Positions 1 to 64,000 of a DNA stretch of 64,000 nucleotides are shown here, piece by piece (position 1 is the first letter of the stretch; each line of letters begins with the position of its first letter). The position numbers were made by a program, and so were the translations under genes. This DNA is from Octopus vulgaris. Lineage: Eukaryota. The notes under the pieces were generated by a model, which had not been told where the DNA came from, did no database searches, and saw nothing but the letters and a program-made list of their open reading frames with translations. The stretch is taken from positions 18,724,001 through 18,788,000 of the forward strand of contig OX597828.1 in NCBI GenBank assembly GCA_951406725.2, given 5' to 3'.

Positions 1-619
1 TCCAGGATAACGTACGATATTTTTTTAAATGTAGTGAATTGGCCTGATCGTTTGAGTGTCTGATAGATTGTCTTCCAGTAGTGGTTCAGCCTCTCGATGC
101 TCTAAGTTCAGATCCTGCCGAAGTCAAATTTGCTGTTCATCCTTTCTTGTCGTACTTAATAAATGAAGTGTCAGTCTTGTACTGGCGTTAGTTATACACT
201 TTCTGTCTGTCTGTGTTTGTCTGTCTCATGTTCTGGAAGATATTATCAGTAGTCAGACCTGGAAAGAGATGCGCATCATCGGGCCTATAAAGTTTCAATT
301 GACAAATTCCTGGTGGAATCTTAGTTATATTTTTAAGTAGTCGTATTTATAAACAGCTGTAACGCACCAAGACTCTCCTTGAGAGAGGCAGTAGTGTATC
401 ATGGCACGCTGTTCGAAAACCAAGAGTCTATATGATAATTATGGAACAGAATTTAAGAAGCCAAAAATTCTAACAAATATACAAGCGTGTGTGTGTCTAT
501 TAAGCAGATTCATTTCCTTTATAACTGAAGACCCAACACTTCCCAATGTTGTTGAAATAATGATAATGCAATGTGTTATTCATTATATTTAATATATTAT
601 ATAATAATAATTCGGCAGG

Positions 620-655
620 TACCTGATGTAAAGTGGCGATGAAACAATTGTAGTA
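620..655 (+). ncRNA. Degenerate minimal type I hammerhead motif (PLE remnant)
   Basis: TAC-CTGATGT-(decayed stem II)-GAAAC-AATT-GTA-GTA. Stem I TAC/GTA, palindromic stem III, GUA site; A9 mutated. Confidence 0.45.
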
Positions 656-889
656 TTATACAATAAAGCGTGTGTGCTCAATCCATTCTCTTTTGTTTAA
701 ACCTCTGTGCGTGCGCGCGTGTGCGTGTTCAAAGATTACTTTTGTACAGTGGTAGAATGTCTGTCCTATTTACAGAACAGAGTTCGTGTCCCAAGAGCAG
801 TCTGATATAGTTGCAAGAACTACTTAATCAGTAAGGGCTACCCGGACGAATACACCAAAGGCATGTCAGAATAAGCAGGTATTCACACC

Positions 890-1240
890 TTTTATAACAG
901 ACCTGATGTTATTCTGTGGGACATGGAACAAAAGTCATGCAGTGTTGTAGAGGCCAGCTACCCAACAGGTGTGAATGTGATGTCGAAAATTCAGAAGAGA
1001 GAGAACATTTATGGCGAATTGATGCGGAACTTACAGCTTTTGTACTCCGACTATGAATTCTCATTTATACATAAAATCATAGGTGCATTAGGCTATGTAG
1101 CAACGAATTTGCTAAAAAAAAAAAACTTAAAATATTCGGTTTCACAGATGAAGAGCAAAAGAAACTGACGTGATTTCTCCAAATCCAATCTATTAGTGAC
1201 ACACTGAAAATTTGTAAGACATTCCAAAGGTTCTCCATGT
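890..1240 (+). mobile_element. 3' fragment of a non-LTR retrotransposon with a restriction-like endonuclease (R4/Dong/NeSL-like)
   Basis: Frame from 896 reads NRPDVILWDMEQKSCSVVEASYP...KIQKRENIYGEL...IIGALGYV, matching the RPD..E..K..Y..L..GALG pattern of the RLE domain. Frameshifted C-terminus LKICKTF. Confidence 0.8.
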
Positions 1241-1460
1241 GACATTCCTGTATGAATAGATGCACAGACTTGGATGCATGCAGCGACAATTCAACCAACA
1301 ATATACCAACTCAGTCACATATTTACAAACACCGGGAACTCTCTTAATTTAAAAAAAGTCTAGTTCCTTTGTTCATCATTTCATCTCATTTGTGTTATTG
1401 TCCAGCCTGCACTTGCTTCTATCTTTGTAATGCCTTTATGGCAAATCTGATGAAATAAAG

Positions 1461-1833
1461 AAGCTTGCTTCCCTACCGCATGATACAGTCCCACTGCATG
1501 ACACCTTGGTCAAGTGTCTTCTACAATAGCCTGAGGCCGACCAAAGCCTTGTGAGTGGATTTTGTAGACGGTAACTGAAACAAGCTCGCCGTATATATTT
1601 TATATATATATATATAGTGTTTGAGTATCTGTGTTTGTCTCCCCACCACCATTGCTTGACAACTGATGTTGGTATGTTTAGGTTCCCGGAACTTAGCGGA
1701 TCGGCAAAACAGACCGATCGAATACGTATTAGGCTTACAAATAATAAGTCCTGCGGTCGATTTGTTCGACTAAAGGTGGTGCTCCGGCATTGCCACAGTC
1801 AAATGTCTGAAACAAGCAAAAGAATAAAAGAAT
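1461..1833 (+). mobile_element. SINE family A (tRNA-derived, internal microsatellite), 5'-degenerate
   Basis: Matches the many other copies in the window (ccgaccaaagccttgtgagtggattt...cagtcaaatg.ctgaaacaag). Confidence 0.85.
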
Positions 1834-1870
1834 ATACATACATATATGTATGCATACATTCACACATATT

Positions 1871-1916
<46 letters not shown>

Positions 1917-1920
<4 letters not shown>

Positions 1921-2082
1921 TCTCTCCGTGTTTCTTTTCTGTGTATCTTTCTGTTGAAGAGCGTAGGCTCGAAACGTAAAAGACTTGTTCTATTTCTATT
2001 CCTGAGCGCCATACTAATACAATTGTTTGTTTGTTTGTACTCCACCTGCCTTCGTCTTTTGTTTATTTTCATAAGCTTCCAG

Positions 2083-2083
<1 letters not shown>
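1917..2083 (+). mobile_element. Penelope-like remnant with minimal hammerhead motif (1947-1982), inserted in (TA)n
   Basis: CTTT-CTGTTGA-A-GAGC-gtag-GCTC-GAAAC-GTA-AAAG. Flanked both sides by (TA)n. Related copy at 62720-62915. Confidence 0.65.
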
Positions 2084-2126
<43 letters not shown>

Positions 2127-2133
2127 TACTGTA

Positions 2134-2359
2134 CGAGTGAGTGCTGAAAAGCTGAAAAAGTCCTGGCTTTAAAGTATCAGGAAAGGCGGCCTGGCTGGAG
2201 GTTCAACCTTCCGAGTTCTTTTACGGAGCTTAGAAAAACTGAAGGACCACTGCAATAAGTGTGTGAATCTGAGAAGGGAATATGCTTAATAAAATCAAAA
2301 TGAACTGATCCCCCGGTATTTTCTTTTACCTAAAACCAGGAATTGTTAGCACCCTCCTG
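2134..2359 (+). mobile_element. Tc1/mariner-derived MITE
   Basis: TA flanks, imperfect TIRs (CGAG..GTGCTGAAAAG..CCTGG / CCAGGAA..AGCACCCTC), internal remnant of a mariner transposase C-terminus (ELRKTE../KCVNLRREY). Confidence 0.8.
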
Positions 2360-2381
2360 TATACGTATGCATATATATGTA

Positions 2382-2597
2382 CGCGGGGTGCAGAAAATTT
2401 CCTGGCTTTAAGGGTATTGTGAAAGGCCTGGTCGGAAGCCCAACCCTCCGAATTCTTTTATAGGGCTTAGAAAAGCTGAAGGACCGCTGCAATAGGTGTG
2501 TGGATCTTAGAAGGGAATATATTGAATAAAATCATAATGAACTGATCCTCTTGTATTTTCTGTTACGGAAAGCCAGGAACTTTTCAGCATGCCCTTG
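2382..2597 (+). mobile_element. Second, tandem copy of the mariner-derived MITE
   Basis: Homologous to 2134-2359; encodes GLEKLKDRCNRCVDLRREYIE*. Confidence 0.8.
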
Positions 2598-3094
2598 TGT
2601 ACATATATGCATATAATACCCTGTAGGTCTGTGTGTTTGTAAGTATGTCTCTACGTGTTTTTAGCTGCCATCAATCAACCGGAGACTGCTTTCATAGCTA
2701 TTTAACCGTCATTCTCTCTCTCTCTCTCGACTATGTCCGTCCGTCCATGACACAAAGTTTATGCTTATATGTTTTACTATGTTGTTTTATTTCATTTTAT
2801 TGACTGATTTACGAGGAAGAAGGTGGGGGCGCGGTAAGACAGTTTTACGATTTTCTTCTAACATAAGTGAAGTTGCTTGTTTTTGATGCTCTTACCCTTC
2901 AGATACTTTCGTGTATAGGGACTAATTGGACAATCTTTCAGATAAATGATGGTTAACACCCATCAAGCGTAGAATTTTATTTCTTTCATTCTATTTCATT
3001 GTATGCCTTTCATCCACAATCGTCCACAATCCACTCTTCTCGATCCTGTTCACATTAATACCTTAGTTAAAATCCATGTCTTGACGCAAAGGCG

Positions 3095-3360
3095 AAGGCA
3101 CGTGGCCTAGCAGTTTAGGGTGTTTCACACATGATCGTAAGATCACGGTTTCGATTCCAGGACACGACTGTACATTGTGCTCTTGAGAGAACCACTCCAA
3201 TCTATAGTGTTCCAGTGTATGTCCACTTAGTTGCAAACGAGTGACCGTGCGACAGTCTCGGTTGTGACCTCGGTCACTTACACACCATGGAAAACAAGAG
3301 TCGTAAGGCTTGAGACAGTCCATGTTTTTACTCTTCAACAGGTGTACGTGGGTGAACATA
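3095..3360 (+). mobile_element. Diverged tRNA-derived SINE (family D-like head)
   Basis: A-box-like GTGGCCTAGCAG, B-box GGTTTCGATTCC, followed by ttgtgctcttgag as in the family D copy at 46410-46722. Confidence 0.5.
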
Positions 3361-3394
3361 GGTGTATCACCCAAAAAACAGGAAGTTTCTTAAC

Positions 3395-3582
3395 CTCATA
3401 CTTGTGCCTGATTCGGTACCATACAACAGAATGGCTAGAGAGCGACTACTGCGTAGATCTGGTACTTGATTTTGGTAAACCTAAATCCTCGTTTCATAGT
3501 AATGGACGAAATAGTCATAATACTGTACTAGCCTTCGCAATTCTATTTTGTAATTCAGTATCAACGTGTTCATCTTTCAGAC
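3395..3582 (-). mobile_element. Decayed RTE-clade LINE ORF fragment
   Basis: Minus strand gives HVDTELQNRIAKASTV, then (frameshifted) KIKYQIYAVVAL..ILLYGTES; resembles the RTE motifs EI..RIAKA and K..Y...V...LLYG.E. Confidence 0.6.
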
Positions 3583-3646
<64 letters not shown>

Positions 3647-3754
3647 ATAAAGAGAAAGATAGAAATCCAGACAGACAGATACATACATACATGCATGCAT
3701 ACATACATAGACAAAGAATGGGACAAAGAGAAAGATAGACATTCAGACAGGCAG

Positions 3755-3796
<42 letters not shown>

Positions 3797-3850
3797 CATG
3801 CATGTATACATTTATATACACATTCGCATATACGATTATAAATGTGAGCG

Positions 3851-3884
<34 letters not shown>

Positions 3885-4164
3885 GACATACGTTCATGGA
3901 CTAAAAATCTTGTTTCTCAGACATTTTGCTTTGGGCTCCGCATTCTTGAATTCTTACAATGCTCTTTTGAACCTATCACAGCCATGAAAACACACACACT
4001 CACACACACAACACAAATATATACATGCATACACACATAATCACTCACACACACACATAATCACTCACACACACACATAATCACTCACACACACACACAC
4101 ACACACATATATATCACTCACGCCGCTATATGTCACGTACGCCGCTATATGTGTATTAAACATT

Positions 4165-4965
4165 AAAAAATGGAACAAAAACGCAATAGGGGACAATAAA
4201 ACATTCGGACAGATAGACGACACAAAGGCGGACAGGAAAAACAACAATTAGAGGGACAAGAAAAGAAAATGACTAGTCATTCGTGGCCGTCTTTCTTCAG
4301 TCAAGTTAACAGATGTCCTTACAGTTTCGGACAGTTACACTTGAAACTGTTCGATATGATTGCCCTCAAAAAAGTCTAAGGTAAGAGCATTAGACTCCTA
4401 TGTAAGAAAGCTAGCGAATGTGTACGGCAACAAAGACAAAAAAACGGATAACATGGTACACAATTACAAACACAAACAACAAGAATATAACAACAGGTGT
4501 CTTTCGACTGAGAACGAATCAAATTGATCTGGCGTGTATGAAGTGAAAGCCTTAAGGCAGGAACATAGGAGATGGACAGAAGAGGTGTTGGTGGTCAGCA
4601 GTCAGAGAAAGAAAGGGAAATATCATGGCTGGCCGGACACCGGTCACGTGGAAGGAGGAGAGAGGGGTATGGGGCAGCGGGATTGAAGATTAGAAAAACA
4701 TCAAAGACGTAAAGGGAAAGGTACCGGAGAGATAAACGAGGAGGAAAAGTGGGAGTTAGAGAAAGAGAGGGCCAAGAAATGTGAGAGAGAGAGAGAGAGA
4801 GAGGGAGCGAGAAAAAGAAATGAGGAAGAAAGTATGAGGGGGACTAAAAGACAGGGTAAAAGAATCGTACAAGATTTAGATACATACCTACTATAAGGTA
4901 AGCACAAGTGTATGTATCGTCTATCCGAATGCCTTATTGTCCTCTATTGCGTTTTTGTTCCATTC
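4165..4965 (-). mobile_element. Penelope-like non-autonomous element with inverted terminal duplication
   Basis: About 50-bp inverted repeats at ~4168-4220 and ~4915-4964; hammerhead-core motif at 4285-4350; related copy at 62580-62710. Confidence 0.55.
4285..4350 (-). ncRNA. Hammerhead-like ribozyme motif with non-canonical (pseudoknotted) strand order
   Basis: Minus strand: ACAG-U-U-UCAAGU-guaacu-GUCC-GAAA-CUGU-aaggacaucuguua-ACUUGA-CUGAAGA-aagac-GGCC. Perfect stems I (6 bp) and III (5 bp). Confidence 0.6.
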
Positions 4966-5057
4966 GAATATGTGCGCGCGCGTGCGTGTGTGTGTATAGC
5001 GATATGTTTGTGTTTAGATAGACAGACAGACAGACATATAGACAGACAGACATATAG

Positions 5058-5159
<102 letters not shown>

Positions 5160-5177
5160 GAGTATATGAAAATGTGT

Positions 5178-5400
5178 GCGAGCTGGCAGAAACGTTAGCA
5201 CGCCGGGCGAAATGCGTAGCCATATTTCGTCTGCCGTTACGTTCTGGGTTCAAATTCCGCCGAGGTCGACTTTGCCTTTCATCCTTTCGGGGTCGATAAA
5301 TTAAGTACCAGTTACGCACTGGGGTCGATGTAATCAACTTAATCCGTTTGTCTGTCCTTGTTTGTCCCCTCTATGTTTAGCCCCTTGTGGGTAATAAAAA
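5178..5400 (+). mobile_element. SINE family B (tRNA-derived)
   Basis: gcgagctggcagaaacgttagc...gggttcaaattcc (B box)...gaggtcgactttgcctttcatcctttcggggtcgataaa; many copies in the window. Confidence 0.9.
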
Positions 5401-5406
5401 AAAGAC

Positions 5407-5479
<73 letters not shown>

Positions 5480-6548
5480 TATGGATGGATGGATAGATGA
5501 GTATACGAAAATGTGTGTGGATGTATGTGTGTAGGTGAAGAAATGAATGACCGTTTTAGAATGAGAGAACGAAAAACACAAAGAGAGGCTCCTTTAGAAT
5601 CCGTTCGTACTCCAAGAAACCATATTTAGAACATATATTGCAACGAAATACCAACAGCATTGAAAGTAAGTAAGCCTCGATTCGAAACCTACCGAAATTC
5701 TAACATTCACCAACTTTCAGCATCACTGATGCAGGTGCCGAGATAATCCAATGGAAGTCTAATTATTGCGGAATTCTTTAAAGAATAATTCTATGTGGGT
5801 TATTGAAAATATGAATCTGCAATGAAGTAGAAAAATCATTTGAAAGCTGGGGAAAAAATCCATTAACAACTGCACTAACACTTCAAAGTAATTTTCCACC
5901 GAATTTTCTATGTCTATATATGCTTCGCACGTGTTTCTATGCAGGGAAACAATAATACTGAACGGCTATATTGGAAGAAATAGGGAATTAAGGAAAGACA
6001 TTTGGGACAGAATTTCAAACTGAAATATTTTAGGAGGGCAAAAATCGTATAGTGATGATTGTTCTAAAGCTTTATTGGACCGGTATATTGGAAGAAGTAG
6101 AGAATAAAAGAAGGTTATTTGGGACGAAATTTCAAAATAGAATATGTTTAGAATCGTAAAAATCTTATATGAATGGATGTGCTAATGCTTTCCACGCAAG
6201 ATTTAATGGAGCAGCTTTCATATAGCTCGGTGGTAACCAACCTTATAGTTCATGGACTTCCAGAAAGGAGGTCAGCAGAAAGAATTTTGGGGTCCGTGAG
6301 AGGGTTTAAAATTACAAGATTATAATGTAGCAAGTAGAATTACTCCCGATAAAAGGCTAATGGAAATAAATTTTTCCAAATTCCAAAATTCCAAAAATTT
6401 CTAAAATCTGCAGAAATAGTTAAAATATAATTTAGCCGTTTAAAACATGATCTGCATTTACATCTCTCCCGCTACTGAAACCAGGAAAATCAAGACATTG
6501 TAACAAGCAAACAGCGGCACTATTTCATGAAAGTGCTTTTGATTACTT

Positions 6549-7000
6549 ATCATCATCATCATCGAGTTGAACTTACTTGGATTCGCCTGACCTTTCTCCA
6601 CCCATCTCTATCCTCCGTGGAATGCAACAGTTGCTCTTTGTGTCATCCGGTAACTGATCGATACATTCTGAGGGAGACTAAAGCGATTAGGACCGCTTCG
6701 GACCATGTCAAGGTGCAGGATATGACGAAAATGGGTCACCACAAACCAGTTCCTTCTTACTCCTTCAGCAGTGCCCAGCGAAGCGAATTCTTCTTTCTCT
6801 GATGGCGTCTAATACTTTTGGAAGCCTCTTGTACAATTTTTCAATTGTATTGTGGAGTATTCTTTCCAGCACACAGCACACCGGACGAAGTATGCAAATA
6901 TAGATGTCACTAGCTCCTGCTTAACATCTTCAGTACTTGAGTAATCCTTCCTCAAATATTTATGCACTACTAAAATATTTCCGCTTGAAAAATTGGTCAC
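6549..7000 (-). mobile_element. Decayed 3' part of an RTE-like LINE with (GAT)n tail
   Basis: Minus strand gives KYL..DYSSTEDV, LYKRLPKVLDAIRERRIRFAGHC*RSKKELV and EDRDGWRKVRRIQVSSTR followed by (TGA)n; resembles the RRLRFAGHCWR and DRDGWR motifs. Confidence 0.75.
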
Positions 7001-7368
7001 AATTATCTTTCCTTCCAATACACCGGTCCGACATTATGTTTCCGTCATAGAAACACGTACGAAGCATATGTAAACACTAAAAAAAACGGTGTTGTCGAGT
7101 GGAGACTGAAATATTCTGTCAAGTATCCAGCTACAAATGTCATAACTGAACGCTTATTCACTCAGAGTGCGGACGAAATTATATCTCAGATCTTCTGAAA
7201 GCTTAGATTTCCGTTTTATGTTGAGAAATTTAAGTGCTACACAAACTTAGATCTTTATTGATACTGTCGTTTATTTTAGATGAATATCGAATTATATCTA
7301 TTCGTCAACTGAAAGATAAAACTGAGAAAAAGAGCAGAATTTGCAATATGAAGTGGAGTTGGAGGACG

Positions 7369-7550
7369 ACTGGTGGCGGGTTGGCGGCGGGCTGGTGGCG
7401 GGCTGGCGACGGGCTGGAGGCAAGCTGGTGGCGGGCTGGTGGCAGGCTAGTGGCGGGCTGGAGGCGAGCTGGTGGCGGGCTGGCGGCGAGCTGGTGGTGG
7501 GCTGGAGGCGGGCTGGCGGCAGGCTGGTGGCGGGCTGGCGGCGAGCTGGC
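7369..7550. repeat. GC-rich minisatellite, ~11-bp unit GGCGGGCTGG(T/C/A)
   Basis: Seen directly; includes repeated GCTGGTGG. Confidence 0.9.
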
Positions 7551-8194
7551 AATTACTTCATAATGATTTCAAATTTCGGCACAAGGCCAGCAAATTCGGC
7601 GGAAGGAGCAAGTCGATCACATCGACCCCAGTGTTCAACTGGTACTCATTGCATCGACCTCGACCGAATTTGAAAGCAGAACTAAAGACGGACAAAATGC
7701 AGTTATGTATTTTGTCTGAGATGCAAACGATTCTGGTTTTAAGAAAATATATGTCAAAGTATAATCGAAGACAATTCTACGATTTCATATTCGTTTTGCA
7801 TGGCGTCTTGGAATGGGCAACGAAAAGGAAAGCAGAACTGTGAAAGTTCTACAAAGACGCCAGTATTCTTTCCATATCAAAACGGAAATGGATTTCTTTC
7901 AGATCAAAATACTTTATAATTTCTATGCCAGTGAGGAGTCAACTCTTTTGGCTGTTGCTCGGTCTGCTAGAATTAGCAGCCAAACCTATCTTGAATTATC
8001 TCCTAGAGGCTTGAGAGAATGATGAACATATTTGATAATACGCTATAACTGAAACAAAAATGGTTACAGCTGAAATATTTTTGATCATAGGGCTAAATCG
8101 GATTAAACAAAACACGGTAACTCTGTCAACCAAGAAATATCAAAGAGATTCTTGAGAAACTAGATATGCTCAATAAAAGATACACACATATAAG

Positions 8195-8577
8195 CGAAGC
8201 CGTGGCTGTGTGGTAAGATGTTTGCTTCCCAATCACACGGTCTTCGGTTCAGTACCAGTGAGTGGTACGGTACCTTGGACAAATGTCTTCTACTAAGCCT
8301 CGAGCCCACCAAAGCCTTTTGAGTGAATTTGGTAGACGGAAACTGAAAGAAGCATGTTGTATATATCTCTGCAAGTGTGTATTTTGTATCCGTGTTCTTT
8401 CCCCCACAACCGGTGTTGGTGTGTTTACCTCCCAATAATTTAGCGGTTCGGCGAGATAGAATAAGAACTACGCTTCAAAAAACAAATAAATACTATGGTC
8501 GATTCAACTAAAAGTCCTTCAAGGCGATGCCCCAGCATGACCGCAGTCTAATGACTGAAACGGGGGAAAAGATAAGA

Positions 8578-8578
<1 letters not shown>
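8195..8578 (+). mobile_element. SINE family A, diverged
   Basis: Homology to other family A copies. Confidence 0.8.
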
Positions 8579-8598
<20 letters not shown>

Positions 8599-8608
<10 letters not shown>

Positions 8609-9008
8609 TATTAGAGACAAAACCACTATTTTGCAAAACAAACAAGGAAAGACTTAATCAATACATAAAATTTTAATAAATAGTCAAAAAAACCGCCACT
8701 ACAATTGTTTCTTGTCTTGATCGACAATCTTCAGGTGGACTTCCAATAAGTCAGTTTCAAATTATTCATAATTTGAAACTGACTTATTGGAAGTCCACCT
8801 GAAGATTGTCGATCAAGACAAGAAACAATTGTAGTAGCGGTTTTTTTGACTATTTATTAAAATTTTATGTATTGATTAAGTCTTTCCTTGTTTGTTTTGC
8901 AAAATAGTGGTTTTGTCTCTAATAATATTTTATAATATTTTACTATAAAATTGGATTTAATCCTAAATCCGATTTTTTCCCTGTAAATTTGGATTTATTC
9001 CCTAATAT

Positions 9009-9022
<14 letters not shown>
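8599..9022 (+). mobile_element. Penelope-like pseudo-LTR remnant with inverted duplication (palindrome 8599-8934)
   Basis: 167-bp arms around a 2-nt spacer (8766-8767); each arm carries a minimal HHR; flanked by (TA)n. Confidence 0.8.
8696..8738 (-). ncRNA. Minimal type I hammerhead ribozyme motif
   Basis: CCAC-CUGAAGA-UUGUC-gaucaa-GACAA-GAAAC-AAUU-GUA-GUGG. Mirror copy on + at 8795-8837 has one stem I mismatch. Confidence 0.75.
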
Positions 9023-9075
<53 letters not shown>

Positions 9076-9079
<4 letters not shown>

Positions 9080-9278
9080 AAAGGTTTCTAAAAAGCCTCT
9101 GACTTTGGGTAAAAAAATACAGGAAGATCAGTTAATTATGAATTTATTCAACATATTCCCCTCTCAGATTCACACATCGCAGCAGTTCTTCAGTTTTTCT
9201 AAGCCCTATAAAAGAACTCGGAAGTTTGAACCTTCAGCCAGGCCTTTCGCTATACTCTTAAAGCAAGAAACTTTTCGA

Positions 9279-9280
<2 letters not shown>
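9076..9280 (-). mobile_element. Mariner-derived MITE
   Basis: Reverse complement of the 2134-2359 family. Confidence 0.75.
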
Positions 9281-9347
<67 letters not shown>

Positions 9348-9449
9348 GTAAGTATGTGTGTGTGTATATATTTTTTTTTCAGCTCTAGAAGGAAGTGCTG
9401 TCCCGATCACTCTCCCGAAGGTCCTCTGAGACTAGTTAGTACAGTGTTG

Positions 9450-9655
9450 AAATTTTAGCACAACGCCAGCAGTTTTGGAGAAGGGTGTAAATCGATTATG
9501 TGGACCCCATTATTAACTGGCATTTATTTTATTGACATCGAAAGGAGAAAAGACAATGTCGACCTCGACGGAACTTGAACTCAGAACGTAAAGACAGGCG
9601 AAATGCCGCTAAGCATTTTGTCCGAAGTGCTAACGATTCTGCCAGCTCGCCGCCT
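9450..9655 (-). mobile_element. SINE family B
   Basis: gtcgacctcgacggaacttgaactcagaacg...gccagctcgccgcc. Confidence 0.8.
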
Positions 9656-10476
9656 TAAACAGCGTTGAAATTCAATTCTGAAATACTGACGGCCCTAATA
9701 AGGAATAAAAATGCATTGGTTTTGATTCGAGAAAAAGTCTCAGTAGAAACAGCTGCTAGAATTTAACACTTCATATTAATTTTCTAAACCACAAAATATG
9801 TTTAACTAAAAATACCAATGCTTAAAACTGAAGGATTACCGAAATAAAGAGCAGGTGTTGAAATGAAACAAGATCTTCATTCGAAGGTTATAATCATTGA
9901 AAGTCTAAGAGGATCGTAACCGGAATGAAAATGTCTCAATTGCGCGTTCAAGAATCGTGTATCTGTCACAAACAGTTGTCAAAATTCAAAAGTTGGGAAG
10001 TCTAAGATTTCCAACAATGTTCAGTTATCGATAGAATTACAAGATTCTTTTGTCCTTCACAACAAATGATTTTCGGAGCTCGTAACTCTATGATGTTTTG
10101 GCATTAATAATATCAACAATAGCCATTATTATTTACGCTTAAAACTCTCAAAAGACATTGACCTTTATATTGTGTAAGACTCCTATGTAAACTTTTCCCT
10201 TACGCTGCATATTTCCACGAACCCTTCTATATACGTTTTCGTAAGCTATGAATTGCAGCCCTTTCGAACAAAAGAGTGAAAAATCATTTTAAAATATATT
10301 ATCCGTATAAGTGTGATATTGGTAGGGATATAAGGGATGTGAGTGTATATGCTTGTGTACGTACGTAGGTCAACATACGCGTACGTATCTGTGCGAATAT
10401 ATGCGTGTAGTTATATCTTATATCTGCGTTACTAACATTGCACCATATGTAAATACACACATACACATATAAATAC

Positions 10477-10562
<86 letters not shown>

Positions 10563-10591
10563 GTGTGTGAGTGAGTGTTTATGTGTGTATA

Positions 10592-10737
10592 GGTGCAGGC
10601 GTGGTTGTGTGGTAAGAAACTGCTTTCGAACTACATGGTTCCGAGTTCAGTCCCACTACGTGGCACCTTGAGCAAGTATGTTCTACTATAGCCTCGGGAC
10701 GAGTGAATTTAATACACGGAAACTGAAAGAAACCTGT

Positions 10738-10823
<86 letters not shown>

Positions 10824-11075
10824 TGTATGTATGTATGTATGTGTATATATGAATATGTATATGTGTGTGAATGTCATTGTGTCTGTGTTTGTCCCTCACC
10901 ACCGCTTAACAACAAGTGATGATGTGCTTACGTCCCCGTAACTTAGTGGTTCGGCAAAAGAAACCTATAGAATACGTACTAAGCTCAAAAGAAAGTAAGT
11001 CCTAGGATCGATTTTTAAACTAAAATCCTTCAAGGCGTTACTCCAGCATTGCCGTAGTCAAACGACTAAAATAAG
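10592..11075 (+). mobile_element. SINE family A
   Basis: Head, internal (TA)n(TATG)n, body and tail present. Confidence 0.85.
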
Positions 11076-11097
11076 TAAATTAAAAATATATATATAT

Positions 11098-11306
11098 GGC
11101 GTAGGAGTGGTTGTGTGGTAAGTAGCTTGCTTACCAACCACATGTTTCCGGGTTCAGTCCCACTGCGTAGCATCTTGGGCAAGTGTCTTCTACTATAGCC
11201 TCGGGCCGACCAAAGCCTTGTGAGTGGATTTGGTAAACAGAAACTGAAAGAAGCCCGTCGTATATATATGTATATATATATATATGTGTGTGTGTGTATA
11301 TATATG

Positions 11307-11345
<39 letters not shown>

Positions 11346-11575
11346 GTATGTATGTATATGTGTGTATATGTTTGTATGTCTGTGTTTGTCCCTCCAACAT
11401 CACTTGACAACTGATGCTGGTGTGTTTATGTCCCCGTAACTTAGCGTTTCGGCAAAAGTGACCGATTAAATAAGTACTAGGCTTACAAAGAATAAGTCCT
11501 GGGGTCGGTTTTCTCGACTAAAGGCGGTGCTCCAGCATGGCCCCAGTCAAATGTCTGAAACAAGTAAAAGAGAAA
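11098..11575 (+). mobile_element. SINE family A, near full length
   Basis: ggcgtaggagtggttgtgtggtaag...gggttcagtccc (B-box-like)...microsatellite...ctgaaacaagtaaaagag. Confidence 0.92.
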
Positions 11576-12203
11576 ATGAGAGAAAGAGTATATGTGTGTA
11601 TGCATATATATGAGTATGTATGTATGTATGTATGTAAGCAGCAAAGATTCTGCCTGGGTCAAGGAAACCGGTCCATTCTGTTCTTTTACTTCGAGACTGG
11701 GTCGTACCAAAACGCGATGTTATATCATTTATTTTGCATTCTAAATATACTAAATGTACTAAGAAATTTATTCCAATAAATTTCGTATCGTACAAAAACA
11801 CAAACGAACATACACATTAAACACATTAATGAAGGACATTATCCATGCATTCATTACTTCCGGCCTATTATAAGCAATAACTACAAATTTATCTACAGTT
11901 AACTTCCGTAATATTACCTTAAACCTGAGCGCTAACTTGCATAAAACTATTTAATGGACCTACTTAAAAATTCACTTATATTATGAACGTAGATTCATGC
12001 CAGCCCACACAGTGTTCTAGAAAAAAACTATTGCTGATATTATTAGAAAAATTCTCAGTTGGTTCTCAAGCAAGGCAATCTTAGATAAGATAGTCTCTTC
12101 CTAGAATAATGTCAAGTTAAGGAATTTATTGGAAAATCTTCCTCGACTCTTGGTCTTACGTCTTCTTCAAAGTAAGAAACTGAATCTTCATACAAAATGT
12201 TAA

Positions 12204-12434
12204 CCCTTTGCCTGTCCAAAGCATTTTCATAAATTTGTCCTAAGCACGCATGCTCATTTGCAGATTTTTATCTAACCCTTATTCCATACGTTCTGAGTAA
12301 CATAAAGCTTTCTTTTCATAAGTCCAGCTTACTCTGGTGGTTGGAAAAATTGGAAATGTGTATCATATATGATACATAAGCGCTAGAGAAATGTTTCCTC
12401 TGTTTTACAAGTGACACGCAGGACAGGCAAGAGG
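12204..12434. mobile_element. piggyBac-type MITE
   Basis: TTAA at 12200-12203 and 12435-12438; 14-bp TIRs CCCTTTGCCTGTCC / GGACAGGCAAGAGG (2 mismatches). Confidence 0.8.
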
Positions 12435-12519
12435 TTAAATCTAATACAGCCCAAATTTTCTTGACTCTACACAATAAACACTTCCCCACTAAATATAAAT
12501 ACAGAAAATTATTTAAAAG

Positions 12520-13000
12520 ACACGCTCAATGCTCCAGTGGTTAGAGCAGTGGACTCGCGGTCGTAGGAACGTGGTTTCAATTCCCAGGCCGGGCATTGTG
12601 AGTATTTATTGAACGAAAACATCTAAAGCTCCACGAGGTTCCTACAGCATGGGGTGGGGTGAACCCTGCTGTACTCTATCACCACAACTTTCTCTCACTC
12701 TTTCTTCCTGTTTCTGTTGAACCTGTATTTCGAAGGACCAGCCTTGTCACACTCTGTGTCACACTGAATTTTCCTTTAGAACTACGTTAAGGGTACACGT
12801 GTCTGTGGAGTGCTCAGCCACTTGCACGTTAATAAATGAGTTGCGACGTCACTGGTGCCAAGCTGTATCAGCCTTTCCCTTTCCCTTGGATAACATCGGT
12901 GGCGTGGAGAGGAGGCTGCTATGCATGGACGACTGCTGGTCTTCCATAAACAACTTGTCCCCGGCGGGTAACTTTCTAGCTTCAATACCATGGTCATACA
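12520..13000 (+). mobile_element. Chimeric SINE: family C 5' part fused to family D 3' part
   Basis: Matches family C up to gcacgttaat (~12833), then matches family D (atgagttgcgacgtcactggtgcca...). Confidence 0.75.
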
Positions 13001-13102
13001 ACACAACAAATATTAGATTAGAGTCGCACCACCAATATGCAAAATATTATATCTGATACAACTCACAAATGAAGTTACGCTAACTTGTAGTATATGCATA
13101 CT

Positions 13103-13508
13103 CTCTCTTTTACTCTTTTACTCTTTTACTTGTTTCAGTCATTTGACTGCGGCCATGCTGGAGCACCGCCTTTAGTCGAGAAAATCGACCCCGGGACTTA
13201 TTCTTTGTAAGCCCAGTACTTATTCTATCGGTCTCTTTTTTGCCGAACCGCTAAGTGACGGGGACGTAAACACACCAGCATCGGTTGTCAAGCAATGCTA
13301 CGGGAACAAACACAGACACACAAACAAACACATATATATACATATATACGACAGGCTTCTTTCAGTTTCCGTCTACCAAATTCACTCACAAGGCATTGGT
13401 CGGCCCGGGGCTATAGCAGAAGACACTTGCCCAAGATGCCACGCAGTGGGACTGAACCCGGAACCATGTGGTTGGTTAGCAAGCTACTTACCACACAGCC
13501 ACTCCTGC
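13103..13508 (-). mobile_element. SINE family A, near full length
   Basis: Reverse complement of the family A consensus seen in the window. Confidence 0.92.
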
Positions 13509-13789
13509 TAAATGTTTGTTGTAAAGTAGGAGCCATCATATAGGAATTTGAATTTATCTCCGCTAAAGCACACCTCGATGCTATTCACAAACGCTACGTG
13601 ACTGAGGGAAAGTTCAAACAAATTTACTAGACACATCGAACGGATGTATATAATGTAATGGACGTAGCGAGAGCCCAGACCAGTATGGCCAGTCTGATCA
13701 TAGGGAGGGCGAAAATGAACAACACCGCCTTAACCGGATGCCGGTTACGTGGAAGGGAAGAGGGTATATTGAGAGAGGGAAAGAATGGA

Positions 13790-14075
13790 AGACAGAGAGA
13801 GAGAGAACGAAGGAGTAGAGGGATTGGAGAAACAGAGTAAAAGAGAGAGAAGAGAAAGGTACAAGGGAGGCAAGCATGGGTGGAAAGAGAGGGTAAGAGT
13901 AATGAAAGAGATAGAGTAAGAGTAAAGGTGGATAGAGATAGAAGAGATAAAGTAGCAGAGAGACAGAGAGAGAGAGAACGAAGGAGTAGAGGGGTTGGAG
14001 AAACAGAGTAAAAGAGAGAGAAGAGAAAGGTACAAGGGAGGCAAGCATGGGTGGAAAGAGAGGGTAAGAGTGGTT
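13790..14075. repeat. Purine-rich direct duplication (~110-bp block repeated ~172 bp apart)
   Basis: agagaacgaaggagtagagg...aagagagggtaagagt occurs twice. Confidence 0.85.
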
Positions 14076-15637
14076 AAAGAGATAGAGTAAGAGGGAAACA
14101 GAGGGACAGAGGGAGAGAGAGAACAGAAAGAAAAGGAGACAGAGAGAGAAGAAAAGAAAAGGTACGAACAAGGGAGGCGGGCAAGGGCGGGAAAAGAGTG
14201 TAAGAGCGGAGAAGAAGACAGAGTAAGAGTAGAGAGAGTTAAGAGTCGCACAATAGATATTCAAGGAATTTTTTTTTACAATAAAGTAAACAAATAGGGG
14301 GTGTGTTGAACTACATGGATTTATCAAGGTCTGAACAGAAAGAACACAACAAGGAGAAAAAGTTAGACGAAAGCAGCGCAAACGAAAAACTAGACGAAAA
14401 CTTAACGGACAAGGAATAAAGACAGACAAGGTACACGAAATATTTGCAGCTGACTTTTCCTCGTCAGTCAATGATATAAAATATCGTATCGCGCCATTAA
14501 CATTGAGACTACTCAATTTTGGAGGCGCCAGTGTGAAAGCAGCAAGTTTATGTTTATGTATTGTGAGAATATGGTTGTGCATGTTTTTACATGTATATTT
14601 TATATATTTTTTATCTTTTTCTTTTTCCACTTATTAGAGTTACTTCTCTTATATTTAACGGTTTTTCGTAGCGTTTGTTGACATTAATAGCCGACGAGAA
14701 TGTAATGTAGTTCTTAGCTCCGGCATTCGAAACTCAGAGTACTATAATGACAACCTTTTACTATTTGTTCTAATATATAACATATAGAAATAATATTATT
14801 ATTATTATTATTATTATACATATGGTTAATAAGAGACGGAAGATGGAAGATACGTGAGTTTTTATTAATCCCCACACTTGTTTCGACACATCTACCATCG
14901 ATCCCTCACGGGTGGGATACTTAACAGGTTCAGGAGCATCCAACTGTGCAGACGTGTCTTTTCGGGTGATAAACAGATAGAACTCGTTAAAATAACACGT
15001 TAAAACAACAGTTCCGCAATGTATCTTCGTTCTTGTGAAGAAAAGCAGCACATTAAAGGATATAGCTTCACTTAAAGAGAAGATCAATAATAAAATAACA
15101 AATGCAAAAAAGAAACCAACACGCAATGCAGCGAAAAAAGTATTCAATAAAACCGTTAACGGATATGGATTTATAAACGCCCTCGCGTAGTTTGTATGAC
15201 GCATGTATACTCGCTCATACAAACAGCCACGAAGATGTAAATATACACGCACTTCTGGATTGGCGCACATGCGTTCACATAGAGAGTTAAATAGCTACTT
15301 GGTGTTTATAAGAATGTGAGGTTAAAGCTAAATTTAATTCATCCATACCTTAACGTGGATTACGTTAACACTTACTCAAATATATTCCCACTGCATTGTA
15401 CGAAAGTGTATTTATATGTATGTAAGCATCTTGGTAGTCTTTCAGAAATTCTATTAATGATCTTCTCATTGGTCCACAGAATAGACAAGGATTCCTCGGA
15501 GCAGAGTCGGCATCTCTTAGAAAAAATATTATATGGTTTTACGAGCCTAACGATGGACCAAGTTTTGTTATATTTAATTTTATCGTCCTTGGGTCGCTAC
15601 ACACACACACACACATATACATAACTACATACATACA

Positions 15638-15699
<62 letters not shown>

Positions 15700-15917
15700 C
15701 GTGTCCTAACTAGCTTGCTTACCAACCATATGGTCCTGGGTTCAGTCTCACGGCGTGGCACTTTGGGTAAGTGTTTTCTACTGTAGTCTCGGACCAACCA
15801 AAGCCTTGTGAGTAGATTTGGTAGATGGAAACTGGAAGAAGACTGTCGTATATATGTATGTGTGTGTGTATGTATGTATGTATGTATGTATGTATGTATG
15901 TATGTATGTATGTATGT

Positions 15918-15990
<73 letters not shown>

Positions 15991-16199
15991 CTCTGACATT
16001 GAATTTAACTTGAATTTAAGACTATGAATAATAATGGAGCACTGTAGAAAATAACAATTAAATGACTTATATTTAATGACCTTATTAAATTATTTCTTTC
16101 TAGATTCCTGTATGTCAGGTATGGCCGAGTGGTTAAGAAATTCACTTCGCAAGCATGAGGTATGGGTTCGATCCACTTACGTGGAAATGTATATTTGTG

Positions 16200-16259
<60 letters not shown>

Positions 16260-17138
16260 ATATTTTTGTATGAGTTTATTCGTAGACAGAGAGACAGTTA
16301 CGCAGGCAGAGAGATAGATTGATTGAGTGATCGATCGATTTACTGGCACATACATTCACATATTCATGTACACAAACATATAGGGACAGACAGACAGACA
16401 GAAAAGGGAGAGAGGGAGGGGGAAAGAGAGAGAAACGTACGTATAACTAAAGAAAAAGGAACGTAAGAGAAAAAAATGAAAGAAAGCAGTAATGTAGACT
16501 AACAAAATGAGTTGACTGATAAATGTTTTGAAGTTTCTAAATAAAGTGATGATTAAAAATTATATATAAGAACACATATACTATATATATATATATACGT
16601 GTGCGTGTGTGTGTGTTAGCAATATTTGTCATTATTTTTTATTCACATGGTTCGTCCATTGAGCTTCAAACGATGACATATGAGTGCATCAAGAAGGCAC
16701 TTCCGGTCCCAATTAAAGATGGCAGTTAAAGTAGACGGCAAGTAGACGGCAAATTATGCAGTCTGTAATTTGATGGGGGGAGAAGGGAAGACGGAGAGGG
16801 TTTGGAATCTTAGAAATGAAGATGGTGACGACGATGGGGCGCACTGAATTAAAAGAGGCACCAAATAGTTGTAAACTATTTATATTTATATTCGCTGGTT
16901 CTGTGTACAATAATGTCGTTGCTTATAAGTTTCCAGCAGTGAAATAAGTGGTACACTGTTTGTAAGACTGCTAGAATTAGAGGAGAATGGCTGTACAACT
17001 CGAGCGGAATAATGCGTTCTTGTTGGAATGCACCGATTTGTAGTTAATACGTACACGCTCTCACACAGATATTATTAAATTTAGCATATATAAGCATATA
17101 TGAGAGAGACAGAGGCAGAGACCACGTATGTATGTATG

Positions 17139-17184
<46 letters not shown>

Positions 17185-17255
17185 GATATAGATATATATA
17201 TATGAAAAAATAAGTCAAAATAGAAAATGCTAAAATAATTTTCTAAAGAACATTT

Positions 17256-17293
17256 CAGTACCGGTTTCAGTCATTTTGAGACCTTTTCAACTG
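17256..17293 (-). ncRNA. Minimal type I hammerhead motif, U3-A8 core variant (PLE remnant)
   Basis: CAG-UUGAAAA-GGUC-ucaaaau-GACU-GAAAC-CG-GUA-CUG. Confidence 0.6.
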
Positions 17294-17489
17294 TAACGAT
17301 TAAATAATTAAATTTAGAAAAATTAAAAGAAATGTTTTTTTAAAGGAATATTTGTATAGTGTTCAAATATAAGTAGCATTTTCCTTGTTTCTGCCTTGCT
17401 CTGTCTCTCTTGTTCACACTTGTGGGTTCGAGGTCGTTGTGAATTCTTGGTAGGGAAGAAGTATATATATATATATATATATATATATA

Positions 17490-17864
17490 CTAGCAGTATC
17501 GCCCGGCGTTGCTCAGGTTTGTAAGGGAAATAACTATAAAGCATTTTTAGAGAGTTATAGCCAAAAAATAGCAAAAAAATGGAAAAAAAATGATGGTAAA
17601 TTTTTTTGAGAGTTAAAAAGGTGGAGTTGCGTCCCCTAGACGGTCTGTGGTTTGGGTTTCTGATTCTCGACCCCATGTCGAATTTATCGATTTTTTTCAG
17701 AACTGGGGGAACTTTTCAAAATTTTCGCTGCGTTAGTTTTGAATTATGACATTGGGCTATGTGTGTGTCAAGTTTCATCAGAATCGGTTGAAAGCCGTGG
17801 TCAGAGTGAGGGTACGAGAAAACAGACACACAGAAAACGCACAGACAAACTGCCGTTTATATAT

Positions 17865-17867
<3 letters not shown>
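17490..17867 (-). mobile_element. Non-autonomous Helitron
   Basis: Minus strand starts TC(TATATATAAAC), ends with GC-rich subterminal hairpin ...GCAACGCCGGGCG then ATACTGCTAG; inserted between A and T without TSD; 3' end shared with 51017-51460. Confidence 0.8.
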
Positions 17868-17912
<45 letters not shown>

Positions 17913-17960
17913 AGCTAAGCGCAATGTGATACCATAAAGGAAAAATTCAATCGTCACTGT

Positions 17961-18149
17961 CTAGGGATGCCGACGCATCTACCTTGCTAAATATAAGAGT
18001 TAAAACACTCGTAATGCTGTAGGAAGAGGGCAGATACATACTGACACGGGCGGTTGGATCCCCTATATATATATACCTGCGCTTTTACTACAGCATTAAG
18101 AGTATTTTGACTGTTATTTCTAGCAATGTAGGTGCGTCGGCACCCTTAG
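17961..18149. mobile_element. Fold-back MITE-like element
   Basis: About 80-bp imperfect inverted arms (ctagggatgccgacgcatctac... / ...gtaggtgcgtcggcacccttag). Confidence 0.65.
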
Positions 18150-18599
18150 TCTCACACTGTATAAATACACACACACACATACACACACATATCTATGTAT
18201 GTATAAATGATAAAACAAATCTAAAGAGGCTGGTGGTGTATTGATCTTTGTCGGCAAGATTTCTGTTATTTAGTAAAATCGACAAAATGAATTTAGTGAG
18301 CTTGCGGTGGGGAATGAAAAAATCCAGCGTTTCAAACAGTGTCCTTCTTCAGAGAAGAGATGAAAGGAGTTTCTCTTAAATTTCACTTCTGTCAACTTTT
18401 CCCCCGAAAGAAGGACTCAGTCGAAACGTTTGATTTCTAAAGAGAATGGCGGTGGCGTTTGGACATCGGATAAAATGCGCTGCGATATTTGCCCCGGCCC
18501 TCCGAGTTCAAATCCTGCCGAAAGCAACACTCTACTTTCGAAATCAACGGAGAACTGACACAGCTCTCTCTCTCTCCCTCTCTATCTATCTATCTATCT

Positions 18600-18696
<97 letters not shown>

Positions 18697-18873
18697 TAGC
18701 TATGACAGGCTACGTGTCCTGTTGAAGAACGGGCTGAGACGATATCTATGTCCACTCGTGACTAAACAGGCCTCTCACACAATTAGCGAAAGTGTGGTAC
18801 GTGTTACCAAGTCATCCTCAATACCGAATGAAGACCCATGTGGTTGGAAAGCAAACTTCTTACATAACAACCC

Positions 18874-18977
<104 letters not shown>

Positions 18978-19684
18978 AAACGATGATAAATTCAAAAATG
19001 CTATTTAACTATATTTTTAGCTGATGAATTCTCATAAACAGGACTAGTTCCGATGATTGAACACTATATGTATACGCATACTCAAACACAAACACAAATA
19101 TGAGACAGACAGACAAACAGACAGACACACAGCCGGACATGTGGGCCACCGTTGTCCAGATGATGTCCGAAATGAAAAAAAATGCAAGCTTGTCAACGAT
19201 TCCGGTCCCACATTGCAGCAGACATCAAAGCTGAAAACAGATTCACGGAATAATCTTATAACAAAACTTATGGACAACATATACAACAAATGTTTATTAC
19301 AATAGATTTAGGTTTTCCTTGGATAGTGTATAAACAAAGTCAGTGGCTTGATTTAGGCTTATAGGTCCGACGACTTTTGACTGACAAGGCGCAATATGTC
19401 GAACCGCCGGTGTCCTAGAATCCTGTGCACTAATGAGCCAAATGTGTGAAACACACTTTCATCGTAAAAGGGAGAAGTTATTCTCCTATGACATGCACTA
19501 CAACGACTAGCGTATTTTGTGTCTGAACCTGCCTTGACGTATTAAGAATAGATATGCAAAAACATTCGTTAGAATTCAGCTGTACTAAATGACAAAATAT
19601 GTCCTAAAATACCTCTTGTACCTTGTATGTATATATATATATATATATATATACATACACACATACATACATATATATACATAT

Positions 19685-19723
<39 letters not shown>

Positions 19724-19918
19724 CACACATACATATATATATTATGTAAACATGCAGTACTGCAAGAATCAAAATAATAAGTGTATATTCATTCTTCACA
19801 TTTTCCAATAGTTTTGAATGTGAATGTATCTTTTGCTGTTGGGTTTCATCTTCGGAGAATGACTTCTCCATTCTCGCTTTAGACGATATCTGTTGACAAC
19901 AGACACGATTCAGTGACG

Positions 19919-19997
<79 letters not shown>

Positions 19998-20140
19998 CAT
20001 GCGCGTGTGTGTGTGTGTGCGTGTGTTCTTACCTATGTATGCACATACACACGCATATATGTATGTGTTTGTCTGATTTCTTACACAGAAAATACTCTTC
20101 AAACACGCTCTCAAGTTTGTTTTCTTCTTTTTCTTCTTCT

Positions 20141-20177
<37 letters not shown>

Positions 20178-20810
20178 GTCTATTCATTTCATCTGACTTT
20201 GACTTCCTTTTACTCTTTCACCCTCTCTTCCTCAAAAACCAATGTGTAATCATATACTAAGCGAAATAGACAAATAACCATCAATTTCGGCCACAACTGG
20301 CAACACAGGAATTGCTAGAAACATGCGACTCTTCCAGATAACATCAAATTACCTCAGGAATCGTCTGAACCTTGAATTCAGCATGTCTTGTTAAGAAGCT
20401 TTATAGAAGACATGTCTAATTCTCAAACAGCTACCTTCTGCTAGCTGTAGCTGAATAGACAAATACAAAATCACACACTATTCTCCCATTGGTCTTTTCC
20501 GAAGCTCTATAACTGAATACATTTTAGTTTATGACGCAGACTTTGCCACTGAACATGACATTCCACCATGCTGGAGCACCGCTTTGAATGATTTAGTTGA
20601 ATAGATTGATCCCAGTACTTATTTTTAAGTGTTATATCCGTCCGTCTCTCTTGACGAGACGTTAAGTTACGGGAACGCAAGCAATAAGTGTAACACCCAT
20701 CTTTTGGATGTTACACTTTGGAAGCGCTAACTTAAGGAAACGTAAACAAACCAACCGGTTGTCAACTGATGGTAGAAAAGCAAACACAAACACATATATA
20801 CATCTATATA

Positions 20811-21017
20811 CGAGAGGTCCTGGCTTTGGGTAAAAGTAAATACAAGAGTACCAGCTATTTATGATTTTATTCAACATGTTCCCCTCTCAGATTCACATAC
20901 TTATTGCAGCGGTTTTTCAGTTTTTCTAAGCCCTGTAAAAGAATTTGGAAGATTGGGCCTCCAAACAGGCCTTTTCGCGATACCCTTAAAGCCAGGAAAC
21001 TTTTTATCACTCCCTCG
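20811..21017 (-). mobile_element. Mariner-derived MITE inserted in a family A SINE microsatellite
   Basis: TA flanks, TIR remnants, GLEKLKNRCNKYVNLRGEHVE* on the minus strand. Confidence 0.8.
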
Positions 21018-21559
21018 TATATCTGTGTGTGTATATGCATATGCGTGTATTTATATAAGTCGGGTTTCCACACAGTTTCCGTCCGCCAAATTCACTCACA
21101 AATTATTGCATGGCCTGGAGCTATAGCATTGGGTTGGTGCATAATTATTGCGGCTTTTGTGTTTCTTTTTTTAACAAATTTTATTCAAGAAAAACAATAG
21201 CAACATGTAACAAAAACATCTTGAAGCGATTATTCCGGAGCATATTCACCATCTACTTCAATTACTGCTTCCCATTTGCTTGGCAGACGGTAAGACCGTC
21301 ATTTAAAGATGTTTTTGTTAGGTATTGTTATTGTTTTTGTTGAATAAAATTTGCTGAAAAAAATCCGCAGTAATTATGCATAAACCCAATATAAGACACT
21401 TGCCAAAGACGCCGTGCAGTGGAACTGAACTTGAAACCGCGTCGTTGCAAAGCGAGCATTTCAACCACAACTACGCCTGCTTATCACTTCTTTATAATAA
21501 ATAAATAAGCAGCATAGTATGAGCATCCAACAATACGGATAATTACTTATTATTGGCTT

Positions 21560-22400
21560 TGCACATAGGACGGTGGATTGACAAAATCGTGAGAGCATCG
21601 GAGAAAAAGCCTTCGTGTTATTGTTTCTTCTGGCTCTAGGACGGCGAACTGGCAGAGTCGTTAACCCGCCGGGAAAAATGCTTAGCAGTATTTCGTCCGT
21701 CTTCACATTCTGAGTTTAAATTCTGCCAAGGTCGACTTTGCCTTTCATCTCTTCGGCATCGATAAAATAAGTACTGGTTGAATACTGGAGTCGGATGCAA
21801 CCGACTTGGCCGCCCCACCTACCATTGCTGGCCCAGTGCCAAAATTTGAAGCCATTATTCGTCGTAGCTCTTTACATTCTGAGTTCAAATCTTGCAGAGA
21901 TCAATTTTGTCTTTTATCCTTTCAGGGTCGATGAAATAAAGTACCAGCCAAGTACTGAAATTGATTGCATCGTCTAACCCTCTCCAGTCCCGAATTTCTG
22001 ACCTTGTTTCTAAATTAAAAAGAATTGTTAGCCCAGCCCCCAAGCGCAGTGGACTAGCGAAGCCGGTAGCGCGTCGAACAAAATGCTTTGTGGTCTTTAA
22101 TTACAGCTTTTTAGCTCTGGGTTCAAATTTCGTCGAAGCAGATGGAAAAGAATGTAAAGTGCTAATAAAATTGACCGTATCGACCTACACCTTGCTATTA
22201 AAATTTCTGACCCAGGAAAGGAAATGGGGTAACTGGTAGAAATGTTAGAGCGTCAGGAAAATACCTTGTGGTGTTTAGTTTCAATTCTTTGTATTTTAAG
22301 TTCAAATCATACGGCGGTCAACGTTGACTTTCATCCTTCCGCAAGCAATAACGTAAAGTACCATTCAGACACAAAGATCGATTTAGTCGACTAAACTCCA
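21560..22400 (+). mobile_element. Cluster of diverged family B SINEs
   Basis: Several repeats of ttctgagttcaaat...gtcgactttgcctttcatc. Confidence 0.7.
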
Positions 22401-22959
22401 CACACACACACACACACACACACGTACATACATACAAAAACACTACCACCACCACCACCACCACTACCATTACCAGTTCTCTGAGCTTAGAAACTATTGT
22501 AAGCCGAGCACGATTCCCATAGAACGAGAGATAAATGTCCTTCTTGACCCGTTTTAAATCAAGTACCTTTAATAGGTCAGATTTCGGGGTTTAGTCAACA
22601 GCCTTCAGATGAAAGGGCTCCTATGAACTGACATACCTTTTAACCTCAAGAACACTACTTTCCAGCATGTATGTCACAAAACTGGTCAAAGAATATTTTA
22701 CCAGCTTCTTTTTTAATTTTTTTTCTTTTTTCCAGGATTTTTCTTTTTTTTTTTCATTTTTTTTTTGTACATTTGCTGATTAAAATTGCGATTGATTACT
22801 TGTTCTACTGCGCATGCTTATTCTCTTGTGTCAGTCACAATGTTTTCTATTTAACAGCTTACTTTGGGAACTCAACCACAGGCGGAGAAGTAATAACACT
22901 GCCATGATCTATTTACCATACACTATGTCTTGATCTTCTAAACATAGCAGACCATATCT

Positions 22960-23187
22960 GTTTCTTTATTGCCCACAAGGGGCTAAACATAGAGGGGACA
23001 AACAAGGACAGACAAACGGATTAAGTCGATTACATCGACCCCAGTGCGTAACTGGTACTTAATTTATCGACCCAGAAAGGATGAAAGGCAAAGTCGACCT
23101 CGGCGGAATTTGAACTCAGAACGCAACGACAGACGCAATACCGTTAAGCATTTCGCCCGGTTAGCTAACGTTTCTGCCAGCTCGCCC
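22960..23187 (-). mobile_element. SINE family B
   Basis: Reverse complement of 5178-5400. Confidence 0.9.
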
Positions 23188-23252
23188 TTTCATTCCATTT
23201 CTAGCCATGACCAATATTTTTTTTTTTGTTTCAAATAAGAATATTAAACGTT

Positions 23253-23418
23253 AGGCGCAGGAGTGGCTGTGTGGTAAGTAGCTTGCTTACCAGCCACATG
23301 GTTCCGGGTTCAGTCCCACTTTGTGGCACCTTGGGCAAGTGTCTTCTACTATAGCCTCGGCCCGACCAAAGCCTTGTGAGTAGATTTGGTAGACAAAAAC
23401 TGAAAGAAGCCCGTAGTA

Positions 23419-23457
<39 letters not shown>

Positions 23458-23620
23458 ATGTGTGTGTTTGTGCGCCTGTTTGTCACCTCCAACATCACTT
23501 GACAACCGATGCTGGTGTGTTTACATCCCCGTAAATTAGCGGTTCAACAAAACAGACCGATAGAATAAGTACTAGGCTTACAAAGAATAAGTCCTGAGGT
23601 CGATTTGCTCGACTAAAGGC
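23253..23620 (+). mobile_element. SINE family A
   Basis: Homology to other copies. Confidence 0.9.
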
Positions 23621-23722
23621 AGTAAACTTTGGAAACCCAGTGGGCTAGAAGAATTCGACTTGCGAATCTTTCCTGCAACCTTCTAAGCACATGCCTGTAA
23701 TACCGGACATATGGCTCTTTAT

Positions 23723-24075
23723 AGTTCTATGTTTAAGAGATGAAGAATTATGTACATTATTTACATTATTTACATTTGACGGATATTTGTCATCTTATTT
23801 GTTGTTAACATAACATTTCGGCTAATATACCCTCCAGCCTTCATCAGGTGTATTGGTTAAGAGAGCGGGCTACTAACCACAAGATTCCGAGTTCGATTCC
23901 AGGCAGTGACCTGAATAACAAAAACAACAACAACATCGAAAAATACCTTAGGGATGAAATGCCAGGTTCGAAATTTCCCCTAGACACTTGATGAAGGCTG
24001 GAGGGTATATCAGCCGAACTGTTGTGCCAACAACAAACAAGATGAGGACAAATATCCGTCAAATGTAAATAATGA
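23723..24075 (+). mobile_element. tRNA-headed element with hammerhead-containing tail and inverted duplication
   Basis: tRNA-like head 23851-23909 (TGGTTAAG...GAGTTCGATTCC); HHR-like motif at ~23984-24028 and inverted at ~23808-23851; degenerate 14-bp flanking direct repeat (23709-23722 / 24076-24089). Confidence 0.65.
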
Positions 24076-24216
24076 ATATGACTATTTATTTAGTGATTCT
24101 GAAATCATGAAAGGATGAAAAGCAAAGCCGACCTCGGATGGGTTTCAATACAAAGAGTAAAGAACCAAAACAATTGCAGTTAACAAATACGATGTCGAAT
24201 TACTCTCTGTCTCAAC

Positions 24217-24493
24217 CAGTGGTTTCTAAAGTGGACGGTACTGCCTTCCCTTAGAGCGGTGGAAAGTTCTAAGGAGGCGTTGAAGAAAAGTGGGGTGATT
24301 ATGGGGTAGCCAAAAGGGGGCAGTTAATGCAAAAACAACAAAATAATAGATTAAGTTTTATTTGTGAAATGCAGTGGCTTTGAATTTGCTTCAGAAAGAG
24401 GTCTATGTTTGTAGAGGAAAGTTAGTGGTGGGGCACCAGGAAAGTGGCCTGGGTGTCAGGTGGCGGCAACCCTAAAAAGTTTGGGAACCACTG
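24217..24493. mobile_element. hAT-type MITE
   Basis: TIRs CAGTGGTT... / ...AACCACTG; perfect 8-bp TSD GTCTCAAC at 24209-24216 and 24494-24501. Confidence 0.9.
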
Positions 24494-25374
24494 GTCTCAA
24501 CAATGGTTAAATTCTTACTTTTTTTTTTTTTTTCAAGATGGGCATTCGTGGTATGTTGTCTCATTTTTAGTAAATGAAAACTGCCTCACCATCTTTAAAT
24601 AAAATAGGGAAACTCTCTCTTCTCTGGAATAGTGCGATTTCTTCTTTAGTGGTTCCACCATTCATTAACTGTAACGAATTTTGTTGATCCTAGTCAAGAA
24701 AAATACGATTTTTCTTCGCCATTTTCGATGTGTGTATAGAATAGAAGAAAAAAAATTAATATCTTTATGGTTCCTGCTTTCTCAAAAGCGGTCGAATGAA
24801 CAGATGGATGGATGGATGGACTGAGTGTATCGCGCGTGACTCGAAACCGAGTCGCTCTCTTGACTCGTTAGAAATTTACCCATTTTATTTACTTTAAGAT
24901 ATGGCTGCACAGTTCCTTAGGTAAGTCTCTACTTTTATATCCCCGGGGTCGACCAATGTCTCGTGAGTGGATCTGACGAGCGGAAACTGCATGGAAGCCG
25001 TCGCATACATACATATGTGTGCATGTGTATATACGCGTGTATATGTGTGTATGTATACACATATATGTGTATATCTGTGTCTATATGTGTATGTGTGTAT
25101 ATGGGTATGTGTGCATATGCGTGTATAACTGTAGTGTTCCCCCTCCCCTTCACTGCTTCCCTACCGTCCTAGTTTGCTTACGTTCCAATAGCCAAGAGAT
25201 TCAACGAATGCTGCTACTACTACCATTGCGGCTGCCGCCACTCCCACTGCCACTACTACAAGAACAATAATAGCCAAATTACAACACAACCAACGAAACA
25301 GCAAAAAAACAAAAAAAAAATACAAAAACAAAAACCCAACTCAAATAAACGGCTCTTTTCACTGCAGTCCCAAG

Positions 25375-25398
25375 AGTAGTAGTAGCAGCAGCAGCGGC

Positions 25399-25465
<67 letters not shown>

Positions 25466-25466
25466 A

Positions 25467-25519
<53 letters not shown>

Positions 25520-25522
25520 ATG

Positions 25523-25590
<68 letters not shown>

Positions 25591-25653
25591 GGTGGTGGTG
25601 GTAGTAGTAGTAGTTGTAGTAGTGTTTTCGTTCATTGCTGCTACTGCTGTTGC

Positions 25654-25696
<43 letters not shown>
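25375..25696. repeat. Compound (GTA)n/(GTG)n/(TTA)n microsatellite
   Basis: Seen directly; a similar tract lies at 26161-26472. Confidence 0.95.
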
Positions 25697-25697
<1 letters not shown>

Positions 25698-25890
25698 TCT
25701 TTATTGGCCTCAAGGACCGCAACCGAATGAAAGGCACTTGGGACAAAGACGAAGACAATGGGCGATGCAAACAATACAACAATAACAATTAACCAGGAAT
25801 AATAGGAAGAAGAAGAGTATTCATGGCAAGCATCCCTCACTTTAGAGATAGTCGACTATGTGTCAATATTTCCGCTTTCTAAGGACTCTA

Positions 25891-25987
<97 letters not shown>

Positions 25988-26179
25988 ATATATGTATGTA
26001 TGTATATATGTATAGCCATATAATAGCTGCACTTCACTGAAAACCGACCTTTCGGGTCAGGCACATACACTGACTGTTTATTATTCTTATATCAAATGGT
26101 GGAAGCTATTATAATATTAAACTCTTACATAATAAACATCACTTCCGATACATTCTGTACTGTGGTGGTGGTGGTGGTG

Positions 26180-26236
<57 letters not shown>

Positions 26237-27399
26237 ACAGGGGTAATAGTGGTGGTAGTAGTAGTAGTAGTAGTGAGGGTGGTAATAGTGGGAGTAATAG
26301 TGCTAGTAGTAGTAGTAGTAGTAGTAGTGAGAGTGGGAGTGGGAGTAGTGAGGGTGGTGGTGGTGGTAGTAGCAGTAGTAGTGAGGGTGGTAGTGGTGGG
26401 AGTAATGGTAGTAGCACCACAACAGATGCAACAGTAGTAGTAGTAGGAGGAGGAGGAGGAGGAGGAGGAGGAGCAACAGCAGTCTTAGATATAGAAGTGG
26501 TGGTTGATAATTCCGATTTTGATTTTGTATTCATCGGTTCAAGCGTTACGCTTCTCTACATGAACCGATGAATACATGTAGAGAACCCGTTCTCTACATG
26601 TTGTTTTAATAATGCTGTCTCCATGTCAATATTCCTGCACAAGTATTGTCTCCATGCAGTATTCCTACAATAATATCACCTCCATCTTGTATTCCAACAT
26701 TAATATCGTTATCTCCATGTTGTATCCCTACATTAATATTGTCACCTCCATATTGTGTTTTTACATTAATATCGGTTATCTTCTCATTAATTATGCTATC
26801 TCCATGTATTCCCACAGTAATATCATTAACACCATGTTGCATTCCAATTAACATTGTTAATTCTGTGGTATATTCCCGTAATAATATCGTTATCTCCATG
26901 TATACTTACATTAATAGCGTTATCCCCATGTTTATTCCCTCGTTAATATTATCTCCAAGTGTTCACACACGAATATCGTTACCTCCATGTTTTTCCACAT
27001 TAATATCATTAACACCATGTTGTATTCCTATCAATATTGTTACCTCCATGGTGTATTCCCACATTCGCATCGTTACCATGTTGTATTTCCATTAATATTG
27101 TTGTATCCATATTGTATTCCAACATTAATATCCTTATCCCCATGCTGTATTCCCACAGTAATAGCGTTACCTCTTAGCTGTATTCTCCCATTAATATCAT
27201 TATCTCTATGCTGTATTCTCCCATCAATATCGTAATCTTCATGTATTCTCACACTTATATCCTTATCTCCATTATATTCCTACATTCATATCCTTATCGC
27301 CATGTTGTATTTCCACATTAATATCGTTACCACCGTGGTGTATTCCCACATTCACATCGTTAGCAACATGTATTACCCTATTAATATCGTTATCTCCAT

Positions 27400-27660
27400 C
27401 TTTACGTTCTGAGTTCAAATTCCGCCGAGGTCGACTTTGCCTTTTATCCTTTCGGATATTGAGGGAATATACCACGGAATTAACAATATTAATTGGAATG
27501 CAACATGGTGTTAATGATATTAGTGTGGGAATACATGGAGATAGCATAATTAATGAGAATACAACACGATAAATTAAGTCCAGGTTGCGTACTGGGATCG
27601 ATCTAATCGATTGGCCCGCCTTCCCCAAAAATTTCGGCCCTTGTGCCTAGAGTAGAAAAG
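27400..27660 (+). mobile_element. 5'-truncated family B SINE with an internal inverted insertion
   Basis: ttctgagttcaaattccgccgaggtcgac...cctttcgg [insert] cgataaattaag...ttgtgcctagagtagaaaag. Confidence 0.8.
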
Positions 27661-27742
27661 CATATCGTTATCTCCATGCATTCCCACATTGATATCTTTA
27701 TCCCCATGTTGTATTCCTACATCAATAGCGTTACCTCAATGT

Positions 27743-28721
27743 TGTCTTTCTTTTAGCACTCCGTCGGTTACGACGACGAGGGTTCCGGTTGATCCGATCA
27801 ACGGAACAGCCTGCTCGTGAAATTAACGTGTAAGTGGCTGAGCACTCCACAGACACGTGTACCCCTTAACGTAGTTCTCGGGGATATTCAGCGTGACACA
27901 GAGAGTGACAAGGCCGGCCCTTTGAAATACAGGTATGTAACGAACTTAGTGTGAGTGAATACCTTCTCTTGTACTTTCGGGGTACAAGAAAGCAATCACT
28001 AGCCGTTGCTTTAATAATCCAGAATTCTACCAGTCAGAAACAACAAGACGCAGACGTAAAATATATATATACTACTTTATTCTCTTTCTTGGTAACAATA
28101 ACAATAAGTGGTTATCTGATGTCCTTGGTTCGGGGCGCACAAGGCTGAAAGTTAATCGATTGTAATATTTACAATATTCAGCCGCTAAAACCAGAACGGG
28201 TCCAAGATGGCGTCGAACAGGGAAGTTGAATGTGGTCGGCAACAATTTGGTTAAAGGCATTCGGCCGACTGCTGCTAGAATCAAGTCCTGACGGAGAGAG
28301 AATATACGTGACCGTTGCCTTCGATAGCCATGTCTCAAAGTCCCCGCTGCTGCTGCTAGCGGTCAAACGTTCTACGTCCCCCTTCCTCGCTAACTGCTAC
28401 GTAGGCAATAGGGTTCTGCTTCCGGTGGTTCGCGCATGCGCGAGAGGGCCCTTCCTCTCTCTGCCTTGGTAAAGGCACCAACACGCGCGAAATAGAAAAT
28501 GGATGGTGCGCGCGCGCGCGCACCGTTATAGGCTCACTACAGGTACAACAGAAACAGGAAGTAAGAGTGAGAGAAAGATGTGGTGAAAGAGTACAGCAGG
28601 GATCACCACCATCCCTGCCGGAGCCTCGTGGAGCTTTAGGTGTTTTCGCTCAATAAACACTCACAACTCCCGGTCTGGGAATCGAAACCGCGATCCTACG
28701 ACACTGGGCCATTGCGCCTCC
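27743..28721 (-). mobile_element. SINE family C, interrupted by a solo LTR
   Basis: TSD ACCTCAATGT at 27733-27742 and 28722-28731; collinear with 34009-34404 once the LTR is removed. Confidence 0.9.
27936..28541 (-). mobile_element. Solo LTR (probably Gypsy/Ty3-type), 606 bp
   Basis: TGTA...TACA termini; 4-bp TSD GGTA (27932-27935, 28542-28545) confirmed against uninterrupted SINE C copies; AATAAA on the minus strand near 28080. Confidence 0.85.
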
Positions 28722-29069
28722 ACCTCAATGTATTTCCCTCATTAATACCATTCTCTCCATGTATTCCCACATTAATGTTCTTACGCCAATTTTGCATTCC
28801 CACATGAATATCATTACCTCCATATTGTGGCCAATGTTTTTTAGAAAGAATTATAAAGCTTTGTCCTTCTCTTATAAACTGCTACAAAAACTCTTTCTCG
28901 TTTTTTTTTTCTCACTTTGTTTATCAAGTCTAATTCAAATCGTTTACTGACAGTTATAACGAAATGTTTATCGTTATTTTTTTCTTATTTATTACTTTTA
29001 CTATTATTTCAACGCTATTAACATTGTCATTGTGTCTATCACAGTGCGTTTTTTTTACATCACATTTAA

Positions 29070-29105
<36 letters not shown>

Positions 29106-29297
29106 CGTATGTATATATATATATATATATACGTATGTGTGTATATATATATGTGTGTGTGTGTATGTGTATCTTTATTCATATATTTGCCATATATTTT
29201 ATTTCTATATTTTATATATCTAATATATATATATTAAGTATATTTTTACATATATATTAGATATACATTATATATACATATATTATATTTTTATCTG

Positions 29298-29343
<46 letters not shown>

Positions 29344-29593
29344 AAAGATATATATTTTTATTTGTGCATGTATATTATATGTGTGTAGATATATATCATT
29401 TAACCTTTTTGCTTATTTGTATATAATACATTTATTTAGTATATCATTTTTGTGTGTGTAGATATAGATATATATATATATATACACACATACAAATATA
29501 TATATCTATACATATAATTATATACATCTATACATATAATTATATACATACACACACATATATATATACATACTTATTTATGTGTGTACATAT

Positions 29594-29628
<35 letters not shown>

Positions 29629-30640
29629 TCTCTTTATTTTGTGTATTGTTTTGGCCACCATCTTCCTTATTTTTCTTACTGAAAAGAATCTGTTCTGCAT
29701 TTTTATTTGCATTTATTTATTTATTTATATACTCACTCATTCATTTAGTGGTGTGGATTCAAAATCGTTAGAGTGTCGGATAGAATATTTCTCGATTTTT
29801 CTTCCGACTTTGTTTGTTATGTTTCAAGTTCAAATCCCGCGGTGATTTAATTTTTACGTTTCTTCCATCCATCCATCCTAGGACGATAAAACAAGGAACC
29901 AGTCTAGCACTGGGATCGATAGTTTCGAGTAAGCCCCTTCTCCTTAAATTATACTACATTTCTACCTAAACGAGAAGCCATTTCTATTATCTCACGAATT
30001 CGTATACAATTTTCGTGGTTTTCTTTCTTTCTTTTCTTTCATTTTCACGCTGAGAATTAAGATGTGGATTTCAACCCTTTTATAATGAATTCTTCCAACG
30101 CATTTCAAGAGAACTTGAGACTTAATACAATTCCAATATTTACGAAGTCCATTCACACACTCTCCCTCTCTCTCTCTCTTTTTCTCTCTCTTTCTTTTTA
30201 GATAAGCTGGTTTTCTGTAACGCAACAAATTTCTTTTCGTTTGCAATCAATTCCACTTTTGTGTGTTACGTATCTTCATTTTGTTTGATACGAAGGTTTG
30301 CTGTTTTGCAAAGCTTCTTCTATCGCTTCTTAAATAACTTATGTGAATAGCCTCTTGTTGATGACTAATGCGATTCTAAGATCCTTCCCAAGATTTTTCA
30401 AATCCACCATGAGGCTCAGAAAGCAAAAAACAAATACAAAACTACTAAAATAAATAAATAAATAAATGAAGCTGATATTGGTCGATGACAGAAAAGAGAG
30501 AGAAAGCTTTAATGATGAAAATGGAGAAATATGACTCGTTGAAGCAGAAATAAAATTGAATAATTTTATGAAATGATGCTGCGAAGGAGTAAATCTTTCT
30601 TGTTAAACATTTAGTAGCTCAATCTGTTTATCCATAAAAT

Positions 30641-30669
30641 AGAAGAAGAAGAAGAAGAAGAAGAAGAAG

Positions 30670-30745
<76 letters not shown>
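30641..30745. repeat. (GAA)n(GTA)n compound microsatellite
   Basis: Seen directly. Confidence 0.95.
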
Positions 30746-30746
<1 letters not shown>

Positions 30747-31680
30747 CGACCGAATAACAGTACTGCTTGAATCTTATTGCAGTTAAATGAAACAGAATTG
30801 TGGCCTGCTATGGCAAGCGAAAGAAGTAAAATGTTCGGCTTCTTTTGTTAAGAGATATTGGAGTTTTTATGAACACGTTTTAAGATCCTTTCAAGAATAA
30901 CTGGAGCGAAGTGACTTTGACTAGGGATCGAAACCGGCTCGCCGACTTGGCGCATTGTAAGTTTATCTGCTGCTTTGTTTTCTGCAGTTGGGCGTTGTTG
31001 TTGCTGTTTATATACTCAGGCCAGTCCTCAATAAGAATGCCTATAGTTTCACGTTTAGATTTAGTTCTGTTTTAGGTCTGGTTTCTAGTTTAGGCTAGTA
31101 TATTTGAGGGGAGGGTGCTAGTCGATTATATCGACCGGAGTACATGACTGGTACTTAACTTTATCGACTTCGTAAGGATAAAATGCCGAGTCGACCTTGG
31201 CGGGATTTGAACCCAAAACACAAAGAGACGCAGAGCATGTTTCGGATACTCTAACGACTTCGCCGAATCCAACGTTATAAGCAGATGTATAATGGTTTCT
31301 TATTTAGTGACCATCGACCCCAGTTTTTAACTGGTATTTTATTTTATCGCTCTCGGAAGAATAAAAAGCAGAATTGACATTGGCGGGTTTGAACTTTAAG
31401 AACTAAGAGAAAACCCGCAAAGCGTTTTTGCGACGCTTCTAACGATTTTACTAATCCAACATAGCGAAGAGAGATAATAGAAAGCATCACATCTGCCCTT
31501 TCGACATCCGGTCTTATATTTTCCAAATATAATATATCTAAGAATCCATTATCCGTTGCGTCCATTTTTGTAAAGGCAGTGGAGTGGGATATTTTTGGAG
31601 GCTTAACTAATATTGGTTTCAAATTCTGACACAAGGTCAGTAAATTTCGGACGAGGAGTAAGTCGATTACAACCTCAGCT

Positions 31681-31939
31681 CAAGTTTATATTATTAGCTC
31701 CTACGTACGTTTCGCTATTATGCTTGCCTGGAGCCCTGCATGTAGAGTCAACACGGAACACTTTATTGCATTAAGTTATAGAGATGTTAATGTCATTAGT
31801 TTTCTATAACTTGATGCAATAAAGTATTTCCCAGATTATCTGTTCCGATTAGACATCCAGCAACACTTGGAACATCTAATGCAGGGCTCCAAGTAACCAT
31901 AACGGTGAAACGTACGTAGGCACTAATAATATGAACTTG
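31681..31939. mobile_element. Fold-back MITE-like element
   Basis: Outer arms caagtttatattattagctcctacgtacgtttc / gaaacgtacgtaggcactaataatatgaacttg, plus inner arms actttattgcat..gttatag / ctataacttgatgcaataaagt. Confidence 0.7.
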
Positions 31940-32124
31940 TTTTCATGGTAATTTCTTTTACATTTGGTCTGTATTTTATAACTAGTAACACTACTAAGTA
32001 TAGTAATTGCTTAACTACTAAACTAAAAACACTGGATGATGATAGAGCGCCAAACATAACAGTAATAATTGTACATCTATCTGCACACATAAGAAACAAA
32101 CACATATATATTATATATATATAT

Positions 32125-32475
32125 ATGACGTGGCTTTGTGGTAAGAAGCTTGCTTACCAACCACATGGTTCCAGGTTCAATCCCACTGCGTAGCACCTTG
32201 GGCAAGTGTCTTCTACTTTAGCCTCGGGCCAACAAAAAAGTCTTGGCAGCGGATTTCGTACACGGGAACTGGAAGAAACCCGTCGTGTGTATGTGTCTTT
32301 GTTTATATCCTTCCGCCACTTCACAACCAATGGTGGTGTGTTTACATCCCTATGACTTAGCGGTTCGGCAAAAAGGACGGTGGAACAAGTACCAGACTTT
32401 ACAAAGAATAAGTACATTCGATTAAAATTCTCCAAGGCAGTGCCCCAGCGTGGCTACAGTCTGATTACTGAAACA
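32125..32475 (+). mobile_element. SINE family A, diverged
   Basis: Homology to other copies. Confidence 0.8.
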
Positions 32476-32534
32476 ATTTAAAAACATACACACAAACACA
32501 CATACACACACACATATATATATGTATGCATGCA

Positions 32535-32576
<42 letters not shown>

Positions 32577-32578
<2 letters not shown>

Positions 32579-32729
32579 TGTGGCTATGTGGTAAGAAGCT
32601 TGCTTTCCAACCACATGGTTCCAGGTTCAATCCCACAGCGTGACACCTTGGGCAAGTGTCTACTATAGCTTGGGGCCGACCAAGACCTTGTGAGTGGATT
32701 TGGTAGACGGAAACTGAAAGAAGCCCGTC

Positions 32730-32787
<58 letters not shown>

Positions 32788-33000
32788 ATATATTTGTGTG
32801 TGTATCTTTGTGTCTGTGTTTGTCCCTTCACCATCGCTTGACAACCGATGTTGTGTTTATGTCCCCGAAACTTAGCGGTTCGGCAAAAGAGACCGATATA
32901 ATAAGTACTAGGCTTACAAAGAATAAGTCCTGGGGTCGATTTCTTCGACAAAAGGCGGAGTTCCAGCATGGCCGCAGTCAACTGACTGAAACATGTGAAA
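32577..33000 (+). mobile_element. SINE family A
   Basis: Homology to other copies. Confidence 0.9.
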
Positions 33001-33005
33001 GTATG

Positions 33006-33064
<59 letters not shown>

Positions 33065-33268
33065 CTTTCAGTCATTGGACTGCGGCCATACTAGAGCACC
33101 GCCGAGTAGAGTTAGTCAAACAAACCAACCATACTACTTATTTTAAGTCTAGTATTTACTCTACACTTCTTTTTAACCGAACCGCTGTTACAGGAACGCA
33201 AACAAACCAATACCGGTTCCCTAGCAGTGTAGGGGATAAACACAAAGACACTCACACGTACATATGTA

Positions 33269-33314
<46 letters not shown>

Positions 33315-33365
33315 TGTGCATCTTCACAATTTCCGTTTAATGAATTCACCAAAACAAGGCATTTA

Positions 33366-33964
33366 TCGGTTTGACGCTAGAATAGAAAACACCTTGATCT
33401 GAAAGTCCTCCTCATCAGGACTGAACCTGAATCCACGTAGTTGGAAAGCGAACTTCTTAAGCACACCACCATGTTCTTTTCACATATTTTCTTTTTACTT
33501 TTAATTTTTGTTGTCGGTTTGACGCTAGAATAGAAAACACCTTGATCTGAAAGTCCTCCTCATCAGGACTGAACCTGAATCCACGTAGTTGGAAAGCGAA
33601 CTTCTTAAGCACACCACCATGTTCTTTTCACATATTTTCTTTTTACTTTTAATTTTTGTTGTCGGTTTGACGCTAGAATAGAAAACACCTTGATCTGAAA
33701 GTCCTCCTCATCAGGACTGAACCTGAATCCACGTAGTTGGAAAGCGAACTTCTTAAGCACACCACCATGTTCTTTTCACATATTTTCTTTTTACTTTTAA
33801 TTTTTGTTGTCGGTTTGACGCTAGAATAGAAAACACCTTGATCTGAAAGTCCTCCTCATCAGGATTGAACCTGAATCCACGTAGTTGGAAAGCGAACTTC
33901 TTAAGCACACCACCATGTTCTTTTCACATCTTTTCTTTTTACTTTTAATTTTTGTTGTCGGTTT
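33366..33964. repeat. Tandem array of 4 x 148 bp, near-identical
   Basis: Units start at 33366, 33514, 33662 and 33810; derived from a decayed minus-strand family A head plus flank. Confidence 0.95.
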
Positions 33965-34008
33965 TGAGTTTTTTGTTTGTTTTTTAGCAATATCTTTATA
34001 GAAGAGGG

Positions 34009-34404
34009 AAAGTGGAAGTGGAAGCACTCCGTCGGTTACGACGATGAGGGTTCCGGTTGATCCGATCAACGGAACAGCCTGCTCGTGAAATTAACGTGTA
34101 AGTGGCTGAGCACTCCACAGACACGTGTACCCTTAACGCAGTTCTCGGAGATATTCAGCGTGACACAGAGAGTGACAAGGCCGGCCGTTTGAAATACAGG
34201 TACAACAGAAACAGGAAGTAAGAGTGAGAGAAAGTTGTGGTGAAAGAGTACAGCAGGGATCACCACCATCCCCTGCCGGAGCCTCGTGGAGCTTTTTAGT
34301 TGTTTTCGCTCAATAAACACTCACAACGCCCGGTCTGGGAATCGAAACCGCGATCCTACGACCGCGAGTCCGCTGCCCTGACCACTGGGCCATTGCGCCT
34401 CCAC
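34009..34404 (-). mobile_element. SINE family C (tRNA-derived), full length
   Basis: Minus-strand head with A box TGGCCCAGTGG and B box GGTTTCGATTCCC; TSD ATAGAAGAGGG at 33998-34008 and 34405-34415. Confidence 0.92.
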
Positions 34405-34949
34405 ATAGAAGAGGGGGGGAAAATATGATGGCAAAGAGAAGCAATAAATTTCCTATTTGTTCTTATGTAAAAAAAAACCAAATACGATAAGATTTCCAAT
34501 TCTGTTTTTTATCACGTAATTGATTTGAGCTGTTAATGATAATTTTTTTTTTTTTTAAGTTTCTATCATTCTTTTCTGCTTTTTAATTACTTTTTTGTTT
34601 GTTTGTTTGTTTACCTTTGTTTTTTATATTTTTCTAGTTGCGTTTAATGGAAATTACTTACTGCTAAATTGACTGTTTTAAACTATTTTATAATAGACTA
34701 ACAGTCGACTTACAGCTGTGATTTTTCTTATATTTTTAACAAATCTAACATTTTTGCCTGTAATCGTCCAAACAAACTGAACTAAAATATCGCATATTAA
34801 TCTGTTTAATACACACACACACATATATATGTATGTATATATATATATATATACACACACTCCACATGTATATTTATAATCCATATATAAATACATATAT
34901 ATATATATATTCCACATATGTCTGTATATACTCCACATATATAGGTCTG

Positions 34950-35121
34950 TGTATGTATATATATATATATATATATATATTCACCTATATATTTAATATA
35001 TATACACACCATTATATCTACATATATATATACACTACTATATATCTACATGTATATATATATATATATATATATACATACATACACCTATATATTTAAT
35101 ATATATACACACCATTATATC

Positions 35122-35152
<31 letters not shown>

Positions 35153-35315
35153 ACATACATACACCTATATATTTAATATATATACACACCATTATATCTA
35201 CATATATATATATATATATATACATACATACACCTATATATTTAATATATATACACACCATTATATCTACATATATATATATATATATATATATACATAC
35301 ATACACCTATATATC

Positions 35316-35354
<39 letters not shown>

Positions 35355-35431
35355 CTATATATCTACATATATATATATATACACACACCTATATATCTAC
35401 ATATATATATATATACACACACCTATATATC

Positions 35432-35470
<39 letters not shown>
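34950..35470. repeat. AT-rich compound minisatellite (cacctatatatttaatatatatacacaccattatatctaca + (TA)n)
   Basis: Unit repeated about 4 times, then shorter variants. Confidence 0.85.
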
Positions 35471-35474
<4 letters not shown>

Positions 35475-35767
35475 GACACATGTATATGACACAAATGTAT
35501 ATTTAAACGCATATATGTATGCATGCGTTATATAAGTATATATGTATGTGTCTAGGAGGAGCGCATGTGTGTATACATATGTGGATTGTTTGCATGTATG
35601 TAGGTGTTATCAAGTGCTACTGATGCACACGTATACACACACAGTCACACATGTATATTGTGAAGGTATATAATATGTAAATGTGCATATTATATGAATA
35701 ATATTTTTTCATCATATATATATATATAGAGAGAGAGAGGGAGGGAGCGATAGATAGATAGATAGAG

Positions 35768-35808
<41 letters not shown>

Positions 35809-36570
35809 TGCAAGTATTACCTATATCATATACATAATATATTAAAAGATGACACTTATACAATATCTTGTAACTACAAAAATTAGTTAAAAATTCAACA
35901 ATAAACAACACAAATGCAATCATTTTCTCTCTTTTTCTTGCTTTCCTTTTTTTCTATTTTGCAAACAGCATTTTTGAAAGAAAATAACATGGCATATTAT
36001 TTCTTTGAGAATAAAATAAAATGCGATTAAATTGTAATATACTTCCACTGAAATCGTTGAAGACAACATAGGCGTTCAGCAAAAATAAAGATCTCAAAAA
36101 TCTATTTAAATTCCAAATGTAAAAGAATCACAGATCGTAATTGCCTTGTAATTATTCTTGTGCTCTCATTGTTAAAACGCGTTAAAGTGTTTTGAAAACC
36201 GAAAATAAGTGCGACGTGTTTCTAACGCTGTTAGACTGGTTCTTGCAAATTATGCGGTTTTTCGTCAAAGATTTAATATGATTCTTCAGATGTGTCGCTT
36301 GTCCGATTTAAATAGCTTCTCAATTATGACCGGCAAAAAATAGCAGCCATATCTTCCTAGAATTATATCTTCGTGTTTCGAAAAGAAAAAGCTGCGTTGC
36401 AGAATATGGTGAAAGATATCTAATGTAAGAAACAACCTCTCTGACCATATATCAGCTACCGGCCAGGTGTCCTCTCACTGTTCAGGGATCGATCGGCTTG
36501 CCAACAATTGCCAGTTCCCTCTGTGTTGCATGCATACAATCAGCTAGGCTCTCCATTCGTACACACACGG

Positions 36571-36935
36571 AGGCGCAGGTGTTGCTGTATAATAAAGAAG
36601 CTTGCTTCTCGGCCACATGGTTCTGCGTTCAGTTGTACTGCGTGACCGACTAAAGCCTTATGTGTGGATTTGGTAGACGGAAACCGAAAGAAGTCCGATG
36701 TATGGGAGTGTGTCTTTATATTTGCCCCACAAACTCACACACACAGACGCACACTATAGCTTGACAACTAGCGTTGGTTTCTGTACATTCCAGTAACTTA
36801 GCGGTTCGGCATAAGTGACCAACAGAGTCAAGCTTTAAAAGAACAAATAAGAGGGTCGATTCGTTTGACTAATAAACCCTTTAAGGTGGTGCCCCAGCAA
36901 TGGCACAATCCAATAACTGAAACAAGATAAAGGAT
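36571..36935 (+). mobile_element. SINE family A, diverged
   Basis: Homology to other copies. Confidence 0.75.
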
Positions 36936-37159
36936 ATATAAGGTGTAGAGTCAACAGATGAAAACCAGCTCTATCGGACGCAGGCATAGCTGTATGGTTA
37001 AGAAGCTGGCACTGAAACCATATGATTTAAGGTTCAGTCCCACTGCACAGTGCGGCGCCTTGGGCAAATGTCATATACTATAACTCCGTTTTGAGCAATA
37101 CCTTATAAATGAATTTGATAACGGAAAGTGTGTGGAAGCTCGTCATTTATACATATATA

Positions 37160-37446
37160 GTTGCCTATCTTTCCACCCTGACGACGGAAGCCGGATTTAC
37201 GGTAACGTTTGTATACATCCACTACTGGTTGTATATCTTTGACATTTTACACACTCCATCTGCCAACATTACAACTATTACGTAATTCCGACCTCCACCT
37301 TCCTAAACAGCTGTCGGACCTGAAATACCATGCCCTCTCCTCTTAGTTTTCTGGTGGTTTTTGTACTACATGTAAATTTGTTCTGTAAATATATAAACAT
37401 CTATATGTTTAGACACGAGTGTTGATCTGAATATCTTCAAGTTTTG

Positions 37447-37450
<4 letters not shown>
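37160..37450 (+). mobile_element. Penelope-like remnant with HHR-like motif, inside a split family A SINE (36978-37850)
   Basis: CC-CTGACGA-C-GGAAG...CTTCC-TAAAC-AGCT-GTC-GG; TA-rich flanks. Confidence 0.5.
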
Positions 37451-37492
<42 letters not shown>

Positions 37493-39342
37493 CATGTGTA
37501 TACATATGTATATTTTATATGTCAAGCCCATGCGTGTATATATGCATCACAATCTCTATATACGTATATGTGTATATATAGATATGAACATGCGTGTGTG
37601 ACGTTGTCCACTCCTCCTACCGCTTGACAACCGGTGCTGGTTTGTTTACATCCCCGTACCTTAGCGGCTCGGGAAAAAAAATCCCACAGATTAAGTACCA
37701 GACTTTAAAAAAAAAACAAGAAAGTGCTTTAAAAAAAAAGAAAAAGCTTTAAAAAGGTTTTTAAAAAAGATTTAATCGATTTGTTTGACTAAAACTTTTA
37801 AGGCGGTGCCCCTGCATGGCCGCAGTCCTATGACTGAAGCAAGTAAAAGAGGAACGATAAAAATATCAAGATCAAAATGCCGAGGAAATAAGAGATTCTC
37901 TTCAAGACTAATCCAGCCAACTCATAGCCATAATCAAAGACTGAGGGATTCAGATTTTTCAGCCAGTTCCTCTTTGGTATTCTATATCTTTCCTTCCGTT
38001 CGGGTAAAGGAAGAATGTCGTTTGTTTATTATTTGTTGTTTGTTGTTATTTGTTTACTTATTTTTGTCTCACGATTTTTTTATTCTTTTATTTCATTTTA
38101 TGTATATATTTTTTTTTCCAATTTATTGCATTCCTGAAGTCTGATGATTACACGTAATATTAGTACAACCCTAAAGGAATGTCGCCGCTGAATCTTAATG
38201 GATAAGGTAATTAATTTCAAAAAAGAAACTAAGAAATTCTTTTAGAAAAGTGAAAACGAAGACGGTATATATATAATTACACTATGGCACTTCAATCTTA
38301 AAAATCTCCTCTTATCAACGGATCTAAAAGCATCTTTGTTAAAGTGCAAGCCAATCGATAACGCTTCGTCTTCGCGTTGACTCATCTTGTTACACACACC
38401 TACAACTCGACAGTCCTTTTCCCGTTCGAACTGAAATTTTATCATTTTTTTCTTCATTTTTATCTTTTTTTTTTTTTTTACCGATACCCACTTCGGTTCA
38501 TTCATCAGGTCAGGTAGATTCCGTGAACTTATTGATTACACCTGTAAAATATGTTTCTGTGAGCGGGACTCACACAGAGCAATAAAAATTTCTTCAATAT
38601 TTGCTGTGGGGTAAAGAATTCTTTATCTGTGGGAGTTCTCTCTCATGCGTATTTCGTTTTAATCAGAATCTTATTCTAAACTCACAGCTGCATATTTGCC
38701 AAGTTTATTCACAGTATGTTGTATGAATTTCGTTCTTTTATCACCAACATCTTGTTTTCTACAACGGCAGAGAATAAAATAAGGTTTAAGGACTGCGTAA
38801 TTTCTTGCTGCATCTGTCAACTTGGGATATATGTATTATTTTCTTAATTTAACAACGAAATATCTACTGTATTCAGTCGTGCTTCGAATATTCCAATATT
38901 CCACAACGAATAGATAAACGGACAGGAATCAATATCTAGTTGTTACTGATGTTGCTATTTTTTCTCTTATTCAAATGTTAAACATGAAATGTTTATATCA
39001 GAGATCAATTGTCTCGTTCATAAATTTCACGTTTTATTCCCATAAGCTTCCAATCAATAAGTTGATATAATAAGCTTGAAATTTAAAGATGATAAATATC
39101 TCACTAAAAGATTGGATTAATTTCCCGTGAATATCAAATTATATTTTAATTAGTTCAAAGTATTTGCAAAACACGATTTGATATGTGCCAACAAACTCAT
39201 TAGAAATTTAACAACCTAAATTCATTTCCAAATGTATCCGAGTCAAAGACAGATTTTTCCTTTGTATGTAAACGAGAATTCTTTGTAGGTTTCGTCTCCG
39301 TTAATCACTTACAAAGGAAGGGTGGAATAATGGTTGCAAATT

Positions 39343-39785
39343 CTAGCACAAGGTCAGTGATTTTAAGATGAAGTGGTGTTCGTCTATTCTTTCGAAACCC
39401 AGTGCATAACTGGTACTTATTTCATCGACCCCGAAAGACTGAAAGCTAAAGTTGACCTCGGTGGAATTTGAACTCAGAAAGTAAAACACCGGAAGAAATA
39501 CCACTAAGCATTTCATCCAGCGCGCTAACAACTCTGCCAGCTCTCGCCACCTTAAAAAAAATAATAATAATAATAATAATAATAATCCTTTCTACTGTAG
39601 GCACAAGGCCTGAAATTGTGAAGCGGGGACTACTCGATTACATCGACCCCACTACATATGTTATCGACCCCGAAAGGATGAAAGGTAAAATCGACCTCGG
39701 CGGAATCTGAACTCAGAACGTAGCGACGGGCAAAATACGCTAAGCATTTGGCCCGGCATGCAAAACATTCTGTCAGCTCGCTGCC

Positions 39786-39831
<46 letters not shown>

Positions 39832-40195
39832 TAATAATAATCCTTTCTACTGAAGGCACAAGACCTGTATTTTGTTGGGAGGGGACAAATAGGTTACATC
39901 GATCCCACCCCTCAACTAGTATTTTTTTTTATATACCCTGAAAGGATGAAAGGCAAAGTCGACCTCGGCGGGATTTGAACTCAGAACGTCGCGACGAGTG
40001 AAATATCGCTAAGCATTTCGTCCAGCATGCTAAGGATTCCACCGTCTTGCCGCCTTAATAATAATCCTTTCTACTATAGGCACAAGGCCCGAAATTTTGA
40101 GGGAGGTGGGGGCCAGTCGATTAGATCAACCCCAGTACGCAACGAGTACTAAATTTATCGACCCCGAAAGGACGAAAGGCAAAAGTCGACCTCTT
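39343..40195 (-). mobile_element. Four head-to-tail family B SINEs separated by (AAT)n
   Basis: Copies at ~39343-39553, 39585-39787, 39840-40036 and 40044-40193. Confidence 0.85.
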
Positions 40196-40770
40196 AATAA
40201 TAATAATGCCCTGATGCAAATCAAGGCACTGGCTCTCATAGCTTCTGATCTTAATTGATTGGAGGTGTTATGATACACGTGTTTGACATGGAGTAAAAAG
40301 ATGAGCTACGGCAAATATTCAGTTCAGTACCAGAGATTTGCTTGTCAGTTATTTGACGTTAATCAACTGAGCATGTCCCTTGTGCATCTTTGATCACGAG
40401 CAGAAATAGTGAAGGAGCATCATAGCCATGTGTTGAGAGGAATTCTTTGGGGTTTGAATAATTCACCTCTGGAAACGAGTGTTTCGTTCAACATCCTTAA
40501 ACAACCGTTATTCAAAGGCCTTTGAGCGGGATGGGCTACTCGACCTGAAGAAAATTCTAACTGGGCCCTACCTGTAAGGTCATGCGCTGTTTATCTTGAT
40601 ATGAAATCACCATGTCGCGCACATATCATTATGATCCATGTTCCTGGTGTACCCTTATCAGACGCGTCATCACGATGGGTATATTGAGCTTCGTATATTT
40701 GTACACAAGTGTCACTTTGATGGTATGCATTGCTCTCTCACTCAATAATAATAATAATAATAATAATTTT

Positions 40771-41168
40771 GGAGTGGCTGTGTGGTAAGTAGCTTGCTAA
40801 CCAACCACATGGTTCCAGGTTCAGTCCCACTGCGTGGCACCTTGGGCAAGTGTCTTCTGCTATAGCTCTGGGCCGACCAATGCCTTGTGAGTGGATTTGG
40901 TAGACGGAAACTGAAAGAAGCCCGTCGTATATATGTATATATATATGTGTGTGTGTTTGTGTGTCTGTGTTTGTCCCCCTAGCATTGCTTGACAACCGAT
41001 GCTGGTGTGTTTACGTCCCCGTTACTTAGCGGTTCGGCAAAAGAGACCGATAGAATAAGTACTGGGCTTACAAAAGAATAAGTCCCGGGGTCGAGTTGCT
41101 CGATTAAAGGCGGTGCTCCAGCATGGCCGCAGTCAAATGACTGAAACAAGTAAAAGAGTAAAGAGTAA
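40771..41168 (+). mobile_element. SINE family A, near consensus
   Basis: Full head, body and (AGTAAA)n-like tail. Confidence 0.93.
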
Positions 41169-41703
41169 GGCCAGCAAGTTCAGGGGACGTGTTAAGTCGA
41201 TTAAATCGACACCACTGCTCAACTGGTACTTATTTTGACGCCCTTGAAAAGATGTCGCCCTCGGCGGAATTTGAACTCGGAGCGTAAAGAGCCACATGAA
41301 ATACCGCTAATCATTTTGTCCAGCATGGTAACGACTCTACCAGCTCGTTGCCTTTTCGGTGGGGTGGGTGTGGAATAAAAAAAAACCCTTCACTATAATC
41401 TGATTGTCTGTAATATGACGAGACTTTAATATCGACGCGAGTCTTTAATTCGATGCGTTTCTCAGTTTTCAGCGAAGAGAAGATGCAGCCATTTCTGTTT
41501 CTTCGTTTGATGCTTTTTTGTTTTTTGTTTTCTTCTTTTACCCCGTTCCTCAGTTTTCGTTTTGAACACATCATCATTCATCTTGGGAAGTAACGAACAA
41601 GTAGCTAATGATAGATAACCGAAACGCCACGAACAGCTTTCAATCTCTGACCCTGCCGTCGAACCATACACTTACGTATTTCTGCTTATTAGTCAGAGTA
41701 ACA

Positions 41704-42098
41704 GGAGGAGGAGGAAGTGGGGTATGAACTGGTGGTGGTGGTGGTGGAAGAAGAAGAAGAAGAAGAAGAAGAAGAAGAAGAAGAAGAAGAAGAAGAAAGC
41801 AGGAGGAAAAGACAGAAGGAAGAGAAAGAAGAAAAGAATGTAAGAAAGAAAAGGAGGAGCAAAGGAGGGAGGGGAAAAGGAAAAGAAGAGGAAGAAGAAA
41901 AACGAAGAAAGAAAGAAACGAAGGAAAAGACAGAAGAAGAAAGAAGAGAAAGAAGAAGGAAAAGAAAGAGAAAGAAGGAAAAGAAAGAAGAAGAAGAAGA
42001 AGAAGAAGAAGAAGAAGAAGGAAGAAGAAGGAAGAGAAAGAAGAAAAAGTAAGAAAGAAAAGGCGGAGCAAACGAGGGAGGGGAAAATGAAAAGAAGA

Positions 42099-42156
<58 letters not shown>

Positions 42157-42295
42157 GAGAAAGAAAGAAATAAAGAAACGAAGGAAGAGAAAGAAGAAGG
42201 AAAAGAAAGAAGAGAAAGAAGAAGGAAAGGAAGGAAGAGAAAGAAGAAGGAAAAGAAGGAAAAGAAAGAAAGAAAGAAGGAAAAGAGAGAAGGAA

Positions 42296-42367
<72 letters not shown>

Positions 42368-42393
42368 AAAAGAGAAGAAGAAGAAGAAGAAGA
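41704..42393. repeat. Polypurine (GAA/GAAA)n low-complexity tract with internal duplication
   Basis: Seen directly; a similar tract lies at 48185-48470. Confidence 0.9.
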
Positions 42394-43005
42394 ATGTCAA
42401 AAAAAAGGACGCGAGTTCATCTGAAAGTTTTCGCTCTTATCACAGATGACGTCGCAGTCGTCATCGTCGTCGTCGTCACATTACTTTTCTTTCTTTTTTT
42501 TTTCCATTTTTCACCCGAGTTTGTCTCGCTAGACAAACTAGAGTGTATAGGGTTAAGTGAAAGTGAGCAATGTGATTAATTCTTACCGAAACGAACCAAC
42601 TCTTTTCCCCTATTAATTTGTTTGCTCTGTGTCGCCCTCAATTCATCATAATAGATCATATCAATATCTCTCGTCTTCCTGACACACATTTTACAATCAT
42701 ATATGAAAAATTTCTGACAAATCTACCGAAGCTTGTCTTCTTCCCAAAATATATCTATATATATATTTTGGTGATTAAGAGATGGTACAGTGAGGAAGAC
42801 ATCTTTGTATCGTTTCTACAGACAAAATAAAGTAAAGCACAATATTATAAGTAATATGAGAATTAAGAAGTTTCGTTTTTTACTTCTATTTATTTTAATA
42901 TATGTTTCTCGAATAACTGAGTTGAGTACTTGACACAACACCGAGTTTTCGCACCGGTCGATATGAACTTGAAGCCAGACACACATACATACCTAAAAAT
43001 ATACA

Positions 43006-43380
43006 CGTGGCACTCCGTCGGTTACGACGACGAGGGTTCCAGTAGATCCAATCAACGGAACAGCCTGCTCGTGAAATTAACACGCAAGTAGCTGAGCACT
43101 ACACAGACACGTGTACCCTTAACGTAGTTCTCGGGGAGATTCAGCGTGACACGGAGTGTGACAAGGCTGGCCCTATGAAATACAGGTACAACAGAAACAG
43201 GAAGAAAGAGTGAGAGAAAGTTGTGGTGAAAGAGTATAGCATGGTTCGCCAACCACCCACCCCTGCCGGAGCCTCGTGGAACTTTAGGTGTTTTGGCTCA
43301 ATAAACACTCACAACGACCAGTTAAGGAATCCTACGACCGCAAGTACGCTGTCCTAACCACTGGGCCATTGCGCCTCCAC
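43006..43380 (-). mobile_element. SINE family C
   Basis: 15-bp TSD ACCTAAAAATATACA at 42991-43005 and 43381-43395. Confidence 0.92.
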
Positions 43381-43622
43381 ACCTAAAAATATACATACGT
43401 GTGTGTGTGTAGTCTTTCACTTGTTTTCGTCATTCGACTACGGCCATACTGGAGCACCGCCTTTAGTCGAACAAATCGACACCAGGTCATATTCTTTGTA
43501 AGCCTTGTCTCTTTTGCCGAACCGCTAAGTTACAGAGACGTAAACACACCAACATCGGTTGTCAAGCGATGGTGGGGGAGACAAACACTTATACCCATAT
43601 ACATTATATATATATATACATA

Positions 43623-43684
<62 letters not shown>

Positions 43685-43832
43685 CGCATATATGTATGTG
43701 CATATGCGCGCGCGCGCATATGTGGGTACAGAACGTCATCAAACAGTAAACATCATGAAATACGAAAGCAAATGAGTTCAATACGCAAACAACGAGAGAA
43801 ACAAATGAAAAACAGAAGTAACATAAAGAACG

Positions 43833-43895
43833 ACCCTTCGTCAGTCGTCGGCTGTCTATCTACTCCTCATTTCGAGCATTGAACGACAATATGAG
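43833..43895 (-). ncRNA. Hammerhead-like ribozyme motif with non-canonical (pseudoknotted) strand order
   Basis: Minus strand: CUCA-U-A-UUGUCG-uucaau-GCUC-GAAA-UGAG-gaguagauagacagc-CGACGA-CUGACGA-A-GGGU. Confidence 0.6.
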
Positions 43896-44226
43896 TCTTC
43901 GAAGACAGTTGCTTCCATACTCGCCAAAATAAAATTTAAGACTTATGGAGGGTCAAAGTTTGGAAAGTACAAAATAGAGGTCGTTCATCCTTAGAATTAC
44001 CAAATAGCCGGTAGTATTCCAACTCTAGGCTCAGGCATTCAACTTGTGTAATAAATAAAAGCTGAATGAATAGTCAACAGGAAGGAATACGTTTATTAAA
44101 TAGCTGTCTAAGCGTACTCCTTCCTGGTGGGCCCGAGACTATAGCAGACCACTTTCCTAAGGTGCCATGCAGTGGAACTGAACACGGTTGGGAAGCAAGC
44201 ACCTTAACACACAGCCACTCCTGTAT

Positions 44227-44258
<32 letters not shown>

Positions 44259-44334
44259 TATATATTTTTTTTTTTTTTTTTTTTTTTGTACTTGTTTCAG
44301 TCATTTGACTGTGGCCATGCTGGAGCACCGCCTT

Positions 44335-44500
44335 TAGAGTGGTGAAAGAGTACAGCAGGGATCACCACCTCCTGCCGGAGCCTCGTGGAGCTTTTAGGTG
44401 TTTTCGCTCAATAAACACACACAACGCCCGGTCTGGGAATCGAAACCGCGATCCTCCGACCGCAAGTCCGCTGCCCTAACCACTGGGCCATTGCGCCTCC
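44335..44500 (-). mobile_element. SINE family C, 5' portion
   Basis: Homology to 34240-34404. Confidence 0.85.
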
Positions 44501-44547
<47 letters not shown>

Positions 44548-44561
44548 AATACATGTACATA

Positions 44562-44736
44562 TACTCTTTACTCTTTTACTTGTTCCAGTCATTTGTCGAG
44601 CAACTCGACCCCGGGACTTATTCTTTGTAAGCCCAGTACTTATTCTATCGGTCTCTAAGTGACGGGGACATAAACACACCAGCATCGGTTGTCAAGCAAT
44701 GCTAGGGAGACAAACACAGACACACAAACATACACG

Positions 44737-44786
<50 letters not shown>

Positions 44787-44952
44787 TACGACGGGCTTCT
44801 TTCAGTTTCCGTCTACCAAATCCACTCACAAGGCTTTGGTCGGGCCGAGGCTATAGTAGAAGACACTTTCCCAAGGTGCCACGCAGTGGGACTGAACCCG
44901 GAACCATGTGGTTGGTAAGCAAGCTACTTACCACACAGCCACTCCTGCGCCT
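44562..44952 (-). mobile_element. SINE family A
   Basis: Homology to other copies. Confidence 0.9.
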
Positions 44953-45124
44953 ATATATATAGGTACATTATATATATATAATGCCACAACACAACGAAGA
45001 CTGTGCCATATGGTGAGAAATGAACTATAATAGATAAATAAAATACCGTGCAGTGGGACCGAACCCGGAACTACTTGCTCGTGAAGCGAACTCGTTAACC
45101 CACACAGCCGCACCTATTTTAACA

Positions 45125-45315
45125 CTTTTATTTGTTTCAGTTATTTGAGTGCGGCTATGCTGGAGCACCGCCTTTAGTCGAGCAAATCGACCCCAAGACT
45201 TATTCTTTTGTAAGCCTAGTACTTATTGTATCGGTCTGTTTTGCCGATCCGCTAAGTAACGGGGATGTAAACACATCAGCATCAGTTGTCAAGCGATGGT
45301 GGGGGACAAACACTG

Positions 45316-45346
<31 letters not shown>

Positions 45347-45510
45347 CACGACGGGCTTCTTTCAGTTTTCGTCTCGTCTACCAAATCCACTCACAAGGCT
45401 TTGGTCGCTCCCGAGGATATAGCAGAAGACAGTTGCCCAAGGTGCCACGCAGTGTGACTGAACCCGGAACCATGTGGTTGGTAAGCAAGCTACTTACCAC
45501 ACAGCCACTC
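45125..45510 (-). mobile_element. SINE family A
   Basis: Homology to other copies. Confidence 0.9.
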
Positions 45511-46098
45511 TATTCCGTCAGCTCAGCATTGTGTAGCATTTTGATAAAAAAAATAAGCCAGCCATGGCCATGACGTTTCCGTTAGGTACAATGGCTTTCT
45601 CGCTGTTAGTTGAAGTCGGTGCAGGTGAGACATGATGTATTTGATTGCTGTTCCATAATGGTGATGATAATGATGATAATGGTGGTGCTGGTGCTGGTGC
45701 AGGTGATGACGGTTGTGGCAGTGATGATGATGAGGATGATGTCGATGACGATGGTTATGGTGATGGTGGTGGTGGTGGTGGTAACGATGTCAATGACAAC
45801 GATGATGATGGTGGTGACGACGGCGATGATGAAGATTACAATGATAACGCTACAAATGATGATGGATAAAGATGATGATGATGCTATTGTTGATGATAAT
45901 GGGGGAAAGGGTTGCTAATGTTACTAATAATGGTAACTGTTTCAGTGATGAGGTGTTGAATGTTAATTATTTTTTACAATGCACCTCTTACTTCACCTCC
46001 TAATTATCATCATCAACATCATCATGAAAGAAAAGAATGACTGCTAAAACGGAATCAGGTGAATGACACTGTTTGGTATTTGAATGATAAACCTACCA

Positions 46099-46262
46099 GG
46101 CGTAGGAGTGGTTGTGTGGTAAGTAGCTTGCTTGCGAAGCACATGGTTCCGGGTTCAGTCCCACTGCATGGCACCTTGGGCAAATGTCTTCTACTATATA
46201 GCCTCGGGCCGACCAAAGCCTTGTGAGTCGATTTGGTAGACGGAAACTGAAAGAAGCCCGTC

Positions 46263-46310
<48 letters not shown>

Positions 46311-46333
46311 GACGGGCTTCTTTCAGTTTCCGT
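46099..46333 (+). mobile_element. SINE family A 5' half ending in a fold-back
   Basis: Head and left arm, then (TA)n, then an inverted copy of the left arm. Confidence 0.85.
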
Positions 46334-46409
46334 TTCCGAAGTCGGTGCAGGTGAGACATGATGTATTTGATTGCTGTTCCATAATGCTGATGATAATAAT
46401 GATGATATA

Positions 46410-46722
46410 AAGGGGTAAAGACCCCCTTCGGTCATGAATGACCATGGGATTGCACCTAGAAAGTTACCCTCCTAGACACAAGTCCGGGCAAGGTTGTTTT
46501 ATGGAAGACCAGCAGTCGCCCATGCATACCAGCCTCCCCTCTCCGCGCCACCAGTGTTATCCAAGGGAAAGACAAAGGTCGATACAGTTTGGCACCAGTG
46601 ACGTCGCAACTCATATCTACAGCTGAGTGAACTGGAGCAACGTGAAATAAAGTGCTTTGCTCAAGAACACAACACGCAGCCCGGTCCGGGATTCGAGCTC
46701 ACAACCTCACGATCGTAAGCTC
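46410..46722 (-). mobile_element. SINE family D (tRNA-derived)
   Basis: Minus strand: B-box-like gagctcgaatccc, then gtgttcttgagcaaagcactttatttcacgttgctccagttcactcagctgtag; 3' half shared with 12835-13000. Confidence 0.75.
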
Positions 46723-46757
46723 GATGATATATATATATATATATATATATAGCTCGA

Positions 46758-46809
<52 letters not shown>

Positions 46810-47139
46810 GTGTGTATATGTTTGTGGGCTTGTGTTTGTCCCCCCAACATCGCTTGACAACCGATGCTGGTGTGTTCACGTCCCCGTAACATAGCGGTTC
46901 GACAGAATAAGTACTAGGCTTACAAAGAATAAGTCCTGGGGGTCGATTTGCTCGACTAAAGGCGGTGATCCAGCAACTGACTGAAACAAGTAAAAAAGCA
47001 AAAGATTATTTAAGACGATTTTTCTTTTTTTTTTTTACCTCAAAAAACTTATTTCGCAAAATAACTCACCCTGGGTGCAATATGCGAAGTTGGAGTGCAT
47101 CTACTATACCCGTGCGTCTTTGCTGTTATCAAATACGGT

Positions 47140-47239
<100 letters not shown>

Positions 47240-47853
47240 CGCGTGCGTGTGAATTATGTCACCAGAATAGCCAAGTGGTTAAGCTCGTTTCGCAATCAAC
47301 AGTTCCCGGGTTCAATATCACTTACTGATGTTTTGAACAAATTTTTTTGAGGGGTGAAGGAATTTTGCATGAAGGGAGGGAGTTTTGTGGGGAGGAGGTG
47401 TGGTATTTTTTATGGTTTAGAAGGGGTTTTATGCTTTTGTTTCTTTGATTTTTGTTTTTTGTCTTTGGGAGGATATGTTTTCTTTAGATTTTGGTGATCT
47501 TCGGAGGTTTGTTGAGTTTGGGAGGGGTTCTTTTTGGAGGAGGAGGGGGGATTGTTCGTTGTTTTCACATAGCACTGGAATGAGTCATACTTTGTGACAT
47601 TGGGTAAACGAAAAATGTCTGTATAGTTTGTACCAGTGATTCAAAAACATAGCCTAGTCATAAACTGTGTCGTGCTGATTCTAAACGAGAACTATTACAT
47701 TTAAGGCTATACATGTCTGTGAAATACTCAGTCACTCATTTGTCCAACAATTCAATGAGCAAACAGCTTAGTTCGGTTAATTACTCGAAAAACAGCAATC
47801 CCCATCTTACCGTCGAAACCAACGGAGATCCATTAAGGGTAAGCAATTATAAT

Positions 47854-48290
47854 GGTTTCAAATTTTGGTTACGAGGCCAGTAATTTTAGGGGAAGAGGGT
47901 AAGTCGATTATATCGACCCAAGTGCTCAACTAGTACTTTATTTTATCGACTCCCGAAAGGTTGAAAGGCCAAAGTCAACCACGGCAGGATATGAACTCAG
48001 AACGTAATAAGTCGGAGGAAATGCCGTTAATAATTTTGTCTGACGCTCTAACCGGTCTGCCAACTGGCCACTTTAGAGTGAGTAATTATAATTCTTTCTA
48101 CTCTTAGCACAAGCCCTGCATTTTTTGGTTTAGCCGATTACGTAGACCCCAATAATAAACTGGTACTTATTTCATCATCCTTGGAAAGAAAGAAAGAAAG
48201 AAAGAAAGAGAGAAAGAGAGAAAGAAAGAAAGAGAGAGAGAGACAGAGAGAGAGAGAGACAGAGAGACAGAGAGACAGAGAGAGACAGAG

Positions 48291-48321
<31 letters not shown>

Positions 48322-48366
48322 AAGAAAGAAAGAGAGAGAGAAAGAAAGAAAGAGAGAAAGAAAGAG

Positions 48367-48437
<71 letters not shown>

Positions 48438-48820
48438 GAGAAAGAGAGAAAGAAAGAGAGAACGAAAGAAAGTCAAAGTCAAGGTCAGAGGAACTCAGTA
48501 CGGAAAGACGGACGAAATGCCGCTAAGCAATTTGTCTGGTATGCTGACTATTCTTGTTTCTTTATTGCCCACAAGGGGCTAAACATAGAGGGGCAAACAA
48601 GGACAGACAAATGGGTTAAGTCGATTACATCGACCCCAGTGCGTAACAGGTACTTAATTTATGGACCCCGAAAGGATGCAAGGCAAAGTCGACCTTCGCG
48701 GAATTTGAACTCAGAACGTAACGGCAGAAGAAATGCCGCTAAGCATTTCGCCCGACGTGCTAACGTTTCTGCCAGCTCGCAGCCTTCATGCTGACTATTC
48801 TGTCAGGTCACAACCTTTAA
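47854..48820 (-). mobile_element. Nested cluster of family B SINEs
   Basis: Inner copy 48555-48787 with TSD ATGCTGACTATTCT; cluster flanked by GTAAGCAATTATAAT. Confidence 0.8.
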
Positions 48821-49432
48821 GTAAGCAATTATAATACAAAGTATTCGGTGGAATTAATCACATCACATGATATGAGTATACAAAGTAAGAGAGAGAAATT
48901 ATTGATAAAACTCCGCGAGTTTCTGGAATACTCAGCCAGGCATTTGCTCTATATAATTCAATGAGCAGACAGTTCCGTTAATTAGTTAGTCGAAACCGAC
49001 GGAGATCCATTGAGATTAAGCAATTATAACACAAAGCATTCGGTAGAATTAGTCACACGACATGAGTGTAGAAAGCAACACAGACAGACAAATGATTCAT
49101 GGCGTCTTTTGTTAGATCATGGACGGATCTGCGTTCCGGAAGGTGTTATACAGAAAGGGAAAAGACAATTTGCTTTCAAGACGACAGTCTCAGGTTATAG
49201 TGGGGAATTTCCCTGTCACAGAAGAAAGAAGGTTATCATTATTATTATTATTATTATTACAATAGAGGAATTTCTATTTTTCTTTCTCATCGCTATCTGT
49301 ACCTGTTTCCTTTTATATTTCTTCTGTTTCATCTTTTTCTTTGACGGGTTCTTTTAAAATTTTATTTTTTTTTATTATTTAAATTCTCTTAGAATAATAG
49401 TAATAATAATGAAAATTAGAATAAAAATAATG

Positions 49433-49472
<40 letters not shown>

Positions 49473-49554
49473 GTCGGCAGTTACTAACTGACATATATAT
49501 TCACGAAACACTCGGGCCTTGAGTCACTAAGTGAATTCTGCCGATCGAAAATTT

Positions 49555-49589
<35 letters not shown>

Positions 49590-49593
<4 letters not shown>

Positions 49594-49940
49594 CTTGCTT
49601 CCCAACCACATGGTTCAGAGTTCAGTCCCGCTTCATGGCACTTTGGGCTAGAGTCATTAGCTATATATTCTAGTCGACCACCGTACAATTCGTAGAAGGA
49701 AACTGAAAGAAGCCCACCGTGTGTGTGTGTATGTATGTGTGTGTGTGTGTGTTTATCTGCCACCACCGCTTGACAACAGGTGTTGGTTTGTTTACGTTCT
49801 GGGAATTTAGCGTTTCGGTAAGAGACCGATAGAACAAGTACCAAGCTTTAAGATAAACACTAGTTTTGACTTGTTCGACGAAGCCCTTCAAGGAAGTGGC
49901 CCAGCATGGCCACAGTCCGATGATTGAAAGAAGTAAAAGA
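49590..49940 (+). mobile_element. SINE family A, diverged
   Basis: Homology to other copies. Confidence 0.75.
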
Positions 49941-49963
49941 TGTACCTGTGTGAATGTATGTGA

Positions 49964-50007
<44 letters not shown>

Positions 50008-50111
50008 TAATTTATAATTATATAATTATAAATTGATATAAAATGCTACAGGTAAGTTTTTTATTTCCTGCTGGTCACTTAATAAAATCATTAAAATTAT
50101 CCTTAATTTTA

Positions 50112-50159
<48 letters not shown>

Positions 50160-51016
50160 TAGAAATATATATATAAGTATAACGAATGGAAGAAAAAAAT
50201 AAAAGTATAGACGTTACTTTATTCCAGGTTGGTATATCTCTTATTATAAAAGGCAGATTTTATCTGCCTCCCTTTGTCAGTTATAGAAATCTACAATATA
50301 GGATTTCTTCAATTACAATTTACCTAGCATTTTTAAGAGTAGAATGCATCGGGTTTTGCCAGGTCCAGTTTTTAAAATTTAAACTCCAATTAAGCAAAAT
50401 TTACAGAAAACTCACATTCTGGTGTGTATGTCAAATGCTTTTCTTAGTCTGGTTTACAGCACACGCAAACGCACACACACAGTGTGCAACGAATAAAGTG
50501 AAACTAGATGTAATATTTGTTTCTGTCTATCACGCTGATAGATACATGAGTAAAATGTATGGCAAGCTAACAGATAAGAGTGAGTGAAAATGTTCTTGGA
50601 AGAGAGTAAATAGCGACAGAGTGATTTGAGGAAGACTAAACTGAAAGTATGAAACAGTGTTTATGTATAAACAGACGACACTTATATAAACCCTTTCGTT
50701 ACCAAACCGCCCGAATTTACCTATTCATATTTAAATGAGAATATCAGAGTAAATCTCTTTAGTACATTCGTGAAAACACGTATTATACTTCGTAAACACT
50801 TCAAATACAGTTTTGTACAAAAATCGAAGTGTAATTTTAATTCCGTGAATTATGGGAGATTTTTTTCCGAAATTTGTTCCTATTGTGTTTTCAAAATTTG
50901 TAATTCTGACAAAAAATGGATACGAATTTCATTATATCAAGCAGCGAGTCAGAATTCGAAGGATTTTCTACTGAAGACCTTCATAAATCTAACTCTATGA
51001 CTGAAAAAAAAAAGCA

Positions 51017-51460
51017 TCTTTATATAAGAGTGAAGTTGTGTGTCTGTCTCCTACGATTTAGATTCGTAACTACTCCCACATTTTGCGGTGCAGTTTAACC
51101 AAAAGCGGGTATCTTATAGTCGTGATTCATATCGAGCCCTTCTGGGTATTAGCGCGCGTCTACGATGAGTCTACGATTTAAAAAAAATTACCATCATATT
51201 TTTCCATTTTAATGCATTTTTTTCGCTTTTATATAAGGGAAGTAACTCTCTAAAAATATCTACGATGTGTCAACGATTTAAAAAAAATTTACCTTAATTT
51301 TTTTCAATTTTTAATGCATTTTTTTGCTATTTTTTGGCTATAACTCTCTAAAAATGCTTATATTCTCTCTCTTTTACTCTTTTACTTGTTTCAGTCATTT
51401 GACTGCGGCCATGCTGGAGCTTCCCTTACAAACCCGCGCAACGCCGGGCGATACTGCTAG
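51017..51460 (+). mobile_element. Non-autonomous Helitron (may extend 5' to 50237)
   Basis: A|TCTTTATATAA start; CCCGCGCAACGCCGGG hairpin and CTAG|T end; 3' part shared with 17490-17867. Confidence 0.8.
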
Positions 51461-51821
51461 TATCCAATAAAAGTTCTATAGGTTGTTTCCAAGCCTAATT
51501 AATTCAAAACAAAACGAAATCACAAATTAGGCTTTTCCTCGGGAATTCATTCATATTGCAACGAATGGGTTCTACCAATAAAAATATAAAGACCTTTACA
51601 ATAGCCAAGGTAGTAATAAACAGTCAACAATTGAGGAGGAGTTAGACTTGGGGGGGGGTAGTTTGTCCCGTATTTGTCTCTCGTTGTGTATTTACGTACT
51701 TTTTTGGTAAGTAGCTTCCTTACCAATCACATGGTTCCGGGTTTCAGTCCCACTGCGTGGCACCTTGTGCAAGTGTCTTCTACTATAGCCTTGTGAGTGG
51801 ATTTGGTTGACGGAAACTGTC

Positions 51822-51852
<31 letters not shown>

Positions 51853-52547
51853 GTTCGTGTGTCTGTGTTTGTCCCCCCAACATCGCTTGACAACCGATGC
51901 TGGTGCATTTGCTGAAACGCTAAATTCCGGGAACCTAACCAAAGCAACACCTGTTTAGTGGTAGTGAAAGAAATACATACACACACACACACACACACAA
52001 TTTACGACGAGCTTCTTTCAGTTTCCGTCTACCAAATCCACTCTCAAGGTTTTGACCTAGGTGCCACGCAGTGGGACTGAACTTGAAATCATGTAGCGGG
52101 AAGCAAGCTTCTTACCACACACCCAAGCCTGCGCTTATACACGCACATTTACGATGGGCTTCTTTCAGTTTTCGTTTACCAAATCCACTCACAAGTTTTC
52201 GGTTGGCCTGGGGCTATACTAGGAGACACTTGTCCAAGGTGTCAAACAGTGGGTCCGAACCTGAACCATGAGGTTGGAAAGCAAGCTTTTTACCACACAC
52301 CCAACTCTGCGCCTACACACACACACACACACACACACAATCATGTTTTTGAGTTCTATTTGTATAACCAAATCTATTTTTGAAATATGTATTTTGATTC
52401 TTTTCTTACTTTATTGAAGAGACTGCGTGTGTATGTGTGTGTGTGTATGTGTGTGTACCCGCAAAATCAAACACACACGTACAGCTGAAGGCACTTATTG
52501 TGATCACTTCAAATGACAGTATCAAGTGATTATATAGCAATAATAAA

Positions 52548-52779
52548 GGCGGCGAGCTGGCAGACACGTTAGCGCGCCGGACGAAATACTTAGCGGTATT
52601 TCGTCTACCGCTACGTTCTGAGTTCAGATTCCGCCGAGGTCGACTTTGCCTTTCATCCTTTCGGGGTCGATAAATAAAGTTCCAGTTTCGCACTGGGGTC
52701 GATGTAATCAACTTAATCTGTTTGTCTGTCCTTGTTTGCCCCCCTCTATGTTTAGCCCCTAGTGGGCAATAAAGAAATA
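52548..52779 (+). mobile_element. SINE family B, full length
   Basis: Homology to 5178-5400. Confidence 0.9.
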
Positions 52780-53232
52780 TATATAGCAATAATATTCTGA
52801 GTGTGCTTGAGACCCAAAAGCTTTGATAACAATAACCGTTTGATAACATTATTCCCATTGTGATACCATGCAGCATTCGTAATGTGTGTGTGCGCGTGCG
52901 CTATATTGCTTGAAGCTCCACATTTACTTCGTTACTGCTCGGAGTTTTTCGTAGACCTTTTCTTTTTACTCTCTTGTCTGCAACATCCAGACGTGTGTGT
53001 GGTGTGAGTGTGTTTGAAATTTCGATATCGTTTTTAATAATTTGGAGTTTCTTTTCGTATATATTAATTTATTCATCTGTCTATTTATATTAATACCTTC
53101 TGGACTTATCGTTTTCAGTATTTCGCTTTTGTTAAAATGACAATGAATATAATATAAAGAGTACTATGTGGGTAACGCGCGAGGGTGGGTAGAGGTGAGT
53201 ACGAGAATGTATAGATATATAGACAGATAGAT

Positions 53233-53306
<74 letters not shown>

Positions 53307-54053
53307 GCAAAAACGGTGAGACAAACCTATGACAGGAGAGGGTGGTAAGGAAGGGAGGTAACAAAAGATGAGAAGTGGGTGGAAAATAAGGAGGGTGAGA
53401 GATATGAGAAAGAAAGAAGAAACGTGGCGTAAGCCCTATTCAAAAGTGAATCAGAAACGAACATCCCATCATTTGATCAACCCTAACCCCTCTCTCCTAA
53501 TCTACTTTACTCTTCTCAGCTCTACTAGTTCCTAAAAACACCCATGTTTCTTCCCCCCCTGTCCCCTGCTCTCCTAAATCCTTTGCCGCTTCTGTCTCCT
53601 TATTTTTGTTTTTATGATTTCTGTTTTTTTTTTTATGTTTAATGTCTTCTTTCTTATTATTCCATCAATAAAATGCCGACACAGGAGCTGTTTGTAAAAA
53701 AAAAAAAAGGCGGCGTGAACAAGTGGAACGAGAGATTAAGAGAGAGAGAGAGTAAGGCAGGGAGTAAGGCAGGCGGTGTTGGTAGGAGAGATAAAATATT
53801 AAGGTATATATGTCGTCAGTCAGTCAGTCAGTAATTGAAGATAGAAGGGAAAACGGAAAAGAAGAGGTGATGATGATGACGAGGAGGAGGCGGAGGAAGG
53901 GGAGAGAGAGAGAGTAATGGATGGGATAGGGATAGGGATGGTGAGGTTGAGATGAAGGTGAGTGAGTAGTGACAAAGAGAGAGAGGGTGGAGAGTGTATT
54001 TCAGTATTTCAATCTGAGAATAAGGGGAAATAGAAAGCGGGTATATTGCAACA

Positions 54054-54084
<31 letters not shown>

Positions 54085-55503
54085 GAGCGAGGGGACGAGA
54101 GTGGCGGGGGAGGAGAGGATGGAATACCAAAGTATTTTAATCATATTTTAGAGAAACATTTTTCTTGTTTCTTTTATGATTTTTACTATGTTTTTTTTTT
54201 CATTTTTTTTTTTTTTTTTTGGTTCTGAAAGAAAACTTGATGGTAAAAATAAATTATCGCTATAAAGAAACGATCATTATTATTATTATAAAAAGAAAAT
54301 AAATAAAAATGAAAAATAGAAATATAATAAATCATTATAAATTATGATTATCATTTATTATTATCATTATTATTATTATCATTATTATTGTTATTATTAT
54401 TATTATCTTTTTCATATTATCATTATTGAGGACGAGGGGGGGCCATGCTCCTGGTGTTTGCTATTGTTGAATATATATGTCTATCGTTATTCTAAAGGTA
54501 GTGATCTTGATGATGATGATGATGATGACGACAATGATGATGATGATGTTGACGATGACGACGACGACGACGACGGCAACAACGATAATGAGGACGATGA
54601 GGAGGAGGATGGTGACGACGTGATGATGAGGAGGAGGAGGAGGAGCAAGAGAACGAGAGAGAGGAAAAGGAAGAGGAGGACGAGAGAGAGCGACGACGTT
54701 GACGGAGATTGTGATAAGAATGACTTCCCTCCTCCTCCTCCTCATCGTCTTCTTCGTACTCGTCATCGAATGGAATTATGATAGATCATCATCATCATCA
54801 TCATCATCATCGGCAGCAGCTGTATCCTGAGCACCGTCGATAAGAGTCAAAGCAACGGGGGCCCAAAATATGTCGCAAAAATTCGCACGAAAAAATATCG
54901 TTGACGTCTTTTAGTAACGTCTGAGGTGGATCACCTCTCCGTGATCAATCGACCGGCTAGAAATAACAGTCAAATCTCTCTTAAATCATACATGTCTATA
55001 AAAAAAATAAATAAATAACGAAACAAAACAGAAATGACACACTGTGCAACGTAGTCCTAAATATGTATAAAAACAAAAGGCATGATAGTCACGGTTGGGA
55101 TACTTTTGATCATTTGTCTGCTTGATCAGCTGACTTAGGACAAAACAACACCGTTGTCTTTTAATTGATTAGATAACTACCAGTCACATTTTCCGTTATC
55201 AGTTTATTAGGGCCGCGTGTCTACAAACACAGCCAGGCTGAAATAATGTATTCTTCCAGGAGTGAATAAAAAATTCTCCAACTTAAGATGGGCTCCTTAG
55301 ATACTAACATGGTCCCACATATATGGATTCTAATGGCGCGTGGGCCCACTTACCATCGGGCAAGCTAGCAACCTGGCCAGTCCACCACTATATATATATA
55401 TAGTTAATCCAAACATGAAAACACAAAGAGAAAACACAACAACGCGAGGACGTGGAACAAATATAGTATTATTGGACGCTCAGGAAGGAAGGGAAGAAGG
55501 AGG

Positions 55504-55538
55504 GTTTAACGTTTCGAGCGGAGCTCTTCGTCGGAAAC
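55504..55538 (-). ncRNA. Minimal type I hammerhead motif, U4C variant (PLE remnant ~55405-55565)
   Basis: GUUU-CCGACGA-A-GAGC-ucc-GCUC-GAAAC-GUU-AAAC. Confidence 0.6.
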
Positions 55539-56545
55539 ATAGAAGGAAAGATCCAGAGAAGGGATATATGGGTGAGGTATGCATACAGACAGAGACAGAC
55601 AGATAGATAGATATAAAGCAAGTCAAATACGAAAAAAAAAAACCAATGCCAAAAGCTTAAACGACGTCCACAGTTAATAATTATTAAGTTCACAATCAAC
55701 AACAGAAACAAGTGAGGGAGTAGATGTTATGGAATAAAAGTAGAACGTTGCGGACACCATCTTTTCTCGAAGTGGGGGTAAGGTGATAATAAAAGATGAG
55801 AAAAAACACAGGCTGGTAAGGTTCACATGATCGACTTTTGACTCGCTTGAAGTGTGTGCGGGGGGGGGGGGAAACGTGTCTCTGTGTGTGCGTGGCCGTC
55901 ATCTAAGAATCTATGGGTGTAGAAAAAAAAAACAGGCAGACGGACATTTATCAATGCAGTAGGTATATGAAGTATTTATTCAATACAATATTATAGACTC
56001 ATTTTAGCCGATTGTAACAAACGGTTTCGTACACGAGAATTTATTTAGAGGCCAGATCTTGGCACTCATCAGAGTGTATATCTGGAGTGACATTCTTTTC
56101 CCTACAGCCTTTCTCATAAATGCTCAGACTGATTTTTCCTAAACTTTTGTGCACGGAACCGATTATTAAATCGGCTAATATAAGTCTATAATACTGCACT
56201 ATATATATCAGAGAGAGAGAGAGAGAGAGAGATACATACACAAAATCTGTGAGAACTTGGTTCCCTAATGACTCACCTCTGATACTGAATAACGTGTTAG
56301 ACATTTATAGGATGCAAATTAGTGGCCCCAAATTTTGGGAGTTACTACATTTGATGTATATATAAACGAACTGGTTCTTTGTTTCTCTCGGGGGGATCAG
56401 CTGATGAAAACACCTATCATGAGATTACAATAAGGGTCGAAAACTGACTATGGCTGTTCACTAGTTATTTTCAACCAAAGGAGAAATAGTACATTTGACA
56501 TGTTCGTACGCTTACCACGAAGGTTAACACTATATATATACATAC

Positions 56546-56595
<50 letters not shown>

Positions 56596-58288
56596 CTATG
56601 TATGTACGTACACATGTACAGACACACACGCACATACATATGTACATATACAGATGTGTGTGTGCCTTTCGCTGATGTATATAAGAAAGTAGATACGATT
56701 GTCCTTGAATCTTCCTGTCACCCTATATCCAACATCATCTTTGTTTCCCTGGTGACTTCTACTCCATTGCATAAATTGAAATGGTCTCCTTCAGTGCTGG
56801 ATTTAGACTTAACCAAAGCCGTAAACTGTGTAAAACCTGGAGACCGCTTGTAAACAAATCCGCCCCACAAGGCCACACACACATTGCAAACACATTACAC
56901 TTAATTATATCGAAGCCCTTGTGAATTTAGAGGCCCTTAAACTGCAGCTTAAGTTTATGCCTAAATCCACCACAAGTCTCGCAGTAGTGAATTTTAAAAC
57001 CTCTGTTACAGCAAGATCTGTTTAATTTATTCTTGAATATATTAATATATTTTGAATGTAACAGTAACTGAAGAAGGCTATCAAAATGTTTATATTTATA
57101 CGAAGTTTAAAGTGGCTGTATTTTTGAGTTATAAATGAAGTACCGTTTGGAGTTAGGTTTCTTTATGTTGACTTGATTTTAGTTATGCATTTATTAATGT
57201 ATTCCTTATCAATAAAATATTTCCAGTGACTCGGAGGAATGGTTTGTTTTGTTTTGTTTTTGTTTTTTTCTTGTTTGTTTGTTTGTTTTTTGTGGGGGTT
57301 TTTTTGTTATTTAGGAAGTGCAGCCAAGAGTAAAATATTTTAAGAAGCACTGATTGGTAAAAAATATTCCTGTAGAGTGAAAATGAAGTGAGTTATTGAT
57401 GGAAACAATAATGTAACAACGTTAACCCATGTTAATCCAGGTTAACCCTGTCGAAATTTTGAAGATAGTTACATAAATAGGGATAACAAACATATGGAAG
57501 CGTCCAGTTAACCTTTATTGCAGTAAATAAACCAAAATACAATTGTCCTCAAACGAGGACAGTGGGTTACGTAGCTCTTTTCTAATTTTGGCGCAATGCC
57601 AAGCTGTTTTGAGAGGAGGAGGCAAGGAGATGATATCAGCCTCCGATCTTCACTGGTACTTTATTTTATCGACCCTCGAAAGAATGAAAGGCAAAGCTGA
57701 CGAAAGTCTTTTTTCTAAAATCCTCTTTCGTCGTTGCTTTTGTTGTTGTTTAACTCCTGATCCTCCCTGATCGAGCTAATTTTCGATAAAGGAGTTGCAA
57801 GTCTCATGACTACCAGTCTAGTTTACTGTGCGATAACAGAGAGGGAAACATTAAAACGACTGATGTCAAACAAATCAACGTCGAAAAAGTGACGCCAATA
57901 AATCAACGTCACCAAAAATGCTGAGACACAACGTCTCATACCCATTATATATACTAACAGAAGACTACTTCCCGAACGGTTTTCTGCTAGTTACTAAATT
58001 GCATTTACACATTCGATTCCCAATATCAGCAATTTCTCGTCTAATTTTCCTCTGAACCTTTTGTCTGATAGTATGCACTCGCTCGATAAATTTAGGGCTC
58101 GAGTACAAACAGGAGCCCCGCCGAGTGTGTATCCTAATAACCTTGTGAACTCTGGATATACATTAATGATTGTTTCTACAAACATCTTACAGATGGTATA
58201 GATTATGATTATATCGGGATTTGTGGCGAAAATCTCTTTGCGAGATGAGTTTTGGATAATTCTCACACGTCTCGCGCCTATATAAATA

Positions 58289-58429
58289 TTAGGTTGTCCC
58301 AAAAGTTCGTAAACACTTGCGAAAATTGAATTTTTACTCGCCAAGTACTAACAAAGACAACAAAAATTATTCCTCAAAATGAAGACCATTATTTTCAAAG
58401 ACTTTCTACGAACTTTTGGGACAACCTTA
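58289..58429. mobile_element. Mariner-type MITE
   Basis: TA flanks; TIRs TTAGGTTGTCCCAAAAGTTCGTA / TACGAACTTTTGGGACAACCTTA. Confidence 0.85.
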
Positions 58430-58435
58430 TACATA

Positions 58436-58830
58436 GGTGCAGGAGTGGCTATGTGGTAAAAAGTTTGCTTCCCAACCACCGTGGTTCCGGGTTCAGTCCC
58501 ACTGCGTGGTACCTTGGGCCAGTGAATTCTACTATAGCCTCGGGCCGACTAAAACCTTGTGAGTGGATTTGGTAGACGGAAATTGAAAGAAGCCCATCGT
58601 ATGTATATATGTATATTTGTCTATGTGTGTATGTCTGTGTTTGTCCCCCATCACCACTTAGCAACCGGTGTTGGTGTGTTTACGTCACCGAAACTTTAGC
58701 GGTTCGCCAAAAAGAGACCGATAGAATAAGTACCCGGCTTAAAAATAAGTACTGGGATTGATTCATTCGACTAAAAATTCAAGGCAATGCACCAGTTTGG
58801 CCGCAGTCTAATGACTGAAACAGGTAAAAG
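58436..58830 (+). mobile_element. SINE family A
   Basis: Homology to other copies. Confidence 0.88.
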
Positions 58831-59154
58831 ATCAATTTTGCTTCCTTATGTCTTTCAGAAAAAATGGTTAATTTTTTAAATGGAACTTTTAACAAATAAC
58901 TTTGCAGTGGTTTAGATTACAATCACAAACGAATTTAATGTGGTGACAAAATGGGGAAAGAAACGGATATTTTATACATTTCGACCTTGTTTCCTCATCG
59001 TTTTTGGTGATTTAATTACAATTTGGGTGGGAGAAGCAATTACTATTGAGACTTATGCGATATCTACTATTTCTAGCATACTAATTGACTACGTGGGGGA
59101 GGACCACCACTGAGTTTGTTTAAAGGAAAGACGTTAAGATTGCGGTAAAACAAT

Positions 59155-60050
59155 CCTTTTTATTAAAAGCGCAAGGCCTGACATTTTCGGGGTGGGAACT
59201 AGGCGATTTCTTCGACTCCAGTGATAAACTGGTACTCATTTTATCGATCTTTAAAGGATGAAAGGCAACGTCCACCACAGCGGAATTTCAACACATAACG
59301 TAAAGAAAGACGAAATGCCGATAAGCCTTTACTCTTTTACTTCAGTCATATGACTGCGGCCATGCTGGAGCACCGCCTTTACTCGAGCGAATCGACCCCA
59401 GGACTTATTCTTTGTAAGCCTAGTACTTATTCTATCGGTCTCTTAGGCCGAACCGCTAAGTTACGGGAACATAAACACAACAGCATCGGTTGTCAAGCGA
59501 TGGTGTGGGGAACAAGCAGATACGCAAACATATACACAGACATACATATAAGTAAATACATATATACGACGGGCTTCCTTCAGTTTCCGTCTACCAAATC
59601 CACTCACAAGGTTTTGGTTGGCCAGAGGCTATAGTAGTGGGAATGAGACCGGAACCATGTGGTTCGGAAGCAAGCTACTTACTACACAACCACTCCTAAT
59701 TTCAAATTTTGGCACAAGGTCAGTAATTTTGGGAGATTAAGGAAGTCGACCCCCGGGGTCCAACAGGGGTTTCATCGGCCCCGAAAGAATGAAAAGCAAA
59801 GTCAACCTCGGTAGAATTTGAACTCAAAATACAAAGTTGGATGAAAATGCTGCTAAGCATTATTGCCCGGTGTGCTAACGATTCTACCAGCTCACCACTG
59901 CAACAAAATAATCCTTTCTGCTAAAGTCAGAAGGCTTGAAATTTTGAAGGAAGGGACTAGTCGATTACATCGACCCCAGTCCATAACTGGTACTTATTTT
60001 ATCGACCCAGAAAGGATGAAAGACAAAGTCGATCTCGGCGGAATTTGAAA
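59155..60050 (-). mobile_element. Cluster of family B SINEs with one family A SINE (59326-59697)
   Basis: Homology to other copies. Confidence 0.8.
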
Positions 60051-60642
60051 CTGCAATAAAATAATAAAAGAAATGAGAATTTGATATTTAATGCTAGCGT
60101 TGTACTCCGCTTCCTTTGAAGATTTCTTTCGAAGAATTTTCGGGAAAGGGTGGAATAGTCCTCAATATTATGTTTTCTTTTTCCAACATAAAAAACGATA
60201 ACTGCAATGAAATTATCAACATGTATGAAGAAAAAGTCAAGATACGTGAAATATCACCCTCCTCAACTTTTTTTTTTTCACGTTAAATTACGATATAATC
60301 GTAATCTACAGCACCTGAAAGGTATTTGTAGGAAATTTCATTATTAAAAACCCATTTTCCTGAAAGTTAGGAAGAGACGAAATTGGTGGGCGAAGAGGTA
60401 CACTTCTGCAGTTACGCCCAATCGGCCTAAGTAAATTCAAGTCAGTTTTCCCGTATGGCTTTCTATTCTTCAACAACACCCAACAAATACGAAACGATAC
60501 AAATACGAAAGAATCCGGATTAAACTTATAACTCTAGAAAATAGCTTTACAAATATTTAGGCAAACCAACAGCGGTTGTCATATAGTGAAAGGTAGGGAG
60601 AAGCACAAATACAAACACACACACACATATATGTGTGTGTGT

Positions 60643-60852
60643 ACTCTTTTCTCTTCCTTGTTTCAGTCGTTTGACTGTGGCCATGCTGGAGCACCGCCTT
60701 TAGTCGAACAAATCGACCCCAGGACTTATTCTTTGTAAGCCTAGTACTTATTCTATTGGTCTCTTTTGCCGAACCGCTAAGTTACGGGGACGTAAACACA
60801 CCAGCATCGGTTGTCAAGCGATGTTGGGGGTACGAACACAAACACATTAACG

Positions 60853-60903
<51 letters not shown>

Positions 60904-61643
60904 CACATATTATTTTCCCCCGTCTGTCTTGATAGACAATGGGTCGCGCCAAGGGTGGGGCCTACTTTGATGATGAGCAGCGTCTGCTGTGACTGAACAG
61001 TCCAATTCTAGAGTGGCAGTCCCTGGTACAGTTGCTGCACACGAACATCGTTGGGTACGTGTGGGGTGTTGCTGCAGTTGTCCTCCTCCTGTCCCGCCTG
61101 TCCGACCACAGCTGTGCTCTCCTTTCCTCAGCCATGGAAACGCCTTTCCTCACTGTCCGACGCCAGGCAGAGCGGTCAGCAGCTGTTACCTCCCACGTGT
61201 CCACACAGATGTTGGCAGTCTTCAGGTCGCGCTTGCACACATCCCTGTATCGTAGCTGTGGACGTCCCTTGGGTCGGGATCCCGTGGTGAGTTCGCTGTA
61301 CAGGATGTATTTAGGCATGCGACCGTCCTGCATGCGGCAGACGTGTCCGAGCCAGCGCAGTCGTCTCCGCACGAGGAGGGCATGCATGCTTGGCATATTA
61401 GTCTGTTCTAGGATGACTCCGTTTGGTACTCGGTCCTTCCAGGAGATGCCAAGGATCCGTCGAAGACACCAACACATACATATACGACGGGTTTCAGTTT
61501 CCGTCTACCAAATCCACTCACAAGGCTTTGGTCGGCTTGAGGCTATAGTAGAAGGCACTTGCCCAAGGTGCCACGCAGTGAGACTGAACCCGGAACCATG
61601 TGGTTGGTAAGCGAGCTACATACCACACAGTCACTCCTGCGCC
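60643..61643 (-). mobile_element. SINE family A split by an RTE LINE insertion
   Basis: 3' half 60643-60860, 5' half 61480-61643. Confidence 0.9.
60910..61470 (-). mobile_element. 5'-truncated RTE-clade LINE (ORF C-terminus plus short 3' UTR)
   Basis: Open frame 61470-60962: CLRRILGISWKDRVPN...RRLRWLGHVCRM..GRMPK.ILYSEL..G.RPKGRP...C-x2-C...H-x3-C zinc-binding motif; candidate TSD AACACATA at 60902-60909 and 61471-61478. Confidence 0.92.
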
Positions 61644-61644
61644 T

Positions 61645-61705
<61 letters not shown>

Positions 61706-62540
61706 TATATATATAAAGATGGGCTTCAACAAAGCCCATCTTTATATACCAATTTCTCTCACAAGACACTGGTCGAAAATAGTCGAAGATACATGCCCAA
61801 GGTAGCGCGCACTGGTATTGAACCCAAAACTATGTAGTTGCAAAGCGAGTTTCTTAAGCATACAGCTATGCCCCTGCTATATACATTACATACATAAAGT
61901 TCTCAGTCTTATCGTTAAAGGCACGAAACTGGGTATTAGCATTTTCTGGTTGGTAACTGAAGAAGAATTACAGTTCTTCTGTATTTCTCCTACGTATAGG
62001 TCTTGTAGTGTTCAATGCATTTTTCATTAATTGAGTAACCGAACGCCACGCATCCCAACTGTTATATATATATCTCTGTAATAATTAATAATGCATGGAT
62101 GAAATTTCTATATATTTTAATGCATCGCTACGCGCGTTTCCACAAATCACATGTTCCTTACGAGCATAGTCCGTATTCCTGGGCTGATTACAGTACATTC
62201 CGTTGTATCCATGGACAAGACATAAATAATGGTCATTCCATATTTCTTTATTGTAATAAACTTGACTTACAGTTGTTTCCTGTAGTCATTATAGGTTCAT
62301 TATTGAGAGGTTTACTCATTCGGTCCATTGATCGGTTGACAAACATTGAACGACATAAAGAATTAATGTTACTTTCCTCAAAGTCATTTCTGTGTGTGTG
62401 TGTGTGTGTGTGTGTTTATATATAGGTGTTCCTTCGGTGTTGGGCTAGAGTGTCGGTGTGAGGTGACGACGTTATTCGCCCTCTTTTTAAGAGTAGCTTT
62501 TTTTTATGTCATCAGACGTCGTCTACCACTACCGAGAGTT

Positions 62541-62577
<37 letters not shown>

Positions 62578-62579
62578 AA

Positions 62580-62710
62580 AAATTATATAGAAAAATACAA
62601 AATGGGACAAGAACGCAAAACACACAAAGAGACGACACAAAAAACGGACGGGTCATTCGAAGCCTCTAATCTTCAGTCAGGAACCGGATCATCCTAGCAA
62701 TTTCGGCTGA
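62580..62710 (-). mobile_element. Truncated relative of the 4165-4965 element with a partial permuted HHR motif
   Basis: AGCC-GAAA-UUGC-14 nt-UCCUGA-CUGAAGA-uuaga-GGCU; flanked by (TA)n. Confidence 0.6.
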
Positions 62711-62719
62711 TATATATAT

Positions 62720-62915
62720 ATAGGGAGAATTCACAAAAAAAAAAAACAAAGGACGAAGACAGGTGGTGTAGACAACAAACAGATGTATTAGTTTAACGGT
62801 CGGGAAGTGAAAAAGTCTTTAACGTTTCGAGCCTACGCTCTTCCACAGAAAGGAACAGAGAGAGAAACAAGGAGAGAAAATAAACAATGTGTAGTGGCTA
62901 GCGATCTATCATTGC
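62720..62915 (-). mobile_element. Penelope-like remnant with minimal HHR motif (62817-62852)
   Basis: CUUU-CUGUGGA-A-GAGC-guag-GCUC-GAAAC-GUU-AAAG; related to 1917-2083. Confidence 0.65.
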
Positions 62916-62929
62916 ATATATATATATAT

Positions 62930-63294
62930 GGAAGCACTCCGTCGGTTACGACGACGAGGGTTCCGGTTGATCCGAATCAATGGAACAGCCTGCTCGTGAA
63001 ATTAATGTGTAAGTGGCTGAGCACTCCACAGACACGTGTACCCTTAACGTAGTTCTCGGGAATATTCAGCGTGACACAGAGAGTGACAAGGCCGGTCCTT
63101 TGAAATACAGGTACAACAGAAACAGGAAGTAAGAGTGAGAGAAAGTTGTGGTGAAAGAGTACAGCAGGGATCACCACCATCCCTGCCGGAGCATCGTGGA
63201 GCTTTAGGTGTTTTCGCTCAATAAACACTCACAACGCCCGGTCTGGGAATCGAAACCGCGAGTCCGCTGCCCTAACCACTGGGCCATTGCGCCT

Positions 63295-63296
<2 letters not shown>
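62930..63296 (-). mobile_element. SINE family C
   Basis: Near-identical to 34009-34404 with a small deletion in the head. Confidence 0.92.
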
Positions 63297-63368
<72 letters not shown>

Positions 63369-63531
63369 AGGTGGAGGAGTGCATTTATTTATGTATAATA
63401 TTTCAAATTCTCAAAAGAAAAGATTTTATCTAAAATAGAATTATTTCAAACGAAACAACCCCGATTGATTTTGTATGTCTAAATATAATTTGTTACGTCC
63501 CATATCTAAATGGATATGTGTTCAAATGAAA

Positions 63532-63583
<52 letters not shown>

Positions 63584-64000
63584 AGAATGGCGAGAGGTGG
63601 GGGGGGGGAATGGATAAAGCTGAAAGAGAGAGTATTGATAAATGGAGAAAGGTAAGGGGCAGATCGATACAGCGATTGAAGTGGGAGAGACGAAAGGCAA
63701 ATACAGTAAAAGATAGACGTGGGGGGGGGGGCAGAAAGCCGAGCGGACGGAGATATGGAAGGACGGATGGATGAAAAAAGGCGACATAGATAGATACATA
63801 GATGCATAGATGAAGGATGGGGGCAGACAGGAATGAAGACTAACAATATAGGGAATAAGAGATGGGGAAAGACAAGGGGAAGATCGATAGATGGGATAGA
63901 TGGCAGAAGATACGTAGAAAGACAGTCTGACGGATAGACAGACGGGTAGACAGACAGGCAAAAAGACAGACGGACAGGCAGACAGATAGACAAATGAATA

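Follow-up and report, generated by a model that had tools for sequence, protein, structure and literature searches.

Permuted hammerheads and Penelope-like elements

The hammerhead order that begins with the cleavage site (S), continues with GAAA (G) and ends with CUGAnGA (C) has already been published as type SGC (PMC10085705). In the available part of that paper, type SGC comprises HRIMA-1 and its variants, recovered from hairpin-ribozyme-associated metatranscriptome contigs and by sequence searches; a second type, CSG, is represented by two unique soil-DNA sequences (CSG-1, CSG-2), with the host element unnamed; and octopus, molluscs and transposons go unmentioned outside the references. 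Both types cleave in vitro, and SGC requires all four helices. The known alignments, as presented in the same part of the paper, separate CUGAnGA from its neighbouring stems by no more than 1-2 inserted bases (Eckert et al. 2023, PMC10085705).

The role proposed for the hammerheads of Penelope-like elements (PLEs) is the release of unit-length RNA from tandem transcripts (PMC4209133). In a Poseidon PLE, the hammerhead required protein in order to cleave, and insertion in vitro did not depend on that cleavage (PMC11167929). The Naiads are reported, in the available part of their description, to be without canonical hammerheads; some of their consensi were flagged for core or half-core fragments, with no structure given, and the octopus Naiad consensus was flagged HHR_half_core (PMC8557442). 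Listed there as PLE traits are (TA)n targets, 5' truncation, partial tandems, inverted copies and tails.

The locus described here lies in a 64-kb stretch of the Octopus vulgaris genome, the whole of which was analyzed and is called the window. It is probably a predicted self-cleaving hammerhead in a decayed copy, lying close to the 3' end of a short repeat that is Penelope-like and non-autonomous, its four helices forming a circularly permuted SGC/CSG hammerhead with the opening between A9 and G10.1. Such an opening lies outside the six published permutations as the available account gives them. A full-text literature search, with most subscription journals outside its range, returned nothing in print about hammerheads with an opening at A9-G10.1 or about permuted Naiad hammerheads, and the passages found of a 2026 retrozyme preprint are silent on permutation and on octopus.

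The motif at 43833-43895

The motif is read on the minus strand. Its elements, numbered by window position, are as follows.

43728-43965, minus strand: copy of repeat family 1, truncated on its 5' side (the unit is non-coding, ~620 bp long, and has its 3' end fixed at a (TA)n run)
43910-43914, minus strand: predicted 5' strand of stem II, AAGCA here (family majority GAGCA); pairs with 43878-43874 and covaries across families
43903-43908, minus strand: 5' strand of helix IV, CUGUCU, counterpart of the helix that links stem I to stem II in types SGC and CSG
43891-43895, minus strand: stem III strand CUCAU, ending in U16.1, from the window sequence
43890, minus strand: H17, the A of the AUA triplet; predicted cut 43890/43889, by analogy with hammerheads
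43884-43889, minus strand: stem I strand UUGUCG, 3' of the cut site, from the window sequence
43874-43878, minus strand: predicted 3' strand of stem II, UGCUC, ending in C11.1, from cross-family pairing
43866-43873, minus strand: GAAA core box and stem III partner, GAA-AUGAG (GAAA 43873-43870, partner 43870-43866)
43852-43857, minus strand: 3' strand of helix IV, AGACAG, pairing with CUGUCU
43845-43850, minus strand: stem I partner, CGACGA (CGACAA in 37/43 copies of the family 1 alignment)
43838-43844, minus strand: CUGAnGA box (C3-A9), CUGACGA here, the last conserved element of the fold
43833-43836, minus strand: GGGU, taken for a stem II strand in an earlier note; a weaker alternative partner or a relic, not kept across families

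The earlier note, made from the same DNA, had described a permuted hammerhead at 43833-43895, and all of its segments were found in place when the window sequence was re-read. The core boxes CUGAnGA, GAAA and UH are all present in the order S, G, C, which is the order of type SGC; the circular block order of the canonical types I, II and III is absent. A descriptor covering all six hammerhead block orders (minimum stem lengths: I, 5; II, 4; III, 4) matched the 64-kb window at this site only, and 40 block-wise dinucleotide shuffles of the window gave 0 matches. Rfam reported no hammerhead at the site, none in 10 loci and none among the 150 window matches listed out of 258. Nested single-strand folding gave no stability signal (z -0.49 to 0.75). 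Both the Rfam models and nested folding are blind to the motif because they cannot represent its block order.

The window copy is ~89% identical to another family 1 copy over 227 nt. It carries three defects, namely an A in place of G10.1, one G-U pair in stem I, and a 5' end 75 nt upstream of the cut site; on account of these it is likely to be weak or dead as a predicted ribozyme. The fully paired stem I partner that the earlier note had predicted, CGACAA, is indeed the family majority, and so is the core CUGAUGA (33/43 family 1 copies). A better stem II partner, at 43914-43910, lies outside the coordinates that the note had covered.

Elsewhere in the window, a repeat at 8696-8738 of the minus strand (near 55266 by reverse-strand count), also seen in locus L160, holds a candidate type I hammerhead in canonical order. 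A perfect inverted repeat flanks a (TA)n run at 46227-46346; Rfam microRNA matches there and at other places in the window fall below the gathering score and are due to microsatellites.

Repeat families carrying the motif

A first look at the 2.8-Gb genome gave 3371 family 1 candidates, of which 40 were scored; this figure does not count copies. Across 59 loci, the repeat unit measures ~620 bp and is non-coding. Its 3' end is fixed at (TA)n, ~150-165 nt past the cut site, and the motif lies near it. The 5' ends are variable (-74 to -459), partial tandems and a 50-nt tail occur, and 13 of the 59 loci hold copies in both orientations. Four copies are identical to the one at L020 over the 77-nt fold. 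Family 1 shows the marks of a non-autonomous PLE: fixed 3' end, 5' truncation, tandems, inverted copies, tail and microsatellite target. It is placed with the PLEs because its fixed 3' end, truncation, tandems, orientation and tails match the pattern in PMC8557442.

The Penelope link suggested by the earlier note stands as far as this insertion pattern and the same layout behind the Naiad RT (see below) are concerned; it does not extend to a coding sequence, since family 1 itself is joined to no ORF in the loci examined. An autonomous parent with RT and GIY-YIG domains, to which the note had proposed tracing the family, was not found: in the loci examined, no family 1 copy is joined to an ORF with N-terminal GIY-YIG, CxC, DKA and RT. 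The features that define the Naiad clade are found for the sister motif behind the Naiad RT and not for family 1. In 20 extended Naiad RT loci, only the Naiad's own motif was present, apart from one family 1 copy 2.6 kb away on the opposite strand; the family 6 matches in these loci are Naiad UTR contained in the query. A GIY-YIG search for the driver returned mostly C-terminal-endonuclease PLEs with a 781-aa ORF, and these were rejected, their pLTR motif being a different one, type I-like and degenerate. Locus L228 (17-340 and 5590-5890) holds a PLE that is young and keeps its RT-GIY-YIG ORF (781 aa) intact, with a further frame upstream and tandem 3' repeats; at the end of its pLTR stands a type I-like hammerhead with UUGAUAA as first box.

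Two further families are represented in the window.

4147-4573, minus strand: copy of family 2, sharing the four-helix layout; its motif spans about 4285-4366
61902-61963, plus strand: copy of family 6 whose truncation falls upstream of stem III; the predicted upstream stem II strand is present in other copies

Family 2 has no stem II after CUGAnGA (0-1 bp). Among 29 copies, one stem III pair is U-A in 15 and A-U in 9, and the family's covariation score was reached by 0/500 shuffles. The earlier note had likened the present site to the motif at 4285-4350; the block order is indeed the same, and the GGGU-type stem II is absent there. In the truncated family 6 copy at 61907, GGCAC stands before GAAA, which predicts GUGCC upstream; this was found in the majority line of 20 copies, and no downstream stem II partner was found in that line. 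Stems I and III covary between families, which bears out the note's view of a permuted, pseudoknotted hammerhead common to several repeat families.

Family 3 forms young (98-100% identity), non-coding tandem arrays with units of 832-844 bp (L091-L120, e.g. L110:1120-1950). These retrozyme-like arrays carry the same opened hammerhead, and the Naiad ORFs here are broken. Parts of the unit are covered by contigs of four sequencing runs, which show neither ends nor strand; none of the runs with family 3 is listed as RNA. Family 5 (L088:954-1026, one copy seen) is another opened hammerhead with different stems. Forty random 10-kb stretches gave 1 S-G-C match, of the family 3 type, and 10.2 Mb of shuffled loci gave 1 match. 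Sequences resembling a splice donor (GTAAG, close to the start of the unit) and splice acceptors (pyrimidine-AG) were noticed at L024:1160-1340 and at L110:1140 and 1668; in family 3, an acceptor-like pyrimidine-AG site stands immediately 5' of the strand with which the ribozyme begins. Retention of introns is known in PLEs.

The same layout behind the Naiad reverse transcriptase

The octopus Naiad consensus ends in the opened motif, and the genome holds both the 3' and the 5' motifs of that consensus. The G-to-C part of the genome's Naiad-type motif has 493 exact matches (control, 0). The motif lies 3' of the Naiad RT on the same strand in 8/30 loci, some of which overlap, and one deleted copy has it linked to the N-terminal endonuclease. 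Within the genome's Naiad, a CUGAAGA in the 5' region (L273:2880-2960) runs directly into GAGCAACU, in a hairpin and without a GAAA box; the similarity of GAGCAACU to the upstream stem II strand of family 1 is close and may be due to chance.

A Naiad endonuclease fragment of the genome led to 13 proteins, 12 of which were aligned (N-terminal GIY-YIG, RT), and the alignment led to 89 Naiad-related loci, 80 from metagenomes and 9 from genome collections. No Naiad relatives were found in viral contigs. The Naiad-like ORFs in prokaryote genome assemblies (L355-L363) are likely eukaryotic contamination; such contamination is noted by Craig et al. in the available part of PMC8557442.

When the 89 loci were scanned with a descriptor blind to stem II, the S-G-C layout was found in 8, all on the coding strand; 7 of these lie in 3' tails, and the remaining one precedes the ORF. 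In all 8, the upstream strand forms a Watson-Crick stem II of 4-6 bp that begins with G-C, compared to 0-3 bp downstream, and the helix IV counterparts in the Naiad loci are 8-12 bp. Shuffled tails gave 0.06 matches per set against the 7 real ones; an upstream helix of at least 5 bp was present in 1/12 chance matches and in 6/7 real matches. Ten of 81 Naiad-related 3' tails of at least 100 nt (51 tails reach at least 500 nt) hold any such motif: 7 are opened, 2 are identical CSG hammerheads, and 1 is a CSG with an insert.

Matches in the published Naiad consensus file were listed for four heptamers (60/62, 23/23, 25/25 and 30/43), those spanning line ends being missed. By eye, at least 10 of the 54 entries fit the opened form among the matches listed (two octopus, three Acropora and five identified by file position only), one of them with a stem II mismatch and one with a 2-bp stem I. 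At least 6 of 54, likewise by eye and among the matches listed, have the layout of contiguous type CSG (three with Nippostrongylus in the header, three placed among nematodes by file position). Several other consensus matches (supplement parts 16-19) fit neither layout by eye. An entry at a ctenophore position has helices II, III and IV and a stem I of 2 bp.

Behind one Naiad-related RT (L351:3592-3678; L352 is identical) lies a contiguous type CSG hammerhead with a 13-bp helix IV. In another Naiad-related tail (L345:2901-3013), the type CSG hammerhead has a stem III of 3 bp, and two hairpins (27 nt) separate A9 from G10.1. A quick RT tree of 93 of 97 rows shows the opened form in two distant parts, and L351 is grouped with the opened L339 and L348 in one branch (SH-aLRT 99); the four rows dropped had fewer than 170 aligned residues and included the intended outgroup, so the tree is midpoint-rooted and gives no order of events. 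Gap 0, gap 27 and open in related Naiads likely represent a series. The opened form and CSG would be connected by insertion, or by tandem duplication and loss, with no direction implied. We lean towards a Naiad lineage of non-circularly permuted hammerheads that spans CSG, the insert form and an opened active ribozyme, the last of these with thousands of copies in animal genomes that standard searches miss.

Conservation of the fold and choice of the stem II strand

The fold was compared across 13 families/elements, one of the near-identical pair L339/L348 being excluded. The core boxes were demanded by the search, so their conservation carries no weight. Two core-flanking pairs are informative: G10.1-C11.1 and A15.1-U16.1 are kept in 13/13 while the stem sequences turn over fully, and C11.1 was not required by the search. 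This retention argues against a fold that is correct but has lost self-cutting and would either signal binding or packaging to the PLE protein or depend on protein in order to cut. We consider such a loss unlikely, the nearest contiguous forms being able to cleave without protein according to the available part of PMC10085705. Its appeal lies in the interrupted catalytic core, in the many Naiad-related loci that lack the motif, in the low activity of metazoan PLE hammerheads (PMC4209133), and in the protein dependence and dispensability of the Poseidon hammerhead in vitro (PMC11167929).

Stem II decides between the opened fold and an ordinary type SGC. The earlier note had paired GGGU with GCUC (4 bp, two of them G-U), which is possible on paper and is probably wrong. 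The upstream strand, 19-44 nt 5' of the cut site in the 13 families/elements, is Watson-Crick at positions 1-5 in 13, 13, 13, 13 and 12 of them; the downstream strand, with one extra base, is so in 4, 3, 3, 2 and 0. Positions 2-5 of the upstream stem show 3-4 Watson-Crick types each, and there is no covariation in the downstream register. The upstream strand was selected for matching best within 70 nt, a choice that in part builds in its perfect pairing, so the weight rests on the shuffle controls, which for upstream stem II in single cases give p values of 0.001 to 0.26. Downstream pairing amounts to 0-2 bp in 11 of 14 examples and 3 bp in one; 4 bp, with G-U pairs, are reached in families 1 and 3 only.

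In family 1, stem II is GAGCA/UGCUC, with the first G in 39/43 copies, and helix IV is CUGUCU/AGACAG. The upstream model pairs 95.3% of cells versus 94.8% for the downstream model, and the covariation score was reached by 32/500 and 283/500 shuffles, respectively. Family 1 copies alone do not separate the two models, as would be expected for copies decaying after insertion. Across families, stems I, II and III covary, and helix IV directly follows the upstream stem II strand. A possible kink-turn between stem III and helix IV (3-nt bulge, then tandem G-A pairs) fits by eye in family 2 and in the genome's Naiad; by the same comparison it is irregular in families 1 and 3 and not evident in 7 metagenome examples.

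An ordinary type SGC would form stem II with GGGU after one extra A, leaving the upstream strand as a competing or regulatory helix. The type itself has been validated (PMC10085705, available part), PLE hammerheads commonly leave one base unpaired where stem II starts on its 5' side (PMC4209133), and the pairing in families 1 and 3 would accommodate it. The block order is that of SGC and the joining helix is present (helix IV, 4-12 bp); CUGAnGA is not contiguous with a stem II strand (0-2 extra bases). Given the short downstream pairing in most examples, family 2 included, the lack of covariation in that register, and a helix IV that makes sense only right after the upstream strand, this reading is quite improbable. 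Chance pairing in an AT-rich repeat with no ribozyme, for which the missing Rfam match and folding-energy signal might be cited, is very improbable (the earlier note had called chance unlikely), given the empty window shuffles, the single match in shuffled loci, and a recurrence specific to strand and place with full covariation.

Predicted fold and role

The core boxes, the covariation of helices I-III, helix IV, the PLE-type insertion and the layout behind the Naiad RT are read from the sequences themselves. In the opened fold, the first half would run, 5' to 3', through the stem II strand, the helix IV strand, the stem III strand, the cut site, the stem I strand and a short linker; the second half would continue with the stem II partner, GAAA, the stem III partner, the helix IV partner, the stem I partner and CUGAnGA. 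Helix IV would tie stems I and II to each other at their far ends, as the joining helix of SGC and CSG does, and so hold them side by side. The core would assemble without a covalent A9-G10.1 link, leaving the A9 end free. The RNA would be cut after H17, trimming unit-length RNA from tandem or read-through transcripts, and family 1 would be moved in trans by a PLE protein. By analogy with the known alignments, in which at most 1-2 bases are inserted there, the break at A9/G10.1 may cost activity. That the elements need the ribozyme is doubtful, since few Naiad tails hold the motif and the Poseidon hammerhead is dispensable in vitro.

If the fold is correct and active, a catalytic core would be built without the covalent A9-G10.1 link, a topology beyond the six permutations thought possible. 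Several consequences would follow: i) the assumption behind the six-permutation list, that CUGAnGA runs straight into stem II (PMC10085705, available part), would be broken; ii) the Naiad puzzle of missing canonical hammerheads and yet unexplained core fragments that are kept (PMC8557442, available part) would have a testable answer; iii) the rare type CSG would be given a likely natural home in Naiad 3' regions; iv) gap 0, gap 27 and open would be natural intermediates for the rewiring of a ribozyme; and v) hammerhead counts in animal genomes would overlook a large class.

Relation to known hammerheads and elements

The opened form corresponds to type SGC with a joining helix, circularly permuted so that the ends lie between A9 and G10.1; compared to SGC, the stem II 5' strand and one strand of the joining helix are placed at the 5' end. 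Type CSG and the opened form have the same strand order around the circle and the same four helices, but CSG has a contiguous CUGAnGA-stem II block, which the opened form lacks. The layout at L351 is that of CSG-1 as Eckert et al. give it in the available part of PMC10085705.

At the level of the element, (TA)n targets, 5' truncation, tandems, inverted copies and tails are common to family 1 and the Naiads as described in the available part of PMC8557442. Unlike Naiads, family 1 is non-coding, with no linked Naiad ORF in the loci examined. The known hammerheads of PLE-derived, often tandem, non-coding repeats likewise lie near the repeat end, and the tandem arrays of family 3 may be compared with them. 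Those hammerheads are of type I in circular order, have a weak stem III and are thought to act as dimers, whereas the opened form, with a stem III of 4-6 bp and at least 2 pseudoknots, is predicted to be able to fold as a monomer.
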